The position numbers were made by a program, and so were the translations under genes. Of a DNA stretch of 41,498 nucleotides, positions 1-41,498 are shown piece by piece. Numbering within the stretch: position 1 is the first letter of the stretch; each line of letters opens with the position of its first letter. The stretch is from Escherichia coli. GTDB taxonomy: Bacteria > Pseudomonadota > Gammaproteobacteria > Enterobacterales > Enterobacteriaceae. Where the stretch lies: the NCBI RefSeq assembly GCF_003334305.1, contig NZ_QOWS01000030.1; one strand, given 5' to 3'. The notes under the pieces are model-generated. The model was given only the letters and a program-made list of their open reading frames with translations. It was not told the origin of the DNA and did no database searches.

Positions 1-10020: not shown

Positions 10021-12654
10021 TCAGGCAAGCCGGTAACTGAACGTCCGTGACTGGCCGGGTAAAAAAGGCCCCGATAGATTTGAACCTTGATTTTCCTCGG
10101 TGGTAATGTGTTCATCCATCATCGTTTCTGAGCAAGAAATCACCTCGCGACTGAAAGCAACAGTCGCATCACAGGTTGCTGATTCAGCCGGATTAAACAG
10201 CCGTAAAATCACTTCTTGTCGGTCTTCAGCTTTCTTAAGTGCGCTTATCAGGCATCCCACTGGGGGCATTTTCAACAAACTATAACTTTCCGGCACGTTG
10301 AATCCGGCTTTGTTGAGCTTCATCGCATCCCATGGGATTTTGTTGTAACACTGTACTGGAGTCAGCCATGCTCGCGCCTGCTGAGCTACACCAGCGGCGG
10401 TTGGCGTACCGGTATAACTCAATAAACTTAGGCGACAAGAAAGCAGACCACGTAGTTGTGAGTCCGGGACTGGCATTTTAATTCCCGAAGGCCGCCCAGG
10501 CCTTAAAAACAGATCTTCTTTGCCCAGTAAGCCCACGCCACGCAGCAACGTAATGGCAAAGGTTTTCTTCTCTTCACCGATGACTTCAAATTCACGTAGC
10601 CCTTCGCTAAAGACAGCCATGCCGTTACGCCCTTCCTGTAAGGCTGCATAGTTGAGCATATTCCATACCGGAACCGGCGCTTCTTTCCAGCCTTCTTGCT
10701 GCCAGTTGTTCATTGCACTGTCGTTCACGGGGCGCGTTAGCGAACCAAACTGGGTATCTGCCAGAACACTATCGGTGTTAAAAGATGTAGGGATCAGGAC
10801 GCGAAGGCGATGATCGTCAGCCTGGTTATCAAGGTTGATATCCACATCAATACGTCTGCTGTTATGACTCAGAGTGACAACCATCTCCACCCCTACTCTG
10901 CCCGTGGATTGCCGGACGCTTCGTTCCAACAAATTGAGCGGCACCGCCATGTCATAGCGGATAACAGCCCTGCTCTGCCAGGCCTCATGAGTAATCTCGC
11001 ATTGCGGTTTCGCTGTTGCAGAAGTCATTACCCACTCTTCTTTTGCGGGTGAATAGTCATATTCATCACCATCATCAGAGCTTTCTTCAATTTGCAACAC
11101 CCGGTCATAGCGCACACCGCTATCTTTATCTACCAGTTGTAGCGTTCCATCCTCATTGAGCGCAATTTGCCAGAAAGCATTTTCCAGTATCCCTTCAGCG
11201 TCACTTTTTGCCGCAATCACGTTGCCAGGCTGATTCGCTTCGATATAAAGCGTGCGATAGCCCATAGAAGGGACAATCTGGTTGATCTGTATATCAAACT
11301 CCATAAAGGGATCGTAATTACCGTAATGAACTATTTGCCGATCGATTAGGCCTGGATCGATCTCACGGGCATGGCGAATAAAATACGGTACAGGCTGACC
11401 GCGATCGTCTCGTAGATTAAACTGGCTGGCGCGCAGCCGCACAGTGGTGTTAATAACTTCTTCCCGCGGCCAGGGCATCAGGTTAAACAGCACGAGTTTG
11501 TCGGCATCACTCTGTGGCATGTTATCGGCAATTTTGCGCATGTAGAAACGCAGCAGATTATCCGCCATGTCTTCAGCCAGTTCGAAGCGGGCGACAATTT
11601 CGCGATGAACTTTGTCACTGCAACAACAACCGATACTGTCGTGGGCATGATTTTTTAAGATCTCTTTCCACATTTTCTCCAGCAAGCCGTGGTGGTATTC
11701 AAAACCCAACGTCCAGGCCAGCGTTGCCAGCGGTTCCAGCAGATTAACAATCTTATTTTCAATACGTGCGTGGGCAATTTTGATATCCATGCGCGTGGAA
11801 CCGATGGTGCGATGTACGCGCATATATTTGCCATCGATAAATTCACCTTTCAGGGTGGCCAGACTTTCACGCTGCGCTTCGATCTTCTCAAATACCTCTT
11901 CAAAGCGGCTCATCACAAACTTACGTTGAGGGTAGATCTCACGTAGCTTATCCATCACTTCGAAGATATTTTGCTGCAATGGCATCTGGTCATGCCCATT
12001 CGGCAGCAAAATCTCTTTGGTTACAGACGCTTTTTCCAGCACGTCAAAATAACTGTCGAGGCGTTTACGTAATCCGTTTTCGTCGGCAGGTAAGTACTTA
12101 CCGATGGCGTAGCCCAGCGGCAGCACCTGCGCCGTCACTTCGCTACCGTCACTGCTTTGCCACAAAAACTCGGTTTTATCAGTACCGTGGCGCTCCGAAC
12201 ATCCGCGCCAGAACATGGTGCGGGTAATGCCAAATCCATTGTAGATATGCGGCAGTTGCCCGGACATGCCAAAGGAATCTGGTAAATAACCTATTTTCAT
12301 CGGCTCGCCAAACGCGAGGCAGTCACGCATTCCGTACATCAGATTACGGACGATGGATTCCGCAGAAACAATCGTGGTATCGGTCTGGGTATACCAGGGG
12401 CCGATAATCAACTTGCCGGCTTCTACCTGTTTCTTCACGCGGTCTTTGTTTTCCGGTTTCACCGCGAAATAATCTTCGAGGATCGCCGTTTGCCCGTCGA
12501 GTACGTAATATTTGTATTCGTTGTCCTGTTCCAGTCGGCACAGGATCTCTTCCATATTATTGACCAGCAGAATGCGTGACTCTTCGGTGGTGAAATACCA
12601 CTCCCGATCCCAATGCATATGCGGGGTGATGTGAACGCGAGATACCGCTTTCAT
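10021..12654 (-). CDS. mngB: Mannosylglycerate hydrolase (alpha-mannosidase, GH38), 877 aa
   Basis: ORF 10021..12654 minus; [38 protein letters not shown]... (GH38 N-terminal HxHxDxxW-type motif). Confidence 0.93.
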
Positions 12655-12671
12655 CGTCGTTTCCTTTTTGT

Positions 12672-14648
12672 TTATGGCATTACGCCATCAGTCAGATAGT
12701 TGCCATGCTTAACCGCGTGACGCCGCCAGATCAGGAGAATTGCAGTCGAGATTGCAGCCCCCACCAATGCCGCACCAAACCAGCCAATTGCCGCCATAAC
12801 ACCGCCCGCGCCATTATCATGAAGTAAAAAGAGCGAGAAAATGCCGGCACCGGGTGTCGAAAGGCCGATATTCATCGCACCGACAATAGCGCCCGTTACC
12901 ATAGAGCCCAGCACAAACGAACCAATAACCCGCAGCGGATCTTCAATCGCCATCGGGATCGCCCCTTCGGTAATACCTGCCAGCCCTAACAGCCAGGTGG
13001 ATTTCCCGGTCTCAATTTCAAACTCTTTAAACAGGCGCGGTGCGAGCATCGTGGAAGCGGTTACGGTAAATGCCGAAACCATTTTGACGGAGGCGAAAAT
13101 GGCATACGGGCCGTAAACGCCGTTCGCCATTGCGCCCAGGCAGAATGCATAAGCGGCTTTGTTCACTGGCCCTCCAAGGTCAAAGGAACACATAAAACCG
13201 AGAATGGCACCCAGCAACAGCGCGTTACTTCCTGACAGACCGTTCAGCCAGGCGGTAAGCGAGTTATTGATCCAGGCGACAGGTTCTCCCACCACAAACA
13301 GCATCAGACTGCCCGCTCCCAACGTACCGAGCACCGGGTAGAGATAAAAAGTCAGGAATCCATTGAATTTACTGCTAAGACGCAAGTGATTTTTCACCCA
13401 GCGCATCAAGTAACCGGCTATCAATCCGCCAACGACCGCGCCGAGAAACCCGGAGCCGATCATGTTGGCGGCAAGTCCAGCCGCAAAGCCTGGCGCTAAC
13501 GCCGGTTTATCTGCCAGAGAATAGGCGGTATAGGCCGCGAGCACCGGTACCATCAAAATTCCGAGCAGCCCGCCGCCCAGCTTGCGGTACATCCACAGCC
13601 AGGAGTTTTCTTCATTAAACAGATCTTGTAGCCCGAAGATTTGCGACAGTAATACCGCGACCGCCAGCACCGTGCCCCCCGCGACAATCAACGGTACGGC
13701 AAAAGAGATTCCGCTCAACAGTGCCTGTTTCAGCTCCGTTTTGACACTTTTCACCGGTTGCGTATCTTGCTGTACGGTACGCGTCTCATCGCTACGCTTG
13801 AGGGTAAGCGCTTGTTGGATCAACGCTTCTGCATGGCGAATCGGCTCGGCAACAGGCACTGAAAGCGCGGGAATGCCATTAAAACGCTCACTCTCCTTGA
13901 TGGCGACTTCAGCCGCAAAAATACAGGCGGTTGCACTATTGAGTTGATCCGCCGTTAAACGCCCTTCAATGCCGTTAGCGCCTTGTTTTTCAACGTAAAC
14001 ATTTACGCCGAGTTTGCGTCCGGCTTTTTCCAGATATTCCGCAGCCATATAGGTGTGAGCAATACCCGCCGGACAGGCCGTTACGCAGACGATAGTTGGC
14101 GCGTTGGAAAAAGAGGCAGAAGGTTGCGTGCCTCCCTTGTCATCCAGCGCCGAGAGCAACTCATCAGGCGTCGTCGCCGACTGTATACGCGCCCGAATCT
14201 CATCATCCGCCAGGCGCGTGGTCAGCGCTGTCAGCAGTTGCATATGCGTAGTACCCGCTTCATTGGGGGGAATCGCCAGCAGCACCACTAAATCAACCGC
14301 TTCCGGGCCATCAACGCCTTCCCACTGAAGCGGCTCGCTGAGTGTGGCGACCGCAAACGCCGCTTCTTTTACCGCAGCAGTTTTGCCATGCGGCACAGCC
14401 AACCCTTCACCTAAGGCGGTCGGGCCAAGGCTTTCACGGCGATACACTTCTTCCAGAAATTGCTCAGTACTGGAAATTTTCCCCAGAGCAGCAAGACGTT
14501 GAGTCAACGCGTGGATGGCCTCTTCACGGCTGGTAAAGCGCGCATTCAGACACAACGCATCGCGGTGGGTCAGAGTCGTCAGATTCATCATGATCCTCAC
14601 TTGATCGTTTTTATAGTCGCGCCAGTGTGCCCGATAAAACAATACCAT
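12672..14648 (-). CDS. mngA: PTS 2-O-alpha-mannosyl-D-glycerate-specific EIIABC component, 658 aa
   Basis: ORF 12672..14648 minus; N-terminal EIIA-like region, EIIB cysteine motif ([17 protein letters not shown]) and fructose-type EIIC membrane domain. Confidence 0.9.
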
Positions 14649-14756
14649 TATGTGATCAATTTCACTTGATTGAAATTATTTGTATTGTATTTGTATTATT
14701 TACAGGATGAATTTATCGGGCATAATGGCTAAATTCGTATTAATGAGATACTAAAA
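14649..14756. promoter_or_regulatory. Divergent mngA/mngR promoter-operator region with direct and inverted repeats
   Basis: Inverted repeat AATTTCA-N6-TGAAATT within tgatcaatttcacttgattgaaatt (14653..14677) and direct repeats tgtattgtatttgtatta (14681..14698); candidate MngR (GntR family) operators. Confidence 0.45.
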
Positions 14757-15479
14757 ATGGGACACAAGCCCTTATACCGGCAGATTGCCGATCGCATTCG
14801 TGAACAAATTGCGCGTGGCGAGCTTAAACCTGGCGATGCGTTACCTACCGAATCGGCATTACAAACAGAGTTTGGCGTCAGCCGGGTTACGGTGCGTCAG
14901 GCTTTGCGCCAGTTAGTCGAGCAACAGATCCTCGAAAGCATTCAGGGCAGCGGGACTTACGTCAAAGAAGAGCGGGTCAATTACGATATTTTTCAGTTAA
15001 CCAGTTTTGATGAAAAACTGTCGGACCGTCACGTCGATACACACAGTGAAGTCCTGATATTTGAAGTGATTCCGGCTGACGATTTTCTTCAGCAACAGCT
15101 ACAAATCACCGCGCAGGATCGTGTGTGGCATGTGAAGCGCGTGCGCTATCGCAAGCAAAAGCCAATGGCGCTGGAAGAAACCTGGATGCCGCTTGCGTTG
15201 TTCCCGGATCTCACCTGGCAGGTCATGGAAAATTCAAAATATCACTTTATTGAAGAAGTGAAGAAAATGGTTATCGATCGTAGCGAACAGGAAATCATTC
15301 CTCTGATGCCAACCGAAGAGATGAGCCGTCTGCTTAATATCAGCCAGACAAAGCCGATTCTTGAAAAAGTATCGCGTGGATATTTAGTTGATGGTCGGGT
15401 GTTTGAATATAGCCGCAACGCTTTTAATACCGATGACTATAAATTTACCCTGATAGCGCAACGAAAATCATCGCGATAA
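14757..15479 (+). CDS. mngR: GntR/HutC-family transcriptional regulator MngR (FarR), 240 aa
   Basis: ORF 14757..15479 plus; MGHKPLYRQIADRIREQIARGELKPGDALPTESALQTEFGVSRVTVRQAL (wHTH GntR N-terminus) plus UTRA effector domain. Confidence 0.93.
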   Translation: MGHKPLYRQIADRIREQIARGELKPGDALPTESALQTEFGVSRVTVRQALRQLVEQQILESIQGSGTYVKEERVNYDIFQLTSFDEKLSDRHVDTHSEVLIFEVIPADDFLQQQLQITAQDRVWHVKRVRYRKQKPMALEETWMPLALFPDLTWQVMENSKYHFIEEVKKMVIDRSEQEIIPLMPTEEMSRLLNISQTKPILEKVSRGYLVDGRVFEYSRNAFNTDDYKFTLIAQRKSSR

Positions 15480-15480
15480 G

Positions 15481-15507
15481 CACAAAAAAGGCCATCATAC
15501 GATGGCC
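15481..15507 (-). terminator. Rho-independent terminator of the sdh-suc operon downstream of sucD
   Basis: Stem GGCCATC(15490..15496) / GATGGCC(15501..15507), 4-nt loop; on the minus strand the hairpin is followed by TTTTTTGTG (plus-strand A-run 15484..15489). Confidence 0.7.
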
Positions 15508-15582
15508 AACCATGTCGAAACCGACAGCCCTTCGCCATTCCTGTAGAGGGAAGCGGCGAGGGCTATTTCTTATTACAGATAT
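15482..15582 (-). ncRNA. sdhX: Probable SdhX (RybD) 3'UTR-derived sRNA locus
   Basis: About 100 nt between the sucD stop (15583) and the terminator hairpin, the reported position of the SdhX sRNA processed from the sdhCDAB-sucABCD transcript. Coordinates are approximate; the 5' processing site cannot be read from sequence. Confidence 0.5.
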
Positions 15583-16452
15583 TTATTTCAGAACAGTTTT
15601 CAGTGCTTCACCGATATCCGCCAGGCTGCGAACGGTTTTCACGCCTGCGGCTTCCAGAGCAGCAAATTTCTCATCCGCAGTCCCTTTCCCACCGGCAATG
15701 ATGGCACCCGCGTGGCCCATACGTTTGCCTTTCGGCGCAGTCACACCAGCGATGTAACCCACAACTGGCTTGGTAACATGCTCTTTGATGTACGCTGCCG
15801 CTTCTTCTTCAGCGCTACCGCCGATCTCACCGATCATTACGATCGCTTCGGTCTGCGGATCTTTTTCGAACATTTCGAGAATGTCGATAAAGTTAGAGCC
15901 AGGGATCGGGTCACCGCCGATACCAACACAGGTCGACTGACCGAAACCGTAATCCGTGGTCTGTTTAACCGCTTCATAGGTCAGTGTACCGGAACGGGAA
16001 ACGATACCCACTTTACCCGGTTTGTGAATGTGACCCGGCTGGATACCGATTTTGCATTCACCCGGAGTGATAACGCCCGGGCAGTTCGGGCCGATCATAC
16101 GAACGCCGGCTTCGTCCAGTTTCACTTTCACAGTCAGCATATCCAGCGTCGGGATGCCTTCAGTGATGGTGATAATCAGTTTGATGCCTGCATCAATAGC
16201 TTCCAGAATGGAGTCTTTGCAGAACGGTGCTGGTACGTAGATAACAGAAGCGGTAGCGCCAGTAGCAGCAACAGCTTCACGCACGGTGTTGAACACCGGC
16301 AGGCCGAGGTGGGTAGTACCGCCTTTACCTGGGGTTACGCCGCCAACCATTTTAGTGCCGTATGCAATGGCCTGTTCTGAGTGGAAAGTCCCCTGGCTAC
16401 CAGTAAAGCCCTGGCAGATAACCTTGGTGTTTTTATCAATTAAAATGGACAT
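15583..16452 (-). CDS. sucD: Succinyl-CoA synthetase alpha subunit, 289 aa
   Basis: ORF 15583..16452 minus; [45 protein letters not shown]...; start overlaps the sucC stop by 1 nt. Confidence 0.97.
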
Positions 16453-17618
16453 TATTTCCCCTCCACTGCGGCAACAACCTGCTGAGCTGCATCCGTCAGA
16501 CCTTTTGCTGCAATAATATTCAGGCCGCTGTCAGCCAGTTTCTTCGCGCCGAGTTCGGCGTTGTTACCTTCCAGACGTACCACGACCGGTACGTTAACAC
16601 CCACTTCTGCTACCGCGCCGATGATACCGTCAGCGATCAGGTCGCAACGAACGATACCGCCGAAGATGTTAACCAGAACGGCTTTCACTTTGTCGTCAGA
16701 GAGGATGATTTTGAACGCTTCGGTTACACGTTCTTTGGTTGCGCCGCCGCCAACGTCAAGGAAGTTAGCCGGTTCGCCGCCGTGCAGTTTAACGATGTCC
16801 ATCGTACCCATCGCCAGACCTGCGCCGTTAACCATACAACCGATGTTACCGTCCAGCGCAACGTAGTTCAGTTCCCACTGTGCAGCCTGTGCTTCACGCG
16901 GATCTTCCTGCGACTGGTCACGCATTTCGCGCAGATCAGGCTGGCGGAACAGTGCGTTGCCGTCAGCGCCCAGTTTGCCGTCGAGGCAAATCAGATCGCC
17001 CTGTTTGGTGATGACCAGCGGGTTGATTTCGATCAACGCCAGGTCGCGCTCCAGGAAAATGGTCGCCAGGCCCATGAAGATTTTGGTGAACTGCTGAACC
17101 AGTTTACCTTCCAGACCCAGTTTGAACGCCAGCTCGCGTCCCTGATACGGCATCGGGCCTGTCAGCGGATCAAGCGCAACTTTATGGATCAGGTGCGGAG
17201 TTTCTTCCGCCACTTTTTCGATTTCCACGCCGCCTTCGGTGGAGGCCATAAAGACCACGCGACGGGAACTACGGTCTACAACGGCACCGAGATACAGCTC
17301 TTTAGCGATATCGGTCGCTGCTTCAACCAGAATCTGGTTAACCGGTTGGCCATTGGCATCTGTTTGATACGTTACCAGACGCTTGCCGAGCCAGTTTTCT
17401 GCAAAAGCACGGATGTCTTCTTTGCTGTTTACAACTTTCACACCGCCCGCTTTACCGCGGCCACCAGCGTGAACCTGACATTTCACTACCCACGGGCCGG
17501 CACCGATTTTTGAAGCGGCTTCTTCTGCTTCGCGCGGAGTAGTACAGGCATAACCCACCGGTGCTGGTAAGCCATAGCGGGCAAAAAGTTGTTTTGCCTG
17601 ATATTCATGTAAGTTCAT
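16452..17618 (-). CDS. sucC: Succinyl-CoA synthetase beta subunit, 388 aa
   Basis: ORF 16452..17618 minus; [60 protein letters not shown]... Confidence 0.97.
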
Positions 17619-17658
17619 GTGTTCTGTCCATCCTTCAGTAATCGTTATCTTTTAAACC

Positions 17659-17689
17659 GTAGACCGACACCCTATCCACGTCGGTCTAC
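17659..17689 (-). other. Stable stem-loop in the sucB-sucC intergenic region (possible mRNA processing or stability element)
   Basis: Perfect 10-bp inverted repeat GTAGACCGAC(17659..17668) / GTCGGTCTAC(17680..17689) with an 11-nt loop; no adjacent U-tract, so not a typical intrinsic terminator. Confidence 0.5.
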
Positions 17690-17711
17690 AGTGCAGGTGA
17701 AGCTTAAACTA

Positions 17712-18929
17712 CTACACGTCCAGCAGCAGACGCGTCGGATCTTCCAGCAACTCTTTGATCGTTACCAGGAAGCCCACGGATTCGCGACCATCGATCAGAC
17801 GGTGATCGTAGGACAGCGCCAGGTACATCATCGGCAGGATCTCAACCTGACCATTCACCGCCATCGGACGATCTTTGATAGCGTGCATACCCAGAATTGC
17901 GCTCTGCGGCGGGTTGATGATCGGCGTAGACATCAGGGAACCGAACACACCACCGTTGGTGATGGTGAAGTTACCACCGGTCAGATCTTCAACGGTCAGC
18001 TTGCCGTCACGGCCTTTGACTGCCAGCTCTTTGATTTTCTTCTCGATGTCTGCCATGCCGAGGGTATCGACATCACGCAGTACCGGTGTCACCAGGCCGC
18101 GCGGCGTAGAAACCGCCATGCTGACGTCGAAATAGTTGTGGTAAACCACGTCATCGCCGTCGATAGACGCGTTCACTTCCGGGTAACGTTTCAGGGCTTC
18201 AACCACCGCTTTCACGTAGAAGGACATAAAGCCCAGACGGATGCCGTGGCGTTTTTCAAACGCTTCACCGTACTGCTTACGCAGATCCATAATCGGCTTC
18301 ATGTTGACTTCGTTGAACGTGGTCAGCATGGCGGTGGAGTTTTTCGCTTCCAGCAGACGCTCTGCCACACGCTTACGCAGGCGAGTCATCGGGACACGTT
18401 TTTCACTACGTGCAGCCAGAGCCGGTTGCGCCGCCGGAGCAGCCGCTGCCGGAGCAGACTCTTTCGCCGGGGCTTTCGCCAGATGTTTTTCCACATCTTC
18501 ACGAGTCAGACGACCACCCACACCGGTGCCTTTAATGGCGCTGGCGTCGAGATTGTGTTCAGCCAGCAGGCGACGGATCGCCGGGCTTAACGCATCGTTG
18601 TTTTGCTCTTCCAGAGATGCCTGCTGGCGTTGCGCCGGAGTGGACGCTTTCTCTTCAGATTTGGCGCTGGTTTCTTTACCGGCGCTGTTGCCTTCACGCA
18701 GGCGACCAAGGATCTGACGAGACGTTACCGTTGTACCTTCATCTTCCAGAACCGCATCCAGAATGCCGTCTGCTGATGCCGGTACTTCCAGTACCACTTT
18801 GTCAGTTTCGATTTCTACCAGCACTTCATCACGTACGACTGCGTCGCCGGGTTTTTTATGCCAGGTTGCGACGGTGGCATCGGCTACGGATTCAGGCAGG
18901 TCAGGGACCAGAATATCTACGCTACTCAT
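17712..18929 (-). CDS. sucB: 2-oxoglutarate dehydrogenase E2 (dihydrolipoyllysine-residue succinyltransferase), 405 aa
   Basis: ORF 17712..18929 minus; [51 protein letters not shown] (lipoyl domain) and catalytic domain with the DHRLIDG motif. Confidence 0.97.
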
Positions 18930-18943
18930 TGTGTATCCTTTAT

Positions 18944-21745
18944 TTATTCGACGTTCAGCGCGTCATTAACCAGATCTTGTTGCTGTTTCTGGTGAACGGA
19001 CATATACCCTACCGCCGGAGAGGCGGAGGCCGGGCGGCCTGCATAACGCAGAGAAGCCCCAAACGGAATCACTTCACGGAAATGATGCTGGCTGCAGTAC
19101 CATGCGCCCTGGTTGAGCGGCTCTTCCTGGCACCAGACAAAATCCTTGACGTGAGCAAACTGCTGCAACACTTCCTGCATCGCTTTATGCGGGAACGGGT
19201 AGAGTTGCTCGATACGCACAATGGCGACATCGTGTTGATTGTTCTTACGACGCTGTTCCAGCAGGTCGTAATAAACCTTACCAGAACACATCACTACGCG
19301 CTTCACGCCCTTCGGATCAAGCTCGTCGATTTCACCGATGGCTGGCAGGAAGGTGCCGTTCGCCAGTTCTTCGAGGCTGGAAACCGCCAGCGGATGACGC
19401 AGCAGGGATTTCGGCGACATCACGACCAGCGGACGACGCATCCCGCGCAGCGCCTGACGACGCAGCATGTGGTAAACCTGTGCCGGGGTAGACGGTACGC
19501 AAACCTGCATGTTTTGCTCAGCACAAAGTTGCAGATAACGTTCCAGACGCGCGGAGGAGTGCTCCGGCCCCTGCCCTTCGTAACCGTGCGGCAGCAACAT
19601 CACCAGACCACACATCCGGCCCCATTTCTGCTCGCCAGAGGAGATGAACTGGTCGATAACCACCTGCGCACCGTTGGCGAAGTCACCGAACTGCGCTTCC
19701 CAGATGGTCAGGGTGCGTGGTTCTGCGGTGGCATAACCGTATTCAAACGCCAGCACTGCTTCTTCAGACAGTACGGAGTCCCAAACACGGAACGCGCCCT
19801 GGCCGTTATGGATGTGTTGCAGCGGCGTGTAAGTGGAACCGTTAGACTGGTTGTGGATCACCGCGTGGCGGTGGAAGAAGGTACCGCGACCGGAGTCTTC
19901 ACCCGACAGGCGAACCGGAATGCCTTCGTCAACCAGCGTGGCGTAAGCGAGGTTTTCCGCGCCGCCCCAGTCGAACAGTTTCTCACCGGCAGCCATCGCC
20001 TGGCGATCGCCATAAATCTTGGCAACGCGAGACTGCATTTCAACCGCTTCCGGCACCGTGCTGATGCGTTTAGCCAGTTCCTGCAGGCGCTTCATCTCAA
20101 CTTTGTTCGGGTACTCTTCGTCCCATTCGTGGTTGAGGTACGGCGACCAGGTGAAAGAGTGCATGTTCATCGGACGCCACTCTGCTACCACGCAATCGCC
20201 AGCATCCAGCGCATCGCGGTACAGGTTAACCATCTCGGTGGCATCTTCCAGCGTCGCCACTTTTTCCTGCTCCAGCTTGTCAGCGTAGATTTTGCGCGGT
20301 GTCGGATGTTTTTTGATTTTCTGATACATCAGCGGCTGGGTTGCGCTCGGCTCGTCGGCTTCGTTGTGGCCGTGACGGCGGTAGCATACCAGGTCGATGA
20401 AGACATCACGTTTAAAGGTGTTACGGAAATCGAGCGCCAGACGGGTCACAAAGGCAACGGCTTCCGGATCGTCCGCGTTAACGTGGAAAATCGGTGCCTG
20501 AACCATCTTGCCGATATCAGTACAGTACGGCGTAGAACGGGCATCCAGCGGATTAGAGGTGGTGAAACCAACCTGGTTGTTGATAACGATACGTACCGTA
20601 CCGCCAACTTCATAACCACGCGCTTTCGACATGTTCAGGGTTTCCTGAACCACGCCCTGTCCGGTCACTGCGGCGTCACCGTGGATGGTAATTGGCAGCA
20701 CTTTGTTGCTGCTCGGCTCATCAAGTCTGTCCAGACGGGCACGAACAGAGCCGATAACGACCGGGCTTACAATCTCAAGGTGAGACGGGTTAAACGCCAG
20801 CGCCAGGTGCACCAGGCCGCCATCGGTCTGGAAGTCAGACGAGAAGCCCATGTGGTATTTCACGTCACCCGTGCCGAGGTGTTCTTTATGTTTACCGGCA
20901 AACTCGTCGAACAAGTCTTGCGGTTTTTTACCCAGCACGTTCACCAACACGTTCAGACGACCACGGTGCGCCATCCCGAGAACCACTTCCCGGGTGCCGC
21001 TGTTGCCAGCGTGGCGGATCATCTCTTTAAGCATCGGGATTAACGCGTCACCGCCTTCCAGCGAGAAGCGTTTTGCGCCAGGGAATTTTGCGCCGAGGTA
21101 ACGTTCAAGGCCTTCAGCGGCGGTCAGTTCGCTTAAGAAGCGTTTTTTCTCTTCGCTATTGAAAGTCGCGCGACCAGACTCGATACGCTGTTGGATCCAG
21201 CGTTTTTCTTCGGTGCTGGTAATGTGCATATACTCGGCACCAATCGGGCCGCAGTAGGTTTGCTTGAGGGCTTCCAGCAGCTCGCCGAGTTTCATGGTTT
21301 CTTTGCCGCTGGCAAATGAACCGACGTTGAAGGTCTCCTGGAAGTCTGCTTCGGTCAGATCGTGGAAAGACGGATCCAGATCGGCCACTTTATCTTGCTG
21401 CCACAGTCCCAGCGGATCGAGATTCGCATGCTGGTGACCACGGAAGCGGTATGCGTTAATGAGCTGCAGGACTTTAACCTGCTTTACATTGGTGTCAGGG
21501 TCGGAGATCGTTGAAGAGTAACGTGAAGCGTCTTTCGCCAGGCGGCGGAAATATTCACGCGTTTGAGAGTGGAATTGATCCGGTTTGACTCCCGTACCAG
21601 GTAACTGCTGGAACGTCGAACGCCAGTTAGCGTCAACCGAGTCAGGATCGGTTAAGAAGTCTTCATAGAGCTGTTCTATCCAGCTCTGGTTTGCGCCAGA
21701 GAGGTAAGAAGAGTCCAACCAGGCTTTCAAAGCGCTGTTCTGCAT
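18944..21745 (-). CDS. sucA: 2-oxoglutarate dehydrogenase E1 component, 933 aa
   Basis: ORF 18944..21745 minus; [50 protein letters not shown]... Confidence 0.97.
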
Positions 21746-21795
21746 CGTGATCCCTTAAGCATCTTTTTTATGCTTACTTCGCCGTGGATACTACC

Positions 21796-21933
21796 ACGCA
21801 CAGTTATGTGCGTGCCGGGGTTCACTTGCGAGCTCTTGTCTACGTAGTGGCTCGCGAAGGAACCTTTAAAAACTGTCTTAGTGTCAGGGGCAGTTTTTAA
21901 AGATTTCCTGAATAGCCGGGGGATTTCCCCGGC
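21796..21933 (-). promoter_or_regulatory. Cluster of at least three stem-loops in the sdhB-sucA intergenic region (the region of the reported internal suc promoter)
   Basis: Inverted repeats read from sequence: ACGCACA-gtta-TGTGCGT (21796..21813); CTTTAAAAACTG ... CAGTTTTTAAAG (21864..21902); GCCGGGG-gattt-CCCCGGC (21915..21933); plus a weaker CTTGCGAGC/GCTCGCGAAG pair at ~21824..21859. Confidence 0.5.
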
Positions 21934-21945
21934 ATCAACATTTAA

Positions 21946-22662
21946 TTACGCATTACGTTGCAACAACATCGACTTGATATGGCCGATGGCGCGCGTCGGG
22001 TTCAGCCCCTTCGGACATACACTGACGCAGTTCATGATGCTGTGACAGCGGAATACACTGAATGCATCGCTCAAACCGTCGAGGCGGCTGTCAGTCTCGG
22101 TATCACGGCTATCGATCAGGAAACGATATGCCGCTAACAAGCCTGCCGGGCCGATAAACTTATCGGGATTCCACCAGAAAGACGGACAAGAGGTTGAACA
22201 ACATGCGCAGAGAATACATTCATACAGCCCGTCGAGTTTTTCGCGCTGCTCTGGCATCTGTAAATGCTCGCGAGCTGGCGGATTTTGTCCATTATTCAAC
22301 AGGTAAGGCTTAATTTTCTCATATTGCGCATAGAATTGTCCCATGTCTACCACCAAATCGCGGATCACCGGTAAACCTGGCAGCGGGCGAATCACAATCT
22401 TCTTGCCCGGCTGGTTGAGTGCCGAAATCGGGGTAATACAGGCCAGACCATTCTTGCCGTTCATGTTCAGACCGTCGGAACCGCACACACCTTCACGGCA
22501 GGAGCGGCGGAACGACAGGCTGGGATCTTTCTCTTTCAGCTGGATAAGCGCATCCAGCAGCATCATGTCGCGACCTTCTTCCGCTTCCAGGGTGTAATCC
22601 TGCATACGCGGAGCATCATCAACATCCGGGTTATAGCGATAAATTGAAAACTCGAGTCTCAT
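21946..22662 (-). CDS. sdhB: Succinate dehydrogenase iron-sulfur subunit, 238 aa
   Basis: ORF 21946..22662 minus; MRLEFSIYRYNPDVDDAPRMQDYTLEA..., Cys clusters CREGVCGSDG and CILCACCSTSCP. Confidence 0.97.
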   Translation of the reverse strand: MRLEFSIYRYNPDVDDAPRMQDYTLEAEEGRDMMLLDALIQLKEKDPSLSFRRSCREGVCGSDGLNMNGKNGLACITPISALNQPGKKIVIRPLPGLPVIRDLVVDMGQFYAQYEKIKPYLLNNGQNPPAREHLQMPEQREKLDGLYECILCACCSTSCPSFWWNPDKFIGPAGLLAAYRFLIDSRDTETDSRLDGLSDAFSVFRCHSIMNCVSVCPKGLNPTRAIGHIKSMLLQRNA

Positions 22663-22677
22663 TTTCCTGTCTCCGCA

Positions 22678-24444
22678 TTAGTAAGTACGAATCTTCGGCG
22701 GGAATGCCGGGCGCAGTTTCGGTTCCATGTTGACGCTTCGGCGCGTCATGGATTCCGACTCTGGCAGATACAGGGAGTGGCACAGCCAGTTTTCATCATC
22801 ACGATCCGGGAAGTCGAAGCGGCTATGTGCGCCACGGCTTTCGGTACGGAAGTTGGCAGAAACAGCCGTTGCATACGCCGTTTCCATCAGGTTATCCAGT
22901 TCCAGGCACTCAACGCGCTGGGTGTTGAACTCGCTGGAAGTGTCATCCAGACGGGCATTTTTCAGACGCTCGCGGATAACTTTCAACTGCTCAAGCCCTT
23001 TCGCCATCGCATCACCTTCACGGAAGACCGAGAAGTTATGCTGCATACATTCTTGCAGCGCTTTACGAATCGCCACCGGATCTTCACCGTTACGATTATT
23101 GTTCCAGCGGTTCAGACGATCCAGAGATGCTTCAACATCAGACTCGCTGGCATCGCGCAATGCGCCCTGTTCGGCGATAGACTCTTGCAGATGCAGACCT
23201 GCCGCACGACCAAAGACCACCAGGTCCAGCAACGAGTTGCCGCCCAGACGGTTAGCGCCGTGTACCGATACACAAGCGATTTCACCAACGGCAAACAGTC
23301 CCGGAACAACCACATCTTCGCCTTTCTCATTCACAGTCAGCGCCTGACCGGTAACTTTGGTCGGAATACCGCCCATCATGTAGTGACAGGTTGGGATAAC
23401 CGGAATCGGCTCTTTCACCGGATCGACGTGAGCGAAGGTACGGGAAAGCTCCAGGATACCCGGCAGACGGGATTCGAGAACTTCTTTACCCAGGTGATCG
23501 AGTTTCAGTTTCGCGTGTGGCCCCCACGGACCATCACAGCCGCGACCTTCACGGATTTCGATCATGATGGAACGCGCCACCACATCACGGCCCGCCAGGT
23601 CTTTGGCGTTCGGCGCATAACGCTCCATAAAGCGTTCGCCATGTTTGTTCAGCAGATAACCGCCTTCACCACGGCAACCTTCGGTGACCAGTACGCCCGC
23701 ACCGGCAATACCGGTCGGGTGGAACTGCCACATTTCCATATCCTGCACCGGTACGCCTGCGCGGATAGCCATGCCGACGCCGTCGCCAGTGTTAATGTGG
23801 GCGTTAGTGGTGGACTGATAAATACGCCCTGCCCCGCCAGTCGCCAGCACGGTAGCGCGGGCTTTGAAATAAACCACTTCACCGGTTTCGATGCACAGTG
23901 CGGTACAACCCACCACCGCGCCATCCTGGTTTTTCACCAGATCCAGCGCATACCACTCGGAGAAAATGGTGGTGTGGTTTTTCAGGTTCTGCTGATAAAG
24001 CGTGTGCAACAGTGCGTGACCGGTACGGTCAGCCGCCGCCGCAGTGCGTGCCGCCTGCTCGCCGCCGAAGTTTTTCGACTGACCGCCAAACGGACGTTGA
24101 TAGATACGACCATCATCAAGACGCGAGAACGGCAGGCCCATGTGTTCGAGTTCCAGAATCGCTTCCGGCCCGGTTTTACACATATATTCAATCGCGTCCT
24201 GGTCACCGATATAGTCCGACCCTTTTACGGTGTCGTACATATGCCATTCCCAGTTATCTTCATGGGTATTACCCAGCGCAACGGTAATGCCGCCTTGCGC
24301 AGAAACGGTATGGGAGCGGGTCGGGAAGACTTTAGAGAGCAGCGCACAGGTCTGGCCGCTCTGGGAAATTTGCAGCGCCGCGCGCATACCTGCGCCACCG
24401 GCACCAATCACAACTGCATCAAATTCTCTGACTGGCAATTTCAT
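22678..24444 (-). CDS. sdhA: Succinate dehydrogenase flavoprotein subunit, 588 aa
   Basis: ORF-track entry 22678..24456 begins [12 protein letters not shown]; recognised SdhA begins [24 protein letters not shown] (FAD-binding GxGxxG), so the start is set 4 codons in, overlapping the sdhD stop by 1 nt. Confidence 0.95.
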
Positions 24445-24791
24445 CACACACCCCACACCACAACGAATCCATAAATCACGTAAACCACCAGTGCAACGAC
24501 AATCACCAGTTGCAGCATCAGGCGCAATGCCAGCGGTTTAACGTAGTCGGTCAACACCTGCCACATGCCGATCCAGGCATGAATCAAGATAGAAAACAGC
24601 GCCAGCAGGGTGAACACTTTGGTGAACGCAGAGGCGAAGAAACCGATCCAGACTTCATATGTCAGTTCGCCACTGGTGGCGAAAAAACCGACCATATAAA
24701 TGATGTAGAGCGTCAGGACGATAGCGGTAGCGCGAACGAGGATGAAATCATGTACGCCATTGCGTCCTAATGCGGAGGCGTTGCTTACCAT
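24444..24791 (-). CDS. sdhD: Succinate dehydrogenase hydrophobic membrane anchor subunit, 115 aa
   Basis: ORF 24444..24791 minus; [37 protein letters not shown]... Confidence 0.95.
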
Positions 24792-25174
24792 ACGAGGACT
24801 CCTGCGAGAAGTGAAAGCACGACAGTAATAACAAAGGAGGTTTTGGCGGAGCGTTTACCCGCTTCGAATGTTTCTTCCAGATAGCCAAAATCCATCATCA
24901 TGTGGCGAATACCTACGACGACGTGATACGCCAGAGCGGTAAGGATGCCCCACATGATAAATTTGACGAAGAAGCTGCCCATAATCGCGGAAGCTTGCTC
25001 GAAACCTTCAGGGGAAGAGAGGCTGGTACCCAGAAGCCACAGCAGGATGCCCACTGCAACAAAGGTGATCACACCGGAAACGCGATGGAGAATGGACGCT
25101 ATCGCCGTGATGGGGAACCGGATGGTCTGTAGGTCCAGATTAACAGGTCTTTGTTTTTTCACATTTCTTATCAT
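24785..25174 (-). CDS. sdhC: Succinate dehydrogenase cytochrome b556 subunit, 129 aa
   Basis: ORF-track entry 24785..25189 begins [12 protein letters not shown]; recognised SdhC begins [34 protein letters not shown], so the start is set at the second Met. Confidence 0.93.
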
Positions 25175-25882
25175 GAATAACGCCCACATGCTGTTCTTAT
25201 TATTCCCTGGGGACTACGGGCACAGAGGTTAACTTTCTGTTACCTGGAGACGTCGGGATTTCCTTCCTCCGGTCTGCTTGCGGGTCAGACAGCGTCCTTT
25301 CTATAACTGCGCGTCATGCAAAACACTGCTTCCAGATGCGAAAACGACACGTTACAACGCTGGGTGGCTCGGGATTGCAGGGTGTTCCGGAGACCTGGCG
25401 GCAGTATAGGCCGTTCACAAAATCATTACAATTAACCTACATATAGTTTGTCGGGTTTTATCCTGAACAGTGATCCAGGTCACGATAACAACATTTATTT
25501 AATTTTTAATCATCTAATTTGACAATCATTCAACAAAGTTGTTACAAACATTACCAGGAAAAGCATATAATGCGTAAAAGTTATGAAGTCGGTATTTCAC
25601 CTAAGATTAACTTATGTAACAGTGTGGAAGTATTGACCAATTCATTCGGGACAGTTATTAGTGGTAGACAAGTTTAATAATTCGGATTGCTAAGTACTTG
25701 ATTCGCCATTTATTCGTCATCAATGGATCCTTTACCTGCAAGCGCCCAGAGCTCTGTACCCAGGTTTTCCCCTCTTTCACAGAGCGGCGAGCCAAATAAC
25801 AAACGGGTAAAGCCAGGTTGATGTGCGAAGGCAAATTTAAGTTCCGGCAGTCTTACGTAATAAGGCGCTAAGGAGACCTTAA
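25175..25882. promoter_or_regulatory. Divergent sdhC / gltA control region (708 bp)
   Basis: Long AT-rich intergenic region between divergently transcribed sdhC (minus) and gltA (plus); contains a CRP-like motif and several GTTAA-type boxes. Confidence 0.7.
25469..25484. promoter_or_regulatory. CRP-like site (aGTGAtccaggTCACg) upstream of sdhC
   Basis: Sequence agtgatccaggtcacg, a TGA-N6-TCA dyad approximating the CRP consensus TGTGA-N6-TCACA; sdhC is reported to be CRP-activated. Confidence 0.4.
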
Positions 25883-27166
25883 ATGGCTGATACAAAAGCA
25901 AAACTCACCCTCAACGGGGACACAGCTGTTGAACTGGATGTGCTGAAAGGCACGCTGGGTCAAGATGTTATTGATATCCGTACTCTCGGTTCAAAAGGTG
26001 TGTTCACCTTTGACCCAGGCTTCACTTCAACCGCATCCTGCGAATCTAAAATTACTTTTATTGATGGTGATGAAGGTATTTTGCTACACCGCGGTTTCCC
26101 GATCGATCAGCTGGCGACCGATTCTAACTACCTGGAAGTTTGTTACATCCTGCTGAATGGTGAAAAACCGACTCAGGAACAGTATGACGAATTTAAAACT
26201 ACGGTGACCCGTCATACCATGATCCACGAGCAGATTACCCGTCTGTTCCACGCTTTCCGTCGCGACTCACATCCAATGGCAGTCATGTGTGGTATTACCG
26301 GCGCGCTGGCGGCGTTCTATCACGACTCGCTGGATGTTAACAATCCTCGTCATCGTGAAATTGCCGCGTTCCGCCTGCTGTCGAAAATGCCGACCATGGC
26401 CGCGATGTGTTACAAGTATTCCATTGGTCAGCCATTTGTTTATCCGCGCAACGATCTCTCCTATGCCGGTAACTTCCTGAATATGATGTTCTCCACGCCG
26501 TGCGAACCGTATGAAGTTAATCCGATTCTGGAACGTGCTATGGACCGTATTCTGATCCTGCACGCTGACCATGAACAGAACGCCTCTACCTCCACCGTGC
26601 GTACCGCTGGCTCTTCGGGTGCGAACCCGTTTGCCTGTATCGCAGCAGGTATTGCTTCACTGTGGGGACCTGCGCACGGTGGTGCTAACGAAGCGGCGCT
26701 GAAAATGCTGGAAGAAATTAGCTCCGTTAAACACATTCCGGAATTTGTTCGTCGTGCGAAAGATAAAAATGATTCTTTCCGCCTGATGGGCTTCGGTCAC
26801 CGCGTGTACAAAAATTACGACCCGCGCGCCACCGTAATGCGTGAAACCTGCCATGAAGTTCTGAAAGAGCTGGGCACCAAAGATGACCTGCTGGAAGTGG
26901 CTATGGAGCTGGAAAACATCGCGCTGAACGACCCGTACTTTATCGAGAAGAAACTGTACCCGAACGTCGATTTCTACTCTGGTATCATCCTGAAAGCGAT
27001 GGGTATTCCGTCTTCCATGTTCACCGTCATTTTCGCAATGGCACGTACCGTTGGCTGGATCGCCCACTGGAGCGAAATGCACAGTGACGGTATGAAGATT
27101 GCCCGTCCGCGTCAGCTGTATACAGGATATGAAAAACGCGACTTTAAAAGCGATATCAAGCGTTAA
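25883..27166 (+). CDS. gltA: Citrate synthase (type II), 427 aa
   Basis: ORF 25883..27166 plus; [72 protein letters not shown]... Confidence 0.97.
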
Positions 27167-27192
27167 TGGTTGATTGCTAAGTTGTAAATATT

Positions 27193-27226
27193 TTAACCCG
27201 CCGTTCAAATGGCGGGTTAATTTTTA
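27193..27226 (+). terminator. Rho-independent terminator of gltA
   Basis: Stem AACCCGCC(27195..27202) / GGCGGGTT(27211..27218), 8-nt loop, followed by AATTTTTAT. Confidence 0.75.
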
Positions 27227-27556
27227 TATGCCTAAACACAAAAAATTGTAAAAATAAAATCCACTATCGGACATTCATATATTCTAAAAAAAAATATATC
27301 GGTATAAATTATAAACAAATCGATGATTTTTAATCATCTATCTTCCTCTCAGTTACATGAATAAACCACCAAATATAGTGCACCCCTATAATTTCCAATA
27401 CTTTATTCATCAAACATTTAATTCATACCATCAATTAATTACTTTTACATTTAATAAAATTAATAATATTTTTAAGAAAAACTAAAAACATTCGACAATC
27501 AAATAAGATATTCTTGCACCGATATACTTTTTTCTTTTCTGTTAAAGGACTCCGTT
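27227..27556 (+). promoter_or_regulatory. AT-rich upstream region of the ybg fimbrial operon (candidate H-NS-silenced promoter region)
   Basis: 330 bp of very AT-rich sequence (long A/T runs, e.g. aaaaaaaaatatatcggtataaattataaacaaat) upstream of ybgD. Confidence 0.4.
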
Positions 27557-28123
27557 ATGTTTAAAGGACAAAAAACATTGGCCGCACTGGCCGTATCTCT
27601 GCTGTTCACAGCACCTGTTTATGCGGCTGATGAAGGATCCGGTGAAATTCACTTTAAAGGTGAAGTTATTGAAGCACCGTGTGAAATACATCAGGATGAT
27701 ATTGATAAAGAGGTTGAACTCGGTCAGGTGACCACCAGCCACATTAATCAGTCACATCACAGCGATGCCGTTGCTGTCGACCTGCGCTTAGTCAACTGTG
27801 ATCTGGAAAACTCCAGCAACGGTTCCGGTGGCAAGATTTCTAAAGTTGCAGTCACCTTTGATAGCTCAGCGAAAACCACCGGCGCAGATCCGATTCTCAA
27901 CAACACCAGCACGGGTGAAGCCACCGGCGTCGGCGTACGTTTAATGAATAAAGATCAAAGCAATATCGTTTTAGGCACCGCTACTCCAGATATCGACCTG
28001 GCTCCGACCTCCAGCGAACAAACGCTGAATTTCTTTGCCTGGATGGAACAAATTGATCAGGCTACACCTGTAACGCCAGGCGCAGTTACGGCGAATGCAA
28101 CCTACGTGCTGGATTATAAATAA
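27557..28123 (+). CDS. ybgD: Fimbrial major-subunit-like protein YbgD (type 1 fimbrin family), 188 aa
   Basis: ORF 27557..28123 plus; signal peptide MFKGQKTLAALAVSLLFTAPVYA, pilin-like C-terminus ...ANATYVLDYK. Confidence 0.88.
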   Translation: MFKGQKTLAALAVSLLFTAPVYAADEGSGEIHFKGEVIEAPCEIHQDDIDKEVELGQVTTSHINQSHHSDAVAVDLRLVNCDLENSSNGSGGKISKVAVTFDSSAKTTGADPILNNTSTGEATGVGVRLMNKDQSNIVLGTATPDIDLAPTSSEQTLNFFAWMEQIDQATPVTPGAVTANATYVLDYK

Positions 28124-28173
28124 GTATTACTTTGGCGGCGCTATCGCCGCCTTTCATAAAATATTTATCAGGT

Positions 28174-30633
28174 ATGGACACCGTGAATATTTATCGACTC
28201 TCTTTTGTATCCTGCCTGGTCGTGGCGATGCCTTGCGCATTGGCGGTCGAATTCAACCTTAATGTTCTCGATAAATCAATGCGCGACCGCATTGATATTT
28301 CATTATTAAAGGAAAAAGGAGTCATTGCTCCCGGTGAGTATTTTGTTAGCGTTGCGGTAAATAATAACCAAATCAGTAACGGGCAAAAGATTAACTGGCA
28401 CAAAAATGACGATAAAACCATTCCGTGCATCAATGATTTACTGGTCGATAAATTTGGCTTAAAACCTGAAGTCCGTCAGTCGTTACCATTGATAAATCAG
28501 TGCGTCGATTTTAGCTCCCGACCTGAAATGCTCTTCAATTTCGATCAAGCCAATCAGCAACTAAATATCACCATTCCGCAAGCCTGGCTGGCGTGGCACT
28601 CAGAAAACTGGACCCCACCCTCCACATGGAAAGAAGGTGTCGCCGGTGTCCTGATGGATTACAACTTGTTTGCCAGCAGCTACCGCCCACAGGATGGCAG
28701 CAGCAGCACTAATCTTAACGCCTATGGAACAGCCGGAATCAACACGGGGGCATGGCGCTTACGCAGTGATTATCAGTTGAATCAGACTGATAGCGATGAT
28801 AACCATGAACAGTCAGGCGAAATATCACGTACCTATCTTTTTCGCCCGTTACCGCAATTAGGTTCAAAATTAACCCTCGGCGAAACGGATTTTAGTTCCA
28901 ATATTTTCGACGGTTTTTCTTATACCGGCGCGGCACTGGCAAGTGACGATCGAATGTTGCCATGGGAACTACGCGGCTACGCCCCACAAATTAGCGGTAT
29001 TGCACAGACCAATGCCACGGTGACGATCAGTCAATCAGGCCGCGTCATTTACCAGAAAAAAGTCCCACCAGGCCCATTTATCATTGACGACCTTAATCAG
29101 TCTGTTCAGGGCACACTGGATGTCAAAGTGACGGAAGAAGATGGTCGGGTGAACAATTTCCAGGTTTCGGCAGCATCGACGCCCTTCCTGACTCGTCAGG
29201 GACAGGTTCGCTATAAACTGGCCGCGGGTCAGCCACGGCCCTCCATGTCACATCAAACTGAAAATGAAACCTTTTTTAGCAATGAAGTTTCCTGGGGGAT
29301 GCTGTCAAACACCTCGCTGTACGGCGGCCTGCTGCTTTCTGGTGATGACTACCATTCTGCCGCAATAGGTATCGGGCAAAATATGCTGTGGCTTGGCGCG
29401 CTGTCGTTTGATGTCACGTGGGCCAGTAGTCACTTTGATACTCAGCAGGACGAGCGGGGCTTAAGCTACCGTTTTAATTACAGCAAACAAGTGGATGCCA
29501 CCAACAGCACGATTTCCCTCGCCGCTTATCGTTTCTCCGATCGTCATTTTCACAGCTACGCCAACTATCTGGATCACAAATACAACGACAGCGATGCGCA
29601 GGACGAAAAACAGACGATCAGCTTATCTGTGGGCCAACCGATTACCCCACTAAACCTCAATCTTTACGCCAACCTGCTACATCAAACCTGGTGGAATGCA
29701 GACGCCTCCACGACCGCCAACATCACGGCAGGTTTTAATGTTGATATTGGTGACTGGAGAGATATCTCTATTTCGACGTCATTCAATACAACCCATTACG
29801 AAGATAAAGATCGCGACAACCAGATTTACCTGTCGATTTCGCTCCCCTTCGGTAACGGTGGTCGGGTTGGCTATGACATGCAAAACAGTAGCCACAGCAC
29901 CACACACCGCATGTCGTGGAACGATACGCTGGATGAACGTAATAGCTGGGGCATGTCTGCCGGACTGCAATCCGACCGTCCGGACAATGGAGCCCAGGTG
30001 AGCGGTAACTATCAGCACCTGAGTTCAGCGGGTGAGTGGGATATTTCTGGTACCTATGCCGCCAATGATTACAGTTCCGTCAGCAGCAGCTGGAGCGGTT
30101 CTTTCACCGCAACCCAATATGGTGCAGCGTTTCATCGCCGCAGCTCCACCAATGAACCACGCCTGATGGTCAGCACCGATGGCGTGGCAGATATTCCGGT
30201 TCAGGGCAATCTCGACTACACCAACCATTTTGGCATTGCGGTGGTGCCGTTGATTTCCAGTTACCAGCCTTCCACCGTGGCGGTGAACATGAATGACTTA
30301 CCCGACGGCGTAACAGTTGCAGAAAACGTTATCAAAGAAACGTGGATTGAAGGCGCGATAGGTTACAAATCACTGGCTTCCCGTTCCGGTAAAGACGTTA
30401 ACGTCATCATTCGCAACGCCAGCGGTCAGTTTCCTCCCCTCGGAGCGGATATCCGCCAGGATGACAGCGGCATTAGCGTGGGGATGGTTGGCGAGGAAGG
30501 ACATGCCTGGTTAAGCGGAGTCGCTGAAAATCAAAAGTTTACCGTGGTCTGGGGTGATAGCCAGCATTGCTCGCTCCATCTTCCTGAACATATGGAAGAC
30601 ACCGCAAATCGCCTGATTTTACCTTGTCATTAA
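28174..30633 (+). CDS. ybgQ: Outer-membrane fimbrial usher protein YbgQ (about 815-820 aa)
   Basis: ORF-track entry 28132..30633; usher-family features along the length. Start is uncertain: ATG at 28174 (MDTVNIYRLSF...) or GTG at 28183; the track's ATG at 28132 lies only 8 nt after the ybgD stop. Confidence 0.85.
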   Translation: MDTVNIYRLSFVSCLVVAMPCALAVEFNLNVLDKSMRDRIDISLLKEKGVIAPGEYFVSVAVNNNQISNGQKINWHKNDDKTIPCINDLLVDKFGLKPEVRQSLPLINQCVDFSSRPEMLFNFDQANQQLNITIPQAWLAWHSENWTPPSTWKEGVAGVLMDYNLFASSYRPQDGSSSTNLNAYGTAGINTGAWRLRSDYQLNQTDSDDNHEQSGEISRTYLFRPLPQLGSKLTLGETDFSSNIFDGFSYTGAALASDDRMLPWELRGYAPQISGIAQTNATVTISQSGRVIYQKKVPPGPFIIDDLNQSVQGTLDVKVTEEDGRVNNFQVSAASTPFLTRQGQVRYKLAAGQPRPSMSHQTENETFFSNEVSWGMLSNTSLYGGLLLSGDDYHSAAIGIGQNMLWLGALSFDVTWASSHFDTQQDERGLSYRFNYSKQVDATNSTISLAAYRFSDRHFHSYANYLDHKYNDSDAQDEKQTISLSVGQPITPLNLNLYANLLHQTWWNADASTTANITAGFNVDIGDWRDISISTSFNTTHYEDKDRDNQIYLSISLPFGNGGRVGYDMQNSSHSTTHRMSWNDTLDERNSWGMSAGLQSDRPDNGAQVSGNYQHLSSAGEWDISGTYAANDYSSVSSSWSGSFTATQYGAAFHRRSSTNEPRLMVSTDGVADIPVQGNLDYTNHFGIAVVPLISSYQPSTVAVNMNDLPDGVTVAENVIKETWIEGAIGYKSLASRSGKDVNVIIRNASGQFPPLGADIRQDDSGISVGMVGEEGHAWLSGVAENQKFTVVWGDSQHCSLHLPEHMEDTANRLILPCH

Positions 30634-30647
30634 TTAAGGAAATGAAA

Positions 30648-31379
30648 ATGACATTTATGAAAGGACTACCCCTTTTGTTGTTGGTTGCCAGTCTGTGCAG
30701 CCACGCTGCACTACAACCCGATCGCACTCGTATTGTGTTTAACGCTAATGATAAAGCTACCAGTCTGCGGGTGGATAATCGTAGCGATAAACTCCCCTAC
30801 CTCGCTTATTCCTGGCTCGAAAATGAAAAAGGGGAGAAAAGCGATGATCTTCTGGTCGCCCTGCCGCCGATACAACGTCTGGAACCGAAAGCAACAACGC
30901 AGGTACGGATAGTAAAGCAAGCCTCGACCACAAAATTACCGGGCGATCGCGAAACGCTATTTTTCTACAATATGCGTGAAATTCCTCCCGCCCCGGAAAA
31001 AAACAGCGACCATGCCGTTCTGCAAGTCGCCATTCAGAGTCGTATCAAGGTGTTCTGGCGACCGGCTGCATTACGCAAGAAAGCAGGAGAAAAGGTCGAA
31101 CTGCAGTTACAGGTCAGCCAGCAGGGCAACCAACTGACACTGAAAAATCCTACCGCGTATTATCTGACCATTGCCTACCTGGGACGAAATGAAAAAGGCG
31201 TTCTCCCCGGCTTCAAAACCGTGATGGTTGCGCCTTTTAGTACGGTCAACACAAACACCGGAAATTATAGCGGCAGCCAGTTTTATCTCGGTTATATGGA
31301 TGATTACGGCGCGTTACGCATGACGACGCTCAACTGCAGCGGACAATGCCATTTACAAGCCGTGGAGGCGAAGAAATGA
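30648..31379 (+). CDS. ybgP: Periplasmic fimbrial chaperone YbgP (PapD-like), about 243 aa
   Basis: ORF-track entry 30624..31379; AAGGA Shine-Dalgarno at 30636..30640 favours the ATG at 30648 ([20 protein letters not shown] signal peptide); chaperone-like core [17 protein letters not shown]. Confidence 0.85.
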
Positions 31380-32437
31380 GTGCTGGCAAGGGAGTGTTGC
31401 TCGTCATCTGTCTGTTATTTCTGCCGTTGAAGTCTGCGCTTGCCCTGAACTGCTACTTTGGTTCATCCGGTGGCTCGGTAGAAAAATCAGAAGCGATTCA
31501 ACCTTTTGCTGTACCAGGCAATGCCAAACTCGGCGATAAGATTTGGGAATCTGACGATATTAAAATTCCCGTCTATTGTGACAACAATACCAACGGCAAT
31601 TTTGAAAGTGAGCATGTTTATGCCTGGGTAAACCCCTACCCGGGGGTGCAGGATCGCTATTATCAACTCGGCGTAACTTACAATGGCGTTGATTATGACG
31701 CCAACCAGGGAAAAAGCCGCATCGACACTAACCAGTGTATTGACAGTAAGAACATTGACATTTATACCCCTGAGCAGATTATCGCGATGGGATGGCAGAA
31801 CAAAATTTGCTCGGGTGATCCCGCTAATATTCACATGTCGCGTACCTTTCTCGCTCGCATGCGGTTATACGTCAAAATACGAGAAATGCCGCCGCATGAT
31901 TATCAAAGTACGCTTAGCGACTATATCGTCGTGCAATTTGACGGTGCCGGTAGCGTTAACGAAGACCCTACTGCCCAAAACCTGAAATATCATATTACTG
32001 GTCTGGAAAACATTCGCGTGCTGGATTGCAGCGTCAATTTTTCCATTTCACCGGAAACACAGGTGATTGATTTTGGTAAATTTAATTTGCTGGATATTCG
32101 TCGCCACACAATGTCGAAAACATTCAGTATTAAGACGACAAAATCACAAAATGACCAATGCACCGACGGATTTAAAGTCAGTTCCTCCTTTTATACCGAA
32201 GAAACGTTGGTTGAAGAAGATAAAGCATTGTTGATTGGTAATGGTCTGAAGCTACGTTTGCTGGATGAAAACGCCTCGCCTTATACCTTCAATAAATATG
32301 CTGAATACGCCGATTTCACCAGCGATATGCTGATCTACGAAAAAACCTATACGGCTGAACTTTCGTCCATTGCAGGCACCCCCATCGAGGCTGGCCCCTT
32401 CGATACAGTGGTGCTTTTTAAGATTAACTATAACTGA
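31376..32437 (+). CDS. ybgO: Putative fimbrial adhesin / minor subunit YbgO, 353 aa
   Basis: ORF-track entry 31346..32437; start taken at [23 protein letters not shown] (signal peptide), overlapping the ybgP stop (ATGA). Confidence 0.85.
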
Positions 32438-32445
32438 TTTGCCAT

Positions 32446-32480
32446 GATGCCCTTTGCAGCCGGAAAGGGCATCTCTTTCA
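32446..32480 (+). terminator. Terminator candidate after ybgO
   Basis: Perfect 10-bp stem GATGCCCTTT(32446..32455) / AAAGGGCATC(32464..32473), 8-nt loop, followed by TCTTTCAG (weak U-tract). Confidence 0.45.
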
Positions 32481-32588
32481 GAAAATTGCTGATTTTCCCC
32501 TTTTCCTTGATTGCTGTTATTTTTTCCTGGCCCGGCTTTCTTTATGCTGTATCGATACACCAAAGAGAAAATAATGAGGGAGCGAAGG

Positions 32589-41498: not shown

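Follow-up and report, generated by a model that had tools for sequence, protein, structure and literature searches.

The window analysed here, a stretch of 41,498 nt from the Escherichia coli chromosome, carries mngB and mngA on one strand, the divergently transcribed mngR on the other and sucDCBA after mngR (Table 1; all positions are those of the window). The mngA-mngR spacer differs from that of K-12 MG1655 by a single base (14729, outside the boxes described below; 201 bases compared), and experimental work on K-12 is therefore directly applicable. MngR, with its GntR winged helix and UTRA domain, belongs to the HutC subfamily and reaches 525 bits against the NCBIfam equivalog for MngR (cut-off 281). 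FarR was renamed MngR by Sampaio et al. 2004 (J Biol Chem 279:5537), whose genetic data, as cited in later papers, showed that repression is relieved by mannosylglycerate uptake; that MngR represses mngAB and binds the tandem boxes has been shown by others. The region is thus the divergent control region of the mannosylglycerate genes. It was found in 3868 of 5426 complete E. coli genomes and is therefore not core; in strain TUM1857, mngR is intact and mngA is annotated as a disrupted pseudogene.

Table 1 Features of the mngB-mngA/mngR locus, with positions in the 41,498-nt window.
Feature	Position	Strand	Sequence	Remarks
mngB	10021-12654	minus
mngA	12672-14648	minus		K-12-annotated start
Probable true mngA start codon	14586-14588	minus		M21 of the K-12 annotation; preceded by GAGG (14598-14595)
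Inferred mngA -10 hexamer	14624-14629	minus	CACACT	CACAAT in most species
Box A, inverted MngR-like box	14637-14646	minus	GGTATTGTTT	within the inferred mngA core promoter (about -29 to -20)
CRP-like site	14651-14666 (centre 14658.5)		TGTGATCAATTTCACT, TGTGA-N6-TCACT	predicted class II activator site for mngA at -41.5
Inverted repeat	14658-14677		AATTTCA-N6-TGAAATT	arms 14658-14664 and 14671-14677, 6-nt loop; very probably a chance feature of the K-12-type allele
R1	14681-14690	plus	TGTATTGTAT	MngR (FarR) box, primary operator (high confidence)
R2	14692-14701	plus	TGTATTATTT	MngR (FarR) box, primary operator (high confidence)
mngR promoter	14699-14726	plus		-35 TTTACA (14699-14704), 16-bp spacer, -10 CATAAT (14721-14726)
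Box D, weaker MngR-like box	14736-14745	plus	CGTATTAATG	candidate secondary site, 10 bp past the mngR -10 (about +4 to +13)
mngR	14757-15479	plus		divergent from mngA
Weight matrix match, rank 1	14689-14701			R2
Weight matrix match, rank 2	14678-14690			R1
Weight matrix match, rank 5	14649-14637			box A, inverted
Weight matrix match, rank 7	14733-14745			box D

The length of the spacer depends on where mngA begins. The 108 bp given in the preliminary description hold with the K-12 annotation, which starts the gene at 14648, 20 codons upstream of the conserved start; with a start at M21 (14588) the spacer is 168 bp. Several observations point to M21: PGAP (NCBI) begins mngA at this codon in other E. 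coli genomes, the block with the ribosome-binding site and the ATG of M21 is conserved across species, and the 639-position NCBIfam model for MngA, NF007293, aligns with the short form from position 2 to 639. Cross-species MngA similarity begins at residues 2 to 21 of the K-12 annotation, with the N-terminal extension not consistently covered. The K-12 mngA start is therefore a likely annotation error, and M21 is probably the true start.

For the footprint, one genome per species was taken, which gave 38 other loci (e.g. from Citrobacter, Kluyvera, Enterobacter, Buttiauxella, Atlantibacter, Serratia and Edwardsiella); counts out of 39 below refer to the window plus these 38 loci. Their MngR proteins are 64-84% identical to the MngR here, and mngA is divergent from mngR in all 38. 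The alignment resolved into conserved blocks with sharp borders, reading ATT-TGTATT-nn-ATT-TGTATT-(A/G)TTTAC over the tandem boxes and AATAC(A/C)TTTATGTGATCAnTTTCAC over a CRP-like block on the mngA side. The sole non-conserved stretch is formed by the 12-14 bp between the CRP-like block and R1, and it holds the loop and the right arm of the inverted repeat.

Boxes R1 and R2 together form the segment TGTATTGTAT-T-TGTATTATTT (10 + 1 + 10 = 21 bp, 14681-14701), identical to K-12, in which the conserved unit ATTTGTATTnn returns every 11 bp. TGTATTGTATTTGTATT at 14681-14697 is the sole exact TGTATT-N5-TGTATT in the window. When the 108-bp spacer (75% A+T) was subjected to 5000 dinucleotide-preserving shuffles, only 0.74% of them contained an exact direct repeat of at least 10 nt at a short offset, as formed here by two copies of TATTTGTATT at offset 11, so that the tandem repeat is beyond chance. 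In the phylogenetic footprint, none of the 38 other enterobacterial species departs from the register of the tandem boxes; R1 reads TGTATT in 33/39 and R2 in 37/39 sequences, and the spacing is always 11 bp.

The tandem boxes also agree with the published FarR site. Quail, Dempsey and Guest 1994 (FEBS Lett 356:183), as quoted in PMC4494728 and bioRxiv 10.1101/2025.08.21.671446, described the primary FarR site as 21 bp with two imperfect 10-bp direct repeats, TGTATTA(A/T)TT, and this quoted consensus is matched by R2 at 10/10 and by R1 at 8/10 positions. From these later quotations of the 1994 paper, we infer that 14681-14701 is the published site; a literature search with the literal sequence gave a match only to the quotation in Suvorova 2015. 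In Guharajan 2025, RegulonDB-curated MngR sites placed on a synthetic promoter conferred strong MngR-dependent repression. Compared with the FarR/MngR operator of E. coli K-12, which lies at the same locus in a spacer equal but for the one base outside the boxes and likewise has two imperfect 10-bp repeats in 21 bp, there is no difference of substance. We are confident that the HutC-type repressor MngR (FarR) has its known primary operator in R1 and R2, 11 bp (about one helical turn) apart. R2 overlaps the mngR -35, so that bound MngR would block RNA polymerase and autoregulate. The operator has been known since 1994, and the tandem motif is a rediscovery.

An alternative explanation is that no repressor specifically recognises the TGTATT run, which would be just an A+T-rich simple sequence prone to slippage, or a tract of the H-NS or UP-element kind. 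The spacer has been flagged as H-NS-bound (Shimada 2014), and the 11-bp unit occurs in two or three copies among E. coli strains, which would both suit such a tract. We nevertheless consider this scarcely credible: in 74 R1/R2 boxes from other species the core bases T, G, T and T are invariant and the A is kept in 73/74 while the neighbouring bases vary, the 11-bp spacing is fixed, FarR binding has been published (as quoted in PMC4494728 and bioRxiv 10.1101/2025.08.21.671446), and a synthetic promoter comes under repression when given the curated sites.

The preliminary description had proposed the tandem motif as an MngR operator. The assignment itself stands, as the motif matches the published FarR site and is kept in 38 species. 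The boxes number two, and a reading as three copies of TGTAT was rejected. The middle TGTAT copy scores 7.0 with the weight matrix described below, compared to more than 21 for R1 and R2, and it is missing in most species and in a second E. coli allele. The GTATT between the boxes (window 14687-14691) from which the apparent third copy arises is also seen in five loci of scattered lineages, among them Enterobacter ENT03, Atlantibacter, Edwardsiella and E. cloacae DSM 26481; in the majority of species the two boxes are separated by TAATT. Separately, some E. coli do carry three tandem boxes rather than two (95NR1, GN04530 and 2014C-3061), the 11-bp unit being duplicated in the region that corresponds to 14678-14701 of the window. 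This duplication arose in both E. coli allele backgrounds, one strain having 12 bp extra, and a three-box query was covered to at least 80% in 49 of 3188 genomes.

A second candidate operator had been proposed in the same spacer, namely the inverted repeat AATTTCA-N6-TGAAATT, and the presence of both strings within 14649-14756 was confirmed. A perfect inverted repeat with arms of at least 7 nt and a loop of at most 12 nt was found in 21% of the shuffles, so the repeat is not above chance. No inverted repeat with arms of at least 7 nt was found in the 38 other loci, where the median best arm is 3. The left arm lies inside the conserved CRP-like site, and the right arm in the freely varying spacer. 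The second E. coli allele reads ACTTTCACTTACAAGATACT-ATT-TGTATTAAATT-TGTATT; it lacks the inverted repeat and the middle TGTAT but retains both 11-bp-spaced boxes. Among complete genomes, 551 have this allele and 3302 the K-12 type. We conclude that the inverted repeat very probably has no function and is a coincidence of the K-12-type allele. A role in RNA was rejected as well: the hairpin is weak (-3.2 kcal/mol as single-stranded DNA, z = -0.8), there is no Rfam match, and the repeat is placed between the two inferred divergent transcription starts.

If both repeats were MngR operators, as in the model of the preliminary description, an MngR dimer on this palindrome would repress mngAB, with the tandem repeats serving autoregulation. 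The repeat is indeed perfect (7 + 7) and lies between the two genes, most GntR-family regulators bind palindromes (PMC4494728), and an unrelated 6-bp inverted repeat, TTTCGC-N5-GCGAAA, occupies the equivalent place in Superficieibacter. We regard the model as very improbable all the same, in view of the chance level of the repeat in an A+T-rich spacer, its absence from other species that have a 64-84% identical MngR and keep the TGTATT boxes, and the 551-genome allele, which destroys the repeat yet leaves mngR and mngA intact. The repeat also has neither a GT...AC core nor a GTATT element, and FarR is documented as a binder of direct repeats (PMC4494728).

Both repeats had further been said to fit the usual half-site structure of GntR/HutC regulators, which was not borne out. 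The HutC consensus is the palindrome GT-N-TA-N-AC (NyGTMTAKACNy), to which FarR is an exception (PMC4494728), and the spacer 14589-14756 holds no GTNTANAC core; the only two matches in the window are at 39861 and 41279. Canonical HutC operators, such as the dre sites of DasR and NagR, resemble the present case in the fold of the regulator (GntR winged helix and UTRA) and in repression of an adjacent sugar-utilisation operon, but their GT-N-TA-N-AC half-sites are missing from both the inverted repeat and the tandem boxes here. A closer likeness is offered by NanR (TGGTATAW repeats) and NagQ (TGGTATT repeats), which have been grouped with FarR as GntR-family exceptions reading direct repeats (PMC4494728): all have short (T)GGTAT(A/T) or TGTATT cores placed head-to-tail without a palindrome. 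They differ in being other regulators of other subfamilies (NanR is FadR-type) and in repeat number and spacing, with two boxes 11 bp apart here plus inferred single boxes in both orientations.

A longer inverted repeat of 18 nt (16/18 complementary; 14621-14638 and 14712-14729) joins the two inferred -10 regions, each sense strand reading TTTATCGGGCA(C/T)A(C/A)TGGC. It exceeded all of 300 shuffles; it was set aside as specific to the K-12-type allele, since it falls to 13/18 in the second E. coli allele and is absent in other species.

In a further step, a position weight matrix was built from the 74 R1/R2 boxes of 37 non-redundant other species, E. coli excluded, and both strands of the window were scored (about 83,000 positions). 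The cross-species consensus of the boxes is ATTTGTATT(t/a)(a/t)(a/t)T. Of the seven top matches in the window, four are clustered in 113 bp of this region, namely R2, R1, an inverted box on the mngA side (box A) and a weaker box on the mngR side (box D; ranks in Table 1). The match of rank 3 is a lone strong MngR-like box, ATTTGTATTCGTT, at 12510-12522 on the plus strand, inside codons 45-49 of mngB; it is not found at the equivalent place in other species and was taken as chance. In five loci, from Kluyvera, Enterobacter, Pseudenterobacter and Lelliottia, the mngR leader holds a further box in inverted orientation, which precedes the ATG by about 10 nt; one of these boxes reads TTTTGTATTGTTT and scores 17.8. 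Box number and orientation thus vary between lineages.

The predicted mngR promoter reached 10/12 matches in the promoter scan and is well kept across species (TTTAC(A/T) in 35/39, CATAAT in 31/39, the 16-bp spacer in 35/39), with R2 overlapping the first three bases of its -35. The predicted mngR transcription start is at about 14733 (K-12 765899). The promoter hexamers predicted by Shimada 2014, TTGAAA-18-TATTAT for mngR and TTAATA-19-GATAAA for mngA, differ from those inferred here. The pair TTGAAA-18-TATTAT was also found in our promoter scan, and it was rejected as a conserved mngR promoter since its TTGAAA falls in the variable spacer. The GTATTA element of box D occurs 10-12 bp after the mngR -10 in 24/39 sequences.

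On the mngA side, the CRP-like site TGTGATCAATTTCACT matches the CRP core TGTGA-N6-TCACA at 9/10 positions and is the sole match within one mismatch in the 41.5 kb. As about 1.25 such matches are expected by chance per window, the assignment to CRP rests on position and conservation. Of the 39 sequences, 33 have an exact TGTGA, 38 keep GTGA and 26 have an exact TCAC. The N6 varies less than it usually does in CRP sites, and this points to an overlapping constraint. The gap between the site and R1 varies (12 to 14 bp), so the site is positioned for mngA and not for mngR. CRP control is the norm for catabolic PTS operons.

Anchored on the CRP-like site and read toward mngA, 40 sequences aligned as AGTGAAAnTGATCACA-TA-AA(T/G)GTATT(G/A)TTT-N7-(C/T/G)AnnnT. 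The last hexamer has A at its second and T at its sixth position in 40/40 sequences, at a fixed 21 bp from TGTGA, while the distance onward to the start codon varies. This invariant hexamer at a fixed offset would therefore be the mngA -10, which would put the transcription start of mngA at about 14617 (K-12 766015) and the centre of the CRP-like site at -41.5 (class II), with no usable -35; the K-12 start codon at 14648 would then fall upstream of the transcription start. Class II CRP-dependent promoters such as galP1 have CRP centred at -41.5 and a poor -35. The predicted mngA promoter resembles them in the 9/10 core match, the fixed 21 bp to a -10 of the TAnnnT type and the lack of a usable -35, and it differs in the predicted repressor box (box A) that lies between the CRP-like site and the -10. 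An mngA promoter that has no -35 and a -10 at 14629-14624 and is activated by cAMP-CRP at -41.5 is, in our judgement, the probable arrangement.

We also weighed the explanation that TTATGTGATCAnTTTCAC is not a CRP site and is instead the mngA core promoter itself, with the minus-strand CATAAT at 14652-14647 as its -10, or the site of another regulator; box A would then act as a roadblock just downstream of the start. Such a reading would account for the CATAA(T/A) conserved inside TTATGTGATCAnTTTCAC and the unusually conserved N6, and it fits with the right half TCAC being exact in only 26/39 sequences. A CRP site is, moreover, not listed at mngA by Shimada 2011, and a literature search for a reported one at mngA, hrsA or b0731 found none, an absence that is no proof of its being undescribed. 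We hold this explanation to be unlikely, as a -35 for the CATAAT hexamer would fall in the non-conserved spacer, the promoter scan found no minus-strand promoter there, 38/39 sequences retain GTGA in the left half, and the A and T of the downstream hexamer are invariant exactly 21 bp beyond TGTGA in 40/40, in keeping with class II geometry.

In the favoured CRP-dependent promoter, box A would occupy the spacer upstream of the -10. It reads TGTATT(A/G)TTT in most species, with AATAC(A/C) in 36/39 on the opposite reading, and is TGTATTATTT, the perfect consensus, in many species, C. amalonaticus among them. On balance, although by no wide measure of confidence, we favour a repression of mngA that would be exerted mainly at this third and inverted MngR box within the promoter spacer, perhaps in concert with R1/R2.

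The control region might then work as follows. MngR on R1/R2 would occlude the mngR -35 and so autoregulate, with box D perhaps acting as a further roadblock close to the mngR start. MngR on box A would occlude the mngA core promoter and exclude RNA polymerase. Uptake of mannosylglycerate would relieve this repression, and CRP would activate mngA in the absence of glucose. Beyond the known operator, we tentatively propose a combined picture, which we put forward as possible rather than probable: a conserved class II CRP site and a third, inverted MngR box in the mngA core promoter, neither of which we found described; a switch of mngA by CRP and box A occlusion, with the tandem boxes mainly autoregulating mngR; an 11-bp unit that expands from two to three copies in some E. 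coli; and a K-12 mngA start placed upstream of the real transcription start.

With the real operator known since 1994, the weight of these results beyond the tidying of annotation is limited. Their useful outcomes are a clear negative on the inverted repeat and a likely correction of the K-12 mngA start. A further outcome is the cross-species map, which indicates a way in which autoregulation, catabolite control and repression of the operon could be united in a single small divergent region. If true, the predicted CRP site and the third box would be modest additions that complete the regulation of a minor sugar-osmolyte operon.

Follow-up and report, generated by a model that had tools for sequence, protein, structure and literature searches.

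What is encoded between the stop codon of sucD and that of the convergent gene mngR in Escherichia coli? The window analysed here, a stretch of 41,498 nucleotides of E. coli DNA (contig NZ_QOWS01000030.1 of assembly GCF_003334305.1), contains in order sucC (16452..17618), sucD (15583..16452, minus strand), the region in question, mngR in convergent orientation (14757..15479, plus strand) and mngA (12672..14648). The open reading frame list and NCBIfam identified sucD, the last cistron of sdhCDAB-sucABCD. Its product of 289 amino acids matches NF004230 (succinate--CoA ligase subunit alpha) with 492.5 bits against a cutoff of 336, and its TAA stop codon lies at 15585..15583 on the minus strand. 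The upstream sucC was also assigned by NCBIfam, and mngR, a GntR-family repressor that lies outside the region, by NF007292 (525 bits) and the K-12 annotation. Downstream of the sucD stop, no minus-strand open reading frame of at least 40 amino acids is listed within 15482..15582. The original prediction had described about 100 nt of non-coding sequence between the sucD stop and a terminator hairpin; the non-coding character of these 101 nt holds, but 75 nt separate the stop from the start of the hairpin, and the 100 nt or so thus include the terminator.

The same interval had been proposed as the position of the small RNA SdhX (RybD), with sucD as part of its parent mRNA, and comparison with E. 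coli K-12 bears this out. The MG1655 record (NC_000913.3) carries an ncRNA gene sdhX, b4764, described as 'small regulatory RNA SdhX', at 765050..765150 (101 nt). It begins directly past the sucD stop codon and finishes 2 nt before mngR, exactly as in the window, where the mngR stop codon lies 2 nt past the annotated sdhX 3′ end. Identity to NC_000913.3 is 100% over 131 aligned nucleotides, comprising the gene and flanks and spanning 765050..765150, and the coordinates predicted from the sequence, 15482..15582, are exactly those of the curated K-12 gene. The 101 nt read on the minus strand from 15582 to 15482 are AUAUCUGUAAUAAGAAAUAGCCCUCGCCGCUUCCCUCUACAGGAAUGGCGAAGGGCUGUCGGUUUCGACAUGGUUGGCCAUCGUAUGAUGGCCUUUUUUGU; we number them from the first base after the sucD stop, so that nt 1 is 15582 and any coordinate is 15583 minus the nucleotide number. 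We consider the published 3′UTR-derived, Hfq-dependent sRNA SdhX (RybD), acting by its published mechanism, to be the best explanation of 15482..15582; none of the results contradicts it, and we put the probability of the identification at about 97%. In this window sdhX is a real and ordinary feature that is already known and annotated.

Annotation of the gene is uneven. A search of Rfam 15 at gathering and at permissive thresholds gave no match to an SdhX/RybD family. The best sub-threshold match, to isrD, covered the terminator only (17.3 bits where 37 are needed, E = 0.6); we rejected it as generic and terminator-like, and a snoRNA match from the permissive search as spurious. Covariance models thus speak neither for nor against the assignment to SdhX. 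In the other E. coli genomes listed, PGAP annotates nothing over this stretch, and sdhX is named in the curated K-12 record only.

SdhX, formerly RybD, has reportedly been known as an Hfq-bound RNA since Zhang et al. in 2003, and an E. coli companion study by De Mets et al. (PNAS, 2019) is said, in other papers, to deal with it. Its functional characterisation dates from 2018-2019. RNase E cuts it out of the ~10-kb sdhCDAB-sucABCD mRNA, of which it is the 3′ end, and it has no promoter of its own (PMC6393394). In Salmonella it occurs as forms of 87 nt and 38 nt (PMC6393394), and a review gives lengths of ~101 nt and ~38 nt (PMC9438474). Hfq binding and AckA repression have been documented by Hfq co-IP, CLIP, RIL-seq and CLASH, and by reporter and western assays (PMC6393394, PMC9438474, PMC7213987).

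A terminator scan identified a Rho-independent terminator hairpin, GGCCATCGTATGATGGCC, at nt 76-93 (15490..15507, minus strand). It has a 7-bp stem, in which five of the seven pairs are G-C, and a 4-nt loop. The hairpin is followed by a U6 tract at nt 94-99 (15484..15489, minus strand), where the sequence places the transcript 3′ end and which is presumably the site for the proximal face of Hfq. A GC-rich hairpin with a U-tract is thus present in the sucD 3′UTR as predicted. This is the only terminator-like site between 14500 and 16600, although the scan alone is not above chance (one site found against 2.5 expected in shuffled sequences). The fold of the 101 nt has an energy of -41.3 kcal/mol, compared with a mean of -26.1 for dinucleotide shuffles (z = -4.7), and none of 200 shuffles was as good. 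We judge the feature to be real from its position, the z-score of its fold and its conservation.

Upstream of the terminator the RNA consists of two parts. The first contains a hairpin at nt 19-57 (15526..15564, minus strand) in the minimum free energy structure; it is specific to Escherichia and not conserved outside this genus. A REP element was considered as the origin of this hairpin and rejected, the RepRanger table having neither REP nor RIT for sdhX. Within the hairpin lies the katG-pairing region, CGCUUCCCUCUACAG, at nt 28-42 (15541..15555, minus strand), which includes C34 and was located from a duplex calculation and the published work (PMC6393394). The second part is a conserved block, UUUCGACAUGGUU, at nt 63-75 (15508..15520, minus strand), recognised by its invariance in the alignment; it pairs with ackA and fdoG, and the window contains one exact copy of it. 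The block includes the seed, UUCGACAUGGU, at nt 64-74 (15509..15519, minus strand), directly upstream of the terminator, with the core CGACAU at nt 66-71. The seed likewise has a single exact copy in the window, and there are five near-matches with up to two mismatches where 1.3 are expected. Nucleotide 62 is G and nucleotide 34 is C, the bases that were mutated in the published E. coli experiments.

A candidate RNase E site, GG|UUU (nt 61-65), falls between nt 62 and 63 (15520..15521, minus strand). Its homology to the mapped Salmonella site suggests that cleavage here could give the ~38-nt form, as does a Salmonella mutant in which UUU>CCC blocks processing (PMC6393394). The resulting short form, approximately 15484..15521 on the minus strand and called SdhX2 in the Salmonella nomenclature, would consist of the seed and the terminator, and it matches the published 38-nt form in length and composition. 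In this processed form the seed core is predicted to be 94% unpaired.

To examine complementarity to the published targets, we calculated RNA duplexes between SdhX and the 5′ regions of K-12 ackA, fdoG and katG, with 500 shuffled targets as controls. Nucleotides 65-73 form nine Watson-Crick pairs with ackA from -2 to +7, and a G-U wobble takes the duplex to +8. This corresponds to the published pairing of the seed with the ackA start and second codons, by which acetate kinase is repressed and pta is not (PMC6393394). The link between the TCA-cycle operon and acetate metabolism that the original prediction drew, through ackA, is as published (PMC6393394, PMC9438474). With fdoG, nt 62-71 form ten Watson-Crick pairs at -22 to -13; G62 stands opposite C-13, which is the register of the published compensatory mutants showing that G62 lengthens seed pairing to fdoG in E. 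coli (PMC6393394). The energies of the short seed alone are modestly better than shuffled (18 of 500 shuffles were as good for ackA and 50 of 500 for fdoG), as expected for seeds of 9-10 bp. With katG, nt 28-42 pair at -21 to -6 in a duplex of 14 bp and -27.1 kcal/mol, and none of the 500 shuffled targets was as good. Compensatory mutations have shown that this non-conserved upstream region, with C34, pairs with the katG Shine-Dalgarno sequence (PMC6393394), and both SdhX-ackA and SdhX-katG chimeras were recovered by Hfq CLASH in E. coli (PMC7213987).

A further complementary site is found within the operon itself. The sequence CAUGUCGAAA in sucA (18944..21745), at 20624..20633 on the minus strand (codon 372), is perfectly complementary to SdhX nt 63-72 and encodes an in-frame internal Met-Ser-Lys on the same operon mRNA. 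We rejected it as a meaningful target, since by a rough estimate about 0.16 occurrences of a 10-mer are expected in 41.5 kb, which is within chance.

For comparison between species we sampled loci anchored on SucD, without using the sRNA sequence. A scan for sucD ends, with a degenerate pattern of the SucD C-terminus and the stop codon after it, returned 18 loci, seven of which were real sucD ends, the rest being chance matches in unrelated proteins. The seven came from E. albertii, E. whittamii, Escherichia sp. E1V33, E. coli, two Siccibacter and one MAG labelled Citrobacter, whose locus is nearly identical to that of Escherichia. Members of the SucD 90% cluster, with look-ups of contigs encoding the exact proteins, added Salmonella enterica, Klebsiella pneumoniae and K. 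quasipneumoniae, as well as Pectobacterium jejuense, Morganella morganii and one gammaproteobacterial MAG. The comparison within the Enterobacteriaceae is based on nine loci (four Escherichia, two Siccibacter, one Salmonella and two Klebsiella), with the nearly identical locus of E. coli E69 and the Citrobacter-labelled MAG set aside.

In all nine, TTTCGACATGGTT stands after sucD and directly before a terminator with its U-tract. A lack of conservation in the terminator-proximal 30-40 nt across Enterobacteriaceae, which had been named as grounds for refuting the prediction, is therefore not seen. The block UUUCGACAUGGUU is invariant in eight aligned sequences representing four named genera and the Citrobacter-labelled MAG. 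The terminator stem is paired in 100% of cells in these eight sequences; at one position Escherichia has U-A and the others have C-G, a compensatory change, and the loop varies. Between the stop codon and the block lie 37-62 nt that show no relationship from one genus to another: Escherichia has a long hairpin there, and Salmonella, Klebsiella and Siccibacter have short ones that differ. Thus the seed is the fixed part of the RNA, and what varies is the 5′ part of the 3′UTR together with one base at the seed edge, which is G62 in E. coli and U in Salmonella. The original prediction had this the other way round, describing the seed upstream of the terminator as variable between enterobacteria. 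In Pectobacterium, Morganella and the gammaproteobacterial MAG the seed block was absent after sucD, and a terminator only was found there. This agrees with an independent survey from 2026, in which SdhX was confined to Enterobacteriaceae although sucD is conserved (PMC13085923).

Taken together, the RNA adjoins the sucD stop, is homologous to the reference gene, and has the seed, the terminator with its U-tract and the complementarity to ackA, fdoG and katG that define sdhX. It also has the properties of a type II 3′UTR-derived Hfq sRNA: it shares its terminator with the parent mRNA, it carries a conserved single-stranded seed between stop codon and terminator, and conservation of the 3′UTR reaches beyond what a terminator needs.

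Within E. coli the locus is present in every complete genome searched. A 301-nt query around the site matched in 5,426 of 5,426 complete genomes, with 100% identity over the 301 nt in strain M8, and 5,425 genomes contain at least 80% of the 101 nt as one piece. Identity is at least 99% in 4,086 of the 5,426 genomes, 95-99% in 1,334 and 80-90% in 7. The only genome with less than 80% in one piece is that of E. coli FDAARGOS_944 (NZ_CP065613.1, 2619..3500), in which an IS1 has inserted into sdhX after nt 73 (15510/15509 in the window). The insertion parts the seed from the terminator and is a natural disruption of the sRNA.

Sequence variants were inspected in a small, non-random set. In this set, substitutions fall in the 5′ hairpin (nt 36 and 45-46), in the terminator loop (nt 82) and in the stem (nt 92, producing a G-U pair), and the core CGACAUGG is untouched by the sampled polymorphisms. 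E. coli DCE7 (NZ_CP090611.1) carries a natural U64G change, with GGUGUCGAC instead of GGUUUCGAC, at the edge of the processing site and the fdoG-pairing region; this change could alter processing or the regulation of fdoG.

Gene content changes abruptly where the terminator ends. Among E. coli lineages and Escherichia species, homology breaks at nt 99-101, right past the SdhX U-tract (15479..15484 in the window), as seen at seven loci. The genes downstream are mngR-mngA in the window and K-12, and elsewhere a LysR/cobO/class I fumarase island, a TPR protein or a convergent RtcB-family gene, which by its annotation runs into the final 2 nt of the match. In about 1,540 of the 5,426 genomes no mngR stands at the sdhX junction.

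Could the region be simply the terminator of the operon? The operon terminator does lie here, and a terminator scan that finds one site where 2.5 are expected does not by itself argue for more. We nevertheless give this reading practically no credence: 13 single-stranded nucleotides outside the hairpin stay the same in four genera while the UTR around them and the loop of the terminator diverge, a pattern that a plain terminator does not predict, and published compensatory mutations and base-pairing regulation of ackA, fdoG and katG refute it (PMC6393394). There is next to no chance, too, that the region encodes a small protein. An ATG at nt 70-72 opens a readable frame of 22 codons, MVGHRMMAFFVLIAMIFVALSG, but no Shine-Dalgarno sequence precedes it, and the frame crosses the terminator, so that terminated transcripts would lack its stop codon. 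Nor is it conserved, as the sequence past the U-tract is non-homologous in other E. coli lineages and genera. In favour of an independent sRNA gene of the MicL type, transcribed from its own promoter inside sucD rather than released by processing, is the published remark that the levels of SucD and SdhX do not move together (PMC6393394). Such a gene is highly improbable, since there is no promoter-like minus-strand site within ~420 nt upstream, and the sole site that the scan gave, at 16028..16001, matches only weakly (9/12), in a total at chance level (three found, 2.3 expected). Moreover, no transcription start site or conserved promoter has been reported, and both SdhX species are lost in a temperature-sensitive RNase E mutant (PMC6393394). 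The lack of a promoter-like site close upstream fits biogenesis by processing.

The opposite strand has a somewhat better claim. On this view the region also, or mainly, provides the convergent mngR with its 3′UTR and terminator, and this role would be the reason for the 5′ hairpin peculiar to Escherichia. In its favour, 2 nt separate the mngR stop codon from the 3′ end of sdhX. Read on the plus strand, the complement of the 5′ hairpin (15526..15564) folds and runs into a U-rich stretch, UAUUUCUUAUU (to 15575), and no U-tract follows the complement of the SdhX terminator. Against this, E. coli lineages and Escherichia species in which mngR is not beside sucD (four loci and E. albertii) keep the hairpin at 97-100% identity. 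We therefore regard it as unlikely, and at most as an added role that would not replace the reading of the region as SdhX. If it were true, use of the plus-strand terminator would make the mngR 3′UTR fully antisense to SdhX.

A second lead concerns the form in which SdhX is active. It may be that full-length SdhX is a pro-form with its seed partly masked; cleavage would then take away the mask besides shortening the RNA, and processing would be a step of activation. In the predicted structures the seed core pairs with an upstream anti-seed that differs between genera (UGUCG/CGACA in Escherichia, AUGUC/GACAU in Salmonella, UGUC/GACA in Klebsiella and UCGAA/UUCGA in Siccibacter), and the candidate RNase E site sits in a U-rich loop between anti-seed and seed (15514..15526, minus strand, in the window; homologous at four other loci). 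The probability that CGACAU is unpaired is 0.11-0.50 in full-length forms and 0.94 in the processed form. Controls with shuffled upstream sequence already average 0.47-0.53 (standard deviation 0.19-0.24), however, and the lineages are not independent; masking is not significant against these controls, and only Salmonella falls in the lowest 5% of its own. The published processing-site mutant, which still regulates when overexpressed (PMC6393394), also speaks against the model. We hold it to be improbable, and both anti-seed masking and the opposite-strand terminator are leads not reaching SIGNIFICANCE.

Returning to SdhX as published, its identity, position, structure, conservation pattern and complementarity to three targets are established for the window. 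RNase E processing, Hfq binding, repression of AckA, FdoG and KatG in vivo and the physiology are taken from the literature for this locus, which would be expected to work as follows. Transcription of sdhCDAB-sucABCD would continue through sucD and stop at the hairpin and U6 tract (15507..15484). RNase E would then free the 3′ end as species of ~101 nt and ~38 nt, both of which should bear the seed UUCGACAUGGU in single-stranded form just before the terminator. Pairing of the seed across the start and second codons of ackA would lower translation of acetate kinase and leave pta unrepressed. Because ackA is repressed and pta is not, expression of the TCA-cycle operon would be tied to the metabolism of acetate and acetyl-phosphate. 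In E. coli, the seed as extended by G62 would also pair with fdoG, and the Escherichia-specific nt 28-42 would pair with the Shine-Dalgarno region of katG.

The identification has no discovery value, as SdhX has been known since 2003 and is annotated in the K-12 reference. It does confirm that the first-stage reader is able to recognise a 3′UTR-derived sRNA from raw sequence, and it exposes a gap in annotation, with no match in Rfam 15 and a blank in PGAP for the other E. coli genomes examined. The SucD-anchored comparison provides an independent picture of the published idea of a fixed seed-plus-terminator module with a free 5′ part. Elsewhere in the window, Rfam identified the CpoB/ybgF intercistronic RNA thermometer at full length (1004..1142, minus strand, 142 bits), and a tRNA with anticodon UUU (Lys) lies at the window start (5..77, minus strand); both fit the E. 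coli tol-pal-cpoB-lysT neighbourhood.

The closest known system is SdhX/RybD of E. coli K-12 (b4764), which is alike in position, length, sequence (100%), seed, terminator, G62, C34 and complementarity to ackA, fdoG and katG, and there is no difference in the sRNA itself. Salmonella SdhX1 (87 nt) and SdhX2 (38 nt) come from the same locus after sucD and share the block UUUCGACAUGGUU, the kind of terminator and the primary target ackA. Salmonella SdhX has U in place of the E. coli G62, and for this reason does not regulate fdoG. It also lacks the katG-pairing 5′ hairpin, its 3′UTR is shorter (75 nt to the end of the U-tract, compared with 99 nt in E. coli), and it controls two genes, fumB and yfbV, that are not regulated by E. 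coli SdhX (PMC6393394). CpxQ, SroC, NarS, MalH and GlnZ are likewise mRNA 3′ ends released by RNase E, in which the mRNA terminator serves as the Hfq-binding module and the seed lies just upstream (PMC6393394, PMC9438474). Unlike CpxQ, SdhX is unusually poorly conserved outside its short seed, and it differs from other 3′UTR-derived Hfq sRNAs in being derived from the end of an operon of eight genes and ~10 kb. When its short form was described, no shorter functional Hfq sRNA had been reported (PMC6393394).

Follow-up and report, generated by a model that had tools for sequence, protein, structure and literature searches.

A perfect stem-loop lies between sucB and sucC in a stretch of Escherichia coli DNA of 41,498 nt (contig NZ_QOWS01000030.1 of assembly GCF_003334305.1; the whole stretch that was analysed is termed the window). 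This locus raises the question of what kind of element the stem-loop is and whether it sets a 3' end of the mRNA behind sucB. If a protected 3' end is set after sucB, it would help to explain how 2-oxoglutarate dehydrogenase (sucAB) and succinyl-CoA synthetase (sucCD) are made in unequal amounts from one mRNA. Otherwise, the hairpin is a routine intergenic element.

Hairpin in the sucB-sucC spacer

The genes, the parts of the hairpin and the surrounding elements are located as follows.

16452-17618, minus strand: sucC (ORF list)
17712-18929, minus strand: sucB (ORF list)
18944-21745, minus strand: sucA (ORF list)
17659-17668, strand as shown: left arm, GTAGACCGAC
17680-17689, strand as shown: right arm, GTCGGTCTAC
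17680-17689, minus strand: 5' arm on the mRNA, GUAGACCGAC (sequence)
17669-17679, minus strand: loop on the mRNA, GUGGAUAGGGU; most of the sampled within-species variants lie in this apical region
17659-17668, minus strand: 3' arm on the mRNA, GUCGGUCUAC (sequence)
17656-17692, minus strand: extended helix of 15 bp, ACUGUAGACCGACGU / GUGUCGGUCUACGGU; apical loop of 7 nt, folding energy -21.5 kcal/mol (RNA folding)
17709-17714, minus strand: tandem UAG UAG stop codons of sucB (sequence, ORF list)
17638-17658, minus strand: A/U-rich single-stranded segment, GGUUUAAAAGAUAACGAUUAC, directly 3' of the hairpin and conserved in Enterobacteriaceae
17628-17636, minus strand: Shine-Dalgarno-like sequence of sucC, GAAGGAUGG, which starts 18 nt upstream of the AUG (17616-17618) and lies outside the hairpin

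The coordinates of the sucC and sucB ORFs leave a spacer of 93 nt (17619-17711). In the whole element read from the sequence (17659-17689), an 11-nt loop (17669-17679) is enclosed by a perfect inverted repeat of 10 bp. Because the arms are palindromic, the minus-strand mRNA keeps the same arms and carries the complementary loop. The initial annotation had placed a perfect 10-bp stem-loop between sucB and sucC; its arms, at 17659-17668 and 17680-17689, are read directly from the sequence, and the ORF list agrees with the 93-nt spacer and with the assignment of the suc genes. RNA folding gives each of the 10 core pairs a base-pair probability of at least 0.997 and extends the helix to 15 bp, including three G.U pairs. 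For the whole spacer, the folding energy is -27.1 kcal/mol, which gives a z score of -3.3 relative to 200 dinucleotide shuffles.

The hairpin pattern is found once in the real window and in none of 100 shuffled versions of it. Of perfect inverted repeats with 10 bp or more, the window has ten distinct ones (20 nested hits), as compared with approximately 0.6 hits expected from Markov simulations. These results indicate that the repeat is not random, yet it is one of several intergenic hairpins. Further perfect inverted repeats of at least 10 bp are located at 200-233, 9940-9963, 27193-27220, 32446-32473, 32987-33025, 34335-34368, 37679-37712 and 39299-39329; the one at 39299-39329 (CCTGATAAAACGC...GCGTTTTATCAGG) resembles a y REP. 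A perfect 12-bp inverted repeat, CTTTAAAAACTG...CAGTTTTTAAAG, lies at 21864-21902 in the sdhB-sucA intergenic region, roughly 120-160 nt ahead of the start of sucA; for this intergenic region of K-12, both processing by RNase III and an internal terminator have been described. An Rfam scan of positions 15000-20000 (E <= 10) gives no relevant match.

The stem is followed by GGUUUAAAAG and only three U residues come after the stem. An intrinsic terminator was defined as a G+C-rich stem-loop followed by a U-tract with at least five U in eight nucleotides, which the tail of the hairpin lacks. The consensus promoter and terminator scan does not call the hairpin as an intrinsic terminator and finds no promoter-like site in the spacer. 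Both the tail and the scan bear out the earlier remark that the hairpin has no U-tract. The same scan does call the operon terminator at 15490-15507 on the minus strand, after sucD. This site, past sucD, is a canonical intrinsic terminator, GGCCATCGTATGATGGCC followed by TTTTTT, and its context is identical to that of Term-seq position 765148 of K-12, the strongest 3' end of the region (SdhX sRNA / operon terminator).

The extended helix starts 19 nt past the first stop codon of sucB and ends 37 nt ahead of the AUG of sucC. Because of these distances and the distance to the Shine-Dalgarno-like sequence, the hairpin is expected to persist while both cistrons are translated and to leave the ribosome-binding site unoccluded. 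Thus, the spacer contains what a barrier to exonucleases is expected to be, namely a stable stem-loop (-21.5 kcal/mol) that is transcribed and is clear, as judged from the distances, of the ribosomes on the neighbouring cistrons. The A/U-rich segment at 17638-17658 is a candidate entry or trimming zone for RNase E.

Two other elements of the spacer were considered. A small ORF of 14 codons, with a GUG in the loop, was rejected: it lacks a Shine-Dalgarno sequence, and its start codon is hidden within the hairpin and is absent from the long alleles described below. A long-range pairing between GCUUC and the sucC Shine-Dalgarno sequence appears in the minimum-free-energy fold, but outside E. coli its 5' partner is not conserved. 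The sucC leader, GATAACGATTAC(C)TGAAGGATGGA(C/T)AGAAC (17619-17650 of the window), is conserved in Enterobacteriaceae, and the sequence ...ATGGATAGAACATC immediately before the sucC ATG is conserved across Enterobacterales. The tandem amber codons that end sucB are recoded in the engineered RF1-free strain B95.deltaA.

Alleles of the spacer in E. coli and related species

The window DNA is 100% identical to that of many complete E. coli genomes, and the flanks of the hairpin are matched in all 5,426 of the 5,426 genomes. The 31-nt hairpin is found by blastn (E <= 10) in 3,402 of these 5,426 complete genomes (63%), at one place per genome; it is identical in 2,563 of them and differs by one mismatch in 832 and by two in 7. 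An earlier megablast search with a 46-nt query gave 3,131 genomes, which is a lower bound because an exact word of 28 nt was required. The carriers include O157:H7, O55:H7, O111, CFT073, ABU 83972 and Nissle. The short hairpin allele is absent in approximately 37% of the genomes, and K-12 and B strains carry a BIME. K-12 and some other genomes are matched in two pieces, and their alignment gives a spacer of 274 nt for the K-12 type and of 365 nt for the E8 type. In 60 rows spread over all genomes, the spacer exceeds that of the window by 0, 168, 181, 182 or 272 nt.

Five long alleles of E. coli (K-12 type, E8, 14EC033, 4750 and the engineered B95.deltaA) and the allele of E. albertii were read. 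The spacers of the long alleles are 261, 274, 275 or 365 nt long, and both arms are kept in them, also in E. albertii. When the short, K-12 and E8 alleles are aligned, the additional DNA has GTAGACCG and TCGGTCTAC as its exact borders and thus lies within the hairpin of the window. The outer 8 bp of the helix (GTAGACCG...CGGTCTAC) are kept in all five long alleles, K-12 included, and CUGUAGACCGG on the 5' side and UUCGGUCUACGG on the 3' side are kept in all five and in E. albertii. The hairpin of the window is divided accordingly into the following segments.

17682-17689, minus strand: start of the 5' arm, GUAGACCG, common to every BIME allele read and to E. albertii
17668-17681, minus strand: allele-variable core of 14 nt, ACGUGGAUAGGGUG, replaced in the long alleles read by 182-286 nt of BIME-2
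17659-17667, minus strand: part of the 3' arm, UCGGUCUAC, common to all long alleles read

The additional DNA consists of alternating REP units (GTAGGTCGGATAAGGCGC...GCGCCGCATCCGAC and GCCTGATG.GACG...CGTGTCTTATCAGGCCTAC) with short linkers and a repeat unit of 91 bp, and is thus a BIME-2. In the long alleles read, it contains four to six REP units and a degenerate fifth or seventh one. The arms of the hairpin are identical to the outer ends of the two terminal units of these alleles, namely the first REP and the degenerate inverted REP that comes last. In the predicted fold of the K-12 spacer, the same outer helix is formed at a probability of approximately 1.0 and closes the whole BIME. The K-12 sucB-sucC BIME-2 has been named as such and is a documented gyrase site (PMC6379681). 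Because the 14-nt core is replaced by BIME-2 and the arms are shared, the REP/BIME-2 locus is polymorphic and the hairpin represents its REP-free allele. This identity was missed by the initial annotation; the GTAG and CTAC ends of the arms are the signature of a REP.

The hairpin itself is not a REP. It does contain the REP tetranucleotides on the mRNA strand, GTAG at 17686-17689 and CTAC at 17659-17662. However, GTAG and CTAC are not paired with each other in a REP, whereas both are paired inside the helix of the window hairpin. The core of 10 bp is perfect, with no mismatch or bulge, and lacks the internal mismatch of a REP. TnpA-REP, for which GTAG is the recognition tetranucleotide, needs a mismatch in the stem, and perfect palindromes are refractory to it (PMC3333891). 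Only GTAGRYCG and the GGATAGGG/GGATAAGG octamer are shared with the REP consensus of approximately 35 nt. When the whole 41.5-kb window is searched with the 3'-end consensus of y and z inverted REPs, only one hit with two mismatches is obtained (10244-10257), which is at chance level, and no canonical REP is found. A reading of the hairpin as a dispersed repeat was rejected, with a single place per genome in 3,402 genomes and a single occurrence in the window. Alternating REPs and inverted REPs with linkers, which define BIME-2, are absent from the window; the K-12, E8, 14EC033 and 4750 alleles and that of E. albertii have them at this site. From the mismatch, the consensus and the copy number, the hairpin is therefore assigned to a REP-free allele of a REP/BIME site and not to a REP.

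Comparison of the 14-nt core with the interior of the BIME reveals no significant similarity (shuffle p = 0.4-0.8). A simple derivation of the short allele by deletion within the BIME was also tried, and no significant alignment is obtained to the first REP, to the degenerate last REP, or to the K-12, 4750 or E. albertii alleles. The BIME may have been deleted from the short allele or may have entered an older hairpin. The BIME allele of strain 4750 (261 nt) and the E. albertii allele differ from each other at approximately 5 of 261 positions, and the K-12 allele is far more distant from that of 4750. Since a long allele is common to E. albertii and is nearly identical in 4750, the BIME is either old or has been exchanged between species. 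The likeness of these two sequences suggests an old trans-species polymorphism or an interspecies exchange at the spacer.

The variants of the short allele sampled in E. coli are a change of U to G in the loop, a change of G to A that converts the loop-adjacent G.U pair to A-U, and a change of A to G in the stem that converts A-U to G.U. None of them breaks the stem, and they represent few independent events. The conservation of the stem within the species may simply reflect low diversity. A 113-nt fragment that is 97% identical to part of sucC is present on a 76-kb plasmid of E. coli FXCREC043 (NZ_CP195869.1), where it is annotated as an ATP-grasp domain protein.

To place the hairpin among other species, species-representative genomes were scanned for the N-terminus of SucC, which gave 80 loci, 63 of them with sucB directly upstream. 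A local hairpin at least as strong as -15 kcal/mol is found in 97% of the 64 gammaproteobacterial sucB-sucC spacers (these 63 and that of the window), with a median of -20.6 kcal/mol. The median z score of these hairpins, calculated against shuffles, is modest (-2.35). A U-tract (at least five U in eight) follows the hairpin in only 9% of the 64 spacers. The sequences of the hairpins are unrelated between genera. Within Enterobacteriaceae, the flanks ATCACCTG and GATAACGATTAC(C)TGAAGGATGGA(C/T)AGAAC are conserved, and the interior varies by genus and always forms a hairpin.

Citrobacter-like contigs have a GTAG/CTAC hairpin at this site that is analogous to that of E. coli. The 146-nt spacer of Citrobacter youngae contains one inverted REP pair closed by CCTGTAGGCC/GGCCTACAGG, and that of Citrobacter sp. 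FP75 contains a short GTAGG...CCTAC hairpin. In a metagenome scan with the Enterobacteriaceae flanks, eight Citrobacter-like contigs with CCCGTAGGTCTG-loop-CAGRCCTACGGG at this site were found, in which the 5' end of a y REP is followed directly by the 3' half of an inverted y REP, which makes up the loop and the 3' arm. The structure of this Citrobacter-like sequence fits an origin of short alleles as collapsed REP pairs. For Salmonella SL1344, the gene coordinates alone, with the end of sucB at 805180 and the start of sucC at 805322 (PMC5222698), give a spacer of 141 nt, near in size to that of Citrobacter youngae.

The hairpin may be no more than a neutral scar of REP/BIME turnover, either its remnant or its forerunner, made of the GTAG-proximal ends of an inverted REP/iREP pair, which would pair by construction, and having no selected RNA function. 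The GTAG and CTAC ends, the identity of the arms with the ends of the two terminal REP units of the long alleles, and the recognizable junction of a y REP and an inverted y REP in the short Citrobacter allele, with the full pair of Citrobacter youngae at the same site, are all consistent with such an origin, and the copy number of a BIME at one locus is known to vary between strains (PMC3333891). However, a strong hairpin is present in 97% of the spacers across genera, many of them without recognizable GTAG/CTAC ends, the helix is kept in all E. coli and E. albertii alleles read, and a K-12 3' end maps just past the helix. A neutral scar is therefore a possible but rather unlikely explanation.

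Compensatory changes, which had been proposed earlier as a check on the stem, were sought with RNAalifold. The E. coli variants and the Citrobacter-like sequences share a helix of 13 bp, in which 6 of the 13 pairs are changed on both sides with pairing kept. This covariation comes from essentially two lineages, and it could arise automatically if each hairpin descends from an inverted REP pair. It is therefore taken as weak support for selection on pairing.

Transcript 3' ends and the probable role of the hairpin

In K-12, transcript 3' ends of this spacer have been mapped. One of them, at 762981(+), is entered as 'orphan' in the curated Term-seq table of Adams et al. and has the context ...AUAUUCGGUCUACGGUUUAAA^AGAUAACGAU (PMC7815308, Supplementary file 1). 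Its score is 1,569, whereas the operon terminator at 765148 scores 19,842 in that sheet (PMC7815308). A second sheet lists a 3' end at 762937, which is 9 nt past the CUAC of the fourth REP, and a third sheet lists none in the sucB-sucC spacer (PMC7815308). The sheets were taken, by file order, as LB OD 0.4, LB OD 2.0 and M63 glucose. The register was checked on the sdhX terminator, whose U-tract ends at position 51 of the 61-nt string. In this register, 762981 is located 8 nt 3' of CUAC (...CGGUCUAC) and 5 nt 3' of the extended helix. The corresponding position of the window is as follows.

17651, minus strand: homologue of K-12 position 762981, in identical surrounding sequence; putative 3'-end position of the window allele

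The 3' end of K-12 is weak, with approximately 5-8% of the signal of the operon terminator; 762981 is detected in one of the three conditions, and is absent in minimal glucose. We infer that the window allele makes the same 3' end as K-12.

These results suggest that the hairpin, as the REP-free allele of a polymorphic REP/BIME-2 site, probably acts as an exonuclease-stopping hairpin that protects a sucAB-containing 3' end. It would be transcribed within the sdhCDAB-sucABCD mRNA and would fold as a 15-bp stem-loop without a U-tract. Cleavage or termination of the mRNA downstream of it would precede the attack by exonucleases. PNPase and RNase II, which proceed 3'-5', would then be halted a few nucleotides 3' of the stem, as at REPs and at Rho-dependent 3' ends. 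Part of the transcripts would end past sucB as protected sucAB-containing species, and the remainder would read into sucCD. Hairpins without a U-tract define and protect Rho-dependent 3' ends genome-wide (PMC6061677), and REPs such as REP325 act as both a partial terminator and a stabiliser (bioRxiv 10.64898/2026.03.23.713779). The initial annotation had proposed a barrier to 3'-5' exonucleases that sets a differential abundance of the sucAB and sucCD segments. This proposal is plausible in view of the K-12 3' end, 8 nt past the shared arm, and of the wide occurrence of the hairpin; the mapped end belongs to the K-12 allele, and both the blocking of exonucleases as its source and an effect on the sucAB:sucCD ratio are presumed.

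A 3' end located 5-8 nt past the stem fits weak termination equally well as it fits exonuclease trimming. The hairpin and the short GGUUU behind it may thus constitute a transcriptional attenuator, at which some polymerases are stopped past sucB, aided by Rho or not, with the result that sucCD is lowered relative to sucAB. The distance of 5-8 nt is typical of hairpin-dependent termination, and weak intrinsic terminators with Rho as backup may exist according to Dar and Sorek (PMC6061677). However, the stem is followed by only three U residues, the consensus terminator scan makes no call, and the table of Rho-termination regions from bicyclomycin data has no entry for the sucB-sucC spacer (PMC7815308), which makes an attenuator unlikely as the main role. 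We consider that the helix most likely marks or protects a minor sucAB 3' end and/or weakly attenuates read-through into sucCD. No promoter of its own is known for sucCD, the known promoters being located only upstream of sdhC and sucA, and any termination at the hairpin must therefore be weak.

A further reading may also be envisaged, though it is speculative and unlikely. The helix closed by GTAG/CTAC, and not the REPs, would be the selected RNA element that sets the sucAB 3' end, and BIME-2 arrays would be passengers in its loop. The resulting allelic series, with 14 nt in approximately 63% of the genomes and 182-286 nt in the rest, would tune sucAB:sucCD in this central operon of the TCA cycle and add or remove a strong gyrase site there, possibly in a lineage-dependent manner.

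A role at the level of DNA, as a cruciform or as a target of gyrase or of the RAYT protein TnpA-REP, or a role in the translation of sucC, as a structural boundary for the ribosome standby site or for Spot 42 access on the sucC leader, is very unlikely. The K-12 BIME-2 at the same site is cut by gyrase (PMC6379681) and GTAG is the tetranucleotide recognized by TnpA-REP (PMC3333891), but gyrase prefers y-type REPs (PMC6379681), which are absent from the hairpin, TnpA-REP requires a stem mismatch and refuses perfect palindromes (PMC3333891), and the hairpin stops 37-40 nt short of the AUG, with the Shine-Dalgarno sequence outside it.

The least probable role is that of a processing site at which RNase III or another endonuclease cuts in the stem and separates the sucAB and sucCD segments. 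Substrates of RNase III typically span approximately two helical turns, namely about 20 bp or more of nearly continuous double-stranded RNA. The hairpin is double-stranded RNA and the operon is known to be processed by RNase III upstream of sucA, but its helix, 15 bp with three G.U pairs, is shorter than such a substrate, the accessible part of a K-12 rnc RNA-seq study gives one site for the operon, located 5' of sucA, the level of SucB is unchanged in an rnc mutant (PMC9731577), and the mapped K-12 3' end is outside the stem. Because of the short helix, the position of this site and the unaffected SucB, the RNase III site suggested by the initial annotation can hardly be maintained.

Comparison with known systems

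The K-12 sucB-sucC BIME-2 is the nearest relative of the hairpin, with the same locus, the same flanks, the same outer helix (GTAGACCG/CGGTCTAC) and the same position relative to the sucB stop and the sucC start. In the window, by contrast, y and z REP units are lacking, as are the linkers, and a core of 14 nt stands in place of 182-286 nt. The window presumably lacks the gyrase cleavage sites as well, which map to y REPs.

REPs that act as stabilisers or attenuators, such as those of malE-malF and REP325 in yjdMN, are similar to the hairpin in being stable G+C-rich stem-loops without a U-tract between tandem genes of an operon. The malE-malF REP reportedly acts as an intra-operon mRNA stabiliser and attenuator, as is said to have been described by Newbury et al. 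in 1987. The effect expected from such elements favours the upstream cistron, and the K-12 allele has 3' ends just past its stems. In contrast to these REPs, the window hairpin is a single-copy, perfect palindrome that departs from the REP consensus, and its role is a predicted one. The hairpins without a U-tract at Rho-dependent 3' ends resemble it in being stable and in having a 3' end immediately downstream. The window hairpin differs from them in its location inside an operon, with downstream genes to be expressed, and no Rho region is reported in the spacer. The intercistronic decay-terminator hairpin of the puf operon of Rhodobacter capsulatus is said to cause a differential abundance of upstream and downstream segments (attributed to Chen, Beatty, Cohen and Belasco, 1988); the likeness to it is one of mechanism only, as the organism and the sequence are unrelated.

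Thus, the kind of element is already known. What is specific to this locus is that the allele of K-12 is a minority allele and that its BIME is located in the loop of a helix kept in every allele read. If the role proposed here is true, nearly all of the transcript mapping has been done in K-12 with an allele carried by approximately 37% of the genomes, and the two forms offer a natural comparison of what REP arrays add beyond a simple stem-loop. The short hairpin is present in most of the pathogenic and commensal reference strains checked (O157:H7, CFT073 and Nissle).

Follow-up and report, generated by a model that had tools for sequence, protein, structure and literature searches.

The sdhB-sucA spacer is a REP-free allele of a known leader

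The DNA analysed here (hereafter the window) is a stretch of 41,498 nucleotides from an Escherichia coli contig (NZ_QOWS01000030.1, assembly GCF_003334305.1). It carries sdhB and sucA, separated by a spacer of exactly 200 nt (21746-21945) that is flanked by the sdhB stop codon (21946-21948) and the sucA ATG (21745-21743). Since both genes lie on the minus strand, the relevant strand of the spacer is also the minus strand. A 501-nt query holding the spacer had matches in all 5426 complete E. coli genomes, several of them at 100%, with a median of one place per genome, and the matching records carry the annotations sdhB and sucA. Judged from its sequence context, the spacer forms the intercistronic leader within the polycistronic mRNA of the minus-strand sdhCDAB-sucABCD operon.

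The same locus and operon have been studied in K-12 (Cunningham & Guest 1998; Miyakoshi et al. 2022, PMC9731577; Walling et al. 2022). Over the last 165 nt before the sucA start, which begin at CAGGAAAUC and hold the hairpins that we call H2 to H5, 164 nt agree with K-12 and the one SNP lies in the H4 loop. The K-12 spacer as a whole is 300 nt long and has three REP elements in place of the 36 nt that hold H1 in the window. The element in the window is a REP-free allele of the known sdhB-sucA leader and is neither a REP, nor an ERIC element, nor a canonical terminator. The coordinates of its features are collected in Table 1.

Table 1. Genes, hairpins and pairing segments at the sdhB-sucA junction of the window
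Feature	Sequence	Position	Strand	Remarks
sdhB ORF		22662-21946	minus	
H1	GCCGGGG-AAAUC-CCCCGGC (DNA GCCGGGG/CCCCGGC)	21933-21915	minus	loop 5; begins 12 nt past the sdhB stop
H2 extended	GGAAA(U)CUUUAAAAACUG / CAGUUUUUAAAGGUUCC	21908-21859	minus	about 17 bp, one bulged A, A/U-rich
H2 core	CTTTAAAAACTG/CAGTTTTTAAAG; RNA CUUUAAAAACUG-15 nt-CAGUUUUUAAAG	21902-21864	minus	12-bp perfect, loop 15
H3	outer GGUUC/GAACC, inner GCGAGC/GCUCGC	21864-21819	minus	imperfect
Predicted anti-Shine-Dalgarno segment	GUGAACCC	21818-21825	minus	overlaps 3' side of H3 outer stem
H4	CACGCACA-UAAC-UGUGCGUG (DNA CACGCACA/TGTGCGTG)	21814-21795	minus	loop 4
GlnZ seed target	UAUCCACGGCGAA	21790-21778	minus	single-stranded; core CCACGGC 21787-21781; between H4 and H5
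H5	UAAGCAU-AAAAAAG-AUGCUUA (DNA TAAGCAT/ATGCTTA)	21776-21756	minus	loop 7; AAGGGAUCACG AUG directly next
Shine-Dalgarno, spacing, sucA start codon	AAGGGAUCACG AUG	21743-21756	minus	
sucA ORF		21745-18944	minus	

Five hairpins fill the spacer

A search for perfect stems (7 bp or longer, loops of 3-20 nt) found four in the spacer (H1, H2, H4 and H5), against a mean of 0.15 in 2000 dinucleotide-preserving shuffles, none of which reached four perfect stems or a 12-bp stem. H3 is a further, imperfect hairpin. The original prediction of three stem-loops and a weaker fourth was therefore confirmed: the listed stems are real and H3 is the weaker fourth, but H5 had been missed and the H4 stem, given as ACGCACA/TGTGCGT, was one pair short. 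Folding of the minus-strand transcript, which had been proposed as a check, gave -71.2 kcal/mol for the whole spacer compared to -49.6 +/- 4.5 for the shuffles (z = -4.78), and the individual hairpins folded alone had z values between -3.3 and -4.3.

H1 is a stable stem-loop with seven GC-rich pairs (-16 kcal/mol, z = -3.3). H2 (-18.4 kcal/mol) is part of the minimum free energy structure and gains one or two further apical pairs; no other helix in the window allele exceeds 12 bp. H3 reaches -18.5 kcal/mol (z = -4.0) and H4 -12.6 kcal/mol; H5, which abuts the Shine-Dalgarno sequence, is weaker at -5.7 kcal/mol (z = -3.4). The heptamer GGAAAUC occurs twice on the mRNA strand, at 21922-21928 (from the H1 stem into its loop) and at 21902-21908 (the 5' base of H2), which at 7 nt may be chance.

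The hairpins are conserved and compensated in two families

We scanned one genome per species with the SucA N-terminus and obtained 80 loci from Enterobacteriaceae and Erwiniaceae, with spacers of 201-660 nt. For the alignment we used 76 distinct leaders, trimming any H2 apical insert of more than 24 nt and omitting three Citrobacter species whose insert lies further downstream. Across the 76 species, 94.8% of the cells of the five-hairpin structure pair, compared to 23-48% when the partners are slid by 1-3 columns. Both-side changes were found at 16 of the 38 pairs (3-7 when slid; 6.4 +/- 1.3 when shuffled, with 0/500 shuffles reaching the observed value), numbers that are to be read with the structure being derived from the window sequence, the species being related and the H2 tips being trimmed. 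The compensated pairs are spread over the H2 core (six), the H3 inner stem (two), H4 (six of its eight pairs) and H5 (two, e.g., UAAGCCU/AGGCUUA at locus L084); H5 is 98.5% paired. The H3 outer stem is 100% paired and never covaries. AAGGTTCC at the H2/H3 junction and AAGGGATCAC at position -11 are invariant in all 86 spacers tabulated, including 80/80 species loci.

Conservation together with changes on both sides of the stems argues that these are selected RNA structures and not the product of chance or of mobile repeats. The original prediction had staked itself on stems that are conserved and compensated across Enterobacteriaceae, and this is what we found. In addition, G.U cells by far outnumber C.A cells in H3 (42:8), H4 (82:18) and the H2 base (30:7), indicating that the mRNA strand is the selected strand for these helices. 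We conclude that the hairpins are real, selected RNA structures; regulation through the sucA leader itself has already been published for K-12.

Two other approaches to the spacer gave less. RNAalifold on the 76-species alignment missed H2 and offered a long-range pairing of GA..YCU with AGG..UC, in which four of the five pairs are invariant and the fifth only alternates between C-G and U-G. We dropped this pairing because it shows no compensatory change. A scan with the 4227 models of Rfam 15 found nothing in the spacer at the gathering threshold, and at E <= 10 there were only two chance-level hits (E = 2.8 and 5.2). The Rfam sucA, sucA-II and sucC motifs precede suc genes in other proteobacteria and are candidates for cis-regulation. 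They are, like the leader described here, conserved structured RNAs upstream of sucA, but none of the models matches the window spacer.

A second haplotype exists within E. coli (strains C7 and 23AR0151) and in E. albertii. Its H3 inner stem is GCGGAC/GUCCGC, with two compensated pairs relative to the window, and its H4 loop is longer while the H4 stem is kept. Both inner-stem types (GCGAGC/GCUCGC and GCGGAC/GUCCGC; 21828-21855) occur in E. coli and both recur across other genera, which suggests an old polymorphism or recombinational exchange.

Published K-12 data and their placement on the window

The sdh-suc operon is a cited example of an internal terminator with partial read-through combined with a secondary promoter (PMC4161252). 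Three RNase III sites lie upstream of the GlnZ pairing site in K-12 (Cunningham & Guest 1998, as cited in PMC9731577 and PMC5371410), and an rnc mutant has lower SucA, but not SucB, levels (PMC9731577). The suggestion that the density of stem-loops reflects partial termination or RNase processing is in line with this literature.

Transcript ends inside the spacer had likewise been anticipated, and K-12 3' ends do map there, though at REP elements absent from the window. Term-seq gave 3' ends at 758531 and 758707 (PMC7815308 supplement), full-length primary transcripts of sdhCDAB have their 3' ends at 758485 and 758531 (PMC6131387 supplement), and the rnc/wild-type coverage ratio peaks at 758515 (PMC5371410). 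Positions 758485 and 758531 lie at the bases of REP2 and REP3, and 758515 lies inside the third REP, in sequence that is missing from the window. Because these ends and the peak fall inside REPs, the K-12 maps are not directly transferable to the REP-free allele, and the published RNase III sites may be partly or wholly in the REP cluster and not in H2. The peak possibly reflects poor mapping of reads in repeats. On the other hand, H2 to H5 and the Shine-Dalgarno sequence are near-identical to K-12, so that what is documented for K-12, namely internal termination, processing by RNase III and repression by GlnZ/Hfq, should largely hold here as well. The remaining Term-seq end, 758707, corresponds to window position 21744, which places it 12 nt past H5 on the middle base of the sucA start codon.

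Evidence for the weak internal suc promoter of the K-12 literature, with which the original prediction thought the stem-loops might overlap, was sought in three ways. A sigma-70 promoter would show -35 and -10 hexamers 16-18 nt apart and a mapped start site. A consensus scan of 21500-22200 had no match; by eye, TGgTAGTAT at 21796-21788 looks like an extended -10 element. No start site is given at 7584xx-7587xx in the Cappable-seq supplementary text or at 7585xx/7586xx in the SMRT-Cappable-seq text, both of which may be incomplete versions. A literature search on sucAp/Psuc returned nothing useful.

With Hfq, the small RNA GlnZ represses K-12 sucA by pairing in the sdhB-sucA spacer (PMC9731577), and its seed has been validated experimentally in K-12, with compensatory mutagenesis (Miyakoshi et al. 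2022, PMC9731577). The target sequence in the window is the same as in K-12: UAUCCACGGCGA forms 10 Watson-Crick pairs and one G.U out of 12 with the GlnZ seed 5'-UUGCCGUGGAAA-3'. Its predicted probability of being unpaired is about 0.65, and it is kept in Enterobacteriaceae but not in Erwiniaceae. Repression of SucA by GlnZ is RNase III-dependent (bioRxiv 10.1101/2022.04.01.486790) and, according to PMC9731577, needs a 15-nt purine-rich element between the GlnZ site and the Shine-Dalgarno sequence, near the start region; on the window this element would overlap H5.

The spacer as a probable processed intercistronic leader

At the upstream end of the leader, H1 has no U-tract directly after its stem (the tail is UAUUCAGG), and a promoter/terminator consensus scan of 21500-22200 found no terminator-like site. 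H1 is therefore not a canonical terminator. Its homologues in Pantoea and Mangrovibacter are followed by a short UUUU run.

H2 is the best candidate for the RNase III helix in the window allele, but its 17 pairs with one bulge are fewer than the approximately 22 bp (roughly two turns) that the enzyme accommodates (PMC6212723).

We consider it likely that the hairpins are parts of a processed intercistronic leader, with separate jobs that jointly uncouple sdh and suc expression after transcription. H1, as a weak terminator or a barrier to 3'-exonucleases, would mark and protect the sdh half at its 3' end, and would be the ancestral counterpart of the K-12 REP cluster in that job. RNase III would enter at H2 and cut read-through transcripts, parting the sdh half from the suc half. 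The processed suc mRNA would then carry H3 and H4 at its 5' end, and these would keep the GlnZ target single-stranded between H4 and H5, the latter abutting the Shine-Dalgarno sequence. GlnZ and Hfq would pair at CCACGGC and repress sucA translation, as published for the identical K-12 sequence. In this way the spacer would set the output of 2-oxoglutarate dehydrogenase relative to succinate dehydrogenase from one transcript, at the branch point of carbon and nitrogen metabolism.

The pdhR-aceE leader of E. coli is a comparable case: it is long and structured, belongs to a central-metabolism operon, is cut by RNase III and has a GlnZ target far upstream of the start codon (PMC9731577). It differs in its unrelated sequence, in having the RNase III site downstream of the GlnZ site, and in the opposite effect of rnc on the protein (PMC9731577). 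Beyond the K-12 literature, the present analysis shows selection on the hairpins over two families, outside any Rfam entry, and an apparently ancestral H1 allele carried by about one in three sequenced E. coli; it also locates insertion hot spots and puts forward the relay discussed below as a hypothesis.

A possible pairing relay at the sucA ribosome binding site

Several of the pairings in the leader are mutually exclusive. The H3 outer stem competes with the H2 base for the invariant AAGGUUCC, and a predicted helix between GUGAACCC and GGGAUCAC competes with the H3 outer stem for GAACC. Structure modelling raises the idea, which we regard as rather unlikely, that these pairings form a relay gating sucA translation, in the order H2 base (GGAAA.YC/GGUUCC), H3 outer stem (GGUUC/GAACC) and anti-Shine-Dalgarno helix (GUGA-CCC/GGG-UCAC). 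If RNase III cleavage, or transcription starting at an internal promoter, removed the 5' arm of H2, GGUUC would be freed, the H3 outer stem would close and the ribosome binding site would open.

The invariance of AAGGTTCC and AAGGGATCAC everywhere examined, and of GTGAACCC nearly throughout Enterobacteriaceae, fits such a relay, as does the finding that the H2-base and H3-outer pairings, which have bases in common, are each 98-100% paired. In the thermodynamic model, the most probable partner of the Shine-Dalgarno G residues is, for 67 of the 76 species, the CCC within GUGAACCC; Erwiniaceae use another upstream segment, UGAAACC. The modelled probability that the Shine-Dalgarno sequence of the window is unpaired rises from 0.38 to 0.59 without the H2 5' arm, which would fit the lower SucA, with unaltered SucB, of the rnc mutant (PMC9731577). 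However, all three segments are invariant and hence do not covary, the anti-Shine-Dalgarno pairing included, as both of its sides are fixed; what speaks for the relay is thermodynamic prediction. Moreover, truncation at the H2 3' arm opens the Shine-Dalgarno sequence by more than 0.1 in only 31 of the 76 species, closes it in 10 and leaves the rest unchanged, and the accessibility of the AUG drops from 0.75 to 0.26 in the truncated window model.

In its wider form, the idea is that the leader is an unannotated RNA element found across Enterobacteriaceae and partly shared with Erwiniaceae, in which AAGGUUCC, GUGAACCC and GGGAUCAC would form the relay and RNase III or an sRNA with Hfq would switch the sucA ribosome binding site. 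We put this forward tentatively, with low confidence; the invariant segments make it a testable proposal.

The H2 core and the protein-dyad alternative

The original prediction had allowed that the A/T-rich 12-bp inverted repeat of the H2 core might instead be a protein-binding dyad in the DNA; IHF and Nac would be possible binders. The repeat is indeed A/T-rich and perfectly symmetric in the window strain. Cunningham and Guest are said to have reported in 1998 that IHF represses Psuc, which would count for a dyad. Nac, according to a citation in PMC9731577, binds the sucA promoter region. The mismatches in the H2 core point in the same direction: 62 of its 65 non-Watson-Crick cells are C.A, three are G.U and none is of another kind (21864-21902; alignment columns 10-21 with 46-57), so that the two arms are almost fully complementary as DNA or when read on the other strand. 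Against this, other species separate the two arms by 10-170 nt, with entire ERIC-like elements lodged between them, and in Pantoea and Erwinia the arms differ in sequence while their complementarity is kept. A search for the IHF consensus WATCAANNNNTTR with at most one mismatch found none in 21746-21945. The variable arm spacing makes a protein dyad very improbable, and we retain the processed RNA leader as the preferred reading of H2.

The C.A excess nevertheless means that H2, unlike H3 and H4, draws no support from the strand test. These C.A cells would read as G.U on the opposite strand. They occupy three alternative positions, and a given species rarely has more than one of them. This pattern could reflect selection for exactly one imperfection in the helix, or a constraint on the opposite strand.

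Insertions in the leader

About 25 species (L028:911-1086; L016, L034, L044, L068, L076 and others) carry a palindromic insert of 120-170 nt in the H2 tip, which turns H2 into the base of a very long hairpin. The insert has a median of four unannotated intergenic matches per E. coli genome, at approximately 76% identity, and we take it to resemble the ERIC/IRU consensus. Further species have inserts of 45-105 nt at the same place. The H2 tip may be a tolerated landing site for ERIC-like elements. A second insertion point is seen in Citrobacter (L008, L027, L052), where an ERIC-like element with GGATGTAAGCTCCCGGGGATT lies right after UCCACGGCGAAA, between the GlnZ site and H5; its location agrees with the reported GlnZ site at -166 in Salmonella Typhimurium.

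H1 and the REP-bearing alleles of E. coli

The H1 allele is present in 1750 of the 5426 complete E. coli genomes, whereas 68% of the genomes have REPs in the same spacer. These REP-bearing alleles have two to six REP units immediately past the sdhB stop, and spacers of 300 nt (K-12) or, in other alleles, 349, 361 and 455 nt. In strain SK0832 (L005) the spacer is 1796 nt long and contains an inserted transposase gene of IS1397, an element of the IS3 family. IS1397 targets REP units.

H1-like hairpins occur right behind sdhB in Citrobacter, S. arizonae, Erwinia, Pantoea and Mangrovibacter, with sequences such as GCCGGGGAA-GCGA-UUCCCCGGY (Citrobacter and S. arizonae) and CCGGGAACC-UCA-GGUUCCCGG (Pantoea). 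Species with short spacers have one GC hairpin of the H1 kind directly after sdhB, and others have REP-like or CCCUCUCC/GGAGAGGG elements at this place. The presence of H1-like hairpins in other genera suggests that the window allele is the old state and the K-12 REP cluster a replacement; on sequence comparison, the REP-free H1 allele is apparently ancestral.

Spacers stabilised by REP or BIME elements, such as malE-malF, have a stable hairpin past the upstream cistron that sets differential mRNA stability or partial termination. Espeli and colleagues reportedly described BIME-associated attenuation in 2001. H1 likewise stands right after the upstream cistron, but it is a unique, single-copy hairpin (median one place per genome) and does not have the features of a REP unit (a dispersed, multi-copy palindrome of 35-40 nt with a GCCKGATG-type head). 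The REP-bearing and REP-free alleles constitute a natural experiment on the role of REPs in differential operon expression. That the hairpins are functionless relics of palindromic mobile repeats (REP/BIME, ERIC or other MITEs) might be argued from the REPs and the IS1397 copy in E. coli and from the ERIC-like inserts in the spacers of other species, but this is hardly tenable and we reject it, because the H1 segment, like the spacer query as a whole, is single copy, the hairpins are kept in position and compensated over two bacterial families, and mobile repeats insert between the hairpins or at their tips and do not compose them.

The spacer between sucB and sucC (17619-17711, minus strand) is 93 nt long in the window compared to 274 nt in K-12 (L087). 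In the window it contains an intact hairpin, GUAGACCGAC-11 nt-GUCGGUCUAC, in the tip of which K-12 has four REP units. The strain is thus REP-free at both intercistronic spacers examined. Elsewhere in the window, Rfam matched the CpoB/ybgF thermometer (142 bits; 1004-1142, minus strand) and a tRNA (5-77, minus strand), as expected for the tol-pal/ybgF neighbourhood.

Follow-up and report, generated by a model that had tools for sequence, protein, structure and literature searches.

The gltA–sdhC divergent control region of Escherichia coli: a CRP site common to both promoters and a predicted Spot 42 pairing site on an ERIC-derived remnant

What does the long spacer between the divergent genes sdhC and gltA contain, and is the CRP-like dyad within it a working site or a chance resemblance? 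The DNA analysed is a stretch of 41,498 nt from Escherichia coli (contig NZ_QOWS01000030.1 of assembly GCF_003334305.1), referred to here as the window. The spacer covers 708 bp (25175..25882) between sdhC on the minus strand, with the K-12 start codon at 25172..25174 (first base of the ATG at 25174), and gltA on the plus strand, with its ATG at 25883. PGAP places the sdhC start at an in-frame ATG 15 nt further upstream (25189..25187), by which the spacer would be 693 bp; the corresponding locus of Serratia sp. is without the 15 nt that bear this upstream ATG. The initial annotation ranked the spacer as one of the longest divergent promoter regions of the window. By the gene order of MG1655 it is the longest, the other divergent spacers being those of dtpD/ybgI (270 bp) and mngR/mngA (108 bp), and the only longer gap is the co-directional one between mngB and cydA (846 bp).

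The spacer is found in all 5,426 of 5,426 complete E. coli genomes at an identity of at least 95%. Compared with MG1655 it carries three SNPs (25412, 25800 and 25858), which leave the cores of the mapped sites untouched; the SNP at 25412 falls in the spacer of the sdhC promoter, at the edge of an ArcA site. The window as a whole is not collinear with MG1655, because of indels, and BLAST aligns the two in four blocks at 96–99% identity. The AT-rich stretches described initially are real: GC content is 0.22–0.40 over approximately 25390..25690, against 0.51 for the whole window. Conservation was measured in 80 Enterobacteriaceae sequences, a set that includes the window and 75 non-Escherichia genomes, with identity at 4-fold sites (0.54–0.57) as the baseline. 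Identity across the whole spacer is 0.74–0.80, compared to about 0.55 at synonymous sites, indicating purifying selection throughout. At the gltA end, the Shine-Dalgarno sequence AAGGAGA and the start codon occupy 25870..25885 (plus strand), and the block GCGCTAAGGA at this ribosome-binding site (25865-74) is 100% conserved.

The K-12 gltA-sdhC region in RegulonDB and EcoCyc (gltAp1/p2, sdhCp, CRP and ArcA sites) has the same gene order, CRP 16-mer, ArcA operators and promoter hexamers, and the spacer is almost certainly the canonical gltA-sdhCDAB-sucABCD divergent control region of E. coli. The window comes from a non-K-12 strain, and compared with the K-12 region there is no difference of substance beyond the three SNPs. 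Both the control region and its CRP dyad are already known, and are textbook E. coli. As submitted, the observation matters little, since the region it identifies anew is among the best characterised in the regulation of this species' central metabolism. It has value as a positive control, the CRP site having been located to the exact base by a reader of the sequence only, and the footprint across the 80 Enterobacteriaceae genomes marks the constrained bases of the spacer.

The CRP dyad

A TGA-N6-TCA dyad at 25469..25484 had been noted for its resemblance to a CRP site, and it proved to be identical, letter for letter, to the CRP site recorded in RegulonDB. This CRP-cAMP site (AGTGATCCAGGTCACG; 22-mer at 25466..25487) is common to both divergent promoters, and is identified by RegulonDB, genomic SELEX, the weight matrix and conservation. 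In MG1655 coordinates the dyad occupies 754867-754882. It has the form (A)GTGA-N6-TCAC(G), or AGTGA-TCCAGG-TCACG, and agrees with TGTGA-N6-TCACA at 8 of the 10 core positions. The RegulonDB sites given in Table S4 of Shimada 2011 include an activator site at −83.5 for sdhCDAB-sucABCD (CGTGACCTGGATCACT) and one at −107.5 for gltA (AGTGATCCAGGTCACG). Genomic SELEX with cAMP-CRP yielded one CRP site between the two genes, namely the dyad (Shimada 2011). The mapped site coincides with the motif, and the published mapping thus gives no reason to discard it. Measured on the window, the distance between the dyad and sdhC depends on the transcription start that is chosen, being −83.5 from 25393 and −80.5 from 25396, while the distance from gltA p1 is −107.5. 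The activating positions of class I CRP sites are near −61.5, −72.5, −82.5 or −92.5.

The CRP motif alone is not beyond chance. Scored with a CRP weight matrix trained on 68 other RegulonDB sites, a check that the initial annotation had proposed, the dyad is the best match in the region (8.8 bits), ranks 10th among 41,483 window positions and exceeds 69% of the training sites. Even so, one in five (20%) of shuffled 708 bp regions reach the same score, and matches to TGTGA-N6-TCACA with two mismatches are not enriched in the window (12 observed, 17 expected). Such figures speak for a functionless, chance CRP-like match, with CRP control of the two genes being indirect. This explanation is nonetheless very improbable in view of the pattern of conservation. 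Across the 75 non-Escherichia genomes, which represent more than 20 genera, the half-sites are essentially invariant (identity of 1.00 for the left and 0.97 for the right), whereas the 6 bp between them are free to vary, their identity of 0.52 being close to the 4-fold-site baseline and so indicating drift at the neutral rate. RegulonDB also curates this 16-mer for both promoters, and cAMP-CRP retrieved it in genomic SELEX. It is because of this conservation and the published mapping, and not the motif score, that the dyad is judged to be real.

Another member of the Crp/Fnr family, FNR, might be the main user of the dyad, since GTGAT-CCAG-GTCAC agrees with TTGAT-N4-ATCAA at 7 of 10 positions, and an effect of fnr on sdhC is mentioned by both Miyakoshi 2019 and Park 2013. 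The discriminating bases (G-T-G-A / T-C-A-C) are, however, of the CRP type and not the T-T-G-A of FNR, and Park 2013 ascribes the effect of FNR on sdhC to an indirect one, via the levels of ArcA-P. A scan with the FNR consensus gave only a weak site, with two mismatches, elsewhere in the region (25710-25723), and there is very little likelihood that FNR is the principal ligand. As a CRP site, the dyad resembles those of araBAD-araC, glpEGR-glpD and xylAB-xylFGHR, single-CRP divergent pairs in which one dimer activates both promoters, as here; gltA-sdhCDAB is itself among the 11 such pairs listed by Shimada 2011. Compared with the other single-CRP pairs, the gltA-sdhC spacer is unusually long, both genes have leaders of 215–300 nt, and ArcA operators lie on both sides of the CRP site.

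ArcA operators, promoters and small ORFs

Two deconvolved ArcA ChIP-seq peaks are reported in the gltA-sdhC spacer, and deletion of arcA raises sdhC 133-fold and gltA 7.1-fold (Park 2013). The supplement of the same study gives two ArcA-P operators, both on the minus strand: one of four direct-repeat elements on the sdhC side (25411..25464; −71..−18 from the sdhC start), which overlaps the promoter, and one of three elements on the gltA side (25516..25547; −68..−37 from gltA p1). An 18 bp ArcA-box matrix that was built without the two tested sites scored 15.9 bits at 25530-47 on the gltA side and 14.3 bits at 25414-31 on the sdhC side, with further repeats adjoining at 25519-36 and 25425-42. 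The published ArcA sites map onto the region, with matrix ranks of 3 and 5 in the window. At least two TGTTA-type direct repeats, spaced 11 bp from centre to centre, are present in each operator, and the density of ArcA-box matches in the region is 14 times that of the window. Conservation of the sdhC-side operator is 0.91.

The initial annotation had linked ArcA control to AT-rich stretches with GTTAA-type boxes. The control itself is borne out by the ChIP-seq peaks, the matrix sites and the arcA deletion, but GTTAA was only loosely the right cue. Four GTTAA pentamers occur where 1.9 are expected, a difference that is not significant (p ~0.15), and only one of the four (25432-25436) is inside a mapped ArcA site. 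The gltA-side site is built of GTAAC, GTTGA and GTCAA variants. A scan of the region for Fur boxes, also suggested initially, found none, the best match (13/19) being inside an ArcA site, and the absent box fits iron control through RyhB.

Comparison with mapped transcription starts, another of the checks put forward initially, gave two closely spaced positions for sdhC and two separate starts for gltA. The sdhC start (25393..25396, minus strand) is at 25393 when deduced from the RegulonDB CRP distance of −83.5, and at 25396, with a UTR of 222 nt, in the genome-wide start-site profiling of Kim 2012. Both agree with the sigma-70 promoter found by scanning (25403..25431, minus strand), which consists of a −35 hexamer TTGTAA (25431..25426), a 17 bp spacer and a −10 hexamer TATACT (25408..25403). 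The two hexamers are 100% conserved in the 75 non-Escherichia genomes.

On the plus strand, the reported start of gltA p1 is at 25584 (−299 from the ATG), a position derived from the CRP distance of −107.5 and the ArcA limits of −68..−37. The probable −35 (TTACAA, 25542-47) and −10 (TATAAT, 25566-71) hexamers of this promoter (25542..25584), as read from the sequence, show a conservation of 0.97–1.00. Because the gap of 13 nt between the −10 and 25584 is long, the true start may be a few nt further upstream. A downstream gltA promoter (25633..25668, plus strand) has the hexamers TTGACC (25633-38) and TATTAG (25656-61), conserved at approximately 0.9–1.0, and initiates at A25668 to give a UTR of 215 nt. 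This is the sole gltA start in the set of Kim 2012, from which the upstream start at 25584 is absent. The main genome-wide start, 25668, had been missing from the initial annotation.

The 'intergenic' region is also not purely non-coding, as it holds two annotated small ORFs that had likewise been overlooked. The ybgU gene (25570..25677, plus strand, MG1655 annotation) encodes a 35 aa small protein; its ATG overlaps the −10 hexamer of gltA p1, and all mapped gltA starts are downstream of it. Translation from this ATG would require a transcript that begins before 25570, for which TTGACA (25519-24) and TACAAA (25543-48), 18 bp apart, form a candidate promoter. The ybgV gene (25661..25693, plus strand, MG1655 annotation) has a GTG start, encodes a small protein of 10 aa and overlaps, in a different reading frame, with the 3′ end of ybgU. 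The strong conservation from 25570 to 25693 could then reflect protein-coding constraint on YbgU and YbgV instead of a role as promoter or leader, given that both are annotated in MG1655, that published work has found them as tagged proteins and in ribosome profiling, and that a YbgU-like frame of 33–35 codons is open in 34 of the 80 genomes. Several features make this unlikely. Conservation of ybgU is flat by codon position (0.74 / 0.79 / 0.76). In 22 of 80 genomes, ATT, ATA or GTT stands in place of its ATG, and in 38 of 80 its frame is shortened to at most 26 codons. The length of the ybgV ORF swings from 1 to 49 codons across genera, and the conserved blocks fall on the −35 and −10 hexamers that serve the start at 25668. 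With promoter and leader function as the preferred explanation, the spacer presents two expressed small ORFs with no coding signature outside Escherichia.

The region holds two sigma-70 promoter systems, back to back, around a common AT-rich core that measures about 190 bp. When glucose is absent, one cAMP-CRP dimer at the dyad would activate both promoters, from upstream distances of about 80–84 bp for the sdhC start and about 107 bp for gltA p1. At low oxygen, ArcA-P would repress both from operators overlapping the sdhC promoter and the −35 region of gltA p1. Post-transcriptional control would act on the leaders, which are long in both mRNAs: about 220 nt in that of sdhC, and either 215 or about 300 nt in that of gltA. 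According to the literature, Spot 42 would pair about 50 nt upstream of the sdhC AUG and recruit Hfq to an AU-rich stretch by the ribosome-binding site; RybB and RyhB would pair nearer the start codon, leading to mRNA decay, and Spot 42 would target the gltA leader as well, using the same seed. In this scheme, the identity of the site sequences, their coordinates, the conservation pattern and the sRNA complementarity come from the present analysis, and protein binding, the direction of regulation and the Hfq mechanism from the literature. Site coordinates were taken from the supplements of Shimada 2011, Park 2013 and Kim 2012, and footprint limits and the exact pairing sites of RyhB and RybB are second-hand or computed.

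sRNA complementarity and an ERIC remnant in the leaders

The sdhC leader had been described initially as a target of RyhB, Spot 42 and RybB. Control of the leader by all three is in the literature (Miyakoshi 2019; Azam & Vanderpool 2018; both citing Desnoyers & Masse 2012), and seed complementarity was above chance for Spot 42 and RybB, but that of RyhB near the start codon was at the level of chance. Complementarity was scored for 28 nt windows sliding along the leader against the seed regions of the sRNAs, with 40 shuffles. Whole-molecule RNAduplex runs of each sRNA against the full leader produced duplexes with giant loops, none above shuffles, and were replaced by the sliding windows.

The predicted Spot 42 pairing site is at −70..−43 from the AUG of the sdhC mRNA (25217..25244, minus strand) and has a 12 bp core, ACCUCUGUGCCC (25229..25218). 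Its duplex energy is −28.4 kcal/mol, against −19.0 ± 1.9 for shuffles (0/40 as strong). The part of the leader next to the start codon (25181..25208, minus strand) contains a run of A-R-N triplets, the best complementarity to the 5′ end of RybB (25208..25183) and a weak complementarity to RyhB. A check of the ribosome-binding region for sRNA pairing had been suggested at the outset, and RybB complementarity there exceeded that of shuffles (−22.7 kcal/mol against −16.6 ± 2.3; 0/40). RyhB pairing near the sdhC start codon, at −17.3 kcal/mol, was not above chance in the sliding-window scan.

The (A-R-N)n run, AAU AAU AAG AAC (25204..25193, minus strand), is of the AU-rich Hfq site type and is a candidate for such a site. 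It lies 4–15 nt upstream of the AUG at 25189, and 19–30 nt upstream of the K-12 start at 25174. Published work has Hfq recruited to an AU-rich stretch near the sdhC ribosome-binding site. In the non-canonical repression of sdhC by Spot 42 and Hfq, as a citing paper describes the work of Desnoyers & Masse 2012, pairing occurs about 50 nt upstream and Hfq is the direct repressor. The computed Spot 42 site at −70..−43, together with the A-R-N run by the start codon, matches that published description. The folding stability of the sdhC leader is not unusual (z = +0.58), and an Rfam scan of 25000–26000 at E ≤ 1 returned nothing. RNAalifold gave a long-range helix, 5′ UCUCCGG with CCGGAGG, in which all pairs are invariant, so that covariation speaks neither for nor against it.

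The predicted Spot 42 pairing site falls within an ERIC remnant of about 56 nt, shortened by an internal deletion, in the sdhC 5′ UTR (25202..25257, minus strand; boundaries ± 3 nt), which was recognised by alignment to full copies. ERIC sequences, the enterobacterial repetitive intergenic consensus elements of transcribed intergenic regions, are imperfect palindromes of about 127 bp, with a central core that corresponds to the ERIC1R and ERIC2 primers. The remnant has kept its two ends alone, of about 24 and 28 nt, and the central core is absent; a search of the whole window for an ERIC core found none, the best primer matches being 14–15/22. Five genomes (Lelliottia, Huaxiibacter, Leclercia, K. 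spallanzanii and isolate RIT714) have a full ERIC of about 121 nt at the orthologous position, and its ends are the same. Along their entire length, these full copies are 69–70% identical to ERIC copies dispersed in E. coli, one of which matches the ERIC1R and ERIC2 primers at 21/22 each. The ends of the remnant are 88–96% identical to the long copy of RIT714. Because the core is absent and only the ends align to full copies, the element is filed as an ERIC-derived remnant and not as an ERIC element. It is present in 15 of the 80 sequences (the window, 4 Escherichia, 2 Salmonella and 8 Citrobacter), possibly also in Intestinirhabdus, and 59 of the 80 have no insert at this position.

The location of the Spot 42 site on a clade-restricted ERIC remnant may be new, and no statement of it was found in the literature searched. 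Relative to the system of Desnoyers & Masse 2012, what differs here is that the pairing site is placed on an ERIC repeat confined, in its internally deleted form, to Escherichia, Salmonella and Citrobacter. A joint reading, considered moderately likely, is that an ERIC inserted in the sdhC 5′ UTR and lost its core, that its right arm became the Spot 42 site, and that repression by Spot 42 is clade-specific. On insertion, the element would have separated the conserved block GGAGGAAGGAAA from the A-R-N/Hfq site, and the core would have been lost in the ancestor of Escherichia, Salmonella and Citrobacter, with the right arm CCUUCCUGUAACCC changing to ACCUCUGUGCCC, the sequence predicted to pair with Spot 42. 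If this is true, the repression that Spot 42 exerts on succinate dehydrogenase, linked to glucose and acting by recruitment of Hfq, would be an innovation of this clade, absent from Klebsiella, Enterobacter, Kluyvera and the other sampled genera, where the RybB/RyhB-proximal sequence is kept. A textbook Spot 42/Hfq mechanism placed on a repeat-derived insert that most enteric genera do not have would provide a natural test bed for the origin of sRNA targets.

The gltA leader carries GCUCUGUACCC (25751..25761, plus strand), found by the duplex scan, in which 10 bp are complementary to nt 4–13 of Spot 42, the same seed that pairs with sdhC. Taken alone, its duplex energy (−21.8 kcal/mol) does not exceed chance. 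All genera compared except Serratia have the identical sequence, and gltA is listed in the literature as a known Spot 42 target.

Far upstream in the sdhC leader, at −161..−134 of the mRNA (25308..25335, minus strand), the duplex scan gave a 13 bp complementarity to the RyhB seed, CUGGAAGCAGUGU, at 25335-25323. The duplex energy is −30.0 kcal/mol, against −18.3 ± 2.9 for shuffles (0/40), and raises the possibility of a second, unrecognised RyhB site. The match overlaps an 8 bp match to the 5′ end of RybB, and is kept at −20 kcal/mol or better in 31 of the 80 genomes.

Layout and promoters of the gltA-sdhC spacer

The initial annotation described the spacer between sdhC (24785..25174 with the K-12 start, − strand) and gltA (ATG at 25883, + strand) as a 708 bp divergent control region, one of the longest in the window. 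The length is exact with the K-12 sdhC start (693 bp with the PGAP start), and by MG1655 gene order this is the longest divergent spacer of the window, the only longer gap being the co-directional mngB-cydA spacer (846 bp). Annotations of sdhC differ, K-12 giving 129 aa from an ATG at 25174, and PGAP records 134 aa from an ATG at 25189 (− strand), the longer frame. A Serratia locus (L086) lacks the 15 nt bearing the upstream ATG, which favours the K-12 start.

Region 25175..25882 matched all 5,426 of 5,426 complete E. coli genomes by megablast, 4,378 of them at at least 99% identity, and is identical in several strains, e.g., E. coli W and a record labelled DH5alpha. The latter (L001, NZ_CP026085.1; chromosome 4.83 Mb) matches the window at 100% identity across the 708 bp, unlike MG1655, which has three base differences (25412, 25800 and 25858), and may not descend from K-12. 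The whole window, which is in reverse orientation relative to MG1655 (~738.8–780.3 kb), matches that genome in four collinear blocks of 96–99% identity, indicating a non-K-12 E. coli.

The sdhC start derived from the CRP position of −83.5 is 25393, and genome-wide start-site profiling gives A25396 (UTR 222 nt). Comparison with these mapped starts bore out the sole promoter-like match of the scan, TTGTAA-17-TATACT (25431..25403, − strand); its hexamers are correctly spaced for both starts and are 100% conserved. On the gltA side, the CRP (−107.5) and ArcA (−68..−37) positions agree on an upstream start, p1, at 25584 (−299 from the ATG), and a perfect TATAAT lies at 25566–71. Only A25668 (UTR 215 nt) was reported as a gltA start by Kim 2012, the p1 start being absent from that data set. 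The hexamers of the downstream promoter, TTGACC (25633–38) and TATTAG (25656–61) on the + strand, are both nearly invariant. The classic S1-mapped p2 start, 196 nt upstream of the ATG, presumably corresponds to about 25687. According to Quandt 2015, gltA mRNA falls about tenfold when one base, 182 bp upstream of the ATG, is substituted. This base is window position 25701 (+); it belongs to the transcribed leader, 33 nt past the 25668 start, and to no recognisable promoter hexamer.

CRP and ArcA sites

The CRP-like TGA-N6-TCA dyad noted at 25469..25484 (AGTGATCCAGGTCACG) is unremarkable on motif evidence alone. Twelve matches to TGTGA-N6-TCACA with two mismatches occur in the window, against 17 expected. 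In a CRP weight matrix trained on 68 other RegulonDB sites, the dyad scored 8.8 bits, which is the best match in the region, ranks tenth of 41,483 window positions and exceeds 69% of the training sites; 20% of shuffled 708 bp regions equalled this score. Two further lines of evidence settle it as a CRP site. The same 16-mer, in every letter, is a RegulonDB site at which CRP acts as activator (sdhCDAB-sucABCD −83.5, gltA −107.5; Shimada 2011, Table S4), so the mapped CRP site coincides exactly with the dyad. Genomic SELEX recovered it, and gltA-sdhCDAB was counted among 11 divergent pairs with a single CRP site (Shimada 2011). Conservation was assessed in 80 fetched Enterobacteriaceae loci, 79 spacers of which were aligned to the window. 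Across the 75 non-Escherichia genomes, AACAGTGA and TCACG are 100% invariant (0.97 over TCACGATA), and the six bases between the half-sites show 0.52 identity, with a neutral baseline at 4-fold degenerate sites in the same genomes of 0.54 (gltA) and 0.57 (sdhC). Conserved half-sites around a drifting spacer are the signature of a dimeric protein site. FNR was rejected as the protein bound here, the dyad having the CRP-type GTGA and not the FNR-type TTGA; the effect of fnr on sdhC was considered indirect by Park 2013.

A second RegulonDB CRP site, 'sdhDAB −13', lies inside the sdhC coding sequence (CGTCAAATTTATCATG; Shimada 2011, Table S4), and was found by eye in the window at about 24950..24979 (−). 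The top CRP matrix match of the window, TGTGATCAATTTCACT (14651..14666, 12.4 bits), falls inside the 108 bp mngR-mngA divergent spacer, as judged by MG1655 collinearity.

AT-rich stretches with GTTAA-type boxes had been noted as fitting reported ArcA control. Base composition agreed (GC 0.22–0.40 over about 25390..25690), and ArcA control itself is supported: the spacer holds two ArcA ChIP-seq peaks, to which Park 2013 assigned multi-repeat sites that map to 25411..25464 (four repeats, −71..−18 of sdhC) and 25516..25547 (three repeats, −68..−37 of gltA p1). Deletion of arcA raised sdhC 133-fold and gltA 7.1-fold (Park 2013). The GTTAA boxes proved a loose cue: the region has four such pentamers where 1.9 are expected (p about 0.15), and just one of them is within a mapped ArcA site. 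An 18 bp ArcA-box matrix was rebuilt from 113 Park 2013 boxes, excluding both boxes of the locus, and these still ranked third and fifth of all window positions; six matches of at least 10 bits fall in the region, 14 times the window density. The other top matches lie upstream of cydA. This gene is a known ArcA target, and the cluster in its long upstream spacer (9308..9809; 22.5, 16.1, 15.6, 13.3 and 13.3 bits) agrees with three ArcA ChIP-seq regions reported there. The Fur scan that had been proposed for the region gave no credible box (best match 13/19), which fits iron control via RyhB.

The initial observation is thus confirmed and its interpretation supported; the dyad, and control of the gltA-sdhC region by CRP, ArcA and small RNAs, are already known.

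Small ORFs and constraint within the spacer

The initial annotation overlooked two small ORFs that MG1655 annotates inside the spacer on the gltA strand, ybgU (25570..25677, 35 aa) and ybgV (25661..25693, 10 aa, GTG start). Both have been seen as tagged proteins and in ribosome profiling, and ybgV-gltA has been flagged as a possible case of upstream-ORF control. The ybgU ATG overlaps the p1 −10 TATAAT. Both mapped gltA starts (25584 and 25668) lie downstream of this ATG, and translation from it would need an unmapped promoter further upstream; one example of a candidate is the invariant TTGACA at 25519–24 with TACAAA at 25543–48. The ybgV GTG precedes the 25668 start by 7 nt. Among the 80 genomes, conservation showed no codon-position pattern in the ORFs (0.74/0.79/0.76), the ybgU ATG is substituted in 22 of them, ORF lengths vary widely, and the conserved blocks coincide instead with promoter hexamers.

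Spacers of non-Escherichia genomes share on average 0.74 identity with the window, a value that rises to 0.80 when the ERIC (enterobacterial repetitive intergenic consensus) remnant is excluded; synonymous sites stand at about 0.55. Conservation is 0.94 over the first 40 nt of the sdhC mRNA. Folding predicts a long-range helix that closes nt 1–128 of the leader, but covariation is uninformative because every pair is invariant. Stability of the sdhC leader was not unusual (z = +0.58) and no Rfam family was found in the region.

Small RNA pairing and the ERIC remnant

Published work identifies sdhC as a target of RyhB, Spot 42 and RybB, the first and last acting by triggering decay, and Spot 42, which pairs ~50 nt upstream of the start codon, by recruiting Hfq to the vicinity of the ribosome-binding site. 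MG1655 sRNA seed regions were paired with 28 nt sliding windows of the leader and compared with 40 shuffles. This agreed with the expected targeting for two of the three sRNAs: Spot 42 nt 3–16 at −70..−43 (25244..25217; −28.4 kcal/mol against −19.0 ± 1.9) and the RybB 5′ end at −34..−9 (25208..25183; −22.7 against −16.6 ± 2.3 kcal/mol), neither reached by any of the 40 shuffles. RyhB near the start codon, at −34..−7 (25208..25181), was at chance level (−17.3 against −18.3 ± 2.9 kcal/mol). The classic RyhB site is outside the region, at sdhC +342..381 over the sdhD ribosome-binding site (Masse & Gottesman). An A-R-N run, AAU AAU AAG AAC (25204..25193), adjoins the sdhC start codon.

A candidate RyhB match also occurs far upstream, at −161..−134 (25335..25308, − strand), with −30.0 kcal/mol against −18.3 ± 2.9 and none of 40 shuffles reaching it. 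It comprises 13 bp to the seed (CUGGAAGCAGUGU) and is overlapped by an 8 bp match to the RybB 5′ end. Of the 80 genomes, 31 keep it (from Escherichia, Citrobacter, Salmonella, Enterobacter and Leclercia); Klebsiella, Raoultella, Kluyvera and Yokenella have lost it. The Spot 42 seed that matches sdhC also has a complement on the gltA side, GCUCUGUACCC (25751–61), which is invariant across the genera shown, Serratia excepted; gltA is a listed Spot 42 target.

The sole poorly conserved stretch of the spacer, about 25205–25254 (identity 0.09–0.16), reflects a ~56 nt segment in the sdhC 5′ UTR (25202..25257, − strand) carried by 15 of 80 sequences (the window, four Escherichia, two Salmonella and eight Citrobacter loci). 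Intestinirhabdus has a short form that is more diverged, and 59 genomes lack the segment. A ~121 nt element with the same two ends occupies this spot in isolate RIT714 and in five genomes (two Lelliottia, Huaxiibacter, a Leclercia and K. spallanzanii). Each E. coli genome has one to five dispersed intergenic copies to which this long element is 69–70% identical over its full length; one such copy matches the ERIC1R and ERIC2 primers at 21/22 positions each. The shared ends and primer matches indicate that the segment in the window is an ERIC element with an internal deletion.

The computed Spot 42 site (25229..25218), which agrees with the published placement, is by sequence comparison the right arm of this remnant. 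Predicted duplexes are −23 to −30 kcal/mol in all remnant-bearing genomes; genomes lacking the remnant give background values (mean −17.7). No paper linking ERIC with sdhC was found in the literature searched, and this origin may be the one new item here, an evolutionary footnote to a known mechanism. An ArcA-box-like match (13.8 bits) also lies within the remnant (25226–25243, + strand).

Follow-up and report, generated by a model that had tools for sequence, protein, structure and literature searches.

The gltA-abrB interval of an Escherichia coli contig carries what is very probably an intact copy of the known Ybg fimbrial operon

The Ybg fimbriae of Escherichia coli are a described chaperone-usher system, encoded by ybgDQPO and assigned to the pi type (PMC3032704). 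In the scheme of Wurpel 2013 (PMC3559732), Ybg is a 'core-associated' type, constant in position and frequently disrupted. Assembly of the YbgQ usher is TAM-dependent (PMC11014939), and secondary citations of Korea 2010 credit the system, in K-12 only, with surface filaments formed by donor-strand exchange.

Our study concerns a 41,498-nucleotide stretch of E. coli DNA (the window), which carries four intact genes at 27557-32437 on the plus strand, in the order major pilin, usher (ybgQ), chaperone (ybgP) and two-domain adhesin (ybgO). The genes gltA and abrB flank them, and this position, together with usher phylogeny, defines the Ybg type in Wurpel 2013. We put at roughly 90% the probability that this is the known chromosomal Ybg operon, encoding a pi-class (Pap/Std-like) chaperone-usher pilus, here intact and of the allele most frequent in E. 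coli. Public E. coli genomes, among them strain H15, match the locus at 100% identity; the PGAP annotation of H15 supplied our gene coordinates and places ybgQ, ybgP and ybgO between the same two flanking genes. A first-pass annotation had described a complete chaperone-usher operon at this site, recognized it as a known E. coli locus and judged all four frames intact; gene content, domains and the synteny of H15 bear out the first of these statements, Wurpel 2013 (PMC3559732) the second, and the third agrees with re-translation, in which each of the four ORFs has one stop codon only, at its end. Because this is the known Ybg operon, intact and behind an AT-rich, presumably silenced promoter region, the locus is an ordinary instance of an already-described system and not a new one.

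The left edge of the locus is the intrinsic terminator of gltA, where a stretch of strong divergence between strains also begins; from there on, identity to K-12 and O157 falls sharply. The first-pass annotation had drawn the locus from 27227, the first base past this terminator and its T-run, to 32480, just beyond the hairpin that follows ybgO. This second hairpin is retained in genomes from which the operon has been deleted, and is probably the operon terminator and right boundary; the terminator-like hairpins of the locus have weak T-runs, and for this reason termination at the post-ybgO hairpin is something we only infer.

Table 1. Coordinates of the ybg locus and its flanking features in the window.
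Feature	Position	Strand	Details
gltA	25883-27166	+	left flank
gltA intrinsic terminator	27193..27220	+	12-bp stem, 6 GC pairs, then TTTTTATATG
AT-rich regulatory tract upstream of ybgD	27226..27556	+	~23% GC; presumed H-NS-bound 'promoter island'
Sigma-70 promoter-like site	27233..27260	+	TAAACA-16-TAAAAT; consensus scan
Major pilin gene, ybgD-type, non-K-12 allele	27557..28123	+	188 aa; Pfam Fimbrial PF00419, residues 31-188, E 4e-30
GC-rich hairpin between pilin and usher genes	28134..28151	+	GGCGGCG-CUAU-CGCCGCC then UUUCAU; MFE -17.2 kcal/mol, z -3.6
ybgQ, usher	28174..30633	+	819 aa; alternative start GTG 28183; mechanical ORF start TTG 28132
ybgP, periplasmic chaperone	30648..31379	+	243 aa; Pfam PapD_N and PapD_C
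ybgO, two-domain tip-adhesin-like subunit	31376..32437	+	353 aa; N-domain and pilin domain
YbgO signal peptide	31376-31444	+	part of ybgO
YbgO receptor-binding-like N-domain	31445-32023	+	part of ybgO; aa 24-216
YbgO pilin domain	32024-32434	+	part of ybgO; aa 217-353
Hairpin after ybgO	32446..32473	+	10-bp stem GAUGCCCUUU/AAAGGGCAUC; MFE -20.6 kcal/mol, z -2.3
abrB	32589-33635	+	right flank

The first gene had been named ybgD, and it does occupy the ybgD position and belong to that type, but it is not the K-12 allele. Its product shares 79% amino acid identity with K-12 YbgD and 72% with the O157 protein, and it scores 131 bits against its top NCBIfam match, NF007276 ('fimbrial-like protein'), short of the curated cutoff of 189 bits; we take this model to be the YbgD equivalog. 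PGAP names the K-12-type gene ybgD and labels the window allele only 'fimbrial protein'. Judged by its sequence, the window pilin represents a variant allele of this position and is distinct from K-12 YbgD. The mature N-terminus (GEIHFKGEVIEAPC) resembles a donor-strand extension, with an alternating hydrophobic pattern that can be read directly from the sequence (ADEGSGEIHFKGEVIEAPC), and the chain ends in ...YVLDYK; the protein is thus predicted to combine a Fimbrial (incomplete Ig) domain with an N-terminal donor strand.

Pfam assignments in YbgQ (PapC_N at residues 26-165, E 2e-33; Usher at 183-733, E 1e-188, covering model positions 2-548 of 549; PapC_C at 746-802, E 2e-12) point to a usher with an N-terminal domain, a beta-barrel/plug and a C-terminal domain. 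Its nearest NCBIfam models are StdB, the best, and other pi-type ushers, all under cutoff, an affinity seen by model comparison; for the operon as a whole the nearest models, StdB, SteC, StfD and StdC, suggest the pi class. The stop codon of ybgP overlaps the start of ybgO by ATGA. The best PDB relative of YbgP is PapD (phmmer, E 9.5e-50, against 1e-28 for FimC), and the phmmer alignment places Arg8 and Lys112 of PapD on R28 and K134, consistent with a PapD-like chaperone that keeps the invariant subunit-anchoring Arg/Lys pair.

The roughly 330 bp of extremely AT-rich DNA that had been noted ahead of the operon was found as described: the 331-bp segment at 27221 has a GC fraction of 0.23, the minimum of the entire window (runner-up 0.30, near 9300) and about 5 sd under the mean for segments of this length (0.513, sd 0.053). 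From gltA to ybgD the spacer measures 390 bp, at 25.6% GC; every allele is likewise AT-rich here (GC 0.26-0.36), despite only 53-82% sequence conservation. The tract contains no GATC site and no convincing small ORF. Its promoter-like stretch is unchanged in K-12, for which genomic SELEX gives the same hexamers and spacing as an RpoD-holoenzyme 'constitutive promoter' of ybgD, flagged HNS (PMC3946193); the orthologous K-12 spacer is also listed among 78 promoter islands, a set described in that work as H-NS-bound (PMC3661553). The earlier suggestion of H-NS involvement is backed by these published data, which come from K-12 only, whose spacer is 70-82% identical to that of the window; H-NS silencing of the window operon is presumed by extension from them. 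A motif considered with regard to H-NS occupancy (TCGATAAATT) has one exact and two one-mismatch matches at 28188-28454, a weak lead.

Homology with Pap and Fim suggests a model for the activity of the operon. Transcription would start inside the AT-rich spacer, from the TAAACA-16-TAAAAT promoter, and the operon would be largely silent in ordinary culture because H-NS is proposed to coat the spacer. The hairpin 3' of the pilin gene, with a stability equalled in 0 of 200 shuffles and a GGCGGC/GCCGCC stem conserved in K-12, O157, E2593 and a metagenome-assembled genome (MAG) with differing loops, may be an attenuator or mRNA-stabilising element and would probably give a higher pilin-to-usher transcript ratio. 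Subunits would be exported by Sec; in the periplasm, YbgP would take them up by donor-strand complementation, via the conserved Arg/Lys anchor pair, and hand them to the YbgQ usher. The two-domain YbgO would enter first, as a tip presenting its beta-sandwich receptor-binding domain, and the shaft would grow behind it as YbgD subunits polymerise by donor-strand exchange. Of the four genes, none encodes an adaptor or terminator minor pilin or a dedicated regulator, and assembly details may therefore differ from those of Pap and Fim.

The first-pass annotation regarded the operon as inserted between gltA and abrB by horizontal acquisition and as visibly more AT-rich than its flanks. The latter is weakly true. 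The coding region shows a mild AT shift (48.2% GC vs 51.2% for the window), to which only ybgO (44.4%) and ybgD (47.8%) contribute clearly lower values, whereas ybgQ (49.7%) and ybgP (49.6%) are close to gltA (50.1%). Codon adaptation and rare-codon use of the ybg genes fall inside the range of abrB, nei, pxpA and phrB; their codon usage is that of the low-expression core neighbours (abrB, nei and phrB), and only the highly expressed TCA genes stand apart from it. Given this codon usage and the weak composition signal, the outcome that the annotation had itself named as contrary, genes indistinguishable from their neighbours, is half realized, for ybgQ and ybgP. A recently acquired genomic islet would nonetheless fit the AT-rich tract, the low GC of ybgO, the homologous four-gene cassette at zupT-ribB in Enterobacter hormaechei, the placing of Ybg outside the six fimbrial types conserved at the same locus in Salmonella (Wurpel 2013), the association of 75 of the 78 promoter islands with predicted foreign genes (PMC3661553) and the TRAP/UxaA sugar-acid island that occupies the site instead in 661 E. 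coli genomes. We consider such a recent arrival extremely improbable. A search of the locus for mobility genes, an integrase, IS, a tRNA target, flanking direct repeats and true empty sites found none; the operon also lies next to gltA in an Enterobacteriaceae MAG (YbgO 74% identity) and in Escherichia sp. E2593, of a cryptic lineage; and ybg sequence is kept in 4764 of 5426 genomes. At the two 'empty' E. coli sites sampled (L004 and L005), 45 or 393 bp from the end of ybgO remain, and because these 3' remnants persist the absence there is a deletion. The locus is not a recent insertion, and 'horizontally acquired', for which the AT-rich promoter region still speaks, holds at most on a deep timescale.

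The comparison of presence and pseudogenisation that had been proposed also turned up deletion scars at the site in 559 genomes, IS1-disrupted copies, a ybgO pseudogene in Shigella flexneri and, in the databases, many truncated YbgO clusters. Together with the alternative island, and with a literature that calls the system silent in laboratory conditions, 'cryptic' and not intact in many strains (Wurpel 2013, PMC3559732), these would suit a decaying relic devoid of present function, intact here by chance and heading to loss. Such a relic is very improbable in our view: each of the four genes has a dN/dS of 0.05-0.14 when alleles with dS of 0.2-1.8 (saturated) are compared, and the lowest value, 0.03-0.04, belongs to the putative receptor-binding domain of YbgO; the full-length locus is present in ~77% of complete genomes; the operon is transcribed in STEC isolates, ybgDQPO transcripts being higher in HUS-associated STEC (PMC6033998); and secondary citations of Korea 2010 report adhesion upon forced expression. 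The role of YbgO itself may be questioned, as it could be an oversized structural minor subunit (anchor, terminator or adaptor) in a pilus with its binding specificity in the YbgD shaft. Some pi and kappa fimbrial systems do bind through their major subunits, and the N-domain of YbgO matched no Pfam or NCBIfam family and no lectin or adhesin sequence family. We think this very improbable, however. In structure prediction the best full-length matches of YbgO are all two-domain tip adhesins, and the best nine matches of its N-domain all come from pilus tips, as receptor-binding domains or full-length adhesins. Mature YbgO begins directly with the N-domain, lacking a donor-strand extension, as expected of a tip subunit; within the operon, conservation is highest in the N-domain and variation highest in YbgD. 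Mature YbgO has invariant cysteines at positions 3 and 45, which parallel the Cys3-Cys44 disulfide of FimH. The initial guess of an adhesin thus draws support from the predicted structure, the profile search having returned no lectin family; YbgO is modelled as an N-terminal receptor-binding beta-sandwich joined to a C-terminal pilin domain, with no N-terminal donor strand, and is predicted to act in adhesion.

Between ybg lineages dS reaches 1.2-1.8, vs 0.05-0.07 in the adjacent gltA, a level that matches or exceeds the divergence of E. coli from Salmonella. The alleles show recombinational mosaicism and are extremely old, yet they are under purifying selection. The window pilin allele is the commonest in E. 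coli, found at a minimum of 95% identity in 2827 of 5426 genomes, and the K-12 type lies within a 60-80% identity band of 1338 genomes; only 21 of 4186 genomes have a pilin 80-95% identical to the window allele, so that the classes are separate, with almost no intermediates. The ybg operon and the TRAP/UxaA island are mutually exclusive in E. coli yet occur together in one cryptic Escherichia lineage, which suggests an ancestral locus with both, followed by reciprocal loss. We see an even chance that the gltA-abrB interval is a long-lived polymorphic site, at which discrete, very old ybg allelic lineages persist and from whose composite ancestor ybg and TRAP/UxaA were reciprocally lost. If so, the shaft would be under balancing or diversifying (antigenic) selection, or alleles would have come in from other Escherichia by introgression; in either case one receptor specificity would have been conserved.

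The window operon was compared with known systems. YbgO shares with LpfD, MrkD, UclD/GafD (F17-like) and FimH a beta-sandwich N-domain set on a pilin domain. The ybg-like cassette of Enterobacter has the same architecture and class, at another site, with an adhesin 62% identical to YbgO. Yqi (ygiL-yqiGHI) of E. coli likewise shares the four-gene architecture and class and differs in its place on the chromosome; P0112, an E. coli fimbrial protein of 349 aa and presumably YqiI, is only ~37% identical to YbgO. Among the pi-class systems, in which as in Ybg the terminal subunit is a two-domain adhesin, the Std/Stf/Ste fimbriae of Salmonella have the StdB-type ushers closest to YbgQ, while the P pili of uropathogenic E. 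coli have, in PapD, the chaperone closest to YbgP, with the anchoring pair kept. The nearest relative is the K-12 Ybg operon (ybgD-ybgQ-ybgP-ybgO, b0719-b0716 region). The divergence between the two is mosaic: the major pilin has 75.6% DNA identity and dS 1.2, the pilin and the 5' end of the chaperone gene stand at 66-83%, and the 3' half of the usher at 97-99%. At the protein level YbgO is 97.5%, YbgQ 95.7% and YbgP 90.5% identical, and in K-12 the operon has the same place and orientation with respect to gltA and abrB, with genes in the same order and of the same sizes and with identical promoter hexamers.

Our analysis identifies the genes between gltA and abrB as the known pi-class Ybg chaperone-usher operon, which is intact and lies behind an H-NS-type AT-rich promoter region. 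Four co-directional, intact reading frames were found, the ybgP stop and ybgO start overlapping as ATGA, and the interval 27167-32510 is matched at 100% identity by E. coli strain H15. The first-pass annotation had described a complete, intact four-gene operon at this place, and a fimbrial locus already known in E. coli rather than a new system; the reading frames bear out the former, and the H15 identity, the PGAP gene names and the catalogue of Wurpel et al. (PMC3559732) the latter. The literature places ybgDQPO in the pi class (PMC3032704), and the nearest NCBIfam models, all of them components of Salmonella Std, Ste and Stf and every one below its cutoff, agree with this. The locus had been catalogued previously, and the earlier interpretation is essentially right, with amendments.

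Features of the ybg locus, with protein identities to the K-12 and O157 alleles
Feature	Coordinates	Strand	Description	Identity to K-12	Identity to O157
gltA	25883-27166	+	Left flank	100%	99.5%
gltA intrinsic terminator	27193-27220	+	27227, left edge of the locus in the first-pass annotation, is the first base past it		
ybgD-type pilin	27557-28123	+	188 aa; fimbrial protein in H15 PGAP annotation	79%	72%
GC-rich hairpin directly 3' of pilin gene	28134-28151	+	-17.2 kcal/mol, z -3.6		
ybgQ usher	28174-30633	+	819 aa; named in H15 PGAP annotation	96%	83%
ybgP chaperone	30648-31379	+	243 aa; named in H15 PGAP annotation	90.5%	79%
ybgO fimbrial protein	31376-32437	+	353 aa; named in H15 PGAP annotation	97.5%	86%
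Stable hairpin 3' of ybgO	32446-32473	+	32480, right edge of the locus in the first-pass annotation, lies just beyond		
abrB	32589-33635	+	Right flank		

The first gene encodes a Fimbrial-domain pilin whose N-terminal donor strand (GEIHFKGEVIEAPC) resembles that of FimA, YbgQ has the full usher architecture (PapC_N, Usher and PapC_C in Pfam) and YbgP carries the PapD_N and PapD_C domains. YbgP resembles PapD (E 9.5e-50) much more than FimC (1e-28), and the invariant subunit-anchoring residues Arg8 and Lys112 of PapD align to its R28 and K134. YbgO returned no NCBIfam family at E<=0.001 and, in Pfam, a weak Fimbrial match alone, over residues 218-353. Its AlphaFold2 model, built with 44 homologues, is confident (pLDDT 88.7), and the best PDB matches of this model are the two-domain tip adhesins LpfD, CupB6, CsuE, FimH and PapG; together these indicate that YbgO is an adhesin-like subunit, as supposed at first reading, and that it has two domains, the receptor-binding one being divergent. 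We know of no receptor or solved structure for the Ybg adhesin. Residues 24-216 of YbgO, a confidently modelled distinct domain under strong purifying selection, provide a concrete construct for ligand screening.

The alleles of the operon are deeply divergent, yet under purifying selection. Nucleotide identity to K-12 and O157, 98-100% as far as the gltA stop, falls steeply beyond it and climbs back near abrB. The comparison with K-12 shows a mosaic (spacer 70-82%, pilin 66-86%, usher 5' part 86-92%, usher 3' part 97-99%, chaperone 5' end 78-83%), and the operon as a whole has about 78% identity to O157. Synonymous divergence from O157 is 1.45-1.79 in each of the four ybg genes, and from K-12 it is 1.2 in ybgD; the corresponding dS values are 0.045-0.07 for gltA and 0.08-0.2 for abrB. 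The lineages represented by the window and K-12, by O157 and by Escherichia sp. E2593, of a cryptic Escherichia lineage, lie at roughly equal mutual distances. In the comparison with O157, the last 200 bp of gltA (26967-27166) are 90.5% identical and the first ~600 bp of the abrB side (32537-33136) 90-94%, while farther out the gltA side has 98-100% identity and the sequence past abrB ~96-99%; this spill of the divergent tract into gltA and abrB places the recombination breakpoints inside the flanking core genes. The Ybg locus offers a clean natural case of alleles that have diverged deeply beside a housekeeping gene, with sharp limits to the recombined tract. Upstream, in the divergent sdhC-gltA spacer, a 35-aa ORF (25570-25677, +) encodes the hypothetical protein WP_001305582.1, assigned to Pfam YbgU in related loci and conserved across all E. 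coli and Escherichia loci compared.

The ybgD alleles fall into discrete classes by identity to that of the window, with 2827 genomes at 95% or more, 21 at 80-95% and 1338 at 60-80%, the K-12 gene (75.6%) belonging to the last. The major pilin of the window is therefore of the commonest E. coli type and differs from that of K-12, a strain that does not represent the species in this gene. On its top NCBIfam match, NF007276, presumably the YbgD model, the window pilin reaches 131 bits, short of the cutoff of 189.

The AT-rich DNA that had been remarked upstream of the operon is indeed extreme: a tract of 331 bp beginning near 27221 is 23% GC, the minimum among segments of this length in the 41.5 kb (mean 51.3%, sd 5.3%; second lowest 30%, near 9300), and the entire gltA-ybgD spacer of 390 bp has 25.6%. 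The second most AT-rich stretch (9300-9830, ~30% GC) is found on the 5' side of the cydA ORF (7605-9176, minus), and the mngB-cydA spacer is likewise flagged for HNS in the K-12 genomic SELEX table (PMC3946193). The compositional anomaly of the ybg genes themselves is weak. The coding region has 48.2% GC overall; ybgO (44.4%) is the sole operon gene to stand out, ybgD has 47.8%, and ybgQ (49.7%) and ybgP (49.6%) are essentially equal to gltA (50.1%). Codon adaptation, referenced to leave-one-out sets of the window's own genes, is lower in the operon than in the TCA and cyd genes and inside the range of abrB, nei, pxpA, pxpB and phrB; rare-codon frequency follows the same pattern, the operon falling within the range of these low-expression core neighbours. 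The first-pass description of genes visibly more AT-rich than the flanking ones is therefore only weakly true, holding for ybgO and ybgD; GC content and codon usage like those of the neighbours, which it had named as grounds against its reading, were found in part, for ybgQ and ybgP.

A consensus scan of the spacer found a promoter-like site, TAAACA-16-TAAAAT, at 27233-27260. In K-12, genomic SELEX reports identical hexamers and spacing as an RpoD-holoenzyme site for ybgD and flags the spacer for HNS (PMC3946193); the K-12 ybgD/gltA spacer is also among 78 'promoter islands' reported to be H-NS-bound and transcriptionally suppressed (PMC3661553), and many such E. coli fimbriae are described as cryptic and H-NS-repressed (Wurpel et al., PMC3559732). 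H-NS silencing thus has support in the literature for the K-12 ortholog, from which we infer that the window allele is probably silenced as well. The spacer contains no GATC sites, which makes a Dam/Lrp phase switch of the Pap/Std type unlikely, and no fimS-like invertible element, its inverted repeats being short, AT-rich and imperfect; we accordingly set a phase-variation switch aside. Small ORFs in the spacer are of low complexity only (20-42 aa), and a search of 25000-33800 against Rfam at E<=1 gave a single sub-threshold chance match, over the gltA terminator, indicating no known RNA element in that interval. The motif TCGATAAATT, which we take to be a high-affinity H-NS site, is more frequent in the whole window than in shuffles (two exact and eight one-mismatch matches in 41.5 kb); the AT tract itself has two-mismatch matches only. 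One exact and two one-mismatch matches cluster within 270 bp at the 5' end of ybgQ (28188-28454); they may mark a site farther downstream at which H-NS nucleates, but the signal is too weak to carry weight. The hairpin directly 3' of the pilin gene retains its stem in four other alleles while the loops differ, and may set the excess of pilin by attenuation or by stabilising the transcript. A possible operator of abrB is an imperfect palindrome of 34 bp (TTTCTTTATGCTGTATCGATACACCAAAGAGAAA, 32537-32570) immediately before the abrB start; it persists in genomes that have lost ybg.

The distribution of the locus bears on whether it is a recent insertion, a decaying relic or an old resident. Among 5426 complete E. 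coli genomes, 4764 have a match to the locus, 4155 at 80% coverage or more and 1388 at 99% identity or more, and 4175 carry a full-length gene at the ybgD position; one match lies on a plasmid record. In 559 genomes gltA and abrB are about 1 kb or less apart, and both such deleted sites examined retain the 3' end of ybgO, its last 45 bp in one and its last 393 bp in the other; these are scars of independent deletions rather than virgin sites. In a further state, found in 661 genomes and matching the ~662 without any ybg sequence, a sugar-acid island of ~7 kb (TRAP transporter, UxaA hydrolase, dehydrogenase, GntR) stands beside abrB in place of ybg. In ST131, an example, 46 bp separate the stop codons of gltA and dctM, with no ybg remnant, and a ybgO-dctM junction occurs in no E. 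coli genome. The operon and the island are mutually exclusive in E. coli and stand in tandem (gltA-ybgDQPO-TRAP island) in Escherichia sp. E2593, which together suggest reciprocal loss from a composite ancestral gltA-abrB locus.

The first-pass annotation had seen the operon as a horizontally acquired insertion. If recent insertion is meant, this does not fit the deletion scars, gltA-adjacent ybg in E2593 and in an Enterobacteriaceae MAG (gltA-ybgDQPO-nei), or the content of the region, where a tRNA search, a search for direct and inverted repeats over 27100-32650 and the H15 annotation revealed neither mobility genes (integrase, IS) nor a tRNA or repeats flanking the operon. The same scars, synteny and lack of mobility signatures indicate a long residence of the Ybg locus at this site in Escherichia, with repeated losses, which fits its description by Wurpel as 'core-associated, often disrupted' (PMC3559732). 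A decaying relic is argued against by purifying dN/dS, 0.05-0.14 throughout the ybg genes and lowest in the YbgO N-domain (0.03-0.04); selection clearly keeps these genes, though loss is frequent. Individual genomes (NZ_CP075697.1 and NZ_CP128581.1) have a ybgD-type gene interrupted by IS1 or reduced to its first 89 bp, and Shigella flexneri 2457T carries ybgO as a pseudogene.

According to papers citing Korea et al. (2010), the K-12 ybg operon promotes adhesion when expressed. Transcripts of ybgDQPO are 3- to 5-fold up in HUS-associated non-O157 STEC (PMC6033998), and efficient assembly of YbgQ requires TAM (PMC11014939). Variants of ybgP and ybgQ were host-associated in a STEC GWAS; given the allele structure of the locus, these signals may reflect allele class, a deep divergence of this kind being able to confound SNP-based GWAS.

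A comparison with Enterobacter hormaechei extends this history beyond Escherichia. Here a four-gene cassette of the same architecture (4165-9062 of the two loci compared, L006 and L007) lies at zupT-ribB, the site of ygiL-yqiGHI (yqi) in E. coli. The adhesin of this cassette shares 62% identity with YbgO, to which a presumed E. coli YqiI homologue (P0112) is only ~37% identical; the cassette is thus nearer to ybg than that protein is, and such cassettes have sat at different places in the chromosomes of different genera.

Follow-up and report, generated by a model that had tools for sequence, protein, structure and literature searches.

Start codons of the usher gene ybgQ and the chaperone gene ybgP in the ybg fimbrial operon of Escherichia coli H15

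Results

The ybg operon and its open reading frames

The DNA analyzed in this work, hereafter the window, is a stretch of 41,498 nucleotides from Escherichia coli strain H15. Between positions 27557 and 32437 it carries the known chaperone-usher fimbrial operon ybgD-ybgQ-ybgP-ybgO, in which, according to the annotations, the usher gene ybgQ adjoins the genes of a PapD-like chaperone and of fimbrial subunits (ybgD is fimbrial). A mechanical list of open reading frames (ORFs) was compared with the RefSeq annotation of an identical genome (NZ_CP010178.1). In the ORF list, ybgQ runs from a TTG at 28132 to 30633 (833 aa) and ybgP from a TTG at 30624 to 31379 (251 aa). The over-extension comes from the rule behind the list, which takes the first ATG, GTG or TTG after a stop codon, and not from the DNA itself; the overshoot is an ordinary annotation point. 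An earlier sequence-only reading had set aside both TTG codons and proposed 28174 or 28183 for ybgQ and 30648 for ybgP, and every one of its coordinates was correct when rechecked against the sequence and the ORF list. An Rfam search of the operon gave no match, and a promoter and terminator scan returned no more sites than shuffled sequence did. The features considered are the following, SD standing for Shine-Dalgarno sequence:

27557-28123, + strand: ybgD, fimbrial major-subunit gene, 188 aa (ORF list and RefSeq annotation of the identical genome), with its stop codon TAA at 28121-28123.
28132-28134, + strand: TTG, start of ybgQ in the ORF list, rejected (fold, absence of an SD, comparison of alleles).
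28134-28151, + strand: conserved G+C hairpin GGCGGCG-CTAT-CGCCGCC, followed by TTTCAT (fold, conservation, covariation).
28170-28178, + strand: AGGTATGGA, degenerate SD for the GTG start (anchored comparison of 15 representative sequences; duplex of -3.8 kcal/mol).
28174-28176, + strand: ATG, alternative start of ybgQ giving 819 aa (PGAP), inside the SD element; may be a minor start.
28183-30633, + strand: ybgQ, fimbrial usher, 816 aa, from the favoured GTG start (MG1655 curation, conservation, INRI-seq, Pfam).
28183-28245, + strand: predicted signal peptide of ybgQ, MNIYRLSFVSCLVVAMPCALA (PapC alignment, Pfam, signal-peptide features).
30624-30626, + strand: TTG, start of ybgP in the ORF list, rejected; within the final ybgQ codons (LPCH*), ahead of the SD.
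30635-30640, + strand: TAAGGA, SD of ybgP, in all 10 contexts compared (duplex of -6.1 kcal/mol).
30642-30644, + strand: in-frame ATG of H15-like alleles only, separated from the SD by 1 nt; rejected as a start.
30648-31379, + strand: ybgP, periplasmic chaperone, 243 aa, from an ATG start (PGAP and MG1655, conservation, PapD alignment, INRI-seq, Pfam).
30657-30659, + strand: in-frame ATG of H15-like alleles only, 16 nt from the SD; codon 4 of ybgP, internal Met.

A conserved hairpin between ybgD and ybgQ

The hairpin that follows ybgD has a stem of 7 bp, all G-C, after which the RNA of H15 continues with UUUCAU; its predicted fold is of -19.5 kcal/mol (z = -2.7). It is present in every relative with differing stem sequences, and the replacements covary (C-G to U-A), 89% of the cells being paired, a value that was reached in none of 500 shuffles. 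The U tract after the stem has 3 U only in H15 and K-12, and 5 U in three relatives (L029, L048 and L049). Owing to its short T run, the hairpin was not reported by a simple terminator scan. We infer that this structure is probably a partial terminator, or a 3' stabilizer of the ybgD mRNA.

Signal peptides and domains of YbgQ and YbgP

In the alignment with PapC (7lhg_C), residue 1 of the mature chain (VEFN) coincides with the V encoded at 28246, which is V39 of the long ybgQ ORF, and the first position of the PapC_N model falls at YbgQ residue 23. YbgQ shows AxA at -3/-1, a hydrophobic core and a charged n-region, and it is predicted from its sequence to carry a cleavable Sec signal peptide right before the N-terminal domain; this 21-residue peptide would be cut after ALA, leaving a mature usher that begins with VEFN at 28246. 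Mature PapD aligns with YbgP from the A at 30708 (residue 29 of the long ybgP ORF), before which a 20-residue Sec signal peptide would be cut after SHA. The short forms of both proteins are favoured by the signal-peptide features, with n-regions of 5 residues and a charge of +1. Three Pfam domains were found in YbgQ, PF13954 PapC_N (23-162, 1.8e-33), PF00577 Usher (180-730, 1.4e-188) and PF13953 PapC_C (743-799, 2.2e-12), and two in YbgP, PF00345 PapD_N (22-142, 6.8e-34) and PF02753 PapD_C (165-222, 8.1e-14). All the candidate starts of the two genes sit inside the cleaved signal peptide; therefore the choice among them leaves the mature protein unchanged, its biological effect is small, and what it would alter is limited to the initiation yield and to the residues with which the signal peptide begins.

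The start of ybgP

The start of ybgP is most likely ATG 30648, the codon that the sequence-only reading had paired with AAGGA at 30636-30640 and that both PGAP and the curated MG1655 annotation use. It is the sole ATG conserved in the 10 distinct sequence contexts compared, which include alleles and outgroups (10/10), and TAAGGA lies 7 nt upstream, within the canonical SD-led geometry of about 4-12 nt, so placed that it would position initiation at this codon. At the K-12 equivalent of ATG 30648, initiation profiling by INRI-seq, a cell-free method that uses a truncated synthetic transcript, gave peaks of 43-115 CPM. The other two in-frame ATG codons are replaced in other alleles, that at 30642 by AAG (K-12, E69, O157 and others) and that at 30657 by ATT, GTT, TGC or TTT.

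Two rival annotations of the ybgQ start

The candidates 28174 and 28183 turned out to be exactly the starts of two competing public annotations. PGAP uses the equivalent of ATG 28174 in every RefSeq genome examined (H15, W3110 and O157), and the curated MG1655 annotation uses the equivalent of GTG 28183, with a product of 815 aa. These candidates can be ranked, and GTG 28183 is the better supported, on the grounds given below.

A species-level genome scan with YbgQ yielded 4 loci, all from Escherichia or contamination and none a real outgroup; the outgroups were obtained by a metagenome scan with a degenerate EFNLNVLDKS pattern. A protein-database search with YbgQ returned mostly short fragments and pieces of pseudogenes, whose N-termini (MNIYR in P0001 and P0005, MDAVN in P0037) depend on the gene caller, and therefore these proteins were only handles for fetching DNA. 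The comparison of the ybgQ starts comprised 29 distinct upstream contexts from 70 loci. In each of these contexts, counting back 21 codons from the cleavage site leads to a GTG or an ATG (20 codons in L011, since its signal peptide is one residue shorter). Intact ushers that are 65-67% identical (mature chains of 793-794 aa) start at the codon aligned with GTG 28183, which is ATG in L034, L041 and L074; in L048 there is a GTG together with a downstream ATG, and in L049 the GTG is the only start codon from the upstream stop to the cleavage site. In the place of ATG 28174 these orthologues have AAG or AGG, which forms part of the SD GGTAAGGA or GGTAGGGA. The anchored comparison of 15 representative sequences likewise placed AGGTAAGGA or AGGTAGGGA in the relatives at the position of AGGTATGGA, and the conserved SD element AGGTA(A/G/T)GGA contains ATG 28174.

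For the initiation sites we report only simple duplex energies and gaps; an RBS-calculator-style model was dropped because short-spacing penalties would dominate it and split SDs lie outside its calibration. Upstream of GTG 28183 lie GGA, with a gap of 4 nt, and AGGT, with one of 9 nt (best duplex of -3.8 kcal/mol), and ATG 28174 has AGG directly upstream with a gap of 1 nt (best duplex of -1.9 kcal/mol). Both SDs are weak, and therefore the thermodynamic argument has little power; the spacing is workable only for GTG 28183. The substitutions between the ATG and the GTG (GAC/GAT, ACC/GCC/ACA/GCT) were considered as codon wobble and discarded, given that the same GA(C/T)-(A/G)C(C/T) pattern occurs in outgroups whose corresponding stretch is clearly a non-coding spacer and therefore does not discriminate between the starts.

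From -30 to +50, K-12 and the window share the same ybgQ initiation sequence. INRI-seq of K-12 showed, 12-18 nt downstream of the GTG, ybgQ peaks of 6.7, 8.4 and 7.2 CPM in three of five replicates; the signal is weak, near the 5 CPM threshold and absent in the other two replicates. The INRI-seq table of alternative starts, which lists upstream sites for other genes, does not include ybgQ. In vivo, Ribo-RET values of K-12 were 0 for the ybg genes, and therefore these data cannot settle the ybgQ start. From the sequence features, their conservation, the homology at the cleavage site and the cell-free K-12 peak at the GTG, we infer that the codon used in living cells is most likely GTG 28183, a placement we hold with reasonable confidence.

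It is possible, if doubtful, that both codons are used, in which case the precursors would differ by three N-terminal residues and yield the same mature usher. Both codons are found in every Escherichia-type sequence, a strong SD is absent from the two of them, and dual in-frame starts have been documented genome-wide in E. coli (PMC9825163). Nonetheless, a single site was detected in vitro, and no functional difference is evident between the two forms, the signal peptide being removed.

Initiation at ATG 28174 only, with GTG 28183 as an internal valine codon and a 24-residue signal peptide (MDTVNIYR...) in a precursor of 819 aa, seems to us unlikely. As a start codon ATG is intrinsically stronger than GTG, and besides being the choice of PGAP in the three genomes named above, ATG 28174 occurs in all the Escherichia-type contexts and in L011, which is 58% identical; the sequence before it is rich in A/U and has little structure (fold of -7.5 kcal/mol), and therefore SD-independent initiation at this ATG is conceivable. 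However, the SD-like bases near this codon only abut or overlap it, the intact orthologues that have AAG or AGG in its place start at the codon aligned with the GTG, INRI-seq called no start site at -9, the curated MG1655 annotation does not use it, and the longer form would add an acidic residue to the n-region, bringing its net charge to 0.

The TTG starts of ybgQ and ybgP in the ORF list

TTG 28132 begins 8 nt past the stop codon of ybgD, and the hairpin stem starts at its G (fold of -16.2 kcal/mol from -30 to +30); a search by anti-SD duplex energies found no usable SD upstream of it. At this position the allele E69 has ATG followed by an in-frame TAG, and O157-type alleles have AAG with a 1-nt indel downstream. 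At 30624 other alleles carry CTG or GTG; relatives of the L010 type, an outgroup, have TGA two codons before the ybgP ATG, and L028, an H15-like allele, has a frame-shifting insertion and an out-of-frame ATG 30642. That the two TTG codons are genuine and yield extended signal peptides is already contradicted and carries a negligible probability, despite both long frames being open in H15 and K-12 and despite upstream-extended automated gene calls in public data (e.g. P0033): other alleles show in-frame stops, lost start codons or frameshifts, the hairpin sequesters TTG 28132, the C-terminal codons of ybgQ put a constraint on TTG 30624, neither has an SD, and the n-regions would be of 22 (ybgQ) and 13 (ybgP) residues. 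They are products of the longest-ORF rule and not real starts, as the sequence-only reading had maintained, and the hairpin, SD and allele evidence bears this out. That reading had argued from their closeness to the upstream stop or to the SD; closeness to a stop is not by itself a valid reason, and better grounds are offered by the hairpin, by the lack of an SD and by the stops and frameshifts of other alleles. The orthologue alignments, which it had named as a possible source of support for the longer starts, do not support them.

Other genes over-extended in the ORF list

The same reading had listed seven further genes of the window as over-extended, and all of them are:

1043-1564, - strand: pal, 173 aa; TTG 1588 in the ORF list (181 aa) is 8 codons too long.
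1599-2891, - strand: tolB, 430 aa; ATG 2894 (431 aa) is one codon too long.
7605-9173, - strand: cydA, 522 aa; ATG 9176 (523 aa) is one codon too long.
22678-24444, - strand: sdhA, 588 aa; GTG 24456 (592 aa) is four codons too long.
24785-25174, - strand: sdhC, short form of 129 aa from ATG 25174 (curated MG1655); the ORF list and PGAP start at 25189 (134 aa).
31376-32437, + strand: ybgO, 353 aa (annotation); the ORF-list start 31346 (363 aa) is over-extended.
32589-33635, + strand: abrB, 348 aa (annotation); TTG 32511 in the ORF list (374 aa) is over-extended.

The ybgO start overlaps the ybgP stop (ATGA), has the SD GGAGG (-9.3 kcal/mol) and shows an INRI-seq peak. The SD of abrB, GAGGGAG, gives -7.7 kcal/mol versus +0.4 at TTG 32511, and INRI-seq detected no peak at the annotated abrB start. 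For sdhC the matter is not only an artefact of the ORF list, given that its long start is also that of PGAP and the annotations thus disagree. The start of the 129-aa form shows strong peaks both in vitro (103-163 CPM in INRI-seq) and in vivo (317 in Ribo-RET), and the INRI-seq listing of alternative starts holds no other sdhC site; the PGAP start is probably five codons too long.

Discussion

The placement of the ybgQ and ybgP starts is mainly a question of quality control, in that a track of longest ORFs over-calls N-termini. For one and the same K-12 sequence, the two principal public annotations differ by three codons at ybgQ and by five at sdhC, and all the PGAP records examined probably make ybgQ three codons longer than it is.

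We propose that GTG 28183 would be the main start of ybgQ translation and that the weak split SD AGGTATGGA would position it. ATG 28174 would be the middle of this SD, where a single base (T here, A or G in the relatives) would turn AAGGA or AGGGA into ATGGA, and this T would create an in-frame ATG three codons upstream of the GTG, possibly used at a low level. An in-frame ATG can thus arise within the SD of the codon that is really used, a possible trap for gene-calling programs with a preference for ATG or for longer ORFs. The weak initiation site of ybgQ together with the hairpin just after ybgD would be expected to hold the output of the usher well below that of the major subunit. A further idea, which we consider improbable and offer as speculation, is that the ybgQ initiation region is a deliberately weakened site, where the base change in the SD would weaken the ancestral start and create the second one, and would set, along with the hairpin, a low usher to subunit ratio, with two forms of the signal peptide in a possibly condition-dependent proportion.

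YbgQ has the domain order of the ushers PapC (P-pilus) and FimD (type 1), that is, PapC_N, Usher and PapC_C, its predicted mature chain begins with the same VEFN as that of PapC, and its gene is likewise located between a pilin gene and the gene of a PapD-like chaperone. In contrast to these systems, in the ybg operon the usher gene precedes the chaperone gene, and the Ybg fimbriae are uncharacterized. The ybg locus has been reported not to be intact in many strains (PMC3559732). YbgP shares PapD_N and PapD_C with the chaperones PapD and FimC (E = 5e-50 to PapD), and has a signal peptide about as long as theirs; our literature and database search found neither a structure of YbgP nor an experimentally identified client subunit. 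Its segments DRTRIVF and RIKVFWRP align with DRTRAVF and KIKLFYRP of PapD, so that the conserved basic-cleft motifs of PapD-like chaperones are found in YbgP; we take Arg8 and Lys112 of PapD to be the basic residues of the cleft that anchor the C-terminus of the subunit.

As in the papA mRNA, known for the differential decay of papBA, and in the CFA/I operon, a stable G+C hairpin in the ybg operon separates the major-subunit gene, which it directly follows, from the assembly genes. The hairpin after papA is said to protect the papA mRNA and to set the stoichiometry of the subunits (PMC5927463). In contrast, the ybg hairpin is followed by a tract of only 3 U in H15 and K-12 and was not called by the terminator scan.

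The ybgQ start resembles those of uidR and speA, for which automated and curated annotations also differ between two in-frame starts a few codons apart; in the studies with INRI-seq and Ribo-RET, of which these genes are examples, initiation profiling could tell such closely spaced starts apart (PMC9825163). It differs from them in two respects: both candidates of ybgQ are located in a cleaved signal peptide, leaving the mature product unchanged, and the SD of the downstream start includes the upstream ATG.

Chaperone-usher locus

The window is 100% identical, in reverse orientation, to E. coli H15 (NZ_CP010178.1). Ybg belongs to the known, core-associated chaperone-usher loci of E. coli, and many strains have no intact copy of it (PMC3559732). 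YbgQ has the usher architecture (PapC_N, Usher and PapC_C in Pfam) and YbgP that of a chaperone (PapD_N and PapD_C). The features considered here are:

27557-33635: contains ybgD (fimbrial subunit), ybgQ (usher), ybgP (chaperone), ybgO (fimbrial protein) and abrB
28134-28151 (+), with a tail reaching about 28165: conserved G+C hairpin downstream of the ybgD stop and upstream of the ybgQ start

Across 5,426 complete E. coli genomes the operon (27400-32600) shows unusual diversity; best matches of at least 99% were found in 1390, of 95-99% in 571, of 90-95% in 2379, of 80-90% in 672 and of 60-80% in 413, at least 80% of the query was covered in only 4159, and K-12 and H15 share only 91% identity over this region. 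The usher gene falls into two ORFs in several relatives (e.g. 311+480, 265+529 and 288+501 aa; L010 653-3099, L013 3501-5951, L014 3501-5913), and short fragments make up many of the database matches to the N-terminus of YbgQ. Both observations fit the reports of ybg disruption in many strains, assembly errors being also possible. A metagenome-assembled genome labelled Collinsella sp. includes contigs that match E. coli ybgQ at 97-100% identity (L006, JAIJJM010000367.1; L008, JAIJJM010000067.1); these are almost certainly contaminating E. coli DNA.

Start codon of ybgQ

The mechanical ORF list, which opens each frame at the first ATG, GTG or TTG after a stop, starts ybgQ at TTG 28132 (833 aa) and ybgP at TTG 30624 (251 aa), as the sequence-only reading had stated; ATG 28174, GTG 28183, AAGGA 30636-30640 and ATG 30648, the landmarks that it proposed instead, are all present. 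Its two ybgQ candidates are the starts of rival annotations of the same K-12 DNA: PGAP (W3110) uses the ATG (818 aa) and curated MG1655 the GTG (815 aa).

We refine that proposal in favour of GTG 28183, which is probably the principal start. EFNLNVLDKS, the conserved start of the mature protein, was sought in metagenome contigs and found at 70 loci. These represent 29 distinct upstream contexts, and a start codon lay at the GTG 28183 position, 21 positions before the cleavage site, in 29 of 29; in L011 it lies 20 positions before, the signal peptide being one residue shorter. This codon is GTG in the Escherichia-type sequences, L011, L048 and L049, and ATG in the L010-type sequences, L012, L047, L054, L062 and L066. 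L049 has no start codon other than the GTG from the upstream stop to the cleavage site. The codon aligned with 28174 is AAG or AGG in the intact orthologues (L034, L041, L048, L049 and L074; 793-794 aa mature, 65-67% identical), where it is part of a Shine-Dalgarno (SD) sequence, GGTAAGGA or GGTAGGGA, 4-5 nt upstream of the start; thus, in E. coli the ATG occupies the centre of a degenerate SD, AGGTATGGA. AGG abuts this ATG, an unusable 1-nt gap, whereas the distances to GTG 28183 are 4 nt for GGA and 9 nt for AGGT. Read from the GTG, the n-region is canonical (MNIYR, charge +1); read from the ATG, it gains an Asp and its net charge is 0. Cell-free initiation profiling (INRI-seq) of K-12, whose ybgQ initiation region does not differ from the window between -30 and +50, gave peaks of 6.7, 8.4 and 7.2 CPM at 12-18 nt past the GTG in three of five replicates; its alternative-site table has no ybgQ entry, although other genes do have upstream sites in it, at -3, -6 and -7.

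That ATG 28174 is the principal start seems unlikely, although it is the stronger codon, occurs in every Escherichia-type sequence and has an A/U-rich region upstream, and although the cell-free signal at the GTG is near threshold and no signal was seen in vivo. Some dual use of both codons may occur. TTG 28132 can be dismissed: its G opens the 7-bp all-G-C stem of the hairpin at 28134-28151, its -30 to +30 region folds at -16.2 kcal/mol and has no SD, the homologous codon is ATG followed by an in-frame TAG three codons on in allele E69 and AAG with a 1-nt deletion downstream in O157-type alleles, and the n-region would reach 22 residues.

Start codon of ybgP

Proposed by the sequence-only reading and used by both PGAP and MG1655, ATG 30648 is very probably the ybgP start. 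CATTAATTAAGGA and an ATG-ACA start are kept in all 10 distinct contexts (42 loci), which comprise alleles at 78-100% identity and the more distant operon of the L010 type. The SD has a duplex energy of -6.1 kcal/mol and a raw gap of 7 nt, and in K-12 this start has 43-115 CPM in INRI-seq (PMC9825163, Table S2). TTG 30624 was rejected: it lies inside the final ybgQ codons, other alleles have CTG or GTG in its place, and a TGA precedes the ATG by two codons in L010-type sequences.

Two further in-frame ATGs, exclusive to H15-like alleles, flank the real start and differ from K-12 by single bases (AAG to ATG and ATT to ATG):

30642-30644 (+): ATG 1 nt past the SD; AAG elsewhere, and not in frame in L028, an H15-like allele
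30657-30659 (+): ATG; ATT, GTT, TGC or TTT elsewhere

Three ATGs within 18 nt could mislead gene callers.

The mature PapC residue 1 (VEFN) aligns with the V at 28246, one residue before the start of Pfam PapC_N, so all ybgQ candidates lie inside the removed signal peptide and the mature usher is unchanged. The mature PapD alignment begins at residue 29 of the long ybgP ORF, which places cleavage after SHA and, likewise, the ybgP candidates inside the signal peptide. The choice of start matters little for either gene; it is an annotation-level matter in an already known operon. The observation of the sequence-only reading is confirmed and its interpretation supported.

Over-extended frames in other genes

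The same reading had listed seven more over-extended genes. Compared with the RefSeq annotation, the mechanical list is longer by 8 codons in pal, 1 in tolB, 1 in cydA, 4 in sdhA, 10 in ybgO and 26 in abrB, owing to its first-codon-after-a-stop rule. For sdhC (-; 25174 vs 25189) the 134-aa ORF exceeds the 129 aa of curated MG1655 but equals the PGAP call (MWALFMIRN...).

Initiation signals by INRI-seq and by in vivo profiling (Ribo-RET)
Gene; INRI-seq (CPM); Ribo-RET
pal; 69-164; 581
tolB; 273-346; 108
cydA; 190-268; 250
sdhA; 8-14; 0
sdhC, 129-aa start; 103-163; 317

The INRI-seq alternative-site table has no entry for these five genes. Since its 12-18 nt window cannot separate the adjacent ATGs of tolB and cydA, their start was argued from the SD gap, 2 nt for the first ATG vs 5 nt for the second. 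The annotated abrB start (32589, +) showed no INRI-seq peak in any of five replicates despite a well-represented transcript (217 CPM), and no alternative site is in the table; without experimental support in that data set, it rests on the annotations and on its SD duplex (-7.7 kcal/mol vs +0.4 at the ORF-track start).

Two intergenic features were also observed:

1004-1142 (-), between pal and cpoB: Rfam match to the CpoB/ybgF intercistronic RNA thermometer (RF02782, 142 bits)
25570-25677 (+), between sdhC and gltA: 35-codon ORF, hypothetical in H15, counterpart of the MG1655 small protein YbgU (Pfam PF23495 in related loci); MG1655 also has the 10-codon ybgV overlapping it

Hairpin between ybgD and ybgQ

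The ybgD stop is TAA 28121-28123, and all relatives have a G+C stem-loop after the stop of the major-subunit gene, with compensatory changes and with stems that differ in sequence (GGCGGC/GCCGCC, GGUGGCC/GGCCACC and GUGGAGUGG/CCGCUCCAC). In an alignment of 15 sequences 89% of the cells were paired, one C-G pair was replaced by U-A in five sequences with none broken, and the observed covariation was reached in 0 of 500 shuffles. The tail has five U in several relatives and is UUUCAU in H15, whose hairpin was not called by a terminator scan. We infer that the hairpin probably acts as a partial terminator, or else stabilises the 3' end of the mRNA, and would set the subunit-to-usher ratio; it resembles the 3' terminator/stabiliser of the papA mRNA (PMC5927463).
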